Positions 1-64,000 of a DNA stretch of 64,000 bases are shown one piece after another (within the stretch, counting starts at the first letter, position 1; the number at the start of each line of letters is the position of its first letter). The notes beneath the pieces are model-generated. The model did no database searches. It was not told where the DNA came from and saw only the letters and a list, made by a program, of their open reading frames with translations. The stretch is from NCBI GenBank assembly GCA_020137815.1, contig CM035359.1, positions 124,001-188,000 of the forward strand. Direction: 5' to 3'. The translations under genes and the position numbers were made by a program. Source of the DNA: Hormiphora californensis. Lineage: Eukaryota; Animalia; Ctenophora.

Positions 1-423
1 ACGTTAAAAGAGATAAGTTAGACAAGCTAGATGATGTTGTAGAGCTTGTAGTAGATATTAATTGACATTACTTTTGGTGGCCAACAACTTTTTTTTGCCG
101 TATTGATTTTTATTTAGTGGTTAAACGGGTTTTCGAACCCGAAAAAAGGGATGTTTTTAAAAGTATAGATATTTTGTTATAGCACTGATAGCTTCCAGGG
201 AGAACGATATAAAGAAAGGTAAAAATATAGAGAGGTTAAAAAGAGATAGAAAAGAATGTACGGAGATGGAAAAGATAGAGAGATGGAAAAGAAAGATAGA
301 GAGATGGAAAAGAAAGAGAGATATAGTTGGGTTAGTTTGAAACCAGACAGGATATTACCCGCCACTGCAGGAAGAGAGGCACACTCATGTGTGTGTCTGC
401 TCTTAGATAGTTAGTGAGATAGG

Positions 424-463
<40 letters not shown>

Positions 464-3082
464 GAGAACGAGAGGAGAGAGGCTATAAGATAGATGTTCT
501 ACGAGTGAGGGAGGAGAGAGAGCCGCGAGAGAATGTAGTTTTGTGGTAAGCCCCCAAAGTAACAAGAGGAATTATATAGTTAATGTGTGTATGTGTGTGG
601 AATTGCCAACGAACAATTAACCAAGCCCTTTGAGGAATAAATAGAGAAAAAGAGGGGGGAAAAAGAGCAGACTAAGAGTCATTAAAAATGTATTGCGGAG
701 CGTGATCACGGATAGGTTTACGCAGGCATAGTCTATGTTGCAAAAAAGGGAAAAAAGTTAAAACAGGCTTTAAAAGAAAAAAAAATTAGGAGATTTTAGA
801 GATATTAAACAATTATTGGGGAGGTGGGAAAAATTTTGTTTAAACAAAATGTTGTGGGGTTTTTTGTTTGGGATAAAAAGGGGAAGTTTTTTGGGGGGTT
901 TTTTTTGTTAAAAATTTTTTAAAAATTTTGGGAAAAAAAAAGTTAAAAAAAGGGAAAAAAAAAAGGGGAAAAAGTAAAACCCCGGAACCAGAAAAAAGGG
1001 GAAAGAAAATTTTTAAAAAAGGTTTTAGGGGGGATTTTGAAAAAAGGAAAAATTTTTTAACTTGAGGGGAAAAAAAGGGGTAATATTGGGGTGAATTTTT
1101 TTAGAGATAGGGGAAAGAAAAGAGGATAAAAAGGGGAAGAAGGGTGGGTTTAGAGAGGAGAAAAGGGAAAAAGGAGAGGAGGAAGGAGAGAAGGAAGGAG
1201 GGAAAGGGAGGGAGAGGGGGGGGAGAGGAAGGGAGAGTAAAGAGAGGGAGAGAGAGGGGGGGAAAAGGGGGGAAAAAAAGAATGTGGTTTTTGGTTTTGT
1301 TTGGAAGCAAACCAATTTTCAGGGGAAAAAAAGGGAAAAAATGAAAAAAGGGGAAGCAGACAGAGATAGGGAAAAAGGGTTATAAAAAAGGGAGGAAAGA
1401 AAGTGGAGACAATAAATCCATATTTTGCGTGAATGATCGTGATCACTTACACGGATAGTCTTTACAGGACCATACATGGATTTTATCTCAACCATTTAGC
1501 TTCGGCTACTATTAAAAGTTTTTCTAGATAATATATTCTATGTTAAGACTAAAGATATTCTTATGTATCTGCATGAAGTAATACTGCCAGTTTTTCTCTA
1601 AAAAGGATACGATTTGCCCCATCACTTTATCCTAAACTGAGATCACATCTCACATCACATATGAAGCCTTGATCTGAGTAGGAGCGGTAAAAACAGACGT
1701 GATCTAAGAATGAGTTATTGCACCAAAAAACAGGCACAATTATTACTATCGACATTTTCATCCCAGAGGCCCAACATTTCAAAGTGCAAACAATGACTCC
1801 TTTTGTCATAACCACAGACGGATTTGAGTGAATATTGTAAGTGATTGATTTTCTAATTTTCTAACTTTCCTTCTTTCTTTAACTAAAACAAAATCAACTA
1901 TATATACTACGTTACATACCATCTTAACTTTTACCTTTTTCTCTTTCCTAAATCGTGGTATAGGGACGCCCAGCCCAAACCCAGCAGCACTGGGATTTTA
2001 TGTTGGCGAAAAAATAAAAAATGCTAAAAAACGTCTTCCTCTCTCACTTTAAAAAGACTTTTCGCCAAAGAATATTTTGCATTCAACAAATCATTAAATT
2101 ATATGGTGAATTCCAAGAAAGATGGCATTTATTTTACATTGGAATTGATTGGTCAAAAAAGTTGTTTTATTGTCGAGTCGAAGAGGATATATTTAAATGA
2201 TTGACGTCAAGCGATTTGTTAGAAGAAAGTTGAAAGAAAACAACAACAAAAAACGGAGAATATATTCAAGAAAAATTGTTGCTGTACCAAACCCTAAAAA
2301 GGCGCAAATAGGGGATGGGGGGGAAGAAAAATCAATAAATCATTTATAATTTTACCCCCCAAGAAGGAAAAATTTCGTTGACATTTTTTGGCAAAGGGTC
2401 TTTGCCCCCTAAAATATGGGGTTGTTAGTCATGAAAGTGCGATATTATCCCGGGGAAAAAATCCCCCGAGCACTCGGGAAATGGGGGTCCGCTGTTATAC
2501 CGTCATTTTTACTTTATTCAATATTATATGTCTTACCAGGAGGTCGGTTGTTTCTGAATTTTCCCGACACGTTTTACATTTGGGGCCTATCCAACACCTG
2601 AAAAACAAAAAAAAAAACATTGGGTTAGATATCGCTAATTTTTTATAGAACTAACGGGGCAATGAGAACAAAACAAAATATTTATCCTTTTTTTTTTTCT
2701 TTTTTTCCTAAAAACTGCATCCCTTATTCTAACATTACAGCGTTTACGGGCTTCGAAAATCCAGGAACTAAAGAACCCCCCCCAACCCCAAAGTCCCCTT
2801 TTTTGGTGGGACTTTTGAAAAATTTTTTTTTCCTTCATTCTCTCCCCCCTCTCTTCCTCCTGGTTTTCCCCCCCCCCCCCCCCCCTTTCCCCTCTCCTCC
2901 TCTCCTCTCTCCCAAACAATTAACTCCGCCACGACCTCCTCCCAAAAGAACTGCAGAGTTTTCAAAAAAACGCTTTCCCTTCTCTTCCCCCTAAACTACC
3001 CCTCCTGGGCTCCTGTCCTCTCCCTCTGTTTATCCCCAAAACCCCCCTACTGGACCCCTCCCTAATTGGGCCCCAAATAAAT

Positions 3083-4252
3083 GGCAGGTGAGTAGATTTT
3101 CGCTCCTAATAAAAGGCTGGGAAAATAAAAGGGCCCTTTGGAAAAAAGGCTGCAATAAAAGGCTCAATAAAAGGGCTCAAAAAAAGGCTGGCAGAAAAAA
3201 ACTGCAAAAAAAGGCGCAATAAAAGGGCTGCAAGGGTCACTTTATCAAACCAGACTAAACGGGAAAAAAACGCGTCCTAACCCAATAGTGTTCGATCACG
3301 ATCGGCTGTAGAGGGGAAAACCCCCTCCCCCCTAATTATAGTGTTCGTGTCCCTTTCCAACAGACCATATGCGATGGGACCGAATAGAGAGCGAGTACGA
3401 GTGGGAATGAGAGATGAAAAATCAAATCCGGTATGGTATCATACCATGGTATCCCTAAGGAAAAAACGGTTACCAAATTTACAATAGCCTCATCGTTTCC
3501 CGATACGGATTCCTTTCCCCGCTATGTATTCCTTTGTTTTCCGTATGATCAACGATTCAGCTGTAGAGGTAGTCAGTAACTACTGAGAGTGTTGGTTAAT
3601 TAAATGAAAGGCGGTTACCTATAATTTCACCTAATCGGTGCCAATACGTGATTACTGATTTTCTACCGTTATTCGCCAATAGTCTTTATGTACACAATTC
3701 AGTAGAGCGGAATCACACATAATACTATGATAGGTGAACCAAGTGGTTGGGTGGTTCACCTGTCATTGTGCTACACGCTCAATCAATGGATCTATCGTAC
3801 CGGTAGGTAGCTACCTCATTAGACCAACACTCGCAGTAGTTACTGACTACCTCTACTGAATCGTGGATCGATACGGAAAGACTAATGGAGAATACATAGC
3901 GGTAGAGAATCACGTATCGGGACCGATGAGGCCGAGGTCTCATTGTCAATTGGTAACCGCTTTTCATTAGAGGATACCATGGTACGTGATAACATACCGT
4001 GATTCTGATTTTTCACTCTCTCAGTTCTCATTCGTACTCTCGTACTATCGCATATGGTCTAGTTGGATACGTGACACGAATCACTATAATTAGGGGATGG
4101 TGATTCGGTCTCTCTACAGCCGATACGTGATACGAAACACTATTAGGGTAGGACGATTCGGTCTATCCCCCGCTTTAGTCTGGTTGGATACGTGATCCCT
4201 TGCAGCCTTTTATTGCAGCCTTTTATTAGGAGCGAAGTTCTACTCACCTGCC
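3083..4252. mobile_element. Non-autonomous foldback DNA transposon, long TIRs starting GGCAGGTGAGTAGA, 8-bp TSD
   Basis: Ends ggcaggtgagtaga...tctactcacctgcc. Arms are inverted over ~600 bp. caataaat follows the right end and ca(a)ataaat precedes the left end. The paralogous empty site at ~8638 has one caataaat. Confidence 0.85.
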
Positions 4253-4593
4253 CAATAAATTATACCAGTCCATGGCAATTAAAGTATTAGTAGAACCCAA
4301 GATATGTAAAAAGGAACCCTGTACAATAAAGTGAGCGTAGTTTCAGAAACGTAAACTGAAAACTCTCAGCATCAAAGATTGTTTACGGGAGTGCTCTCCC
4401 CCCCCCCCCCAAAAGAAAAATATTCTCACAATATATATTTAGTTAGCGACGTATTTTCTTAAAAGTGACGTCAGCAGTGTCTCTTGACGAATTCGACGAT
4501 TCAAGATATCATGTATTTTGTCTCACGAAAATATTCTAAGAGACTGAGAGACTCTAGGGGGGCCAGGATGGGGGTCTCAACTCTCGTTCTATC

Positions 4594-4646
<53 letters not shown>

Positions 4647-5270
4647 GTGGGGGGAAGTGGACACTGTATGTACTGCATAGACACAATGTTTAATTTGATT
4701 ATAAACACACACTCACGTACACGCTTCCGTCTTGCACACCCACCCACACTTTCCAACAATGAACAAATTTTTCAAACTTTAAATTTTATGTACATATCAG
4801 TTAAATTTTATGTATATCAGTGGCAATGAGGACATTAAATCATCCATAGACGATTATCTTTTAAATATCAGCGATGGACACAAATGTGTTGTATGAACGT
4901 AGTAAATATCAAGATCAACTATTTAATGATCTTGATTCTAGTTAACCTCGCTCAGATATTTTTTCTGTTCAATGAACAATCTAGCACTGTTAAAATTGTT
5001 AAAAGACCCACGGTAGAAAATCTTTATTTTGCTGGAAAAATCTCCCATACGGTCTTCATATTTTAGTATCATGACGTGTGGGTCTCATTTCATAATAAAG
5101 ATTGTTTTGAAACTTAATATGTATTCTGAAAAAGGAAAAAGTATAACAGCACGTTGTTCGTTAACGATGATAAATAACCCCAGTCTACAGCTCTGGATCC
5201 AATAATAAAAAAGAGTATATTATATTTAAAATTGCAATTCCACCATGTACCCCAAGTCCCTGGAAACCTT

Positions 5271-5847
5271 TTGGTAATGAAATTCCCCCTCTGCGCTAGC
5301 TCACGGAGGGGTAATAATATCGCTTGTACGGCGGGAAAAAAATTCCTGTGTCCAAACTACAAAACAGAAAGTTCTAATTTTTTGAACATACCGAGGAAAT
5401 TGTCTGAGCTACCATTACATACCGGAATTTTTTGATATTTTGGCCATTAACACTGTTTTTGTTTTTGGAAAACTATGAAGATGCTGGAATTTGGCTACAA
5501 AAACCTTCAGAAATGTGCAAAATGCCATTCCAAAGGTATTGGAGGTGGATTCATTGATAACTAAGCTATAGTCGAGTCAGAAAAAATTCCACAAGATTGG
5601 AATTTTATGCCCATATAAGGAGTTATGCGACACACCTCTGTTGTTAAACATGTGGTGTAATCGCTACCGGTCGTTACTTTCTGTAGAATTCAGGTCCTGG
5701 TTACTATACAAACTAGTACCATACGTTTTAGATAGGTTTTAGACAAGTTTTCGATAACTTTTTATGAGAAGGTCCCGTAAATTTTCATTTTTAGGTAGGC
5801 GGTATTGTCACCCCTATATGCAATAATAGGGGTGACTTCGTAACCAA
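5271..5847. mobile_element. Non-autonomous DNA transposon, imperfect ~20-bp TIRs, 9-bp TSD (Mutator-like length)
   Basis: ggaaacctt at 5262-5270 and 5848-5856; single copy at the empty site ~9627. Ends are ttggtaatgaaattccccct and aggggtgacttcgtaaccaa. Confidence 0.85.
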
Positions 5848-8374
5848 GGAAACCTTCAACTGACAGGTTCATAATTTGATTTGAGGCTCTTTCGGAGAAA
5901 TAAGTTAACACGCGAGTATTACTTACTTCAACTACCAGCTCTGTCACAACCCACTTGACAAAGTTCCTGCTATGATCATTTGGGTGGTGCTGAATTTAAC
6001 TTAGGACCAATTAGAGCAAGATAAATCAGATCAGAACTTCATCTTTCAAGGATGTGGAATATTCATTATATTACTAGTTTAAATTTACGCATGATCTCTA
6101 ACATGGGACGGGGTTTTAACCCCGCCGAGGGGTCAAAAAAAGGGGAAAAGAGGAGTAAAATAATAAAGAGGGGAAAAAATAATATAGGGCTTAATCAATT
6201 CATTTCCTCTCAATGCTCTTGGTTTTTTCTTTTTATACCAAAACCCTCCATGGGCCGGGACCTATGGCATCACCTCTTCTTCTCTCTCTCTCTCTCTCTC
6301 TTCTCTCCCCTTCTCTCTCTCTTCTTCCCTCCCTCTCTCTTACCCTATCCCCTAAAACCCTCAGGGTCCCAAACGGATTAGAAACATATTTATATCGGAC
6401 CGTCCACTCTAAAAATGATTATATATTTATGCACAGCATGATAATGATATTTTCCCAAAAGAAAGTGGGTATTTAACTTGGGGCAAATTTGAAACTTGTA
6501 AATCATTTGGAAAACTGATCGGGCCCCAATCTCAAAACCCTTGGACTGGACTTTTTAAAACATTACCTTATATTTTTTCCATTCAAAATTTTTTTCCCTC
6601 ATTTTTCCATCCAAAAACCCAAATATTATTACTTTTTTTGTAAGGTCATTCCCAAAAGATTCCATGTTCCCCCTCCGCACTTTCCCTTTTGTTTTACTTT
6701 TTTAAAAAAAAAAAGGGTTTTAAAAATTTTTTTAATAACAAAAAAAGGGTTTGGGTTTTGTGTGAACAAAAAAAGAGAAAAAAAGGGTTAAAAAAAACGC
6801 CTTTTCTATTTAGGAATAAAATGAGAGAAAATGAGGGAGAGAGAGCAGACTGCAGAGATAGGGAAAAAGGGAATATAGAGAGAGGGAGCGAGAAAGAAAG
6901 TGAGAGACAATAAAGTCCATTATATGTATTGCAGTGAATGATCGTGATCACTTACACGGATAGTCTTTACAGGACCATACATGGATTTTAATACTCAACC
7001 TTAGCTTCGGCTACTATTTAAAAGTTTTTCTAGATAATTATCTTCCATATGTTAAGACCTAAAGATATTCTTATGTATCTGCATGAAGTAATACTGCCAG
7101 TTTTTCTCTAAAAAGGATACGATTTGCCCCATGACTTTATCCTAAACTGAGATCACATCTCACATCACATATGAAGCCTTGATCTGGGTAGGAGCGGTAA
7201 AAACAGACGTGATCTAAGAATGAGTTATTGCACCAAAAAACAGGCACAATTATTACTATCGACATTTTCATCCCAGAGGCCCAACATTCAAAGTGCAAAC
7301 AATGACTCCTTTTGTATAACACCGACGGATTGAGGGGGAAAGTGTACGTGATTGATTTTCGAATTTCTAACTTTCTTCTTTGTCGTTAACTAAACAAAAG
7401 TCAAAATATATAACTACGTTACATACCATCTTAACTTAATACCTGTTTTCTCCTTCCTAAATTCTGTGGTATAGTGCACGCCTAGCCCAACGTACCCAGC
7501 AGCAGCTTGGTATTTTAGTGTTGGCGAACAATAAAAGATGCTAAAAGCGTCTATCAGCTCTCTCTACTTGAAAGACTTTTCGCCAAAGAATATTTTGCAT
7601 TCAACAAATCATTAAATTATATGGTGAATTCCAAGAAAGATGGCATTTATTTTACATTGGAATTGATTGGTCAAAAAAGTTGTTTTATTGTCGAGTCGAA
7701 GAGGATATATTTAAATGATTGACGTCAAGCGATTTGTTAGAAGAAAGTTGAAAGAAAACAACAACAAAAAACGGAGAATATATTCAAGAAAAATTGTTGC
7801 TGTACCAAACCCTCACAAAGGCGCAAATAGGGATGGGGGTGGAAGAAATCAATGAATCATTTATAACTTACCCTCCAAGAAGGTAAAATGTTCGTTGACA
7901 TGTTTGGCAAAGGGTCTTTGTTCCCTGAAATATTGAGGGTTAGTTAGTCATGTAGTGCGATATATACCGGGCAAAATCCCCCGAGCACTCCGGGAAATCG
8001 GGGTCCGACTGTTATACCGTCATGTTACTGTTATTGCAATATTATATGTCTTACCAGGGAGCTGTCGGTTGTTTTCTGAATTTTCCGACACGTTTTACAG
8101 TTGACCTCATCCGAACTACTCTGAAAAACAGAAACACTTAGGTTAGATATCGACTAAGTTTTTAGTAGAATCTAACTGGACAATGAAGAACGAAACAAAA
8201 TAGTTATCCCTTTCTTTTATTCTTCTTTTCCTAGTAACTGCATCCCTTATTCTAACATTACTAGCGTTTAGCTGGCTGTCTGTAAATTCCCAGGATCTAA
8301 AGACCAGCCGCACGATCCAATGTCACCATATGTTTTGGTCCGGGATTTCTCTAGAAAACTATTTGTTTACCTTC

Positions 8375-8410
<36 letters not shown>

Positions 8411-8967
8411 CTCTCTCTCCCTCTCTCTTTCTCTCTCTCTCTCTTTCTCTGTCTCTCTGTCTCTCTCCCAAACAATTACTACACGCCCACGACCTCCTAC
8501 CAATACAGAACTGCAGAGCTTTCAGAAAAACGCATTTCCTTCTCTCTCCTAAAACTATCCCTCTCTCGCTCTCTGTCTTCTCTCCCTCTGTTTATCCCAA
8601 ACCACTCCTACATGGACCCCTCCCTAAGTTGGGCGCCCAATAAATTATACCAGTCCATGGCAATTAAAGTATTAGTAGAACCCAAGATATGTAAAAAGGA
8701 ACCCTGTACAATAAAGTGAGCGTAGTTTCAGAAAAGTAAACTGAAAACTCTCAGCATCAAAGATTGTTTACGGGAGTGCTCTCCCCCCCCCCCCCAAAAG
8801 AAAAGAAAAATATTCTCACAATATATAGTTAGCGACGTATTTTCTTAAAAGTGATGACGTCAGCATGTCTCTTGACCAATTCGACGATTCAAGATATATC
8901 ATGTATTTTGTCTCACGAAAATATTCTAAGAGACTGAGAGACTCTAGGGGGCCAGGATGGGGGTCTC

Positions 8968-9025
<58 letters not shown>

Positions 9026-10096
9026 GTGGGGGGAAGTGGACACTGTGTGTACTGCATAGACACAATGTTTAATTTGATTATAAACACACACACACGTACA
9101 CGCTTCCGTCTTGCACACCCACCCACACTTTTCCAACAATGAACTTTTCAAATTTTTCAAACTTTAAATTGTATGTATCAGTGGCAATGAGGACATTAAA
9201 TCATCCATAGACGATTATATTTCAAATATCAATAATGGACACAAATGTGTTGTATGAACGTAGTAAATATCAAGATCAACTATTTAATGATCTTGATTCT
9301 AGGTAACCTCGCTCAGATATTTTCTTCTGTTCAATGAACAATCTAGCACTATTAAAATTGTTAAAACACCCACGGTAGCAAATCGTTATTTTGCTGGAAA
9401 AATCTTCCATACGGTCTACATAGTTTAGTATCATGACGTGTGGGTCTCATTTCATAATAAAGATTGTTTTGAAACTTAATATGTATTCTGAAAAAGGAAA
9501 AAGTATAACAGCACGTTGTTCGTTAACGATGATAGATAACCCCAGTCTACAGCTCTGGATCCAATAATAAAAAAGAGTATATTATTATATTTAAAATTGC
9601 AATTCCACCATGTACCCCAAGTCCCTGGAAACCTTCAACTGACAGGTTCATAATTTGATTTGAGGCTCTTTCGGAGAAATACTACCCGAGTATTATACTT
9701 CAACTACCAGCTCTGTCACAACCCACTTGACAAAGTTTATTCCTGCTATCATCATTTGGGTGGAATTTAACTTAGGACCAATTAGAGCAAGATAAATCAG
9801 ATCAGAAATTCATCTTTTAAGGATGTGGAATATTCATTATATTACTAGTTTACCCCACTTTGACGATGTTCATCCACTATTCCATTTGATCTCTAACATG
9901 CACGGGCTTGGACCCCGCCGAGGCGTCAAGAAAGAGAAGAGAGGAAGGGAGAGTTAGGGAGAGAGAGTGAGAGAGATATATAGAGAGAGAAGCATAATAT
10001 AGGTCATTAATCAATATCTATTTCCTCTCAATGTCTCTTGGTTTACTTTATACCCCATCCATGGGCCGGGACATATGGCATGCATCACTCTTTTTC

Positions 10097-10127
<31 letters not shown>

Positions 10128-10772
10128 CCCTCTCTCTCTCCCTCTCTCTCTACCCTATCTCCCATACAGACCCTCAGGGTCCAGACAGGATTAGAAACAT
10201 ATTTATATCGGACCGTCCACTCTAAAAATGATTATATATTATGCACAGCATGATAACTTGTGAGTATTCTTCAACATGATAAGTGGGTATTTAACTTGGA
10301 CAATTTGAAACTTGTACAATCATTTGGAAATCTGATCGCCTCAAGTCTCAACCTTGGACTGGACTATAATACATTATATATGTATCTCATTCGAAATTCT
10401 TTTCCCTCATTTTCCATTCCAAATCCCCAAATATATATTACATTTTAGTAAGGTCATTCCAAATCGATTCCATGTTCCCACGTCCTGTCACTTTTCAAAC
10501 TCTGTTAACGTTTCACAATGGGTGGTCGTTGAGAAAAAAAAGAGAAAAGTTATAAAAATGTTTTTGCTGCAAGGTGGATAACAAGAAAAATGGGCCTTCT
10601 CGAGAAGAATTCTCGTAGTGGCAAGGTGTTCAAAAAGGTGGGACACGAGAAAACTTTAAAGGGATAAGGGATAATGGGACCAATCCGAGGGGCACTTTTC
10701 CTCTCTCTCTCTTTCTCATTTTATTTATGAAAAAGAGCTTTTAAATATTTAAAAACTCTTTTTATAAATGGG

Positions 10773-10979
10773 GGGTATTGCTGGAAAAAGATCGTCCAAA
10801 CTGCTCGATATCTGGTCTATATCGACCACGCTGTTTCATACATTACATGGCGCACTCGCAAAGGGGGCTCGATATATATAGACCAAATATCGAGCAAATT
10901 TTAACGCTCGCATTTTTAGGGGGCTCGATTGCGGCTCGATATATCGAGTAGTTTGGACGATCTTTTTCCAGCAGGACCC
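10773..10979. mobile_element. MITE with ~39-bp TIRs
   Basis: gggtattgctggaaaaagatcgtccaaactgctcgatat is inverted against atatcgagtagtttggacgatctttttccagcaggaccc. Confidence 0.75.
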
Positions 10980-11278
10980 ACGAATGCGCATTGCACCTCC
11001 AATTATCTCTTTTGAGCGAGCAATCTACCTCCTTCAATTACAGTCCACCGCAAACATAACTCCCCGACCCCTGTCAACTCCCTCTCACCCTCTCTCCCTC
11101 TCTCTTTCTGTCTTTCTTTCAATCTATATAAATCTCTATTTAGTCTATACCTCTAAACTCTCGTTCCCACCACCATCAGGCATCAGATCATCTCTTTTAA
11201 GCTGTTTCTCGTTTCAACCCCGTTACCTGATAGGCCCGTGGTCCTACTTGCTAAACTGGATGGATGGAGAGAAAGAGA

Positions 11279-11402
<124 letters not shown>

Positions 11403-12165
11403 TGATCTAGAACAAGGAAACTATTAACACGCTGTTTGCCCTCCTCCCACCAGCTCTTGTTCACCTAATTGGCTAATTACCGATCAATGTAGCAGACAGG
11501 TCTCTGAACTGCTACACTGAAATGACACTGTAAAGAGTTCTACTGCAGAAACGAGGAGAGTTCTAAAGAAACGAGAGAGTTCTAAAGAAACGAGAGAGTT
11601 CTCATATATTAACACGACTTGAGAGTTTTTAACTTGGAATTTTGTCCAACCGGTTGTAGTAACGCCGTACGGTCTGACTTCCTGAGGTGGTTGTGTGGGA
11701 TCATCAGATCACTTCCTTTCTTTCTCCCACAACCAGCTATTTAATATTTGGTAACCACCCCAAACTGAAACTGCAAGGGGAGGGAGATGGGACCATGTAG
11801 ACAGATAGCCATTTTCTGCTGACGTATAATCGTCTGGTCAAGGGCTACTGACTGTAGCTATCTCAGTTATATTGCTCTATACTTTGACGGTGATGGATGG
11901 CACATAACAGAATATAATATATGCATATTGTATAGGGTTTCTTACGTGTGACTTTAGAGATATAGATGAAAGAACGAAGGAGGGAAAGAGAGTTTTCTTT
12001 CAGAAATGTTCTTGGGAGAGGGTGTGTATAAGTATTGCAGGGTGTGTATTTAGTATTGCACTTAGCACATTAATGTCGGAGGACTGGAACATTTCACCAG
12101 TTATACAATATGTGTTTTTCCTTCGTGTCTTCTCCATTAACCACTTGAGAGTTCAGAAGATATTA

Positions 12166-12205
12166 TAGTCGGACCCCGATTTACCGGTAAATTGGGGTCT
12201 GACTG
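12166..12205. mobile_element. Minimal 40-bp TIR-only derivative of the CAGTCGGACCCCGATTTA MITE family
   Basis: tagtcggaccccgatttaccggtaaattggggtctgactg, TA-flanked, near-perfect palindrome. Confidence 0.65.
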
Positions 12206-12566
12206 TATATTCATTGTACCGTAATAATGATCCCCCTCCCCCCATCATCATTCATCATCCCCCCTCTATATATTATATCTCCTAGTAACAATTAAATAAA
12301 AAGGAACGCTCCTCAGTCTGCGTCATCACACTCACATTATGAAGGGGTCTCCATGGTTACCAAAAGGTCCACCACTATAAGCATACACTCGGCATAATAT
12401 TACCAGGGTTACAAAACAATAGAAAGACAATTGTTTCGCTAGTAGGGCCGGGCTAGCTCATCAGTTTCTCTGCAGACTGCAGAGTAGAGTAGAGGATCGA
12501 CTCCTTAAACTAACACAGTGATTACAAGGGATATATATAATCATTGGGGATCGCAGCAGAGTGGTA

Positions 12567-12721
12567 CAGTCGGACACCGATTTAACGGCCCCTGATTTAG
12601 CGGCACCCCGATTTAACGGCAGCATAATCTTCCCCCGATATAGGAAATTAACAGTATTTGACCCCGATTTAACGGACAAAACCCTTTCCCCCGAGGGTGC
12701 CGTTAAAAAGGGGTCCGACTG
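12567..12721. mobile_element. Tc1/mariner-type MITE (CAGTCGGACCCCGATTTA family)
   Basis: TA|cagtcggac...gtccgactg|TA, with internal ccgattta repeats. Confidence 0.85.
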
Positions 12722-13189
12722 TAATTAGTAGTAGAGTAGTTTAGACCTACACGTCATGGTGGTTAGTTTGGTTTACACCAGATCTCTTATATCTCTATCT
12801 CTATCTCTCTCTCTTTCTCTTTCTCTCAGATGCATTGAGTGGATGAATGGTTTCGCATCTTAGAGAAAGAAGGAGAATTTCCGAGAGTTAGGTGATCAAG
12901 AAGAAATTATATTAAATGGTTTATGCAGGGTGTGTCGGGTAATATATGTGCGACCTTCTTGATCGTCAGGAGAGAAAGAGAGAGCTGATTTGTCTGGGAC
13001 AAAAATCGGGAATGAGCGACAGAAGGGAGGTAGCAATCTATAGTTTCACGATCCGTCTTGAGCTGTGATACACATGTGCAGTGTGTGCGTGGGGTGCTCT
13101 AGTGTGTTTTAATACTTTGACCATGTTAGGGGTGACAGTGGTAGAGCTACGGGGTGGGCCACACCTTCTACAAAGATTCACCCTATCCC

Positions 13190-13300
13190 GATCTTAAAAC
13201 CACTCCGTTCTGATATTAAAACCACTCTGTTCCTATCTTAAAACCACTATGTTCCTATCTTAAAACCACTATGTTCCTATCTTAAAACCACTATGTTCCC
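13190..13300. repeat. 22-bp minisatellite (gttcctatcttaaaaccactat), ~5 copies
   Basis: Direct tandem copies visible. Confidence 0.85.
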
Positions 13301-13632
13301 TTGTTATAGCGTTCTCAGTTCTTTACAACATTAAATGTACACATTTTGTAAAAGTGTGAGAGCTACAATCTACCTCCTCTCGACCCCGCTCTTTGAAGTC
13401 GAACATATTTTGGCCCTAAATTATCATGTTTAAGAAAAGAAAGAGCAGCAGGAGTGAAATTGTTTGTTTATTCGAGAGAGCTCTCGAGTATCATGCGTGA
13501 CGATGTAAGATTATTCTTCTCTTTCTCTCCCTTTCTATCATTCTATATCTCTATGCTTCTCTCTGTCCCTCTCTCTCTCTCTCTCTCTCTCTCCCTCTAT
13601 CATTATTCTCTGTCCCTCTTTTTCTTTTAAAG

Positions 13633-15704
13633 ATACCGAAAGACATCGGCGCCCATGATAGTTGTGCACTTCAAGTCGGAAGTTCACTTACAGTGCGGCT
13701 ACTTCAGGGCTACATCACACTTAAAAGTAGACTTTGGGGTAGGGGAAGCGAGGGATAGAGGAGAGTTATCTATATAGCGGATGAGAGAGAGCTTGTATGG
13801 TCGAGCGGCTCACTCTCTTTCTCGACTCTACTCTCTCTATCTCTCTCTCTACTCGCCTCGCTCTCTCTCTCGCTCTCTCTCTCTCTTTTCTCACTCTCTC
13901 TCTCTTCTTCTCTTGTCTCTAGCTCTCTCTCTCGACTCTCTCTCTCTCTCTCGCTCTCTCTCTCGCTCCTCTCTCTCCTCTCTCCCTCTCTCCTTCCCTC
14001 TCTCTCACCTCTCCCTAGAACAAGATGAAAACAATAATGGCACTACCGAGGAGTGGGCAGAATTCAATGAACCCTCAAAATTGATCTTGGTAAAGAAGTT
14101 CACATTAAAATATAACTTCTGACAGACCTCTATTCCCATACTACCAATTAGTTTAGTCCCAGTTTAGTGTCATTGAGCTAGATTGATATTAACTTGAGTT
14201 ATATTGAAAGATGCGACCCTTAGTTGAACTAATATTTAACTAATATATTTAACGTCTTCTGCAGAACTCTGCATTATATAAGACGTTAAATATCGAGGGA
14301 ACCGCAGTTCCCCCGATATTTAACCACTCAAACATGGTCCTTAGGAAATGAAAGATAACCTGCCACAATTTAATATATAGTCACGATTTGAATTTTGATA
14401 TGTCTCACACCCCCACCATAACAGACAACCCATATATTTTAACTATCACCCACGTCACTGGCTGGATGAATTATCTAAGATGGTTTATCTTACATCTTAC
14501 CCATCGAAAAAGCGAACTGAAGATTAAAATCTAAACTTTGGTCCTTCACAACAAACTGACAACATCAATTCAAACTTACAGAGTCGGTTTTCTTGGGTGT
14601 TATGGGTGGACTAACGATCCCGGGAACTGATAGAAGCGTCTCAGAGCTAAGAGGATACGCTCCTCCTCTTCATTTCATTCTCAACTGTAAACATGGTATA
14701 CAGTGAGATATATTATATTGATATATTGTAGAGTGTAGACATGGTAGACAGCCGGGGGATAATGTGAGCTCGTGAGATAGATTATACAGTGAAAAATCGC
14801 TCTTTTCCCTCTTTCCCCTCGTTTCTTTTGTTAATTTATAAACAAAAGAAATTTATATCATAGCTCTCCACAATATTAGGACAGAGCAAGATCTCTCGCA
14901 AGATTTCTTTCAGTTATTCTGTGGAAACGGGATGGGTATTATAGACGGGTATAGTATATCTGGCATGTATGATTTCATTCATCTTATAGTCAGGGTGTGT
15001 GGCATTTGTTGTAGATGTGAAGCCCTAACCAACAATCATGTCCAACTTTCTTTCTCTCACTCCAAAGATGAAGATATCTCTCTCTCTCTATCTCTGTCTT
15101 TTGAATACTAGGCTGAGGTTTTCCAAAACGGAAGCCCCCTTCGACTGAAATTTATAAAAGGAGTAACACTTCCAGTCTGAACCGGTTCAGACTGGGATTG
15201 TAACAGTCAAACCCTATCCCTCGAGTTCTATAGTCTATACTCAGTGATATAGCTGTCTATTGTGAGATGTGATGATAATATCGGTAACGCTTCTGTGCGG
15301 TAGACTTATTGACTATCGTCTATAACAGAGGAATATATCATAATCTTGGTCAAGTACAATGAACGTAAAACGACCACACCTAATCCATGTACATGAATGA
15401 CGGAGACAACAGTTATATATCATGATATTTTCTATGTCGCCAGCCATGAGATGACGGTCCCCTGTCTGTCTACCATACATCTTCCAATGTCTGTCTGTCT
15501 GCCATATATATCTTCCAACGTCTGTCTGTTGAGTGTCGGTCAGCATGTTGAATGTATGTCTGTCCGTTGAATGTCAGTCTGTCAGTATGCTCCTAAGACC
15601 TAAACAAAAGAACACAACAGGTAATCATGACTTTTTCGGAGCTCTTTTGGGGCGAAGGGGATACATGTCGAGATATCACTGACCAGATGAGTAAATTAAA
15701 GACC
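13633..15704 (+). CDS. Possible exons of an unidentified plus-strand gene
   Basis: AG/GT-bounded open segments: ~13633-13738 (YRKTSAPMIVVHFKSESSLTVRLLQGYITLKSRLW) joins in phase to ~14019-14089 (EQDENNNGTTEEWAEFNEPSKLIL), and ~15621-15704 (VIMTFSELFWGEGDTCRDITDQMSKLKT) is compatible. No family recognised; sequence quality is poor. Confidence 0.3.
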
Positions 15705-15721
15705 AGTAAATATGACTCGAG

Positions 15722-17299
15722 TAAAAAAATTTCTCCCCCAAAAAAAAAAAAAAAAGGGGTTCCCAAAGGGGGGTTTTTTAATTTTTTAAAAGGGGGGGTT
15801 TTTTTTTTTGGGGGGAAAATTTTTTTTTTTCCCCTTTTTTAACTTTTTTCCCCCCCCAAAAAAAAAAATTTTTCTCTTTTTTTGAAAAATTTTTTTTTTT
15901 TTGGGGGGCCCCCCCAAAAAAAAAAAGGGAAACCCCCCTTTTTTTTTTTTTTAAAAAAACCCCCAAAACCCCCCCGGGGGGAAAAAACCCAAATTTTTCC
16001 CCTTTTTTTGGTTTGGTTTTTTTAAAGGGTTTTTTAAAAAAAAACCCTTTTTTTTTAAAAAAAAAAACTTTTCCCCAAAAAAAAAAAAAAAAGCCCCCCC
16101 CCAAAAAGTACAAAAGGGGGGAAAAAAGTTAAAATCATTTTTTTTTTCCCCGGGGGCCCCTTGGTTTTCCTGGGTTTTTTTTCCAAAATTTTCCTTCCCC
16201 TTTTTTTTTCCGGGGGGGTTTTTTTTTGTCTTTTCTTTTTTAAAAATTTTCCTTTTCCCAAAAACCAAAAAAAAAAAACCCCTTTTTGGGAAATTTGGGG
16301 GGGGGCCCCAAAAAAAAAAAAAAAAAAAATTTTTTTTTTTTTAAAAAAAAAAAAAAAAACCCCCGGGGGGGTTTTTTAAAAAAAAAACCCCCAAAAAGAA
16401 ACCCCCCAAAAGGGGGGAAAAACTTTTCCCCCCTTTTTTAAAAAAACGGGGGTTTTTTTTTTTTTTTTTTTCCCCGGGGGAAAATTTTTTTGGGGGGGGG
16501 GAAAAGGGGGGTTTTGGGGGGGGGGAAAAAAGGGGGGTTTTTTTTTTTTTGGGGGGAAAAAAAAGGGGGGGGAAAAAAGGGGTCAGTGATGTTGGGGGGG
16601 GGAAAACCCGGGGGGAAAAAAGGGGGGGGGTTTTTGGGGGGAAAAAAGGGGGGGGGGGGGGGGGTTTTTTTTGGGGGGGAAAAACCCGGGGGAAAAAAGG
16701 GGGGGTTTGGTTGGGCCCCAAAAAAAGGGGGGGGGGGGGGGGAAACCCCCGGGGGGAAGGGGGGGGGGAAAGGGGGGGGTTTTTTTTTTGGGGGGAAAAA
16801 AAAAAATTTTTTTTTGGGGGAAAAAAAGGGGAAAAAGGGGAAAAAAAAAAAGGGGGGAAGGGGAAAAAAGGGGGGGGGGGGGAAAAGGGGGGAAAAAAAA
16901 GGGGGTTTTTGGGGGGGGGGGAAAAAAAAGGGGGAGAAGGGGGGGGGGGGGAAGGGGAAAAGGGGGGGGGGGGGGGGGGGGGAAAAGGGGGGGGGGGGAA
17001 AGGGGTTTGGGGGGGGGAAAAAAAAAGGGGGAAAAATTTAAAAAGGGAAAAAAGGGGGGGGGGGGGGAAAATTTTGGGGGGGGAAATGGGGGAAAAAAAG
17101 GGGGGGGTTTTTTTTTGGGGGGGGGGGGGGGAAAGGGGGGGGGGGGGGGTTAAAAAAAAAAGGGTTTTTTTTTTTTTTTTCCCCCCCCCCCTTTTTTTTT
17201 TTTTCCCCCCCCTAAACCCGGGGCCCCCCCCCTTTTTTTTCCCCCCGGGGGGGGGTTTTAAAAAACCCGGGAAAAAAAAAAAAGGGGGGGGGGGGAAAA

Positions 17300-17330
<31 letters not shown>

Positions 17331-17633
17331 TATTTGGGGGAAAAAAAATTTTTGGGGGGGGGGGGGGGTTTTTTTTTTTTTTTTTTTTGGGGGGGGGGGG
17401 GGCCCCAAAAAAAAAGGGGGGGGGGGTTAAAAACCCCCCCCCTTTAAAAAAACCCCCCCTTTTTTTTTTCCCCAAAATGAAAAAAAAAGGGTTTTTTTTA
17501 AAAAAAAAAAAAAAAAAAATTTTTAAAAAAAACCCCCCCGGGGGGGAAAAAACCCGGGGGGGTTAAAAAACCCCCCCGGGGGGGGAAAAAAAAGGGGGGG
17601 GGGGAAAAAAGGGGGGGGGTAAAAAAAAAACCC

Positions 17634-17706
<73 letters not shown>

Positions 17707-18060
17707 TTTTTTTAAAAAAAAAGGGGGGGGGGAAAAAACCCCCCCCGGGGGCCCCTTTTTCCCCCGGGGGGGGGAAAAAAAAAAAAAACCCCCCAAAAAA
17801 AACCCCAAAAGGGGAAAAAAAATTTTTTTTTTTTTTTAAAAAAAAAAAAAGGGTAAAAAATTTTTGGGAAAAACTTTTTTTAAAAAAAACCCCCCCCCAA
17901 AAAAAATTTACCCCCCTTTTTTTTTGGGGGTTTGGGGTATTAAGGGGGAAAAAAAAAATTTTTAAACCTTTTTTTTAAAAAGGGTTTTTTTTTTAAAAAA
18001 AAGGGTTTTTGGGGGGGAAGGGGGCCCCCTTTTTTTTTCCCCCCTTTCCTTAAAAAAATA
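15722..18060. other. Homopolymer-run region, probable sequencing/basecalling artefact
   Basis: Almost entirely A/G/T/C runs with no periodicity; ORFs are only K/G/F/P. Confidence 0.85.
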
Positions 18061-18465
18061 TTGCAATATGACGTGAAAAACACACATGTGTGCAATATAC
18101 TTTGAAATAAAGATGTTTTTTGGGTTATGATGGGAAACAAACGAATTGTCGTACGCTCTAGAGAGTTAAAACTTTTATCACACTCTACTTGCCCTCTCAG
18201 AATATAATGGTACTCTCGCGACTTCTCTAGATGACAAGATAAGAGGATGTGAATTTTTTAAAAGCATGAGTTTCTTCTCTCATTACACATGATGATGTAA
18301 TGACATCATGTCCCCTCTCAGGGAGCCCCAGGTAGCACCCTGGTATGATAACTGAAGTGATATGGAGGTCGTGAGGGTATCATTGGGTGAGTTGTGGGGA
18401 GGTGGTAAAGGGGGCGGTAACACAACTCCCATTCTCTCTCCCTCTTTCTCTCTCTTTCTCTCTCC

Positions 18466-18524
<59 letters not shown>

Positions 18525-18642
18525 TCACTCTCCCTCTTTCTCTCTCCCCACACATCAACCAAATAAACTCCATTACACACGGTCACGGATGTACAGCTAC
18601 AGACGACGCAGTGACAGACTGGTATTAGGGGAGAGATAGATA

Positions 18643-18687
<45 letters not shown>

Positions 18688-18745
18688 TCAGAGAGAGGTA
18701 ATGTAGTAGGAAGACCATAGTCTGTTAGGACAGTCCCCCCCATCA

Positions 18746-20519
18746 TCACACAAATGTATACACAAGGGGGGTGGGGGATGTTATATTTGGGCCTAGGGGA
18801 GAGCAGCTGTAGACTGTATACAATGATAGTAGATAGGTATTATTGGATGCACGCCCAGGAGAGTTGTTATAGGAACAATAGCATTGTGGAGCCCTCTTGA
18901 AAATAAACCCTTTACCTGGAAAAAACTTTACCAGGAAAACCATCACTTTGAAAAACTATTAAAAAAAACCCTATAAAACACCTAAAAAATCAACTGACAC
19001 AAATATCTAAAAAATACTAAAGGGTCATTCTCATAAAATTGACACTTCGAGATGAGAGATTTTGGTCCTGCCTTTAGAGCATCTTAACATTGGTCAACTT
19101 TGGTAATTTTGGTACCAGAATGTAGAAAAATGTCTAAATTAACGAAAAATGAACAGTATGGTACAATTATGTATCATAGAAATGAATAATGACGCATAAT
19201 ATGCTAAAAATGACCGATTTTCGGCGTGGACGTAATGACCATGACGACCGTGACGCTCATAAAATCGCTCATAAAATCAGTTATGGTTGTCGTACGACGT
19301 AAAAATGGGTATCCAGCGGTAGCTCTCAAAGAGATCTGTCTGATTGGGAAATATGAAAGCATACTTGTAACTAATTTGGATTTAAATTGCTTTTATAGTG
19401 AAAAATGTAATGATTGTAACGACCGTGACATTCGACCGTAACGTAACGGTCGTTAAAAATGTAACGACCATCACGTAACGGTCGTTAAATTTGTAACGTC
19501 CGTAACGTTATGGTCGCTACGAAAGTAACGACCATGACGTTATGGACGTTACAAAATTCAAGATGTAATGACCGTGACAGACCTTATAAGGTCATGAATT
19601 TGACTCCGCCACAAAGTTATTTGCACGGACATTACACCTGTAACGTCCGTAACGTTATGGACGTTACGGAATAACGACCATCACGTAACGGTCGTTAAAT
19701 TTGTAACGACCATAGACGTTATGGTCGTTACGACCACTTTACATGCAATTGTAATTAAATTGCATTGTAACGTCCATCACGTAACGGTCGTTGCGTAACG
19801 TACGCGGCTTTAATTACTCATAATTATTTAATTATGCAATAATTATGAAGTCCACGTATACAGAAATACTAAGTCCATTACGTGCTTTCAGATGATATAA
19901 GTTTTATCGAAATCGGACAAGTTTGAAATTTTGGTGTCAATTTCATGAGAATGACCCTAAAGCTGTGATTTAAAAATCGATGATACATACCTTGGGCTGA
20001 GGCTTAGGGCATTGACATTGCTATCAGCAGCTTGGAGGCTAGCAATCACATTCCGAAGCACATCTTTTTCAATGGAGCTTGTCTTGGGTGGCGGGTAGGG
20101 GGCACTCCTGGAAGAGAGATAGTACGGTGTAATGTATTTTAGGAGATATGGATTACATTTCATTTATAATCTGGGGATTTTAAAGTCGGAATATTTCGAA
20201 ATTCTCCAAAGAAATACTACAACATGAGGGAACATTTTTCATGAGGATTTGGATTTAGGAGCTCAATACTGCAAGTTGAGATGGTACGGGGGGATGGTTA
20301 AGTGCAGGGTGTGGAGGTTAATATAAAATGAAGGGACTAAAGCAGGGATTGAGTAGTTGGTATTGGGGCGTGTCTCGACAGTCGACCCACGTAACAGGGC
20401 AACTGAGATTGGAGGAGGAGGAGAGAGAGAGAGAGATGAGAGAGGAGAGGGGGAGAGATATAGATGGATAGTAAGAGAGAGAGAGATAGATAGATAGAAT
20501 GAGAGATAGATAGATAGTA

Positions 20520-20563
<44 letters not shown>

Positions 20564-21001
20564 GGGTGTGGGGGAGAGAGATGACATAGGATGGTGAAGA
20601 CTGAAGGGCGAGTAATATAATGAGAGAGGGGTAATATGACAGGTGTCTTGAGGGAAGCGTGATGGAGGGAAGCTGATAATAAAAGCAGAGAAAGATATGG
20701 GGTGAGAAATTAATGGGGTAGCTGATGCTTGAGAGGGTGGGTGTAATTAGCACTTTTAGTTTATCTTGCGGTACATCAATCTTTGGTTTTCAGCTGCCAA
20801 AACAAGTCGTGTTTCATATATTCTGATTTCCTCTGATCAACTAATGAAGTAATTGACTGGGAATCGCTCGTATTATATGTGTGTGTGAGAGAGAGAAAAC
20901 ATACTGCTAAGTATATGTTATGTTCTACCGAATATAATACCGATATGAGAATGATGAATGGTGTTAAACCGAAAGCGTTAATCTGAAAGTTGGAGAATGA
21001 A

Positions 21002-21080
<79 letters not shown>

Positions 21081-21540
21081 TAGATAGAGAGAGAGGCACA
21101 CCACACAGATATATATGACTAGCACACCCATGGGTACGCCTCAAGCAAGGGCTGTTCACAAACCCACCCGGCTCCGCCGGGTGGCGCTCTTTAATCACTG
21201 AAATTTGGTTGCCATGGCAACTGAAACAGGAACTATGGGAACTGAACCCAGACTAAATTGTTAAAATGTGTTCTAAAATAATAACAAACTCCCAAAAGTG
21301 TGAATAACAGCTTTACAGCTTTGGGCACATAAAGTGTTTTATGAAGGAGCACTGTCGCTTAGATACCGCTTAACGAACGGCCATCACTTCGACGTCGTTC
21401 ATCTCCAAATTATAATATAGATTGACCAATGAAATGGGAAATAAGGTTGATATGACTGATGAGGCGGGATCGGATGTAGGAATGAGCACTGCTATGTCAG
21501 GAAACGAGGGAAGGATAGCGAGAGAAAGAGAGAGATAGAA

Positions 21541-21590
<50 letters not shown>

Positions 21591-22504
21591 AGAGAGAGAG
21601 AGAGACACACATAGAGAGAAATGAAGGAACGCGTCAACGCCCTGTCCTTTGTAAGCACACATGCGAGGACACGTGTATTGGACAATAGACCGGCGCTCAC
21701 TCACTCACACACACACACAAACCACAAAGCATTCCTTCTATTATTTAATGGTAGAGTGCACGATATAAACAAAAACAAGAGAAGTAAAGAATAGGAACAG
21801 ACAAAAATAGGGGCCCGACTTATGTGAAGTATACGTGTATATATTCACGCCAGGTGTCCATACCTCTCGGCACGTTTAGAGGCCGCCGATCCAGGTTGAA
21901 TGGGAATGGGACTGACGACCCCTGCAGGCAGGTTGAAGAAACTGGTAGGTGGGAACTGGAAGGTGTCCGAGAGTGAGGGAAAGGCAGGGGCGGAAGCGGG
22001 GGCGTGGGGCGACAACCCAGGCGTAGAAACATCCATTTTGGAGAGTGGGCTGTGTAGAGCTGGGGGAACGGAAATTAAAATACTGCTACAAAACACACAT
22101 GAGACGATTAGTAAACATAAAGTCATTATTTTCAGAGATCGCACTGCTAATTTGCCGGAAATACCTAGTGTGGGACTGATGGGCGATGAGAGGTAGTCAA
22201 AAGAACCTTCGGATAAGTATGTGGGTATAGGTCGGATAGGTTTTACCCTTTTCACGTCACGCCTCTCCAACAGGGATAGTTTAGGGGCCGCCATGGCAGC
22301 TCTGAAATAATTTATTTGTCATAAAGGGCAGGGGAGAAATACAACTCGATACAACAAGTAAAATAACACAGCAAGTGAAAATCAAACAGGTGTCTTACTT
22401 TGAAGTGGGAAGATGGATAGCGTGAGGTTTTATCGGCTCCGGTGATGTCTTTTCCGAGGTTGAAGGAATTATCTCCATTGGTTCCACTTTCACCATCTTA
22501 CAGC
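18746..22504 (-). CDS. Spliced gene for a Ser/Pro-rich protein with SUMO (VKVE), D-site-like and FQFP motifs. Exons 22504-22399, 22301-22165, 22059-21864, 20107-19991, 18806-18746; ~202 aa if it starts at ATG 22496; 5' end uncertain
   Basis: Four consecutive GT-AG junctions are phase-compatible: MVKVEPMEIIP...K/AAMAAPKLSLLERRDVKRVKPIRPIP...SPISPTL/ALHSPLSK...TPGLSP...FQFPP...AE/RSAPYPPPK...LSLSP/SCSPLGPNITSPTPLVYTFV*. The last exon is least certain. Confidence 0.7.
19022..19957. mobile_element. Non-autonomous DNA transposon, 24-bp TIRs, TAAA TSD (Kolobok-like termini), intronic
   Basis: taaa|gggtcattctcataaaattgacac ... gtgtcaatttcatgagaatgaccc|taaa; internal degenerate palindromic repeats at 19415-19800. 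Confidence 0.85.
21208..21221. promoter_or_regulatory. Perfect RFX X-box palindrome GTTGCCATGGCAAC
   Basis: Exact 14-bp match to the X-box consensus; intronic; function untested. Confidence 0.4.
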
Positions 22505-23023
22505 CTAAAACAGCTGGCTAACATGGACAGTTGTTGTGAGTGGATTAAAATTGAAAGTTGAAACTTTTAATGTTCAGCATCACCAAAATCCAAATAAACA
22601 TTTATACGCGAATTGATACATCAACAACATATAAAAGGATGTAGGCCGTAGCAGACTAAATTTCGTTATTCTACCCTACAATTCAACTGTTCAAACCGCT
22701 GGTCGGCCATAGGAGCCGATAGCGTCGGAGGTTGGCCGGTGGCGGGTGACCACAGCAGCAAAATAGTTCCCAATATACACAAGGTAAGATCAATTTAAAT
22801 AGAGCACATGATAAGCAGATTTATTAATTTCATGAAGCAAAACTCACGAGGACGCTGAAAGCCCGCTGCCCGGGTGGGAACCTTTTGACTTTTTCATATA
22901 ATATCCAAAGCAAATTATCATGCGCGGCGCGGTTGGACCGAAGCGCGCAACTGCCTTTTGGCAGCGTAAAAGCGTTAAGTTCGCCGGCTCTCAACGAGTT
23001 TTGCAGGTGACAGCTTCAAAAAC

Positions 23024-23343
23024 ATGAGACGAGTACAGATTGTAGAGGGCGGGACCTTCTCTCCACTGGTGTTTACAACAACAGGTGGTGTTGGCCCAGA
23101 AATGGACAGGGCGATGAAGAAGACAGCCAGACACATCGAGGACAAGCACGGAGAGATGTACAGCGAGGCGTTGGCAGCTATCAGAAGGAGGCTGAGATTC
23201 TGCTTACTAATCGCAACCTTGAGATCTCTGAGGGGGTGTCGAACAAAATACACCCCAGTAGGACTTGGTAGCATTGACTTCAATATCTGATTCGTGTGTA
23301 AGATTTATTGTTTATTCGAGTGAGTGATTTTAATATTTATTAC
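23024..23343 (+). mobile_element. 3' fragment of a CRE-like non-LTR retrotransposon (C-terminus of restriction-like endonuclease region plus 3' UTR)
   Basis: ORF 23024-23290 RVQIVEGGTFSPLVFTTTGGVG...RRRLRFCLLIATLRSLRG fits the C-terminal motif of CRE-clade elements as I recall it; no RT upstream. Confidence 0.7.
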
Positions 23344-23493
23344 TAACCCCAACACCGGGGGCAAATGATCGATTGATCGAACCCAATGTGAATGAGACTC
23401 ATCGCGATTAACTCTTCATACGGTTACCCCCTTTCTCTCTTCGGCAGCTTCTCTTCGGCTGTTGGAAAGTGATGCCAATCGGTGTTGGGGTTA
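23344..23493. mobile_element. 150-bp MITE-like element, 14-bp inverted ends
   Basis: taaccccaacaccg ... cggtgttggggtta, wedged between the 3' ends of two converging LINEs. Confidence 0.6.
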
Positions 23494-23620
23494 AATTCAA
23501 ATTCAAATTCAAATTCATAAATTTGCGTAACACACAGGATATTTAAAAAGATAAACCTCCTAAAAAGAGTCAATACTCAGTACACTTACAGCACAGCGAC
23601 ACATAACACACTAACACGCA

Positions 23621-26600
23621 TCATGGACACCACTCTAGTATTGAGTTGCTGTTTGCTTGAGCAGGATAACCGCTGATGGGGGGTGTATCCGGAATGGTAG
23701 AGAGGAAACTACCTAGCTGAGATTTGAACTGATAAAGAGTTGGGGCCTCCTTTACAGATCGAGGCAAAGTGTTCCACAACCTTGCCCCCAGTACCGCAAA
23801 TGATTGTTCATATAGCGACAAGATAGATCGTTGAGCCTCGTACGAGTATCGAGGGACGACAGCTCTAGGGCCAGAGCGGTGACTGTCGACGAAACACATG
23901 TCAGTACTGTTGGGTATCTCATTGTTGTACACTTTCCACACAAGAATCATAGTGTACCTCTCTCGTCGGCGCTGAAGCGACAAAAGTCCCAGGGTTTGAA
24001 GACGTTGCCAGTAGTTCAGCCCCTTGAGACCAACGATCTTACGGGTGTAAGATCGTTGAATATCCTCAACACGACTGATATCCCCATTTTTGGAAGGTGA
24101 CCACAGTGTGCAACAGTAGTCAAGATGGGGACGCACCAGTGACTTGTAAAGAGTCATCATGGTGCGGCGAGTTCTGGATCTAAATGCACTTAACGTCCAT
24201 CCAGCAACCCGACTAGCCGTGGTAACAACTCGAGATATTTGGGCCGACCATTGACCATCACTCGAGAGTAGAACACCTAAGTCTCGGACAGTGTCTGTTG
24301 GATCGATGAACCTCCCATCAGACAGTTGATAGGAATAGTTCTCAGCACTGAACGGTACTTCTCTAAGCGAACTGGTGTGATTCAGGGTGAAATTCATGAC
24401 CTCGAACTTTGACTGGTGCAAGGACATATTGTTAGCGTCAGCCCAGGTTATCACACTGTTCAGATCCTCCTGTAGGTTCAATTTTTCAACCATAGTACGG
24501 ATAGCAGAGAAGATTTTAGTGTCATCAGCGAACGACAAAGAAGAACCGTGTTTGATTACGGATTCCAGGTCAATTACATAAATCAGAAATAAAAGTGGAC
24601 CGAGAACAGTCCCTTGTGGGACCCCACTTCTGACTTCTGCAAAAGAAGACGCTACGCCGTCGACTAAGACCGTTTGTTTCCGGTCTAGTAGGAAGCTGCG
24701 GATCCATTCAAGGAGTTTGCCCTTAACTCCATATCTCTGCAGCTTTTCGAGAAGTATACCGATGTCAACTTTATCAAACGCCTTCTCGAAGTCCAAGTAG
24801 ATTACATCCACTTCAAGAAGGTCGTTGAGATTGTTCAGAATATTGTCAATGTGACGAGTGAGTTGGGATAAGCAGCTCCTCTTGCTTCTAAACCCATGCT
24901 GAGACTCGTTAAACAAGTTCTCTGATTCAAAGTATGACACCATTTGAGATCTTACAACCCGTTCAAATGTCTTGGCAATGTGACTGGTGAGGGAGATCGG
25001 GCGGTAATTTTCAGCTTTCATTTTAGGACCCTTTTTGTAGAGGGGTGCAATGTACTGAAGTTTCAGACAGGGTGGTACAATGCCAGAATCAAACGATTTG
25101 GCCCATAAGATGGATAGGGGGTAGGACAGCGATGATCGGCAGTCACGTAAAATTCTGGCAGGTACATCTCCTGGAGGGCCGGCTGAATAGGGATTGAGGT
25201 CATGTAGTGCCTTTTCAATATCAGCGGTGGAGAAAACGATGTCTGAAAGGCTGCATGTAGAAGGAGTAATGTTGTCTGCAGCTGCTGAAGGGGAGTTTGA
25301 AGGAGTGCTGAAAGACAGAGGTAAATTGTGATTGAAATAGTTCTGCCTTCATCTCGGGAACGTCCGTAAGTGACCCATCACTTTTCTGTAAAGGAGGTAT
25401 ACGTGACCGGGTCTTCCTCTTTCGGTTGGCGTATGACCAGAAGAATTTTGGGTTAGCTTTGAGTTTTATCAACGCCTCGTTTTCATCAGAATCAAGTCGC
25501 TGAGAAATGTGACACAAGATGGCCCAAGTAATTCTGGAAACACCAACCTCTAGCTGTGGCAAAAGGTGAGGTTTATTCTGCCGGGCAAGAGTAATCCGTT
25601 TATTCAAACTCCGCTGTTTCACTTTCAATTTCCTGAGAATAGGGTCCCTTCTTTTTTTACGGGCCTTCTTCTTACGAGAGTGGTGAGATAAGACCTGTAG
25701 AACAGTCAGGGTGAAAAGTTGAACGAAATCAGAACCATCACCGTCATCGCAGATGTCGGCGAGTGCTATCCAGTCGATCTGGTCCAACTCCCTACACATT
25801 TCAGGGAAGTTAGCCTCGTGAAAGTTGTAAATATCAAAGTCTGTGAATCGATGGTCTGATTGACGAGTGGGTAAGATACCAAACCCAAGTGTAGAGCTGA
25901 TCATATTATGGTCAGAAATACACGACTCCGATACCTCAGTTTTGAAGACATAGTCTGGCCGGTTGGTGAGAACGAGGTCTAGAATATTCAAGCCCCGTGT
26001 TGGAGAGTCAACAAGCTGAGTGAGAAAATATGAGTTCACAAATTTTAGTAGCATCTGTGAGCTAGGTCCTCCAGTGAGTGTCCCCCAGTCTATGTCTGGC
26101 ATATTGAAGTCGCCCATGACATAGATGTCAGGACAACCCTTGTCGAGTTCGCACTGATCAATGAAACGGGATAGATCATCAAAAAGATCATTCGCAGGGG
26201 AAGATGGCGCCCTGTACACAACACAGAAAACCGAGTGAGTCTCCTTGATGTATACAGCAGCCGCACTATTGGACGTGTCTGAGAATCTGAACTCAGAGGA
26301 AGGGGTCAGTTGATTGTTAATGTAGAGTGCACAACCGCCACCTCTTCTACCCGCTCTGTCACAACGAGTTAGGTGAAAGCCTTCAATCTCCAATTGGGCA
26401 TCAGAGAAATCATCATGCCACCAGGTCTCCGTAATACCGGTGCAAAGGATGGGTATTGACGGATTCTCCAGTGAGTCCTTGATAAAAGAAAACTTCCACC
26501 GACAGTCACTAGCCGCGGAAGGCGTTAAACTGCGGGCGTTGATGAGGAGTAATTCCGAAACCGTTCCAGAACCCCTTGGTAGTTGGTCGGGGTGTTCAGG

Positions 26601-26765
26601 CCTGGTTGTGTGAGTGTCAGATGTTTGGGCCGGGGTGTGTGTTCCCTCGTCATCTCTTCCCTGAAGGACTGTAGAGATGAGTTCAGTGACGTCTTTACTT
26701 CTCGAAGAATCTCGTCCCTCACTGAGGCCATCAATGCCATGAGAAAATCCTCTTGTGAACGGATG
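23621..26765 (-). CDS. LINE ORF2: AP endonuclease + reverse transcriptase; one +1 frameshift at ~25312
   Basis: Motifs LINARSL, ITETW, VYRAP, GDFN, LDLV, SDHN, NYRPISLTS, LDFEKAFD, GVPQGTVLGP, FADD. Removing one base near 25312 joins ORFs 25221-26393 and 23621-25021 (TSVF-STPSNSP...PLYKKGPKMKAENYRP). Confidence 0.93.
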
Positions 26766-27931
26766 TCATTGGTCGCGGCACGGGGATCGGTCTCAGTTTT
26801 GTTAATCTTCTTCTTCTTCTTCTTCTTTGGGTTTGGAGGAGCTGAGCGAGGGGTCTCTTTCTGCTCCACTTTCTGAGGGACACCACTGGTTTTGTTACCA
26901 GCAGTCTTCAATGAATTACCCTTGGTAGGGGCTACTTCACTTCTCCGAGTGTTCTTTAAATGTGTGTCTTTACATTCTTTGTCGGTACAGACTCGGGAGA
27001 TCTCAGACTTATGGCAGAGAGGTGGGTGAAAATCCTGGCACTGGTCACCATAGTTACACCCAGAACGAGTTGCCGTTCCGAACTGACAATAACGGAGGCA
27101 TCTCTGAGGATGTTCCTTGCTGCAAGGCTTACCACTGATCAACTTGTCACCATTTGGGCCATGGGGACAGTCTCTCAGTAGATAACGTTCACAAACATTG
27201 CTGAATTTAGGAACACCTTGGGGTTTCACCTCTCCATCAGAAGATATGTCTCCAAGATCCACATCTTTTAGAACTGTCACTCCACCAACAGGAGTTACCA
27301 GATCATCAGGATCTTTCTTGACAGGAGCTTGTTTCTTCTTCCTCTTCTTCTTACCGCTACGGCCTGCCTTCGGACTGATTTTGAACTCGTATTCCTCATC
27401 AGATAACACTGATTCTGGATCTTCAGCACTTCGGTTGCACATGAAGGTTTCAATTTTGTTGTTTTTGTCCTTGCACGGCAGACACAACCAGACCGACCCC
27501 GTCAATGACCCAAGGGTGCCATCCATAGCCTCGCAATCATGAGACCCCTGCTGGCAAAGAAAACAGCGGACACGAGGAGATTCACCTGGTTTAACTGCAT
27601 ACCCTTCGCCACAGCCCTCACAGTCACAAGGAAAATGACTTTCCAGCTGAATGATGATGTAGTCGGCTAGTGTAGTGCGGTTCTGGTACCGCTTAGTTTT
27701 ATCTGCATGTGAGCCGGGGGATGCACCGAAAAACGATGCAGCGGCTTCCAGGTGAGCACAGTTGAATGTGCGGATGATGTCTAGATTCTTGGTGTAATCC
27801 ACATCATGGCGGTAGGCAGACAGGATCTTTTTGGTAAGGGGATCTGCTGCGTTTACAAGATTTCCAACGGCAAGGGCATTACCATCACTTTTGTCATCAG
27901 TAGGTGTAGCCATATTTGTCATATCTGGCAT
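26525..27931 (-). CDS. LINE ORF1 (468 aa): PHD-like finger, three CCCH-type fingers, two poly-Lys tracts
   Basis: CEGC...CFLC...HDC...WLCLPC; CERYLLRDC...CSKEH, CLRYC...CNYGDQCQDFH, CHKSEISRVCTDKECKDTH. Confidence 0.88.
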   Translation of the reverse strand: MPDMTNMATPTDDKSDGNALAVGNLVNAADPLTKKILSAYRHDVDYTKNLDIIRTFNCAHLEAAASFFGASPGSHADKTKRYQNRTTLADYIIIQLESHFPCDCEGCGEGYAVKPGESPRVRCFLCQQGSHDCEAMDGTLGSLTGSVWLCLPCKDKNNKIETFMCNRSAEDPESVLSDEEYEFKISPKAGRSGKKKRKKKQAPVKKDPDDLVTPVGGVTVLKDVDLGDISSDGEVKPQGVPKFSNVCERYLLRDCPHGPNGDKLISGKPCSKEHPQRCLRYCQFGTATRSGCNYGDQCQDFHPPLCHKSEISRVCTDKECKDTHLKNTRRSEVAPTKGNSLKTAGNKTSGVPQKVEQKETPRSAPPNPKKKKKKKINKTETDPRAATNDIRSQEDFLMALMASVRDEILREVKTSLNSSLQSFREEMTREHTPRPKHLTLTQPGLNTPTNYQGVLERFRNYSSSTPAV

Positions 27932-27955
27932 GGCTAGAGCCTACAGAGGGATATT

Positions 27956-27996
27956 CTCAAATTAATTTGTTTAAAGTAGTGTTGAAAAGTTTGAAA
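27956..27996 (-). other. Ctenophore spliced-leader (SL) exon sequence joined to the LINE 5' UTR
   Basis: Minus strand reads TTTCAAACTTTTCAACACTACTTTAAACAAATTAATTTGAG, matching the ctenophore SL as I recall it. It is followed by AATATC (not GT) and lies 24 nt before the ORF1 ATG. Confidence 0.88.
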
Positions 27997-28099
27997 TTAA
28001 GAAGAAAAAAAAAGAAAAGAGGAAAAAAAAAGAAAAAAAAAAGTGAGCAGAGAGAGAGGGAGTATGAGAGTATGACGGTGTGTGGGTAATTTATTATAA

Positions 28100-28775
28100 T
28101 ATATACCCTGCTAACTTAAATAATGCGCCAGTGGCGAGAAGTCCCACTAGCGCGCTCTCAGTAAACAGCCAGTCCAGCGGCAGATTATTTCCCACTGGCA
28201 GGTTATTTATTTTTAACTCCTACGTAACATTCAAAGTGTGTGTAAATGATCAGTTCTTACTAAAATACAGAGGGAACACTATGTGCAACACTTACACACT
28301 ACATTGGAGAGAAAGAAAGGACACATTCCGTCAATTACTCTCTCTTTATCTCCCCTTTTGTCTCACTATCTCTTTCTCTGTGTTATTTGTGACATGCCCC
28401 TTATCAGGCTATTTCTTTCACTCTCTTTCCTTAGCAACTGCTTAGTAACTGTTACCAAACAGTGTACACTCAATTGTGACGTGTTTTTAACTATTTCTCA
28501 GTTCTCTTTGTGTGTTTTGATTAGTGTTCTCTCTCTTGTTGGTGTGTAATACTTGAAATAAACAACTAAAGCAGGGTATATAACCCATAAACTCTGACCA
28601 CTGGCACGTTATAGGTTTAAACCCCTCCGCCTCTCCCTCGGCTCCGCCTCGGGATCGTCGTCGTGATTTAAACCAGTTTATCCGCCAGCGGCGGATAAAC
28701 TCCAGCTAACTTCTCCCAGCGGCGCGCTGGGAGAAAGTTATCTGAAATAACGCGCCAGTGGCCAGAGTTTATGCC
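28100..28775. repeat. Composite inverted-repeat element(s)
   Basis: tatataccctgct (~28100) / agcagggtatata (~28570); cataaactctgaccactggcacgttat (~28586) / ataacgcgccagtggccagagtttatg (~28747). Confidence 0.55.
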
Positions 28776-28924
28776 TCATTTATTCTGTTTTGTAGTACCA
28801 ACCAGTTACCACCTACCAGTGCTTAGCTAGGAAGAGCAAAGGCTCAGATAGCCACGGACCACGGTACGGCTCATTGTCACTTTTTTGAAACCTAGTCAGC
28901 TTCAAAAACTCCGACTTATATTAT

Positions 28925-29321
28925 TAAGTATTTCAACAGCACGCTAGACTGGGCATGCGGATAGTCCCACCACCTTACCCCTATAGAGCAGAAACGAAAC
29001 GAGCTAATCAATTTCACTGCTCATTTGGTCCAAGAGCAGCTCATTTATGGAACACTCTACCTGCTGCTGTCAATTCTTGTGTGAGCTTGAATCAGTTCAA
29101 ATCATCATTGGGCAATTACTTCACAGGATTTCACGATCGTCCTCCAGTCAGAGGGTACCCGCCACTTCCAAATGACCTTTCGCCTCAATGTGCTGTGCTG
29201 TGCTGATGAGTGTGAGTGTGAAGGGATAGTTTTTCAACTTGATTTTATTTAGGTGGACCCATTCAGGGAAGGCCTGTTTCTTTATAAATAAAACTTTAAT
29301 TGTAAACTTGTAAACTTGTAA
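28925..29321 (+). mobile_element. 5'-truncated CR1-group LINE of a related family, (TTGTAAAC)n tail
   Basis: ORF 28955-29206 (SFGPRAAHLWNTLP...FKSSLG...PPVRGYP) aligns with the ORF2 C-terminus of the full-length element (SFAVLGARLWNTLP...FKSQLG...PPISGYP). Confidence 0.85.
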
Positions 29322-29348
29322 GAAATTCCGTCTCCAGCCCGCCTGACT

Positions 29349-29585
29349 GGCCAGCGTTAAAATCTGGGTGTTTCGTGAGTGCTGACAATCGGTTCTTTAG
29401 GGTTAGTGCTAAAGTAGAGTTAGGGTTAGGGTTGGGGAACTCGGGGTTGGGCCTTGACGTTTCCTACCAGATAAACTTTGAATTAGCCAAAACGGTTGAG
29501 TGCCGTTTTTAAATTAGTGAATCAACTTTTTTGGCATCGTGCACCTGTAAACAGGCCACCAAACACCCAGATCGTAACGGCGCCC
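29349..29585. mobile_element. MITE with ~29-bp TIRs, 8-9-bp TSD and internal TTAGGG repeats
   Basis: (c)gcctgact|ggccagcgttaaaatctgggtgtttcgtg ... caccaaacacccagatcgtaacggcgccc|(t)gcctgact. Confidence 0.7.
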
Positions 29586-29822
29586 TGCCTGACTCCGCCT
29601 GAAGCACATGGGCGCCCATCTGGGCCAAAAAACCTAGACGGTTAGCGGTTAAGTCACACTTTTTAGCACCAAATTTGGACGTTTCTAATCCATTTCTGGG
29701 TCAAACTGTTTTATCTTTGGCTTGTTGGAAAGCGGGCAAGTTTCAAGTTTCAAGAGTTATGGCACAAAATGTTCGTTTTAAGGCGTTTTGCGCCATAGCT
29801 CCGTCATTTATTCACCAATATA

Positions 29823-31021
29823 CAGGATGTCCCACTGTCTTTGCATCACCTGTGATTTTGGGTGATGAGTGGGTTCCATTCAAATGCCCATAACTCATCG
29901 AAAAGTAGGCCAAAACGGCTCAACCAAAAACAGCGTTGTAGAGAATTGTCAGGCGCACATTTGGGTACAAGATTAATGTTCCAAGTCTTACCAATCGTCA
30001 GATATATCGTCGTAAAGTCACAAGTACGTGATTATGAAATCCGACCGGGGTTCACGTTTTGAAAAATTCACAAATGCAAAGTTGCTCGGATCACATTGCA
30101 CCCCTCATAAGAGTTGTAGGAAATTGTCTGGCGGTCATTTTGGTACCCGAGTTTTTGTCCTAGCTCAATGTTTAGAGTGTCTTATGACTGTTAGAACTGG
30201 AATTTTTCCAAAAGTTGACTCAGGTATCGTATTTCTTTTTGCCTGGTTATGGAGCTCATTGATGCTTGAATAACATCTCAGTGCATGATAGGGTTGGGAT
30301 AGACCACTTGCGTGTCCTACACATTAACAGGGGCCTTGCCAAATCGTCATAACAACCCTGTCAAGTGTCTAGATGAAATTGAGACGATATGTGCTGATTA
30401 TCATGGGATTACACACGACACCGAGCCACCTAATTAGGCGTAGTGAGCCGATACCAACTAAGACTCAGCATAGAAAAATCTTCATGTTCCTACAGTCATA
30501 ATGCAACTAAAACGTAGAGCTAAGGAAAAAATCATGGTATCAAAATGAACCTCAGACGATTCCAATCAAGCTCTTATAAATTTCAAATCATTTTACCCAT
30601 TTGTTGATGACACGTGATCCCCTCAAAAATGTTGGTTGAATTTCGTCTTTAGACAGTCATAAGACACCTTAAACATTGAGCTAGGGCAAAAACTAGGGTA
30701 CCAAAATGACCGCCAGACAATTTCCTACAACTCTTATGAGGGGTGCAATGTGATCCGAGCAACTTTGCATTTGTGAATTTTTCAAAACGTGAACCCCGGT
30801 CGGATTTCATAATCACGTACTTGTGACTTTACGACGATATATCTGACGATTGGTAAGACTTGGAACATCAATCTTGTACCCAAATGTGCGCCTGACAATT
30901 CTCTACAACGCTGTTTTTGGTTGAGCCGTTTTGACCTACTTTTCGATGAGTTATGGGCATTTGAATGGAACCCACTCATCACCCAAAATCACAGGTGATG
31001 CAAAGACAGTGGGACACCCTG
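29823..31021. mobile_element. Tc1/mariner-type non-autonomous element, ~370-bp TIRs, TA TSD
   Basis: TA|caggatgtcccactgtc ... gacagtgggacaccctg|TA; mirror ORFs 29862-30062(+) and 30782-30982(-). Confidence 0.9.
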
Positions 31022-31833
31022 TACTATACATACTATGAAACCTGGAAAGCTCGATGCCCTAAATAGTGGGGCGGACAGAAAGTCACCAGATCCGGACTAT
31101 AACTCACCTAAATTCGAGATTTTAAAAAGTGAGTTATAGTTCGAGTTCGATTTATCGTCTGTTCGAGTTTCTGTCCGGTACCCCTATACACGTTGATCAG
31201 TGAGACCCTTCCATGTTTTTATTTAAATACATTATGTGAATTATGTATATTGACTTTTTATCCTTTTTCAAATCAAATCAAATCGCTATGATACAGTTTG
31301 GACACCAATTAATTAATCAACGGAAGCTTTTCGTTCTCCAAATCGCAAGATTAAATTTTGAAATTGTTTACCCCCACTCAGTGCTTCTCAGTGCCCGTAG
31401 TCATCAAACTAGCAATATTTGTGAATTCTGCCAGCTGTGATATTACACATTGTGCCATCCCATTGCATAATTCCTACGATCATTTTTGGGTTCCAGTTCT
31501 ACAATTTCTCGCGCTATATATTATCTGGTCAAACCCACTAAACATAACTAGGTACATGCTAGGTAACAGCTAGCAGGTTTTTATTGGACATCATAATATT
31601 CTGCGGCATACGGCACGTGTTCATCTCATCTAATCAATTATAAGAGAGAAATTCTGAACCAGGTCCAGTGTCTAGACCTATAGATAAACGTCCATCCAAT
31701 CACGTGACCTGTAGTGGGATGATGAGTGATGATATTATGAAAATATGATATTATATTTTCACAGCATGGGTTGGACCCAATCCGAGAATATACATAGAGA
31801 GCCTTAGGGAGAGAGAGACTCAAGAGGGAAGAG

Positions 31834-31885
31834 AACATAATATATTTTCATGACTTGAATTCAAGTCATGAAAATATATTATGTT
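31834..31885. repeat. Perfect 52-bp palindrome
   Basis: aacataatatattttcatgacttgaa|ttcaagtcatgaaaatatattatgtt. Confidence 0.9.
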
Positions 31886-32625
31886 AACACCATCAATTCT
31901 CACCGTGAACCGTATGTGACTCTGAAATTGCAGCTTCCAGTGATATAACTAACTCAAGCAGAGATCAAAGATATGGCCATCTTTAAGTTTAGTTGTTAGT
32001 TCTTTCAGTGGTTTCGTTGATCCTTTGAAGTATGAAATTGCATATTCTTGCATATGTATTTGATATTTTCAACTGCAGGGAGCAGCATGTAATGGGGGAT
32101 CCATCGCACCTTGTTGAGTAAGGGGGAACTCTTCCCCCTTACTCAAATCTCTAGATGGTATGTGACTGATCTTATTGAAGTCCAGTTATCGAGCATATCG
32201 TTTTCAGTAGTGTGTTCACTGTGTTCTCACCTCTACCAAGAACAATGATCACGTTGTTTGAGTTTTAATCCGCTCCAAATTCCGATAAATGGAACTCTAA
32301 AATGAGCACACGTCCTTGATATTGTTCTGATAAACAATAGGGTAGTTGAAGTACCTACTATGATATTGAGTTACCTGCAGCAGCCTCTACTTTCACGTGC
32401 CTACTTTGTTCTGTCCTACCAGCTTTTCCAGCATTTAATTTTTGAAAGGGACTAGGGAGTGCACCGTGCAGTATCTCTTTCTCCCTCCCGTTCTTCCTCC
32501 CTCTCCTTCTCTCTCACTATCTTTTTCTCTCTCTCTCTCTCTCGTCCTCCATCGGAGAGTTTTAGAACAATTCAGTTTTTGTTGCCCACCTGGTAGGTTA
32601 CACCACTGCACTGTCCCAATTCTAG

Positions 32626-32632
32626 TATAAAA
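32626..32632 (+). promoter_or_regulatory. TATA box
   Basis: TATAAAA 51 nt before the ATG (context accaccATG) of the secreted-peptide ORF. Confidence 0.55.
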
Positions 32633-32682
32633 CCACCGCACAACCCCTCATTTCTCAATCCACTCCAACCATCAATACCACC

Positions 32683-32964
32683 ATGATCCGAACCTGTGTT
32701 GTTATACTTGCCGTCCTGGCCGTCATCTCTACAAAAGACATCTACACTGACCGGCCCCGACCTGTCCCAACCTCTGACCCTTCTCCTTTCAATCAACTGA
32801 AGGAAGCTTTTCAACGCCTGCTCAGCAGGGCGGAGGAAGAGGCTCAGAACCTCAGATACAGGCTTGAAGATGAGGCTGTGGACTTTGCCGAGGAGATAGA
32901 GGAAAGTGTGGTGGAAAGGGTTGAGGCTCTAGCCGATCTGATTGACGAGGGACTTGATTACTAA
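32683..32964 (+). CDS. Small secreted acidic protein / peptide-precursor candidate (93 aa, single exon)
   Basis: Signal-peptide-like N-terminus MIRTCVVILAVLAVIST, Pro-rich linker, acidic helical C-terminus, TATA box, GC step against AT-rich 3' flank. Confidence 0.75.
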   Translation: MIRTCVVILAVLAVISTKDIYTDRPRPVPTSDPSPFNQLKEAFQRLLSRAEEEAQNLRYRLEDEAVDFAEEIEESVVERVEALADLIDEGLDY

Positions 32965-33471
32965 TTCCCGGCGACCTGCAGCGACCAATGATTGATTTAA
33001 TTTAGTAATTCAATTTTTTTTCTCAATTTTGGCATAAACGAGTAATTTTCGATTTCTCTAAAATATCTTTTAACCAATTAATCACGATCACATTTGAAGC
33101 ACGATCAACCATCACCAACTATAGTTAGTAGTCAGTACTAGTCACTCAAAAATCACCCACTACTAGTCTTTGTTTGATCGTTAGCTCGTTTATCTTTATC
33201 TCTAATGGAAATGAATACTCCTCTCATCTCAATTCTCATCACCAAGAAGTCGCGACTCACGGTACCAATCACATCCATCAAGGTCGTAAGCTTGTCAGTC
33301 CGTATTGTTTGTTGTTTAATAAAATCAAATTTATAAACGCTCACTCAACAAGTCGCAGTATTAGTCCACAAACATTCCGCTCACCAATAATCGCTATACT
33401 TGCTGATTAATGAGCACTCACACTGCTCGATGCTCAACGCTCACTTAAAAATACATCATCACGCACAAAAC

Positions 33472-33896
33472 TGTTCTGTTCCTACCCTGTTCCTTAGCAC
33501 TCCCTTCTGTTCCTACCCTGTTCCTTAGCACTCCCTTCTGTTCCTACCCTGTTCCTTAGCACTCCATTCTGCTCCTACCCTGTTCCTTAGCACTCCATTC
33601 TGCTCCTACCCTGTTCCTTAGCACTCCCTTCTGTTCCTACCCTGTTCCTTAGCACTTCGTTCTGTTCCTACCCTGTTCCTTAGCACTCCATTCTGCTCCT
33701 ACCCTGTTCCTTAGCACTCCGTTCTGTTCCTACCCTGTTCCTTAGCACTTTGTTCTGTTCCTACCCTGTTCCTTAGCACTTCGTTCTGTTCCTACCCTGT
33801 TCCTTAGCACTTCGTTCTGTTCCTACCCTGTTCCTTAGCACTGCGTTCTGTTCCTACCCTGTTCCTTAGCACTTCGTTCTGTTCCTACCCTGTTCC
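33472..33896. repeat. 31-bp minisatellite (ttctgttcctaccctgttccttagcactccc), ~14 copies
   Basis: Period 31 read directly. Confidence 0.95.
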
Positions 33897-34030
33897 AGCC
33901 CAATTTACTGGGAAGAACTATTTTAGGTGTACATGCAAAGGCAAGGAATTCAATATACACATAAGAACCGTACATGCTAGGGACCCCACACAGCGTCTGC
34001 TGCAGCTAAGGGGCCCTGAAAACCTGATAG

Positions 34031-34476
34031 GGGGGAGACACACTGAGGTTGGTCGCGTGCATTCAACTCTCAACCTCGCGACACACACTGAAGTTCGAAG
34101 TTCGAAGTTTCGCGGAAAAGTTCAAAGTTTCGCGAAAACCCATTTTCGGCTGAGAAATCATTTGTAAGATGCTAGTTTATTTACTGGTACATCTCTCGAG
34201 GTGTCCTTTATCCATACTGAGTCAATTTCACCGTTTTTAAAATTTTTGGTGAATTGGGACAACTGTGACCGGATTAGCCAAAAATTTCAAAAACGGTGAA
34301 ATTGACTCAGTATGGATAAAGGACACCTCGAGAGATGTACCAGTAAATAAGTTAGCCTCTTACAAATGATTTCTCAGCCGAAAATGGGGTTTCGCGAAAC
34401 TTCGAACTTCGAACTTCAGTGTGTGTCGCAAGGTTGAGATTTGAACGAGCGCGCCCAACTTCAGTGTGTCTCCCCC
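34031..34476. mobile_element. Palindromic foldback MITE, 4-bp TSD ATAG
   Basis: atag|gggggagacacactga ... tcagtgtgtctccccc|atag; arms inverted to a centre at ~34265. Confidence 0.85.
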
Positions 34477-34526
34477 ATAGAAGGCTAGTAAAATACTGCA
34501 AAAGCCTCGTCACGGAAATTGAAGTA

Positions 34527-34698
34527 CAATCGGGGCCCGATTTAGGGGCCCCCGATTTAGTGGCACCCCGATTTAGGGACAGGATTTTTTTCCCCTGATT
34601 TAGGAAATTAACCTTATTTGACCCCGATTTAGTGGACACCCCGATTTAGTGGACAAAAGCCTTTCCCCCGAGGGTGTCCCTAAATCGGGGTCCGACTG
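34527..34698. mobile_element. CAGTCGGACCCCGATTTA-family MITE
   Basis: TA-flanked, same TIRs and internal repeats as 12567-12721. Confidence 0.85.
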
Positions 34699-35872
34699 TA
34701 CTAAAGAGAGGGGGTAGAAAATACCTGGCGGACTGGGCGGCTTTCCCGAGGGTGGGGCAGCCTCATATCTCGGACTGTAAACATGAACAGGGTGGGAAGG
34801 TTGGCTCCATTGCAACCTATTCTCGCTCTGCGAAGAAAAGGCTCCCGCTCTGTGGACAGCAAGAACTCACGTGCGCGCGATGTAAAGCACGTTTGTCAGC
34901 AAATCCCGTGCGACAGACTGTTTTGGGAGACCTTTTTAGCTGACCTAGCACTACTCAAACGTCAATTACCGCCTCATTTCGCATCGTGATGAATCGGCGG
35001 GTATTTTCCCATGCTCACAAGGCCATGGCGATTCACCCAGTACCCGCAGATTGTCCCAGGACCGAGTAGGAGCTTGCAGCCAGGTCTTTAAAGAATTGCT
35101 CATGTTTAGCGTCAATTTTCACCCATTATTCCTCAAATGCTGATACTCGCGGGTATTTTCCGTAAAACTAGAGACAATTATCTGCCAGGAGCAACAAACG
35201 AGATGCAAATCGGTTCAGTAGCTCCTTGCAGATAGGTCTTTGAAAAAGTTTGCTCTAAAATCAATAGCAGAGCGGAGGCCTGTATGTGAGATCGATCTCG
35301 GTCGCTGCGTGACCTCGATCTCACTCAGGTATCAATGTGGCAAGTGGGAAGGGGTATGGGGGAAGGGGGAGGTGTAGAGTGTGCTATAGAACGTTACTGG
35401 ATACAATGGACTCATCCGGGAACACGGCCACCCGGAAAGAAGACCGAAACACCACCCAGCCCCCCGAGCAAAAAATCGGACCACACACGCGGAGTACGTT
35501 TCCAGGATGGGCCGACGCGGAGGTTGACTGATCGGGCTTGCAGTGGTATGGCACCAAGAAGAGCGAAGCTCAGTTCAGCACCACACCACTACCATTCCAT
35601 CCCCACATACGGATGTGCATTAATCCAGTAAATTAAAAAGTTGAATAGTAGTCTGGAGTCCAGCTGTCAGAGCATTGGCCTGACCCATTCTCGTTGCGGA
35701 GCGCGTGAGAACTGTGGTCAGAGCAATGGCCTGATAGGAGTCCAGTGAATTGAAAGAATTGTTTCCTTTGTTTCTTGTCATCTTGTAACTCTCTCTCTCC
35801 CTTCCTCTTTATCCTTTAGTTACAATTGTAGCTATTCGCTCGCTCCCCTTCAATAATCCTTCTTTCTCTTCT

Positions 35873-35955
<83 letters not shown>

Positions 35956-36216
35956 ACTCAGCTATGACGTGTGTACTATATACTTGCACCATGTTTGCAG
36001 CTGTTACCAAACTTCAGTTGAGCCCTCTCCCAGTAATTGAGCACCCCCGGGTCCTTCACTGCTCCTTCTCAACCAATAGGAGCACAGTATTCTGGACACG
36101 TGATAAAGGTTAGCCAATGAGGAGGCGTCTAAGGAAGGAGTCCAGGTGGCGAATATTGATAGAGGTGGGCCTAAGGATGATAGACTAAAACAGCACACAA
36201 AGAGAGAAGAGAAAAG

Positions 36217-36296
<80 letters not shown>

Positions 36297-36306
36297 GAGA
36301 GAGAGA

Positions 36307-36340
<34 letters not shown>

Positions 36341-36400
36341 GAGAGAGAGAGATGAGAGAGAAGAGGGAGAGACAGAGGAGAGGAGAGATGAGAGTAGAGA

Positions 36401-36443
<43 letters not shown>

Positions 36444-36876
36444 CAGAGGTAACATAAGGTACAGGTGTTACTGGTGTTAGGTTATACCAAGTCAATTGTC
36501 AATTTGTCTTTGCAGCCTTGTAGTTGTTTCGATTTTTCATGCTTCACTGAATTGAAATTTCTAAATTTTCTACACCTTTTTAGATTCACACCATCCGAAC
36601 TAAAAGAGAAAGTTCTACAACGCTCCATAGACAGTATGTCATTTCACCGAGAATTGCATAGAATAAAATTTTCATTTTTAAAGTTGCATAAACTATTCTA
36701 ACACTTTGAATATTTCATTTTCCTGGTAGTGGCTAGTCAGAATTATGCAACCTTTTAATTTTCAACTAAGAGAAGTGCAATATATTTCTTGATAAATTCC
36801 CTACTTTTTAACTATACTACATATGAGGGGCATTAAATAATCCCAAATAACAGTTGTATTGATAAATAACAGTGAA

Positions 36877-37146
36877 TAAGTTGGATAATCCCCGATAAGT
36901 TGGATAATCCCAGATAAGTTGGATAATCCCAGATAAGTTGGATAATCCCGGATAAGTTGGATAATCCCAGATAAGTTGGATAATCCCCGATAAGTTGGAT
37001 AATCCCAGATAAGTTGGATAATCCCAGATAAGTTGGATAATCCCAGATAAGTTGGATAATCCCAGATAAGTTGGATAATCCCAGATAAGTTGGATAATCC
37101 CAGATAAGTTGGATAATCCCAGATAAGATGGATAATCCCAGATAAG
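36877..37146. repeat. 19-bp minisatellite (ataagttggataatcccag), ~14 copies
   Basis: Period 19 read directly. Confidence 0.95.
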
Positions 37147-37387
37147 GCCCAGTTACAAATTTGGAAACTGATATCAGTTTCCAACTCCCAGTTTCAGATC
37201 GAAGTGATGAGTGATGACACTATACGTGCATCGCTACTTTCAATGCAATTCACATCGAAATTCGGTCACGTGATCATAGATGACGCACACAGCATGGTTC
37301 ATCAGGACTCAGGAGTCTCCCAGCTAGAAACTGACGTCAGTTTCCAGCCTGGTATCAGTTTCCAATTTGTAACTGGTCACTGGAGCG
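37146..37387 (-). mobile_element. Divergent PIF/Harbinger-like MITE
   Basis: taa|ggcccagttacaaatttggaaactgata ... tatcagtttccaatttgtaactgg...ctggagcg|taa; same termini as 37471-37693 in reverse. Confidence 0.6.
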
Positions 37388-37455
37388 TAAGTAATCCCGG
37401 ATAACTTAGAAATAATACAGCTGTATTTAGGATCTGTATTTAGGATCACTCAGAA

Positions 37456-37838
37456 TAGTGGAAGCTCTTACGCTCCAGTTGCAGATTGGAGGCTGGCTCC
37501 AGTTTCTGGCGCCAGCCTCCAGTCTGCAACTGGCGCAAGCTGGGAGAGTCCCTGTGCGCGCCAAATCTTCGTTGACTAGCAGGGTTTTCGATGTGAATTG
37601 CATGTAAAGTAGCGCGCGCGGCAGTGTCAGCAGTGTCAGCAGGGGCCTGCTTCATTGTAACTAACGTCAGTCGCAAAATCTCTAACTGGACCCTTACGGT
37701 TTTTCCCACGCGCAGGGCGCGTGCACAGCTCAAATTCTGCGCTCTGATTGGCTGAAATTTCGCGCGCTCGAAATTTCAGCCAATCACAGCTCAGGATTTG
37801 AGCCGCGCGTGTGGGAAAAACCGTAAGAGCTTCCACTA
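37456..37838. mobile_element. Palindromic MITE interrupted by a nested insertion
   Basis: tagtggaagctctta[insert]cggtttttcccac ... gtgggaaaaaccgtaagagcttccacta. Confidence 0.8.
37471..37693 (+). mobile_element. PIF/Harbinger-like MITE, TTA TSD
   Basis: TTA|cgctccagttgcagatt...tctctaactggaccc|TTA; copies at 43773-43986 and 48462-48582. Confidence 0.8.
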
Positions 37839-39966
37839 GAACCTGTAAGAATTAAATTTCTGTCTGGACCCGCAGCTCATTCACACATCTCTTCATACAT
37901 TCATACTTCATAGTTCAGGACGTGTTGTTCAGGTACTGGAGTACTATAGCTTAGTTTAAACGATTAACCATCTGGTACCGCTCCTATAGAGCTTGGTAGA
38001 ACGCCGGCTTAGTATTACCAACCAACCACCTGGTACCTGGATTTTGATATGTTGACTGTTGATTTCTATAATTCGCATATGATGCATTATTGATAGATGT
38101 AACTGTGGCCACATGTGCCTTGTGGCTCTCCGCTAGTCTGCTAACCGATGTCCCTGCATCTAATCACGGAAACAAATCAGTTCTCTATGTGCAGTCCGCA
38201 TGTACCCCGATTTACGGGAGGAAAACGCTTCCTCCGATAATTCCAGTTAATCGGGGTCCGACTGTATTGTGATGTTGTAATTTCATTGGTTTGTTGGTGA
38301 ACGAGTTCATTATTACCAATTTCTAAATATTGTGGTAAACCAAGTCAGTCTAATATAAACCCTATTATAAAGTCTTTCATAACACGAATTTACGTCTTTG
38401 ATTGCGTGATCCATTTAGACTCTGAATGCAAGTTTTCAATGGTAACAATACAGTGCTGCTTGCAGTCAAAATACGGTATCGCGAAATACAGTAATGAGAC
38501 ACACACGTTGCATAACACGCGGCAAAAAGTTCATGTGTCAGCACGTACTAGCGTACTGATTGGCCACGGTTGCGCGTCGTCTTACTGTATCTTCGTTTTC
38601 CATTACCGTTTTCCCACTACAAGCGACCGTGATAGTCTAAACCACCCAACAACTTGTCTTTTACTCTGGAGATGAATGCTATTCTTTATTTTGATCTTCT
38701 TCAATCAAGATCAATTACCCCACTCAAGAAACGTGTCTTTGCGAATTCTTAGCACCATTGTTAAGAAGATAACTTCATTTGTAAGATATATACTACGGCC
38801 TGTATATATAATACAGCTGCTGCTGCTTCATTACTTTAGTACCAGCTACCCATTGTTAAAGTCGAGTCTATGCTTTACTGCTCTAGCCTGAATATATTCA
38901 CAGTGCCATCATGATGCTGTTATACTAGCCTTTATAATTATATTCAGACTGTTACTAGTTGTGTGAGTTTTGTTTTGTTTGCGAGTCATTACATGGAGTG
39001 TGTGCCACGAAGAGAGTGATATAATAGGTCCAGGGCGCCTGCGATAGAGAGAGATAGAGAGAGGTATAACAGTGCTGCACTTGTAGTGAGGATACGGTTT
39101 TTTGAAAACGGTTTTGTGTTCTGGGATTTTTTCCCCTAGGAACTCTAAACGTTTTTTTAGGAAGTGAGCTCCAGCAAGCCCAGATTGGATCCTTTTAGAT
39201 ATTTTTTCTTAGGCTTGCAAGTCGCAAGTCGCAAGATTCGTCTTCCGATTTTTCTTGTCCAAAAACAAATCATACCTCGCGATTTTTTAGGTAGGAAAGT
39301 TACCATGTTCTTTCAGAAAACTATATTAGAAAACCTAGAGGTATATTTGCAACATTGAGAAAGGTGTTTAGAGTATTCTAGAGTGTTACCTTGTCAAGGT
39401 TGCCATCAACTACTTTCATCAACTACAACGTAAAACTATTTATTGAGGATGCTTATTGTATTGGGGAAATGCGCCATTCGAATTAAATTCAACTGTGGTG
39501 GCAATGCCACAGCCCCAAAAGTCACCGTGTTTTCTTGAACAACATAGCTATGGCAGGTAAGCACTTGGCACCTAAACGGCTCTTTAAAAGGATGTGCCTG
39601 CACTTAATTATCTCTATAAGATCGAGGTTTGGAGCTTCACTTACAACTGACCGGACTTGTGATTAGATACCTGTATGGCGGCGCCCATACCCCAATTTGA
39701 TTCTCAAACAGTGCGCTCAGATCGGGTCGCCAGACAGGATTAGAGTGAGGAGCTGTGACAGCTATACTTGAACTATACTCTTGTATTTACCTACCATGAT
39801 CATGAGCATTTGAAGTTATTGAGTCACTACTTAGTAATGACATGTTACTAGTAATGACATGTTAGTAATGACATGTTACCCATCTGGGGGGTGAGACTTC
39901 GTAACTGCATATGCAGAGCTCTCCTAGACGAGAGGATTACAATTAGCACCTCTAATGGCAAGTATA

Positions 39967-40870
39967 CAGTCGGACTAGGATGTTCAAAAGACAGCACGTT
40001 TTGCCCGGTATAATATCGGGGTGTCCGGTATATATATATGGGAGGCCGGTATATATCGGGGTCATGTACTAATATCTGAGAAACAGAGACACCATGTATA
40101 TTTTATGAGTGTTAATAAATATTTCGTCTGCAAGTATATGTTCCCCAAAGTTTGAGTAATACTATTACAGTTTAACTATTACTAATAGTTAAAGTGTCGA
40201 GACTTCAAATATTTTACTGGTTCGAGTACTGCGCTGTTTTACTAATAATCTGTATACAGGCACATCCTTTATAAGGGACCAACTTCCTTCCTTCGACATT
40301 ATCATAATTGATCATATCTCCGATTCCTGATGAGCTAAAGAAATCTTTTGGGTACCGTTTGGTTGGAAAGGGAATTTCAAGCCCCATCGAATGGCGAAGG
40401 TTTGAAGTCTTAATCTGATCAGGAACATGAGTTATGAGCCAAAACGTGAAAAGTCGATCTTGAAAATTTTTTTGTGTGTTTTTTCCTAAGCAGAAGTTTA
40501 GGTCACTAGCGGGGAAGTGACCTATACTTCTGCTTTTGTTTTTGAAGGCAGCTACCATGCATGAGCCCGACCCCTATATTTTACCGGAACCCCGATTTAC
40601 CGGAACCCCGATTTACCGGACCCCTATAATTTACCGGAACCCCGATTTACTGGGAGGATAATCTTCCCCGAAGTAAGAACAATTTGACCACAGTCCACAA
40701 TATACCCGGCACCCCGGATTCAGAGAAAACCGTTTTGCTACCGCGTTACTACGAGGGGTAATTTCATTAGGCCAAGATCATTTCAAAGGGAAAATGGTTT
40801 TGCCCGGTAAATCGGGGCGGCGGTAAGCGGTTCTAACCGGTATAGTGTATCGACTATCGCGGTTCGACTG
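39967..40870. mobile_element. Longer (~900 bp) relative of the CAGTCGGAC MITE family
   Basis: ta|cagtcggac ... gttcgactg; ccccgatttaccgg repeats in both subterminal regions. Confidence 0.6.
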
Positions 40871-41252
40871 CAGTATTATTACTCGCGAGGATCAGCTAAT
40901 TGTATGGATGTTGATAACTCGTCACGCAATTCAATCTCAAGCTGCAAGAATGATCGAGGTAGTTCAGATAATATTGTACTTGATGTTCCCCAATCCCTAT
41001 AAAGTTTAGCGAAGTAGTGAGACTTGAGAGGGTTATCTGGTAATAGTTGACCACTGCAGCAGTCGAGACTCTATCTCTCTTCCTCCTCCTTTCTTTCTCT
41101 CTCTTTCTCTCTCTCTCTCAGAGAGACTCAAAGAGAGAGAGAGAGAGAGAAAGAGAGAAGGAGAGGAAGCGAGAGGGAGCTCGCGCTCTTATCTCTCTCC
41201 TCGATCTCCTCTTCTAGATACTCGCTCTATCTCTCTCTCTCTAATCTCTACT

Positions 41253-41314
<62 letters not shown>

Positions 41315-41678
41315 CCTAGCTCCCGGTAGATATTATTTTCTTCCACCCCATCGCACCGCGATTATTATTATTATTATTTTTCCAAACAGAGCTGAGTATG
41401 GTATAGTTCCGTGTAATTTTATAGAAAGTATAGAATTAATGAGGCGAGACAATTTTGCTTTCGATGACACTGTGTTAAGAAACACTCTCTCATTCATTCT
41501 CGTAACTGTCTGAGCATTGACCCCATTCTCACTCAGCATGTTCAATCCAATGATTTAATGAACTGATGATCTTTTAGTGCCATCCCAAGAAATGCATTTC
41601 TTTCAAAACAGCGGAGATCGCGGGTGAGAACAGCAGTTCATATTGGCCTAAAAGTCTCAGAGACACTCGTATCATTAT

Positions 41679-41769
41679 CAATATGCGATTGAAACGCAGT
41701 ATGTCCAATCCAATGTCATGATAATATCATGACATTGGATTGGACATACTGCGTTTCAATCGCATATTG
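41679..41769. repeat. Perfect 91-bp palindrome (45-bp arms, 1-nt centre)
   Basis: caatatgcgattgaaacgcagtatgtccaatccaatgtcatgata-a-tatcatgacattggattggacatactgcgtttcaatcgcatattg. Confidence 0.9.
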
Positions 41770-42995
41770 CAATTGATTGGAATATGAGTTTTGCAGTTGG
41801 TGTGTTCTTACACCCTCTCGAAAAGAGGGTCGAGCTAGCTGTAATCCTGCAGCAGGTAAAACACACTCTGGTCGATATTCGGATTGTATTAGGTACCTGC
41901 TGTGGACCAATCATATCCATGCTTCCAGTTAACTTCATATATTACAGCTGCCACAGGGTTCTGCAGTAACTTTCCAATATGCTCAAAAGCTAATTTGCAA
42001 CTTGCTATCAGTGTCGCTTGTAGTGGAGAAACGGTGCATCCAATCACCGTGTGCAGACGCACACTTTACGAATTGCACGCAGGTGTAATCAACGGGGGGA
42101 ACTCAGGTTCTTCGTGCCAGCTGAGTTCTTCGAGCTCAGTCCCGTTGCCGTGGACCTGGTTGGCTGATGGTCCAGTGATTACGGTCAAATCACCCGGCTA
42201 TCTCCCCAATCTTGGGGAGTTAACTTTGCCAGAGACCTTGCCGAACTCAACTATGGCACCGAGCTCTTGCAGTGCGGCTGGTCCCTGCTGGGATTTGGTT
42301 CGGCGGTCGATTGATGAGCGGTTGGTTGACGATTGATATCAGTCGTTGATCGATCGTTTGTCGGTCGGTCGTCGGACTGAGTTTCGGTGGGGATCCCAGT
42401 TGAACTGATAATCTCACCCCAGCCAGTAACCTTGTTACACATGGCAACCCATGATTTGTAATCACCGAGGGCCTCCGCCTAGTAGGCAATGCCTACTATG
42501 CATGCCTGATGACCCGTCGGCTGTCTCCCATTTAATTATGGGGGTAAATTCTACGCCAGAGAACTAGCCTCCCTCAATTATGGCAACCCATGATTTGTAA
42601 TCACCCGGCAGCTGTAGCCTTTAAAACAGCCCTCCTGTCCAACATCCCATATTGGTCGGACGGAGGTTACCTTCTCTCGCAAAAATAGGGGTTATTCCCC
42701 TGGGGAACCTCTGCCCAAATTTTTGCCACATACTACCTTTGCAATATATCTAGAACAATCCTCCTCACTGACAAACAGATCAAGCAACACACTTGATTTG
42801 GTAAAATTCTCCAAACTAATAGCCAAAAGTAACCTATTCGATTAAACCATCCCTAACTATCCCGACCTGGAACAAGTGGCAAACTATAGGGCAACGCTAC
42901 TTATGGGGGAGTTTTCTTCTATAACAACGCAATAAGGGACCCAAGTGGTAGGGAGGTCTGGGCCAAACAAATGGCCACCTCCGCCATATGGCAAG

Positions 42996-43306
42996 CAGGG
43001 CTGGCTCCAGCCCAATATTTTCAGGGGGGTGCCGGGTGAAGTGGCCGGAGACCACTTTTCCCAAAATTTTGTACGTGCGACCTGAGGGGGTTTGGGGGCG
43101 AAGCCCCCGGAAAAATTTGGTTATTTTTAACCGAATTTGGCGCATTTCAGGCATTTAGAGGTTCGATGGCAAAGCCCCCGGAAAAATTTGAAAATTTAAA
43201 CCAATTATTACACATTTTAAGCATTTCGACGGGCTTGTCAACTTCGCTACCAATAATTTCTGGGGGGGTGTGCACCCCCTGCACCCCCCACCTGGAGCCA
43301 GCCCTG
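42996..43306. mobile_element. hAT-type MITE, 15-bp TIR, 8-bp TSD
   Basis: atggcaag|cagggctggctccag ... ctggagccagccctg|atggcaag. Confidence 0.92.
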
Positions 43307-43772
43307 ATGGCAAGTAGTTACCCCGCAAAAGTGCAACCCCTGGGAGCTGATGATTTGCCAAATTCTCACCAGAGTTAACATAAGCGTTTTCATGCTTATC
43401 TGTGCTTGCTAAGAAATTAGCTGTCCGGACCCCCAGGTTGCATGCTGATAAGTACTGCTAGCGGTTTTGACCCAAGACCTGAGGTGTGATAAGATATTTC
43501 AGCCGTCACCGATTAGATGGTGAACCCACGGTATTGTTATATCCGGCAACCCACCTACCTCTACAGCTCCTTGGAGCAGTAGTAACCAGAGACCAGTCTG
43601 TGTGACAGGTAAATTCCATCCATTGCCCTGACAATATAGGTATGTCAGTCTACTATTAGATTCACTGTATCAAATACTCTTCTTGTGATGCCGGCAAAGG
43701 TTCGAGGGAAATGTTGAGCTTGCTCGACAAAATACCAGGACCCAAACCGGAACAACATCAACACTATCCTAA

Positions 43773-43986
43773 CGCTCCAGTTGCAGATTGGAGGCTGGCG
43801 CCAGTTTCTGGCGCCAGCCTCCAATCTGCAACTGGCGCAAGCTGGGAGAGTCCCTGTGCGCACGAAATCTTCGTTGACTAGCAGGGTTTTCGATGTGATT
43901 TGCATCTAGAGTGGCGCGCGCGGCAGTGTCAGCAGGGGCCTGAACCATTGTAACTAACTTCGGTCGCAAAATCTCTAACTGGACCC
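43773..43986 (+). mobile_element. PIF/Harbinger-like MITE copy
   Basis: Near-identical to 37471-37693. Confidence 0.8.
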
Positions 43987-46278
43987 CTACGTGTGGGGGA
44001 CGGTGGCGAAGAGTGATATTAATAGAGGTTGTCTGCCGACCATTGTGGGGCAGTAAAGTGGGAGGAATGACGGGCGGTGCAAAACACACACACACGCAGG
44101 TGTTATAATCACGTGTCATGTTCATCCTAATTTAGATGAAGAAGTGTGCGCTACACACGGTGTCTGCACACGGTGTTTCGATACTATTTCTCCGCTACAA
44201 CTACAAGCGCGGGTCGTGATGTGGAGCCGATCTCTGTATAACACACGTACTGTGGATCATGTCTGGCACTGCTGTTTCGCGTTCCAATCCAATTTGAACA
44301 GAATGTTTTCATTCGTGGCCTCATGACTCCCCCCTTGGCAAGGGTCCCTTGCCTTGACTTGATTTGAGCGAAATATTTTAATATGTCCACTGCCCTTTCT
44401 CTGGAAAGAAAACGTTTTCCTTTCTCCCCAAACTACCCTGCAGTAATAGTCCACTTTGTTTACCAGCTCTGATATACGCAGCTGCTAGTTGCTCGCCCCT
44501 CAACAAAGTTGTTAGGTAACGCACAGCTGTCACAGTAACTCTGCACAAAGCTGTTTATAATTGGTTCTAGGAGATGCTCTCTGACAATAACATCTACTTC
44601 ATCTTGTTTGAAGCATTATGTAATCCATATTTCATAATCGCAGTAGAGAACATGCTCGCAATTGGAAACCAAAACTTGTTATTTAGGTCACGTGACTGGT
44701 TATCAGCCAATCAGGGACTAGTATTTCCTGATTCGGTCGGTTCCTGACTCATTACCGTAATGGCACTACAAGCACAGTAAAGATATTCCCATTGCGTTTT
44801 ATGATTAATGAACCGCACTTTGCAAGTACAAAGGCCAGATACGCTAGTTCATAAGATAAGGTCGTTCTGAACATAATGGCATAATGCATGTATGGTCATG
44901 GTCGTAAGGTGAAATTGTAGTTGGCCAGACAGTGAGTTTTCTAACTTTGCTAGTTGCCATTTTGTGAGTGTTTTGAGCTATGGGTCTGACAAAGTTATGG
45001 TCGAGAAAGAGACAAGTTCAGAGAGAAAAGGAGAGAATGGGTGAAAAAAAATTGATCAGATCTCTCTGTAAGATCATGTGATTTGATTTGTTTTGTTCAA
45101 ACCGGGGCGCGGGGAGGGAGGGTCGAACAATATTTGATCAGCCCGTTCCGACCCACAGGCATGGTGCGGAATTAGACTCACAGACACGGAGTTAGACTCA
45201 CAGACACGGAGAGTAATCTCTAAAGAATGAGAAAGCCGTAGAGTCAGACCCTGATTAACCGGGATGGTCATTGCTCGAGGGAAATACTTTTTCCCGGTAA
45301 ATCGAGGTCCGACTTCAGTTTGAGAATAAAGCGGTGCGTGTCGAGTGAGAGCAGTTTGTACTGCGTGATTTGCCACGCTCCAGTGAGCGGCTAACGCTAT
45401 TACTTCTTGGAAGGGATATTGTCGTGCCATATGTCCCACTTTGATCACTCAGTTTATATCCTTCCCCTGTCAACTCGATGCCCGCCAGTCCCCTCCCTAT
45501 AAGCTCTCTTAACTAGCTGTTACAATTCCACCTACAATACATGTGGCATGAGTACATCGTCTATCATCGCGACACACTATTTACAGCTGTGTTAGAAAGT
45601 TCTAGAATTTGTAGGGAAATACAGTTCGATGACCTTTTCACACGGTATATATTGCTATAAGACCGTGACTATAACACGTCACCCTAGTCTACTCAGGCAC
45701 CATATTGATACAGCTTGTATCATAGCTCTCGGGCAAATAACACATCACTTTATATTATTATTATTATATTATATTAGTTCTTCGGACGATAGATTCCGTG
45801 ACTTATTTTACCGCATTTGAAAAATATTGTTTTGCCCCAGTGGCCTGGGCAACGTGAGGATATATTGCCTAAGTGGTTCTTTTTGATGATATTCCATCGA
45901 TAGAGAATGCCACTAGCTACCAATTCCATATAAATTCGGCTCACCAAGTTTATTTTTTTTCGGATCGTACATGAATTAACGGATGTCGGATATTGTTCGG
46001 CACCATTCTCACGCAGTACATATCCAATCCAATCAAATCAGATGAACTGATGGGCCGTCCCAAAAATCAGTTTTGTATAATGCCAGCGTAGTGCAGAATG
46101 ATTGCACCATTTTTCTGGGCTTACTTGTAAAACATTTTACTTTTGCCTGTTAATTTGCAAACCCAATTGTTAGTTTCAGGGTTAACCCGGCTATTTTCTC
46201 AAATTTTTCCTTAAAATACATTCTTAACCATAGCCATGAACGGAAGACATGAAAACTGGACATCACTAGGTCCCATGG

Positions 46279-49122
<2,844 letters not shown>

Positions 49123-49957
49123 TTTTACTGTTAGTTAGTTTTAGGGGATTTGTAGAGCTGACATTCGCAGGTTTTTTGCCCCAAAGAATATTTTTAGATA
49201 TGTCCTGATTTCCGGTCGGGACATGGATTTTCTTATTTTTCTCTTTTATCTTACTAGGTTTTAGTTGGTTAATTCACAAAGTATAATTTGTGTTTGTTAG
49301 CTCACTTTTACGAAGTGTGTTTTTTGTAGATATATTCTACAGTTTTCTCTTTGCCAAAGTTCCAAGAAAAATATCCTGCTAACTGATTCCAAGTAGATAT
49401 ATTACTTCTTAACCTGATTTTATTTTGAATTCTCACAGTAAAATGCTACTGCACAGATGTCAGTTTTGAGAAATTGAGGAAACTACTTGTTTTAGTACGG
49501 TTACACTATAAAGTAGTTCTTCTCCTCTAGAGTAGATACAGTCGGACCCCGATTTACCGGAAAATGCATCACCCCGATATACCTTGCACCCCGGTTTACC
49601 GGGCAAAAATGGCTTCCCCCGAGGATCCCAGTAAATAGAAGTCCGACTGTATATATTTTGATTCTTAGACGTGATTTGAAATAATCTTAACTTGGAACTA
49701 AGCCAAATTGACGAAAAAGGTAATTTGAGAGATTCTTTGATTGATTGAAGTTGAAATCGAATAGGGTAGGACCTAGTTTTTGTTTATGTCTAGTATTTCG
49801 CAGCTGTATTAAAATCATTTCAATTGTTCTTGCCTCTGTAAGACCTGAGTTTAAATGTGATTTATGGAAAATGGTTATCGGGCCGGATAGTATAATCCAG
49901 GACCCTGGAGGTGGTAAAAGCTCCCAGATCTTTAGACTCACACTATATTGTCTCGAT

Positions 49958-51276
49958 GGGGGGGGCCCACGTGAATTTAATATCCATGTCCTAAATAAAC
50001 ACGTCCGACTTTAATGTCCCTGGGACATTAAAGGACATTAAAAGACATTTAATTAAAACATGAATTTTCAACTATTATTAAACTAAAATGGCGTTTTCAA
50101 CCACTCCTAATGTCCCCTCTATCGATTCCAACCAATACCATAGATGTTGGGGGTGATTACGCATCATTTTAGGGTGGCCCGGTACCTCGAAGCGAACCCC
50201 GGAAATTTTGAAGTTTTGGACTAAATTTCAAGGTTTTCAAGTAAAAATAGCCCCGATTTTGATGAAACTCAGTCAGAATGGTCTTTGGTGTCTAATTAGA
50301 AGTCAAAAAATTTTTAAATGCTCAAATCCTAAATTTAGGTTTTTCTGGGGGTTTTCTAGGATTTTTAGGTTTTTTTGCTTTTATGGGTTTCAGGAACTTC
50401 CTAGAACAAAATAAACAGAACCATCTTTCTCGGCGTGAAATTCTGCATCGATTGTAGTGGCTATAAACCTTTCTATGACGTAAGGTAAAAACCTTTGGTT
50501 AAAACATGTGGTAAGGTTTTTTAGGTTTTATTCGTTACACAGACATCGCAGATCAAAATGGTTTTCACTAAAATGATTTCCGCATCATCAATACACGTCG
50601 ATAGAGTACCTATAACATGGTTTTCTGACAAGAGGTTCGCCCGGTAGCCTAAAACATGTACCCGCCCCTATAACATGTACCCGTTTGGGATTTTTTGGGA
50701 TAACTTCTTAACCTTACGCCATAGAAAGGTTTATCGCCACTATAATCGATGCAGAATTTCATGCCGAGAAAGTTGGTTTTATTCATTTTGTTCTAGGACG
50801 TTCTTGAAACCCATAAACGCCAAAAAACCTAAAAAACCTAAATATCGTAAATTTTGGGTTTGAGCACTAAAACTTTTTTGACTTCTAATTAGACACCAAA
50901 CACTATTTTGAAAAAATCGGGGCTATTCTCTACTCGTTTCATAAGATGATTTTGAGATATCGTCTAGGCTAGAATTATGCACATGTAAAAGAGGCACCGC
51001 ACCCACAGCCCACACAAAAGCAAGCCTAATCACCACTGAAAACTAATGAACATTCATTGGAATCGAAAGATGGGACCTTTAGTAGTACATTGGTGGTAGA
51101 TATGTTTGGTAACACATTTTGAAATGGCTTTTGGAAGTTATAATTTAATGTCTTTTAATGTCTTTAAATGTCCTTTAATGTCTTTTAATGTCCCAAATTA
51201 CCCCGGACAATTTAATGTCCCAAAAATCGAGGGACATTAAAGGACATTTTAATACGCGGGCCCCCCCCCCCCCCCC
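49958..51276. mobile_element. Non-autonomous DNA transposon, G-run termini, 8-bp TSD, internal inverted arms
   Basis: gtctcgat|ggggggggcccacgt ... acgcgggcccccccc|gtctcgat; subterminal ttaatgtcc repeats; ~50250-50490 inverted against ~50710-50930. Confidence 0.85.
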
Positions 51277-51894
51277 GTCTCGATATTGTTTCCCAGTACA
51301 TATTGTATCAAGGTGGTACCAGGAACCGACCGAATCAGGAAATACTGGTCCCTGATTGGCTGATAACCAGTCACGTGACCTAAATAACGAGTTCTGATTG
51401 GTTGTATAACAGTCGGACCCCGATTTAGTGGCATCCTCGGGGGAACAAAAATCCTGCCACTAAATCGGGGTGCCACTAAATCGGGGTCAAATAATGTTAA
51501 TTACCTATATCGGGGGAAAAAATCCTGAGTGCCCGCAACTTCAGGCATGGCGTTAAAACTACACCATTGTGCATTATATTCATTATGATAATTTTAGCGG
51601 CATCTAATTTGGCATAATTTGTGATATATTCAAGGGAATAATTCCGGATTGAATAATATGATTCTCCTAGCCCAGAAAGTAGCACCATTAATAATGGTCC
51701 ATTATTCAAGTTTTAAGTGGATAATAAATCCTGCTCAGTGGTTATATGATGCAATATACGTGCAGTATTGTACCCCGGGTTATATATGATTGAGATTCTG
51801 TATGTACTATGTACTCCATGTCTCTCTCTCTTTGTCGCCCAATCTTTCTGCAACTTTTTAATTTGATGAAAATTCGACACTCGACAACAATATA

Positions 51895-53460
51895 CAGGGT
51901 GTCCCATATATTCTCCGGGTCGGTTGGCGAGCTGTCACGCAAAAACGGTGATAGTTGTGTGAAAACAAACTGCGGTAGTGTGCTGGATTAATTCCTTCCT
52001 AACTGATGGCTTTGTTTTAAAATTAAATTTCAAAAGTTCATTTTTCATGAATGAACATTGTTGCCGTTCATTCATGAATTCTGAAATATTGTTTACCTTG
52101 AGTAAGTAACTTTTCTTTGGCTCGCAATTATCTTTCCATTGAGCACCATAAAACTCAAATTGAAGCACCAGGTCACATGACAGTTGAGAAAATGAACATG
52201 CATGATTTTGGCTCTTTTTGCGACTTTCAATCGGCTGTATCACCGCTACCTTACCTTCAATCTTTTTGAAACTTTGGGTGAACATTGGATAAGCAAAGAT
52301 CTTTGCTCACAAGAAAAATCAAGGTCAAAACTCAAAGTTCATTTTTAAGTTTTGGTAGTTCATTCCACTCATTCAGGAACCAACAACCCTAAAGTGATGG
52401 AAAAGTGTTGGATTTTGTTTGGCCAATGTCCTGCAATGACAGAGAGGTGTAGTAACGTGTTTCCGGGCTAGTTAGTGGGTGTCCATGTGATCTTGGTGAT
52501 ACCTGACACCTTCACTGAGCAATAATCAAGGGATTTTCTCGAATTCAAGCATGTGATTTGGGTTTTCTGCGATTGGTATCGTGCAGCAATGTTAAGAGAT
52601 CTCATAGCCTTCGAAAATGGTGGTTAGTTCAATGAAATGAGTTGAGTTATGATCGAAAATGGTCGTTGAGTTCAATGTGGCATCGGTTTTAATCTTATTG
52701 ATCATAAATCAACTCAATTTATTGAACGTATCATCATTTTTGAGGTGCTATGTGATCTCTCAAGATTGCTGCACGATACCAATCGCAGTAGACCCGAATC
52801 ACATGCTTGAATTCGAGAAAATCCCTTGATTATTGCTCAGTGAAGGTGTCAGGTATCACCAAGATCACATGGACACCCACTAACTAGCCCGGAAACACGT
52901 AACTACACCTCTCTGTCATTGCAGGACATTGGCCAAACAAAATCCAACACTTTTCCATCACTTTAGGGTTGTTGGTTCCTGAATGAGTGGAATGAACTAC
53001 CAAAACTTAAAAATGAACTTTGAGTTTTGACATTGATTTTTCTTGTGAGCAAAGATCTTTGCTTATCCAATGTTCACCCAAAGTTTCAAAAAGATTGAAG
53101 GTAAGGTAGCGGTGATACAGCCGATTGAAAGTCGCAAAAAGAGCCAAAATCATGCATGTTCATTTTCTCAACTGTCATGTGACCTGGTGCTTCAATTTGA
53201 GTTTTATGGTGCTCAATGGAAAGATAATTGCGAGCCAAAGAAAAGTTACTTACTCAAGGTAAACAATATTTCAGAATTCATGAATGAACGGCAGCAATGT
53301 TCATTCATGAAAAATGAACTTTTGAAATTTAATTTTAAAACAAAGCCATCAGTTAGGAAGGAATTAATCCAGCACACTCCCGCAGTTTGTTTTCACACAA
53401 CTATCACCGTTTTTGCGTGACAGCTCGCCAACCGACCCGGAGAATATATGGGACACCCTG
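51895..53460. mobile_element. 1.57-kb near-perfect foldback element, Tc1/mariner-type ends, TA TSD
   Basis: TA|cagggtgtcccatata ... tatatgggacaccctg|TA; mirror ORFs 51935-52285(-) and 53070-53420(+). Confidence 0.92.
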
Positions 53461-53866
53461 TACAAGTCAAGATTAATTCCAATTCTATAGAATTTTATAG
53501 AATTTTATGAGTTTGACTTTGTTAAAATGTGCATGTTAAATCATTTATTAAACCCAATCGTCGGATAGTGAAATAGCCGGGCTGACGTCAAAAAAAGCAT
53601 TTATTTTCATTTCAAATACATATATGGTGTGTCTACAAAATTCTAGGAAACTCAAGACAACCCTAAAAATCTCACTACTATAACTAACTGTCTGGGGGTG
53701 CCGACCCGATCTGTTCACCAGATTGACAACTAACATCAAATTTACTAACATCAAATTTACTACATACTTAAAGTAACATCAAATTTACCTGACCACGAAT
53801 TACTGTTAAGAATGAAATTAAAACAAGTTAAATATCCGGGTATTACGCAGCTAATTACGAGCTATA

Positions 53867-56800
53867 TCATTTCATACCCTTATCCACTACCGCCATCAAT
53901 TTCTTATCGTTAGTATTGAGAATCTTCTGACAAGTCAGAGTAAAGACTCGCTCAAAGACGCGGGGTGGGGTGTTCGATGCGATGAGCTTTAACGTTATCT
54001 GGCCAGTTTTACCTGCAGGGATGATGTGTCACACTATATATGGGCGAAGACCTGTCTGGCGGTGTCAGACCCCAATTTGATTGTCAAATCTCAAAGTGCT
54101 TGACTGACTGGAGGCACTCGGGTTCTATACTGCCTATAATGTTTTACTTTGTGTGATGAGAATTGGGAGCCCTGGGATACCTGAATTGAAGAAGATCCAT
54201 TTCCCGTGAGCGGTAGACTTGATGAATGCGTTAGTCTGAAGAGCCTTCCATTGACCTGGCAGGGTTGGAATAATATTAGAGAAAGTGTACACATGGTTCA
54301 CACATCAGATCTGTTTAGACTATACCACCCTCGTGAAACCGAGACGCACTTACAAATAACTCGAGGTTTCCAGTCGGTGGGTTTTTAATTTTTATGGTGT
54401 TACGATGGGAAACACAAAATAGGTACTTTATGAATTATTTACCTTGGGTAAGCAGATGGGAGAAGCTGTTTAGAAGAAAGGAGAAGATGTTGGTGGCGAG
54501 AGAGAAGTATAGAAGGAACCAGAAGATAAGGAAAAAGTAACTGTTGACAACATTTGGGGCGAGGACACACAACCCTGAAAATGAGTGTTGAGTAACTGAA
54601 ACAAAACTAAAAATGGTGGGAATTTTGTAATGGTGCGGTAACATTGATCGGTTACAATGATATCATTTTAACATTACGAAATTCCCACAATCACTGTAAC
54701 CGATATCGGTTACAGTGATTGAGACCTGTACTGGGTTGTGTCGTGTTCGAACTTCGATGTTCGATGAAGGGGCTACCGTTGTTTTTTTGATAGAAAGAGA
54801 GAATCTGATTCTCTTTCTCTCAAAATAAACATGATACAGATTACAGTCGGACCCCGATTTACCGGGATACTCGGGGAAAGAGTTTTGCCTGGTATCCGTA
54901 TATCGGCGGTCAGAGCATTTTAATTGGCCTGACCCATTCTCGGAGCGTGCGAGAACTGTGGTCAGAGCATTGGCCTGACAGTATTATATCGGGGTACCCG
55001 GTATATCGAGGTACCCAGTATATCAGGGTCTGATTGCAGAACCATGCTCACTAAAACCTAAATTGACTGATTCGTGACGACGTGACCAGCTTGTCACTTA
55101 AAGTTAATGAGCTAGTCAAGATCTACTGATGATAATGTCTCGACAAGCTATCATTAACGAAATAATACCTTTCACTCTATGTCTCGTCGACACATCATCA
55201 TCATTGTCGGTTTTTGAAACTTGTTGAATTACACAAAAAAGTCTCTTAAACATCCCGCTTTAGCTTGAACCACTAGCACGATCAATCGTGACGTAAAAAG
55301 ACAGTACTTTTGAGTTTTGGGTTTTCGATTTTTCGACATTTCTCAACCCCTTGATAAGATTAAAACTTTGAGGTTGAAGGTTCGATTTAGTAGAGTTCTT
55401 TCTAACCTCCAAATTTAAAGTCTCTATCTCATCAAGGGGTGCAGTATTGGTGTGAAGTATCACGAAAGTGGGGGACATGATCAATGTCAATGTGGGGGAC
55501 ATGATCAGTGTTAATGTGGGGGACATGATCAGTGTCAATGTGGGGGACATGATCAGTGTCAATGTGGTGGACATGATCAGTGTCAATGTGGTGGACATGA
55601 TCAGTGTCAATGTCACAGTTGACCGCCCACTGATGTTTGTTGACGGGAGGCGCGGCGACAGGAACGTGTCAAAAGACTACACGCGCGCAGAGTACCGTGG
55701 GAAATTTGAGTGTTACTCCCACGGTTGGTTGGTGCGCTGACAAGCGTCAGTGTATCCAATTCAACCTACCACTTTCATCCACTAATCCAGTTGTTCCCCA
55801 CATTTTCACCTCACACGAGACCATCTTAGGAAACAATTTATCCACCGGATTGTTCAAGTTGCCTGAGGGAGTGACGGTTAGATTTAATTTTCTTAATTTG
55901 ATCTTACGAACTAGCTCACAGCGTGAGCTACACATACCTCAACCATGACCAATGTGAATTAGATCAGTACTAAAGCCTCAACAGTATTGTGATCATTTTG
56001 AAATCGAGCAATTTGTGTTCAAAATAATTTTGTAGGTTGTTGTGTAAACTTCAAAACTAAAGAAAGTTTTAGTTAGTTGCTAAAATTAACATTCCTCCAC
56101 TAACCTGGATTCGGCTTGCTGATGTAAGACAACCAGTCCGATCCATAGGTGAGAAAACTGGACACTTTAAATATCTGAAATAGCATGGTGCAGTCGGACC
56201 CCGAATTAACGGAACCCCAATTTACCAGGAGGATAAACTTCCCCAGATATTGGAAATTCACAGTACAATTTGGAACCAATATAATACCGGGCACCTCAAT
56301 TTACCGGGGAAAAAACCAGCTTCCCCGAGCATCCCGGTAAATCGAGGTCCGACTGTATATACTTGCCTGGCTAGACTGTGTTTCGGGCGCCCCGCCCCCG
56401 AATCTTTACAAATGTAAAGGGAGGGTTAGTACATAACAAGTATATACCTGGTTAGTGGCAATTAGAGTTCCTATCGTTAGGACCAGGTTGAGAAACTTAT
56501 TGGTAATAACCACGAAAACCAACCAGTGCTTCACTTTTATCAACTCTAGTGGTCCTGTATAATGGTTAGGTTGTGTTACTCAAAAGTTAAACGGTCCTGT
56601 TATTCAGTTATTGGGAGATGTTGTGTTACCCAAGTCTCGAATGCAGTCCTGTGTTATATGTAGTGGTAATTCCAAAAAGAAGCAAGGGATGTCAGGTGAT
56701 GTTTAGTTAGAATTGGGGTGCTTGAGAGAGGGATCATGAATCTACTCCACACCTTATCCCACCATGTCTCGTAGATATGACATTGACTCCACCTTATCCC

Positions 56801-59576
56801 AACATGTCTCAAAGATATGACATTGACTCCACCTTATCCCAACATGTCTCAAAGATATGACATTGACTCCACCTTACCCCACCATGTCTCGAAGATATGA
56901 CATTGACTCCACCTTCTTATCCCACCATGTCTCAAAGATATGACATTGACTCCACCTTACCCCACTATGTCTCGAAGATATGACATTGACTCCACCTTAC
57001 CCCACCATGTCTCAAAGATATGACATTGACTCCACCTTATCCTACCATGTCTCAAAGATATGACATTGACTCCACCTTACCCCAACATGTCGCGAAGATA
57101 TGACATTGACTCCACCTTACCCCACCATGTCTCAAAGATATGACATTGACTCCACCTTACCCCACCATGTCTCAAAGATATGACATTGACTCCACCTTAC
57201 CCCACCATGTCTCGAAGATATGACATTGACTCCACCTTACCCCACCATGTCTCAAAGATATGACATTGACTCCACCTTATCCCACTATGTCTCAAAGATA
57301 TGACATTGACTCCACCTTACCCCACTATGTCTCGAAGATATGACATTGACTCCACCTTACCCCACTATGTCTCAAAGATATGACATTAATGACACAGTGT
57401 CGCGCTTCGTCAGCAGACGTTTTCAATGTTCATAGTGTCCGATTGTCCGAAATCGGTCACAAGCTGAAATCTAGACAAACTTTTCTAATTCTCTTCCTTT
57501 ACATTCTGCTGTCTCTTTCTCTTTCTTGTTACAAGGTCACGTGATTAGATGTGGAACATCTCGACATGATAACAACGTCTAGTGTCACCGATTCGCTCTC
57601 TCTATCTGCTGAGTATAACTCTCTCGTCATGACGAAGAAGATGTGACTCTCTTCCTTTCTCTCTATTTCTGTGGCTATTATATCTCTTTCTCTCTCTCCC
57701 TCTCTTTCTCTTGTCATGACGAAGCGCCACGCTCTACCACACTCAGCACCACAGCTAGTCACGTGACCCTGTCAACGATTTCAGACACCATGATCACGTC
57801 TACTGACGAAGCGCCACACTTTGCCACACTCAGAACCAATTACAGAATCGGTGTAACACATTGCTTGGGGCTGATTACCCCCAGTAAGACACGTGATACG
57901 TGATACCTGAGTGCAAAAATGCTCCCAATTAGGCCGACCTACACCACTTTGCCGTGTTCCTGCGAAGGAACTAAAAAAGATATCGCCAAACCAAGCAGCC
58001 AAAAGTTAGTAAATTATCTAATCAACATATTGTGAAAGTTTGAGCTCTCTACCTCATCAGGTTGCAGAGATCTGAGCGCTCAAAGTTAGAGGAGGTTTTT
58101 GGGCTAAAGCTTCATTCAGGAACGACCGATTTTACTGAAATTCGAGTACAATAAATGGCAGGTAGCCATCTACCTTGTCCTAAAATTTCAGAGCAAAATA
58201 TTCACAACTTTTGACGCTATGTCGATTTGAACAGTCTCAGTCATTTAAAAACACACAGTATCTCGTTCATAATATCCTACAATTGCAATTTAGTATTTAC
58301 CCTTTGCGACCATGCACTCGCTGAGACGGCGTGATAACCATACCGCTGCTTTCTCAATCTTCTCCTTTTCTTCCGACTCAGACTCCACTTTTTTGCTATC
58401 CATACACATCAACTTGCCTGTGAGGAGTGCAGGGTTATCAGGAGCTCTCTGTTTGATCAAGGGGAGTGGTTATCAGGAGATGTCTGTCGGGTACCGATCA
58501 TATAAAATTTATAAGAAATATCAGAGAATCTGAACGTGGCCAGCGCCGCCCGACATGTCAATTATGACAGGTATGCCAGACTAAACTGGGTCGAGATTGT
58601 CAGACACTGACTGTACATCGCGCAACCTCGGCCCGGTGCGAAGAGGACGGTCTTATATGAGACAAGGTCGAGATATAGGAGCTGAGGATTGGTGACATTG
58701 GCACACGTGCAGAGAGTTCGAACTGTATGCCTCTTCTTCCTGGGTACCATTGCCACCTATTCGTGCAGTGTGAGAGTTTTTCACACACGAAGCGAGAATA
58801 GGTGGCAATGGTACCAGGGAAGATGATCGCCGCAGGAACCGACCGAAACAAGTAAACAACCAATCAGAACTCGTTATTTAGGTCACGTGATTGGTTATCA
58901 GCCAATCAGGGACCAGTATTTCCTGATTCGGTCGGTTCCTGAGGATCGGGCATACAAAGTTTTCAATAATAAACTATGCGGCCCATACTTATACTTGACA
59001 GCTCAAGACTAAAGTCTTGCAAGGCCTTGTGTATTATCTCAGCTATGTACAGTCTGGCGCCGCCGATCCAATCTGAGCGCACTGTCGAGAATTTGAGAAT
59101 CAAATCGAGGCCTGGCGCCGCTACACAGGCTAAGTAAGTACAAATTACTTCAATCCGTGATCGTCTGGATCATAATAGTCTGGAGATGTCAAGTAAGACA
59201 GCTTTAAACGATATAATTTATCTTCCTCCAAATTTGCGTTTCAATCTATTTGAACGTCACTGGTTAAGTTAGGTTGGGTCGGCACCGCCAGACACTGTCT
59301 GAGACTGTCAGTTGGTAATGAAATTATCCCTCCGGCCTCCACGCGAGCGCCCCAGTTACCAAGAGTAAGACTGTCAGAGCATTGACCTGACAGGTCTGAG
59401 ACAGATCACGAGCGAAAATACATGAAAACACTTACAGATGGGCTTGATTTCCCCAATGGGCGAGCTCTTATAGATCAGGTAGGGCAGCCAATAGAGAAAG
59501 GCCATGAGGAAGAAATAGAAGGGAATCCATTGGTACCAGAGGAGGTACACTTTAGTAACGTTCGGGTAGAGACCAT
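53867..59576 (-). CDS. Innexin (gap-junction protein), 3' eight exons: 59576-59436, 58417-58301, 56554-56448, 56174-56105, 55862-55770, 54574-54443, 54255-54181, 54012-53867; 5' exons lie beyond the window
   Basis: In-phase GT-AG joins give KVYLLWYQWIPFYF...LPYLIYK (innexin YQW signature/TM2), TM3 LVFVVITNKFLNLVL, FLTYGSDW, LFPKMVSCEVKMWGTTG...GLCVLAPNVVNSYFFLIFWF (EL2/TM4), and tail ASNTPPRVFE...DKGMK*. Confidence 0.92.
55468..55611. repeat. 24-bp minisatellite (gtgggggacatgatcagtgtcaat) x6, innexin intron
   Basis: Direct tandem copies. Confidence 0.92.
56743..57388. repeat. 40-bp minisatellite (actccaccttaccccaccatgtctcaaagatatgacattg), ~16 copies, innexin intron
   Basis: Period 40 read directly. 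Confidence 0.95.
58833..58941. mobile_element. 109-bp MITE with CAGGAACCGACCGAA TIRs (partial copies ~44677-44746, ~51320-51403)
   Basis: caggaaccgaccgaa...ttcggtcggttcctg; three copies in the window; resembles an abundant Pleurobrachia repeat as I recall it. Confidence 0.8.
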
Positions 59577-62500
59577 CTGGTACTATACCAGGGTAGGGTA
59601 CCTATAGTAGGGAGGTACACTTTAGTTGGGGTAGAGACCATCTGGTACTATACCAGGGTAGGGTACCTATAGTAGGGAGGTACACTTTAGTTAGGGTAGA
59701 GACCATCTGGTACTATACCAGGGTAGGGTACCTGTAGTAGGGAGGTACACTTTAGTTAGGGTAGAGACCATCTGGTACTATACCAGGGTAGGGTACCTGT
59801 AGTAGGGAGGTACACTTTAGTTAGGGTAGAGACCATCTGGTACTATACCAGGGTAGGGTACCTGTAGTAGGGAGGTACACTTTAGTTAGGGTAGAGACCA
59901 TCTGGTACTATACCAGGGTAGGGTACCTGTAGTAGGGAGGTACACTTTAGTTAGGGTAGAGACCATCTGGTACTATACCAGGGTAGGGTACCTATAGTAG
60001 GGAGGTACACTTTAGTTAGGGTAGAGACCATCTGGTACTATACCAGGGTAGGGTACCTATAGTAGGGAGGTACACTTTAGTTAGGGTAGAGACCATCTGG
60101 TACTATACCAGGGTAGGGTACCTGTAGTAGGGAGGTACACTTTAGTTAGGGTAGAGACCATCTGGTACTATACCAGGGTAGGGTACCTGTAGTAGGGAGG
60201 TACACTTTAGTTAGGGTAGAGACCATCTGGTACTATACCAGGGTAGGGTACCTGTAGTAGGGAGGTACACTTTAGTTAGGGTAGAGACCATCTGGTACTA
60301 TACCAGGGTAGGGTACCTATAGTAGGGAGGTACACTTTAGTTAGGGTAGAGACCATCTGGTACTATACCAGGGTAGGGTACCTGTAGTAGGGAGGTACAC
60401 TTTAGTTAGGGTAGAGACCATCTGGTACTATACCAGAGGTAGGGTACCTGTAGTAGGGAGGTACACTTTAGTTAGGGTAGAGACCATCTGGTACTATACC
60501 AGGGTAGGGTACCTGTAGTAGGGAGGTACACTTTAGTTAGGGTAGAGACCATCTGGTACTATACCAGGGTAGGGTACCTATAGTAGGGAGGTACACTTTA
60601 GTTAGGGTAGAGACCATCTGGTACTATACCAGGGTAGGGTACCTGTAGTAGGGAGGTACACTTTAGTTAGGGTAGAGACCATCTGGTACTATACCAGGGT
60701 AGGGTACCTATAGTAGGGAGGTACACTTTAGTTAGGGTAGAGACCATCTGGTACTATACCAGGGTAGGGTACCTATAGTAGGGAGGTACACTTTAGTTAG
60801 GGTAGAGACCATCTGGTACTATACCAGGGTAGGGTACCTATAGTAGGGAGGTACACTTTAGTTAGGGTAGAGACCATCTGGTACTATACCAGGGTAGGGT
60901 ACCTGTAGTAGGGAGGTACACTTTAGTTAGGGTAGAGACCATCTGGTACTATACCAGGGTAGGGTACCTGTAGTAGTAGGGAGGTACACTTTAGTTAGGG
61001 TAGAGACCATCTGGTACTATACCAGGGTAGGGTACCTGTAGTAGGGAGGTACACTTTAGTTAGGGTAGAGACCATCTGGTACTATACCAGGGTAGGGTAC
61101 CTATAGTAGGGAGGTACACTTTAGTTAGGGTAGAGACCATCTGGTACTATACCAGGGTAGGGTACCTGTAGTAGGGAGGTACACTTTAGTTAGGGTAGAG
61201 ACCATCTGGTACTATACCAGGGTAGGGTACCTAGTAGTAGGGAGGTACACTTTAGTTAGGGTAGAGACCATCTGGTACTATACCAGGGTAGGGTACCTGT
61301 AGTAGTAGGGAGGTACACTTTAGTTAGGGTAGAGACCATCTGGTACTATACCAGGGTAGGGTACCTGTAGTAGGGAGGTACACTTTAGTTAGGGTAGAGA
61401 CCATCTGGTACTATACCAGGGTAGGGTACCTGTAGTAGGGAGGTACACTTTAGTTAGGGTAGAGACCATCTGGTACTATACCAGGGTAGGGTACCTGTAG
61501 TAGGGAGGTACACTTTAGTTAGGGTAGAGACCATCTGGTACTATACCAGGGTAGGGTACCTGTAGTAGTAGGGAGGTACACTTTAGTTAGGGTAGAGACC
61601 ATCTGGTACTATACCAGGGTAGGGTACCTGTAGTAGGGAGGTACACTTTAGTTAGGGTAGAGACCATCTGGTACTATACCAGGGTAGGGTACCTGTAGTA
61701 GGGAGGTACACTTTAGTTAGGGTAGAGACCATCTGGTACTATACCAGGGTAGGGTACCTGTAGTAGGGAGGTACACTTTAGTTAGGGTAGAGACCATCTG
61801 GTACTATACCAGGGTAGGGTACCTGTAGTAGGGAGGTACACTTTAGTTAGGGTAGAGACCATCTGGTACTATACCAGGGTAGGGTACCTGTAGTAGGGAG
61901 GTACACTTTAGTTAGGGTAGAGACCATCTGGTACTATACCAGGGTAGGGTACCTGTAGTAGGGAGGTACACTTTAGTTAGGGTAGAGACCATCTGGTACT
62001 ATACCAGGGTAGGGTACCTATAGTAGGGAGGTACACTTTAGTTAGGGTAGAGACCATCTGGTACTATACCAGGGTAGGGTACCTGTAGTAGGGAGGTACA
62101 CTTTAGTTAGGGTAGAGACCATCTGGTACTATACCAGGGTAGGGTACCTGTAGTAGTAGGGAGGTACACTTTAGTTAGGGTAGAGACCATCTGGTACTAT
62201 ACCAGGGTAGGGTACCTGTAGTAGGGAGGTACACTTTAGTTAGGGTAGAGACCATCTGGTACTATACCAGGGTAGGGTACCTGTAGTAGGGAGGTACACT
62301 TTAGTTAGGGTAGAGACCATCTGGTACTATACCAGGGTAGGGTACCTGTAGTAGGGAGGTACACTTTAGTTAGGGTAGAGACCATCTGGTACTATACCAG
62401 GGTAGGGTACCTGTAGTAGGGAGGTACACTTTAGTTAGGGTAGAGACCATCTGGTACTATACCAGGGTAGGGTACCTGTAGTAGGGAGGTACACTTTAGT

Positions 62501-64000
62501 TAGGGTAGAGACCATCTGGTACTATACCAGGGTAGGGTACCTGTAGTAGGGAGGTACACTTTAGTTAGGGTAGAGACCATCTGGTACTATACCAGGGTAG
62601 GGTACCTGTAGTAGGGAGGTACACTTTAGTTAGGGTAGAGACCATCTGGTACTATACCAGGGTAGGGTACCTGTAGTAGGGAGGTACACTTTAGTTAGGG
62701 TAGAGACCATCTGGTACTATACCAGGGTAGGGTACCTGTAGTAGGGAGGTACACTTTAGTTAGGGTAGAGACCATCTGGTACTATACCAGGGTAGGGTAC
62801 CTATAGTAGGGAGGTACACTTTAGTTAGGGTAGAGACCATCTGGTACTATACCAGGGTAGGGTACCTGTAGTAGGGAGGTACACTTTAGTTAGGGTAGAG
62901 ACCATCTGGTACTATACCAGGGTAGGGTACCTGTAGTAGTAGGGAGGTACACTTTAGTTAGGGTAGAGACCATCTGGTACTATACCAGGGTAGGGTACCT
63001 GTAGTAGGGAGGTACACTTTAGTTAGGGTAGAGACCATCTGGTACTATACCAGGGTAGGGTACCTGTAGTAGTAGGGAGGTACACTTTAGTTAGGGTAGA
63101 GACCATCTGGTACTATACCAGGGTAGGGTACCTGTAGTAGGGAGGTACACTTTAGTTAGGGTAGAGACCATCTGGTACTATACCAGGGTAGGGTACCTAT
63201 AGTAGGGAGGTACACTTTAGTTAGGGTAGAGACCATCTGGTACTATACCAGGGTAGGGTACCTGTAGTAGGGAGGTACACTTTAGTTAGGGTAGAGACCA
63301 TCTGGTACTATACCAGGGTAGGGTACCTGTAGTAGGGAGGTACACTTTAGTTAGGGTAGAGACCATCTGGTACTATACCAGGGTAGGGTACCTATAGTAG
63401 GGAGGTACACTTTAGTTAGGGTAGAGACCATCTGGTACTATACCAGGGTAGGGTACCTATAGTAGGGAGGTACACTTTAGTTAGGGTAGAGACCATCTGG
63501 TACTATACCAGGGTAGGGTACCTGTAGTAGGGAGGTACACTTTAGTTAGGGTAGAGACCATCTGGTACTATACCAGGGTAGGGTACCTATAGTAGGGAGG
63601 TACACTTTAGTTAGGGTAGAGACCATCTGGTACTATACCAGGGTAGGGTACCTATAGTAGGGAGGTACACTTTAGTTAGGGTAGAGACCATCTGGTACTA
63701 TACCAGGGTAGGGTACCTGTAGTAGGGAGGTACACTTTAGTTAGGGTAGAGACCATCTGGTACTATACCAGGGTAGGGTACCTGTAGTAGGGAGGTACAC
63801 TTTAGTTAGGGTAGAGACCATCTGGTACTATACCAGGGTAGGGTACCTGTAGTAGGGAGGTACACTTTAGTTAGGGTAGAGACCATCTGGTACTATACCA
63901 GGGTAGGGTACCTATAGTAGGGAGGTACACTTTAGTTAGGGTAGAGACCATCTGGTACTATACCAGGGTAGGGTACCTGTACGGAGGGAGGTACACTTTA
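59542..64000. repeat. 65-bp satellite array, ~68 copies, continuing beyond the window; derived from an innexin intron-exon junction
   Basis: Unit gaggtacactttagttagggtagagaccatctggtactataccagggtagggtacct(g/a)tagtagg; occasional +tag variants. Confidence 0.97.

Follow-up and report, generated by a model that had tools for sequence, protein, structure and literature searches.

Every LINE must regenerate its own 5' end in each round of retrotransposition, and two solutions are known, a promoter inside the element and a self-cleaving ribozyme. A different association, with the spliced leader (SL) of the host, is found in SLACS, CZAR, CRE1/2 and NeSL-1, which are RLE elements that insert into SL RNA genes, with leader sequence adjoining the element. 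Leader sequence has also been found on retrotransposons of flatworms. Six loci with the leader merged to retrotransposons were described in Schistosoma mansoni (Boroni et al. 2018, PMC5832876), and 597 SL-bearing retrotransposon loci, with partial leaders, have been listed for 24 flatworm species (Calvelo et al. 2025, PMC12582326). In dinoflagellates, trans-spliced mRNAs are recycled together with their leader and re-spliced at the relict AG (PMC3229502, PMC5585692, PMC3942190; Slamovits and Keeling 2008 as cited therein), and in Hydra about 30% of the Iso-Seq reads of transposable elements carry the leader (PMC12220107). The ctenophore Hormiphora californensis carries its SL on 56% of Iso-Seq reads, and 718 genomic copies of the leader in Hormiphora and 491 in Mnemiopsis were reported as dispersed, with no explanation in the available text of that paper (PMC8527503).

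Here we describe a LINE that begins with the host SL, located in a stretch of 64,000 nucleotides of H. californensis DNA that is referred to below as the window. LINE copies that start with the host SL are a real feature of ctenophores; they are family-wide and occur in more than one lineage.

The element and its insertion site

The 5' end of the LINE lies on the minus strand at 27996-27956, where 41 of 41 nt are identical to nt 4-44 of the published 44-nt H. californensis SL (PMC8527503, in the part of its text available). The same 41-mer also matches, again at 41/41, the SL RNA gene in a metagenome locus (L068); the number of copies expected in the window by chance was computed as 5e-19. The 41-mer is the ctenophore SL, as the initial annotation of this DNA had proposed, present as a DNA copy that does not include the first bases of the leader. 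It is followed by a 5' UTR of 24 nt (27932-27955, minus strand), with a YAG ending at 27941, and by the ORF1 ATG at 27931; these features had been described before and agree with the letters. The locus is not an SL RNA gene, another point on which the earlier reading proved sound, since the leader is followed on the minus strand by AA and not by a GT donor, in contrast to the true gene in L068, which has GTAAG. The 41-mer is 78% A+T and contains one AG and no GT. The claim that the only AG of the leader is its last dinucleotide is therefore right for the 41-mer and wrong for the full 44-nt leader, which has a second AG at its 5' start both in the published sequence and in the L068 gene. An Rfam search of the window gave no match, and the leader pattern had no matches in viral contigs.

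The element is 4.5 kb long and CR1-like, a label based on its RT motifs, its tail and a PHD-like Cys/His pattern. A TTAA duplication borders it, one copy (27997-28000, minus strand) adjoining the leader and the identical other copy (23491-23494, minus strand) adjoining the 3' tail at the very end of a MITE; 4 bp are weak evidence as a 4-mer alone, yet the pair stands at both exact ends. All coding features are on the minus strand. ORF1 (26525-27931) is intact and encodes 468 aa, and its end is overlapped in another frame by the start of ORF2, of which the 5' part (25221-26618) encodes an AP endonuclease, or APE (Pfam PF14529, E 1e-11; PF03372, E 7e-11), and the 3' part (23621-25345) a reverse transcriptase (RVT_1, E 2.7e-30). 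The 3' UTR (23495-23620) ends in a hexamer microsatellite tail of 4.2 copies (23493-23517). Two ORFs, the second with APE and RT, along with a simple-repeat tail and a target duplication, are the features of an APE-type LINE; in the Atlas comparison, the RT of ORF2 groups with generic RVT_1 clusters only. A single frame change near 25.3 kb means that ORF2 is not intact. The description of the copy as full-length thus holds for its two ends, both with TTAA, and has to be qualified for the frameshifted ORF2 and for 21 nt of the family UTR that this copy lacks (see below).

Seven homologues of ORF1, with identities of 48-81%, share a conserved Cys/His pattern resembling a PHD finger plus three CCCH-type fingers, with 21 invariant C/H/W positions. 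No Pfam or PDB profile matched the domains of ORF1, zf-CCCH appearing only below the cut-off and in homologues, and none of 600 pattern matches of ORF1 to metagenome contigs was confirmed. At 27836-27860, the main family contig of one public sequencing run (X1) is without 18 nt of the window ORF1, and two other runs (X3 and X5) have the window-like form; by this 18-nt difference, LINE subfamilies differ among individuals.

The LINE was inserted at the end of a MITE (23344-23493; 12-bp inverted ends, TA duplication), next to which lies the 3' fragment of an older single-ORF RT element (23006-23343, plus strand) consisting of the last 94 codons and the 3' UTR. This fragment shares 89% identity with the C-terminal end of the 958-aa protein P0022 (RVT_1, E 3e-10), and we take the element to be of CRE/RLE type, the CRE label being based on its motifs. 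In-silico removal of the LINE and the MITE joins the 3' UTR of the older element to an A-rich run on the plus strand at 28000-28042, which is likely the degenerate poly(A) tail of that RLE-type element; the likely order of insertions, judged from this nested structure, is older element, MITE, LINE. The clean rejoining of the nested flank supports the 5' junction of the LINE as a true insertion boundary, and with the 3' UTR thereby reunited with its likely tail, the pyrimidine tract that the minus strand shows at 28042-27999, outside the target duplication, is an accidental flank.

This bears on a proposal in the initial annotation, which had seen in the upstream tract a device for renewed trans-splicing. 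Its observation was correct, as there is no AG from 28107 to 27958 and the tract is U-rich: the minus-strand AG at 28109 is followed by none until 27957, and AG-free minus-strand runs of at least 150 nt are not rare, numbering 14 in the window and covering 3,762 of its 64,000 bases. A part of the tract in the mechanism is not supported, since it lies outside the target duplication and is, by the nested structure, an antisense poly(A) tail. Long AG-free flanks are, moreover, not general, since in the seven other SL-headed copies with an upstream AG in view this AG lies only 38-78 nt before the end of the SL. A host splice acceptor was likewise considered for the U-rich tract and rejected in favour of the antisense poly(A) tail, and an 8-bp match at 28096 and 23342, a candidate target duplication by which the tract would belong to the LINE, was rejected in view of the TTAA pair at the exact ends and the clean rejoining.

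Several other features were seen in the window. A high-copy MITE with 13-bp inverted ends (including the TA) occupies 28100-28582, 100 bp upstream of the leader. Downstream of the LINE and on the same strand are probable exons of a host gene (22504-22399, 22301-22247, 22059-21864 and 20107-19991), with compatible phases in two pairs; if the promoter of this gene lay beyond 28 kb, its transcript would read through the LINE. The stretch 15800-17700 is rich in homopolymers of G, A, T and C and resembles low-quality sequence, its 150-aa Gly/Lys ORF being probably spurious. At 48652-49122 (plus strand) a hydrophobic ORF of 156 aa looks by eye like the C-terminal part of a seven-transmembrane receptor, and from 59560 to 64000 there is a 65-bp satellite of 68 copies, with 98% identity, which continues past the end of the window.

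Leader-headed copies in sequencing runs and metagenome contigs

The contigs of public sequencing runs were compared with the LINE junction for 5 of 22 listed runs, and four of these entered a comparison of UTR continuations: three come from samples of organism A and the fourth from organism B, with no selection for the SL and with DNA type being a guess. The intervals 27994-28058 and 27994-28101 were masked as repeat, and the comparison covers the leader-UTR side of the junction; depth figures are sums over contigs and not copy numbers. In all four runs, a contig matches the UTR as far as 27956 or 27950 and then continues into 21 extra nt and the end of the SL. One loose end of run X1, GAAAACGCACGGGCGTGCGCCTCAAATTAA (plus strand), has as its last 10 letters the complement of the 3' end of the leader, and a loose end of 22 letters in X5 reaches the first two of those 10; the continuation from UTR to leader was also seen for X1 and X3 in a separate comparison. 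The family form consists of the leader, 21 nt with a hairpin-like GC-rich inverted repeat and then the UTR of the window copy, so that the usual UTR measures 45 nt and the window copy is without its first 21 nt. No other, non-SL continuation of the UTR was among the loose ends listed for the four runs, in which variants diverging upstream of the 21 nt would be invisible. The main SL-joined contig visibly carries about a third of the UTR depth in each run, and 19-29 contigs per run differ in the sequence after the leader. The SL head of the window LINE is a family trait and no one-off: a single template switch, the outcome that would have told against the initial annotation, is not what the four runs show.

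The shorter junction of the window copy itself, a piece of about 59 nt, was not among the contig pieces listed for the four runs, contigs being a record of presence and not of absence. Where a loss of 21 nt through splicing would need an acceptor, the family form has CG and not AG. Given this site and the junction not being among those pieces, a skip of the hairpin or an assembly error fits the loss equally well. In a further run, X22, which is RNA by guess, leader-bearing contigs are present without cover of the LINE, which is not evidence of silence.

A scan of metagenome contigs with an exact 25-nt leader pattern gave 107 stretches at 106 loci, with long flanks for about 80 of them; leader-less copies cannot be counted in this way. 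The leader extends to the contig end at 89 of the 106 loci. Two assemblies are inferred to be of DNA type because they contain no host mRNAs, have flanks and include a gene array with spacers. Outside these two, 56 of the 72 loci scanned (22 ORFs of short loci were left out) belong to ordinary host Pfam families, as expected of mRNAs, and the sequence thus heads many mRNAs that are unrelated to one another, as a spliced leader does. Within the two DNA-type assemblies, by comparison, none of the 11 SL loci is a recognisable host gene headed by the leader: one is an array of 5S and SL genes, seven are LINEs of a second lineage and three are probable retroelements. In the array (L068, 263-1513), SL RNA genes and 5S rRNA genes alternate, the tandem unit being 778 bp long.

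The LINEs of the second lineage are recognised by APE and RT (L029, L032 and L049), by ORF1 and the start of ORF2 (L020 and L066) or by the UTR and the start of ORF1 (L098 and L105). Their RT is only 25-28% identical to that of the window LINE, their ORF1 is of the CCHC type, and their UTRs, of 145-215 nt, are 38-95% identical to one another. In five of them (L020, L032, L098, L105 and L029), a conserved U-rich AG closes the UTR, a single base ahead of the start codon of ORF1, and could be used as a second trans-splice site to make a shorter mRNA. As for the three probable retroelements, L054 is related to a multi-member ctenophore family of ORF1-like proteins and ends in a hexamer repeat, and L096 and L101 share its UTR motif. 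The ORF1-like family (L054 1-1258, L009 and P0025-P0050) occurs mostly on contigs of 0.9-2 kb, with the hexamer repeat of L054 following soon after ORF1; its members may be non-autonomous elements that begin with the leader and encode ORF1 alone.

An mRNA-like assembly contains L063, in which the leader is followed by a 31%-identical homologue of the window ORF1 and then by APE. Its 351-nt flank was not counted towards read-through, since the usual contig of that assembly begins 26 nt ahead of the leader's end and the flank may therefore be chimeric. The L009 contig, from an assembly of mRNA-like type, opens with the leader, and a fresh leader and an encoded one are indistinguishable there. 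A relative of it, P0028, can be read in frame across the UTR into amino acids other than those the leader would specify, a weak hint that this copy is leader-less or nearly so; an N-terminal extension of P0018 that fits the end of the leader was too short to count. Two further element candidates, L060 and L013, were dropped as lacking similarity to transposable elements, L013 being a signal peptide peptidase. In the first 50 nt after the leader, L009, L054, L063, L096 and L101 have an upstream ORF of 1-4 codons ahead of ORF1, followed in four of the five by a short GC motif resembling a hairpin; the upstream ORF is possibly a conserved translation control.

Origin and proposed renewal of the leader

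All leader-UTR joins fall exactly at the terminal AG of the leader. At 11 element 5' ends the leader measures 43, 42, 42, 42, 41, 41, 41, 40, 38, 35 and 28 nt, with unrelated flanks beyond it, and at 8 of the 11 element loci 40-43 nt match the SL gene. The flanks of eight copies have nothing in common except one 10-nt match. Outside the search pattern, which biases 25 of the 43 nt, internal mismatches in the leader were found in none of the 11 copies. Tandem relict leaders were absent from the window and from 11 flank-bearing or DNA-type element loci, each copy having one leader. A second loose end of X1, CCGGGGGTTGTTACTTGGACATGGCT (plus strand), has the leader joined to a UTR of the L063 type without its first six nt, TTTCAG, and these missing nucleotides end in a canonical acceptor. 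The motif TTTYAG directly follows the leader at 3 of 12 element loci and at 0 of the 93 loci of host type (Fisher test applied post hoc, p 0.001). When a wider acceptor motif was allowed at up to 20 nt from the leader, the enrichment was not significant (3/12 against 6/93, p 0.07).

It is very likely that the window copy came from an SL-trans-spliced LINE RNA, as the initial annotation had inferred: the leader is present at 41/41 and at the exact boundary, it is family-wide, and it recurs in another LINE lineage. Such an RNA would have received the SL by trans-splicing and would then have been reverse-transcribed almost to the cap. The fuller reading, a full-length CR1-like LINE of this origin whose leader-headed copies are likely to be parents again, is held with moderate confidence, and we lean towards regarding the leader-headed copies as productive parents. 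With such a copy as the parent, a fresh leader would replace the old one in every round. Transcription would start upstream of the new copy, either by read-through from the flank or through signals inside the element, and promoter elements could lie in ORF1. The 41-43 nt of AU-rich leader DNA in such a transcript would serve as a minimal outron, and trans-splicing at its terminal AG would exchange it for a fresh capped SL, leaving the sequence as it was. A leader of 78% A+T whose only AG is the terminal one resembles the minimal outron reportedly defined in nematode work by Conrad et al. in 1995. Occasional use of a downstream acceptor would give a shorter UTR and would account for the loss of 21 nt here and of 6 nt in the related family. 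A cycle that is wholly promoterless, as the initial annotation had proposed on seeing no room for an internal promoter, seems doubtful on the present sequences, given also the 145-215 nt of UTR in the second lineage. Equally tentative is the generalisation that in ctenophore LINEs of several lineages the leader is a self-renewing outron, in place of a promoter or 5' end of their own, and that of the leader copies dispersed in their hundreds through ctenophore genomes, many form the heads of such elements.

The exact joins and the ever-fresh leader would be explained equally well if each family had masters equipped with a promoter and an outron, and these gave rise to leader-headed copies as mostly dead-end by-products, the lineage being kept by rarer unspliced RNAs. 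Precedents for such a division exist, at least in the parts of the reports available, in the full-length RNA of Cer1, which skips its SL1 site (PMC3315495), and in trypanosome LINEs, which keep an internal promoter and stay unspliced (PMC1874656); the hint from P0028 points the same way, and the exact-leader scan is blind to leader-less copies. The 6-nt pair could likewise come from alternative acceptors in one master, which speaks against reading it as the trace of a downstream acceptor in a re-spliced copy. We nevertheless consider masters of this kind rather unlikely, as the loose ends listed for the four runs show the UTR continuing into the SL alone, and TTTYAG directly after the leader in three divergent elements would be odd if a master used its best acceptor.

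A leader acquired once as the 5' end or promoter of the element, and copied since without further trans-splicing, would recall the proposal that leader relics act as core promoters in Symbiodinium retrogenes. This is improbable: a leader supplied fresh from host SL RNA is favoured over a single capture because the leader is free of mismatches while UTRs fall to 38% identity, and with RTs that differ by more than 70% between lineages, several captures and strict selection on each base would be required (for 25 of the 43 nt, the exact-match pattern itself favours identity). The abundance of SL-capped RNAs among Iso-Seq reads (PMC8527503, in the part available) would provide ample partners if, during reverse transcription, the element RNA were linked to SL RNA or to the leader of another mRNA, through a switch of template or through ligation, as in snRNA-LINE chimeras. 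The joins, however, coincide precisely with the AG of the splice site and recur at one position of the family UTR across individuals and copies, with no SL intron sequence or foreign UTR brought along, and this origin is highly improbable. An assembly artefact joining a leader repeat to the LINE might be suspected from the low-quality stretches of the window at 15.8-17.7 kb and from the exact window junction not being among the contig pieces listed for four runs, and chimeric assembly was raised for the Schistosoma cases (PMC5832876, in the text available). With a target duplication, a nested flank that can be rejoined, and the leader joined to LINEs in two other assemblies as well as in four runs, this explanation is most improbable, and at most the 21-nt loss would be artefactual.

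If renewal from host SL RNA is true, the trans-spliced leader of the host would be a third answer to the renewal of LINE 5' ends, and it would account for some of the dispersed leader copies, 718 in Hormiphora and 491 in Mnemiopsis. The leader would also be a ready tag for 5'-complete insertions and a warning that genomic matches to the leader are mostly not SL RNA genes. Even if leader-headed copies are by-products, the leader marks copies made from fully processed RNA. Ctenophores are well suited to a direct test, as chromosome-scale genomes and long-read cDNA exist.

Comparison with described systems

The idea that leaders and retrotransposons can be combined is already in print for flatworms, and the ctenophore case, with its signs of renewal, appears to be undescribed in the literature searched. 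That literature, outside of which lie subscription papers, Repbase and supplements, contained no account of ctenophore LINEs that begin with a leader, nor of any self-renewing cycle put to the test. The flatworm loci are alike in having a genomic leader on LINE or LTR loci, which their authors took as a sign that trans-spliced element RNA may have been integrated (PMC5832876, PMC12582326). As far as the available text goes, the leaders there are partial and the loci, which were discarded, are mentioned in passing, without analysis of junctions, families or life cycle. In the ctenophore LINEs, by contrast, a leader that is nearly complete stands precisely at the 5' boundary, with a target duplication around the element, throughout a family and in two distant lineages. 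In Hydra, the available text deals with the RNA level only and does not state whether genomic copies start with the leader (PMC12220107).

As in the recycled genes of dinoflagellates, the retrocopy in the window carries at its 5' end a leader that is encoded in the DNA. The dinoflagellate cases, in the portions of the papers available, concern host genes and tandem relics; the ctenophore case concerns an autonomous element with no tandem relic, and there was no host retrogene among the 11 DNA-type loci. CR1/L2 elements of the Jockey group (Metcalfe and Casane 2014, PMC4120745, available text) resemble the window LINE in having two ORFs, APE and RT, and a microsatellite tail; a possible further likeness lies in ORF1, which is PHD-like in the window LINE and of the CCHC type in the second lineage. 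They differ in that the 5' end of the window LINE is the host leader and not an element-specific UTR, and CCCH fingers are not mentioned in that text. The L1Tc/ingi elements of trypanosomes face the same 5'-end problem in an SL-using host and have, by the available account, found the opposite answer, an internal promoter and unspliced RNA (PMC1874656).

With respect to SLACS, CZAR, CRE and NeSL, the initial annotation had set the element apart, and the distinction stands: the window LINE has APE and not RLE, and its flanks are a MITE and an older retroelement, with no sequence of an SL gene.

Follow-up and report, generated by a model that had tools for sequence, protein, structure and literature searches.

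A tandem array of 65-nt units adjoins an exon of an innexin (gap-junction) gene on the minus strand of Hormiphora californensis contig CM035359.1, within the window (the whole stretch of 64,000 nt that was analyzed). The array repeats mostly coding innexin DNA, and the chances appear about even that it is a young intron gained by tandem duplication according to the Rogers model. The anatomy of the unit, its stops, the coding origin of 24 of its nucleotides, and the open frame downstream of the array were established directly. The features discussed below are listed in Table 1.

Table 1. Features of the innexin gene and the adjoining array (window positions)
Feature	Positions	Strand	Remarks
65-nt-unit minisatellite	59602..64000	-	67 copies before the terminal copy, continuing beyond the window; likely 3' part of an intron
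Branch-point-like site	59625..59629	-	25 nt before YAG; CTAAC in ordinary units, CCAAC in the last unit
Unit junction ACCTCC	59611..59616	-	Same as exon 59541-59546; putative duplication microhomology (D-L-P versus Y-L-L codons), from sequence, homologue context, and inference
TAG, preferred candidate acceptor	59602..59604	-	Phase 0, exon from 59601
VPYPGIVP	59578..59601	-	Eight codons; conserved ctenophore innexin motif, in every unit
CAG, acceptor of the preliminary description (59576)	59577..59579	-	Coincides with the putative P-E/P-D junction of the two-cysteine loop loss
Innexin exon	59436..59601	-	166 nt; VPYPGIVP, WYQW, second transmembrane segment; donor GTAAGT at 59435
Innexin exon	58301..58417	-	
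Innexin exon	56448..56554	-	
Innexin exon	56105..56174	-	
Innexin exon	55770..55862	-	LFPKM..C
Innexin exon	54443..54574	-	CVLAPNV; fourth transmembrane segment
Innexin exon	54181..54255	-	Donor GTATCC, similar to array GTACCC
Innexin last coding exon	53867..54012	-	With stop

Structure of the array and mostly coding origin of its unit

Using TRF, a period of 65 nt with 68.0 copies and 98% matches was identified from position 59560 to position 64000, where the end of the window cuts the array. A count of 68 GTACCCTACC anchors was obtained across the whole array in the window, in agreement with the approximately 68 copies given in a preliminary description of this DNA. The terminal exon copy is preceded by 67 whole 65-nt units that run past the window end, giving an array of at least 67 copies and more than 4.4 kb. 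Between anchors, 41 of the 67 whole units end in CAG and 17 in TAG, six have one extra 3-nt repeat, and three are singletons. The sole common point variant preserves YAG (49 CAG and 19 TAG across all 68 junctions), and YAG|GTACCC is present at every one of the 68 junctions, providing the AG|GT proto-splice site of the Rogers model. The order of the C and T variants along the array is irregular and unclustered (runs test, p = 0.28).

Relative to the terminal copy, the unit lacks 5 nt, as had been described, and carries one substitution, with the same deletion found in all units. Fifty-five of its 65 nt match the terminal copy, which bears out the earlier derivation of the array from the gene's own innexin sequence. 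No second occurrence of the unit was found in the rest of the window (best match, 12 nt), and the edges of the seven exons downstream likewise show no duplication. Homogenized tandem copies adjoin the exon and the edge copy is distinct, an arrangement shared with mirage minisatellites. The window contains several unrelated minisatellites, two of which sit within introns of the same innexin gene; thus, arrays are common background.

An assembly artifact, with the array missing or far shorter in the animal, is very improbable. The contig does have homopolymer runs of low quality between about 15720 and at least 18000, but the recurrent variants (17 TAG and six longer units) are irregularly ordered and all units share one deletion relative to the exon, a combination that copying from one template would not give. 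Rolling-circle copying of a single template was rejected because of the recurrent variants.

In the innexin frame, 66 of the 67 upstream copies stop after DGLYPN, while the other has a 1-nt insertion that shifts its frame and also ends in a stop; the claim that every decoy reads DGLYPN-stop therefore holds for all copies but one. Translation confirmed that the terminal copy alone is open. All earlier copies offer an acceptor and then a stop, and a functional mRNA needs the last copy, as had been proposed.

The preliminary description had assigned 35 nt of the unit to the end of an intron. This cannot be maintained, as 24 of the 35 encode VPYPGIVP, in frame with WYQW. A VPYPGIVP-like motif was present in 12 of the 13 innexin homologues from the first search, and its score of 45 was not reached by any of 118,852 control 24-mers taken elsewhere in the window (maximum, 32). 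The remaining 10 nt and the junction resemble the D-L-P-T-x-Q of homologues, but out of frame: at the junction, (Y)LPT is followed by a single spare base and then by Q-VPYPG, where the sequences of the closest homologues are FDLPQD-IPYPG, YDLPTKN-LPYPG, and YDMPTSQ-VPYPG. Before other YAG sites, a loose D/N/Y/H-L/M-P pattern was found in 24 of 3,079 cases and a stricter pattern with T in none, this control pattern having been picked post hoc with the data already in view. Because of these two resemblances, the source of the unit is, on sequence grounds, coding for the most part and probably wholly so. The duplicated segment is, by the same reasoning, coding in origin, as in the Rogers model; no more than 10 of the 65 nt could come from an intron, and these also look like coding sequence.

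The YAG|GTAC motif, previously likened to a recursive-splicing point or microexon donor, does occur at all junctions. It is better read as a formerly coding AG|GT proto-splice site, since the source exon has Q|V codons; these account for the motif, and recursive splicing was rejected as its meaning.

The innexin gene, its relatives, and the candidate acceptors

The eight exons read from 59601 give an unbroken frame of 301 residues with GT-AG introns, and the GTAAGT donor reported at 59435 is present. Pfam PF00876 matched two single exons (E values of 8.6e-5 and 0.0093, below the whole-protein cutoff), and the frame is 37 to 48% identical to the best full-length innexins. Together, the profile match, the transmembrane and cysteine motifs, and the tree placement mark the predicted gene as an innexin (PF00876), with its N-terminal part beyond the window. 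Protein searches did not find the full-length protein of the gene itself.

The closest known group is that of the ctenophore innexins (PF00876; Ortiz et al., PMC9949713). The nearest named protein is Bolinopsis microptera XP_063688638.1 (P0016), with 47.6% identity over 317 aligned columns. The window innexin was sister to P0016 (support, 100/99), with end branches of 0.84 and 0.55, respectively, in a tree that omits P0003, P0013, P0015, P0036, P0042, and P0043 (short or aberrant) and all proteins of less than 240 residues. Both sequences have KV.LLWYQW. Between PYPG..P and WYQW, P0016 has 32 residues, two of them cysteines, and the window frame 13, none of them a cysteine. A loop with exactly two cysteines was found in 26 of 27 pattern-matched ctenophore-type proteins (the remaining one, a gene model, has five) and at 19 of 19 matched loci, and a working innexin without the loop would therefore be an exception. 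All complete ctenophore homologues have the two-cysteine loop, and the window exon is without both cysteines together. The loop at the same place in Caenorhabditis elegans INX-6 is shorter still.

It is unlikely that the gene is a broken allele or recent pseudogene, in which a duplication inside the exon is not cleanly spliced out and the gene or haplotype is dead. The stops in all upstream copies, the absence of a loop that every complete homologue retains, the weak donor GTACCC, the weakened last branch site, and an end branch longer than that of the sister would fit this reading. However, 301 codons are open, the downstream splice sites (seven GT donors, seven AG acceptors) are intact, and conserved columns are retained to about the same degree as in the nearest homologue (47 of 53 versus 51 of 57). 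There is also no frameshift, despite the indels in the unit: at the unit's indel density, a dead 903-nt frame would be expected to carry 13 to 26 indels, and no frame-breaking ones were seen, although this crude estimate is weakened by the faster gain of indels in repeats and near rearrangement junctions than in unique coding DNA.

The acceptor had previously been placed at 59576. Another AG lies 6 nt upstream of this candidate, which is separated from the branch-like site by two AGs; in the gene's seven other acceptors the nearest upstream AG is never less than 21 nt away. The candidate at 59601 has only a weak AAG, 18 nt upstream, and in pyrimidine content and AG-free zone it resembles the gene's other acceptors more than 59576 does. 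CTRAY occurs 12 to 21 nt upstream in four of those seven. RNA folding gave no difference between 59601 and 59576, with both AGs predicted to be paired. As at least 24 of the 35 supposed intron nucleotides encode a conserved motif, the acceptor is probably TAG|GTA at 59601 rather than 59576. Exons from the nearest decoys would measure 231 and 296 nt, versus 166 nt from 59601, and exon size by itself would not bar their use.

The cysteine loop could instead be encoded before the array, the unit having arisen by duplication and deletion; if splicing linked the first AG|GT with the last CAG (59576) or with 59601, the loop would then carry a duplication of 15 or 24 residues. The loop in all complete homologues speaks for this arrangement, as does the 7-nt spacing from the P codon to V in internal copies, which would put the first-copy donor in phase 1, the phase of 59576. 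It is nonetheless quite unlikely, given the AGs upstream of 59576 and a duplication that the protein would have to tolerate.

Intron positions vary across ctenophore innexins. No intron precedes [VI]PYPG in L021 or L022, the two intron-bearing loci among 22 and the only two read base by base. Neither has a place in the tree as an orthologue, and the intron positions of one do not match those of the other; an older intron restricted to one lineage may thus have existed. A search of short genomic fragments from the closest clade gave no candidate. Had an older intron lain before VPYPG, its last 10 nt could have been duplicated and expanded together with 60 nt of exon start, as a mirage, with the acceptor still at 59601 and the array a harmless by-product. 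The 10 nt do resemble the gene's C-rich acceptors and do not share the frame of the D-L-P reading, and the variable intron positions and amphioxus precedents (PMC3087553, PMC3902484) are in keeping with such an origin. We regard it as unlikely, however, as both intron-bearing relatives are without an intron here and the D-L-P-T-x-Q match would have to be chance (0 of 3,079 controls).

A proposed route of intron gain

Under the preferred reading of intron gain by tandem duplication, the innexin would first have lost its two-cysteine extracellular loop through a deletion joining V-P-E to C-P-D. Approximately 71 to 72 coding bases with CAG|GT would then have duplicated at the ACCTCC microhomology, so that the first copy would hold a donor and the last copy an acceptor, as in the Rogers model. 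Loss of 5 nt and of 1 to 2 nt from the copy that was now intronic may have produced the stop and the branch-like CTAAC, and unequal exchange would have expanded and homogenized the array. Splicing is predicted to run from the GT of the first copy to the last TAG, which would be selected because it pairs with the donor GTAAGT at 59435. If another copy were used instead, the outcome would be a stop and probably nonsense-mediated decay, a side effect rather than a means of control. We infer all splicing, the donor of the array, and the order of events from the sequence.

Several observations weigh against this route: the 7-nt spacing of internal copies requires a different first copy for frame restoration; CCAAC in the last unit is the weakest branch-like site, contrary to selection for splicing; and a loopless working innexin would break the pattern of ctenophore relatives. 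That an intron has here been caught at birth is a proposition falling just short of an even chance. It would comprise more than 4.4 kb made up entirely of copies of coding sequence from the gene itself; the two microhomology scars would still be readable, the copies would have acquired a stop and a branch site, and more than 60 equivalent acceptors would be skipped, in a working ctenophore innexin without the otherwise constant cysteine loop.

Comparison with known duplication-derived repeats

Introns arising by tandem duplication are described in the Rogers-model literature (PMC3443670, PMC2891723, PMC4974935), where a stop is reported in all 18 Drosophila tandem-duplication intron sequences and it is described as rare for the source sequence of a new intron to be visible (PMC4974935). 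As in those described cases, an AG|GT-bearing coding segment is tandemly duplicated here, a pyrimidine tract and branch-like site lie within the unit, and the intronic copies contain a stop. In contrast to their two to four copies, at least 67 near-identical copies extend over more than 4.4 kb, with splicing that is predicted only, and the same segment carries a loop deletion.

The mirage minisatellites described from amphioxus Adh3, the globins BflGb6 and BflGb9, troponin C, and PGBD5 (PMC3087553, PMC3902484) likewise have an acceptor and exon start that are tandemly copied and homogenized inside, an excluded edge copy, and many silent splice signals. Their units copy an existing intron/exon boundary, whereas an intronic source could account for no more than 10 of 65 nt here, and the copy number far exceeds the three to six given for BflGb6. 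Human counterparts include internal tandem repeats forming novel introns (PMC2812944), a 37-bp variable-number tandem repeat (VNTR) in F7 intron 7 (PMC1557585), and a VNTR in ABCA7 intron 18 (PMC5954066). In these accounts too, splice sites are repeated beside or inside coding exons and are mostly silent, with mis-splicing sometimes dependent on length; however, the repeats of F7 and ABCA7 copy an old intron on its donor side, and the ctenophore array repeats AG|GT from coding DNA. A literature search with most subscription journals outside its coverage found no related paper on ctenophore intron gain by tandem repeat.

The preliminary description had proposed a regulatory device, with array length tuning innexin output by poison splicing into decoys. 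A stop does follow every decoy, the common point variant keeps YAG, and the length of the human ABCA7 VNTR is reported to affect splicing (PMC5954066). The published boundary arrays of amphioxus and human F7 are described as splicing normally, with ABCA7 as the counter-example (PMC1557585, PMC3087553, PMC3902484, PMC5954066), and the silence of the amphioxus mirages and F7 pseudo-sites argues against a regulatory role, as do the unrelated minisatellites of the window and of this gene's introns. Nothing shows that array length tunes innexin, and such a device is highly improbable.

Framed as a decoy-acceptor array, the feature is an ordinary mirage-type repeat, and it is a large new example of an already known kind. 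If its 5' edge and cDNA bear out the proposed history, it would rank as a clear, very large instance of an intron gained through tandem duplication, in which the choice of the spliceosome among many equal acceptors could be tested in a natural setting.

Organization of the array and origin of its unit

The tandem array noted in the preliminary description is real (see the table), and it is highly improbable that it is an assembly artefact. Between its 68 anchors lie 67 whole units of six types; 41 end in CAG, 17 end in TAG, six carry an extra 3-nt repeat, and three are singletons. Every unit differs from the terminal copy, at innexin exon 59436-59601, by 5 missing nt and a single substitution. 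Across the array (59602-64000, minus strand), just one point variant is common, at the Y of YAG (49 C and 19 T); thus, the acceptor consensus is kept in every copy. As had been described, the exon is followed by a GTAAGT donor at 59435 and the decoys lead to stops: a stop lies within 15 codons of YAG/GTA in all 67 upstream copies, leaving only the terminal copy open.

Each unit had been taken to contain 35 nt of intron end. Instead, positions 59601-59578 (minus strand) translate to VPYPGIVP, in frame with WYQW. A matching motif was found in 12 of 13 first-search homologues, the exception being a 129-residue fragment, and all 118,852 control 24-mers taken elsewhere in the window scored lower. 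The other 10 nt of the unit and the junction read (Y)-L-P-T, one spare base, and Q-V-P-Y-P-G; in the closest homologues, the motif is preceded by FDLPQD, YDLPTKN, and YDMPTSQ. A loose (Y)-L-P-T-type pattern precedes 24 of the 3,079 other YAG sites in the window, and a strict version precedes none; as the pattern was picked after the data were seen, it is support and not proof. Judged by these translations, the unit is mostly, and probably entirely, coding-derived DNA, and the origin first proposed for the array is wrong. The ACCTCC hexamer, which the D-L-P codons would have in common with the Y-L-L codons at the far end of the unit, may have provided microhomology for duplication.

A candidate intron within an innexin gene

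We give about an even chance to the array being a young intron that arose by tandem duplication of a coding segment, with splicing predicted from the first GT to the last AG. A segment of ~71-72 nt containing CAG/GT would have been duplicated, with the GT of the first copy (GTACCC) as donor and the last AG as acceptor; the innexin already has a donor GTATCC. The mRNA would be restored, provided that the first copy, beyond the window, keeps the frame. Having become intronic, the inner copy would have undergone deletions of 5 and 1-2 nt, acquired a stop and a branch-like site, and expanded. A transcript mis-spliced into a decoy would run into a stop and probably be degraded, in agreement with the stop excess reported for new Drosophila introns (excerpts of PMC2809761 and PMC2891723).

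Joining eight exons by their coordinates, from 59601 to 53867, yields an uninterrupted frame of 301 residues; the introns are GT-AG and 168 to 1,746 nt long, and the N-terminal exons fall outside the window. Two exons singly matched Pfam Innexin, under the whole-protein cut-off, and protein searches matched no full-length protein of this innexin itself. The model shares 47.6% identity with Bolinopsis microptera XP_063688638.1 and groups with it as sister in a tree of 27 rows (support 100/99), which makes a ctenophore gene likely. It keeps 47 of 53 conserved columns (51 of 57 in the B. microptera protein). The unit has one or two indels per 70 nt, a density at which 903 neutral bases should carry 13-26 (a crude figure, as repeats and junctions mutate faster), whereas the rest of the innexin has zero frameshifts. 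This intact downstream frame suggests continued selection, and a dead allele, for all the stops in the array, is unlikely. Exon-edge copies were sought in the two other arrays within introns of this gene, and neither has one.

Features of the window
Feature	Position	Strand	Details
Innexin tandem array	64000 down to 59560	minus	period 65, 68.0 copies, 98% matches; cut by window end
Unrelated minisatellite, another innexin intron	56750-57387		40 nt, 16 copies
Unrelated minisatellite, another innexin intron	55468-55613		24 nt, 6 copies
Near-perfect long inverted repeat, downstream of innexin	~51900-53450		same 123-codon frame at 53049-53417 (+) and 52306-51938 (-); possibly a foldback or non-autonomous DNA transposon
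Frame with hydrophobic segments	48595-49119	plus	175 codons; presumably resembles the end of a G-protein-coupled receptor
Minisatellite array	36876-37146		
Minisatellite array	33473-33896		
Short frame	32626-32961	plus	signal-peptide-like start, acidic tail; perhaps a secreted peptide precursor exon
Three long open frames	23624-27940	minus	471, 514, 575 codons; presumably a LINE-type retroelement with endonuclease and reverse transcriptase
Long alternating homopolymer runs	15720-18000		like an unpolished single long read; contig partly low-quality

The acceptor had been placed at 59576. A TAG lies 6 nt before this site, whose pyrimidine share is 0.53, against 0.73 and a sole AG (AAG, at 18 nt) for the site at 59601, which is thereby favored; the nearest AG is at least 21 nt away in the seven other innexin acceptors. 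Both candidate AGs were predicted to be paired by RNA folding, which favors neither. Ordinary units have CTAAC, made by the deletion and the substitution, 25 nt before YAG, and CTRAY occurs 12-21 nt upstream of four of the seven other acceptors. The last unit alone has CCAAC instead (59625-59629, minus strand), a weaker branch-like site at the very place where one would be needed; a sequencing error or an exchange boundary may account for this. Exons running from the last three YAG sites to the donor at 59435 would measure 166, 231, and 296 nt, so size alone leaves the nearest decoys in play. There is no evidence of regulation by the array, and the suggestion that its length tunes innexin output has very little probability.

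The two-cysteine loop and a possible earlier intron

PYPG..P and WYQ are separated by 23-34 residues with exactly two cysteines in 26 of 27 pattern-matching ctenophore-type proteins; in the 27th, a gene model from Pleurobrachia, the spacing is 85 residues with five cysteines. The remainder of the 44 homologues comprised 16 without a pattern match (mostly fragments) and one short match of another type, with 14 residues and no cysteine. Both cysteines are present in 19 of 19 matching loci (22 fetched). In the window frame, this interval is 13 residues long and free of cysteines, and its PDGLYPNVTKV aligns gaplessly to the B. microptera stretch after the second cysteine (CPEGGSKPLTKV), so that V-P-E appears to have been joined to C-P-D exactly at the acceptor site first proposed. 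That the loop is kept upstream of the array is quite improbable. Positions 59601-59530 (minus strand) possibly encode a loop-less innexin, which would be an exception among ctenophore innexins and counts against the tandem-duplication intron. A shorter loop is structurally plausible, as Caenorhabditis elegans INX-6 has only 10 residues between blocks that the ctenophore alignment separates by 41 profile positions.

The array could alternatively be a mirage (an amphioxus-type intron/exon-boundary minisatellite) of an older intron before VPYPG. Two intron-bearing loci, L021 and L022, were read out of 22 related loci; neither of these ctenophore-type innexin loci, taken as relatives and not as orthologues, has an intron before [VI]PYPG, and a search found no further related genomic fragments. 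Comparison of these sequences leans toward no older intron at this position, making a mirage rather doubtful. The L021 intron follows WYQ and that of L022 follows the first loop cysteine; these differing positions suggest much intron turnover in the innexin family.

Relation to known repeats and introns

It is established that introns can be gained when an exon segment carrying AGGT is duplicated, examples being the ATP2A1 and fission-yeast introns spanning two to four 24-bp duplicates (excerpts of PMC3443670 and PMC4974935), and new introns have also come from human exonic tandem repeats (PMC2812944, in part). The innexin array has the coding origin and the AG/GT site of this class, the Rogers model. 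Amphioxus mirages are tandem intron/exon-boundary copies, with splicing reportedly undisturbed (passages of PMC3087553 and PMC3902484), and the array in its 35-nt form as first described falls outside them. According to parts of PMC1557585 and PMC5954066, F7 pseudo-donors are silent and VNTR length alters splicing of ABCA7. By analogy, the innexin array would work like known duplication introns, mirages, and the F7 and ABCA7 repeats; it is an unusually long case of an already known kind.
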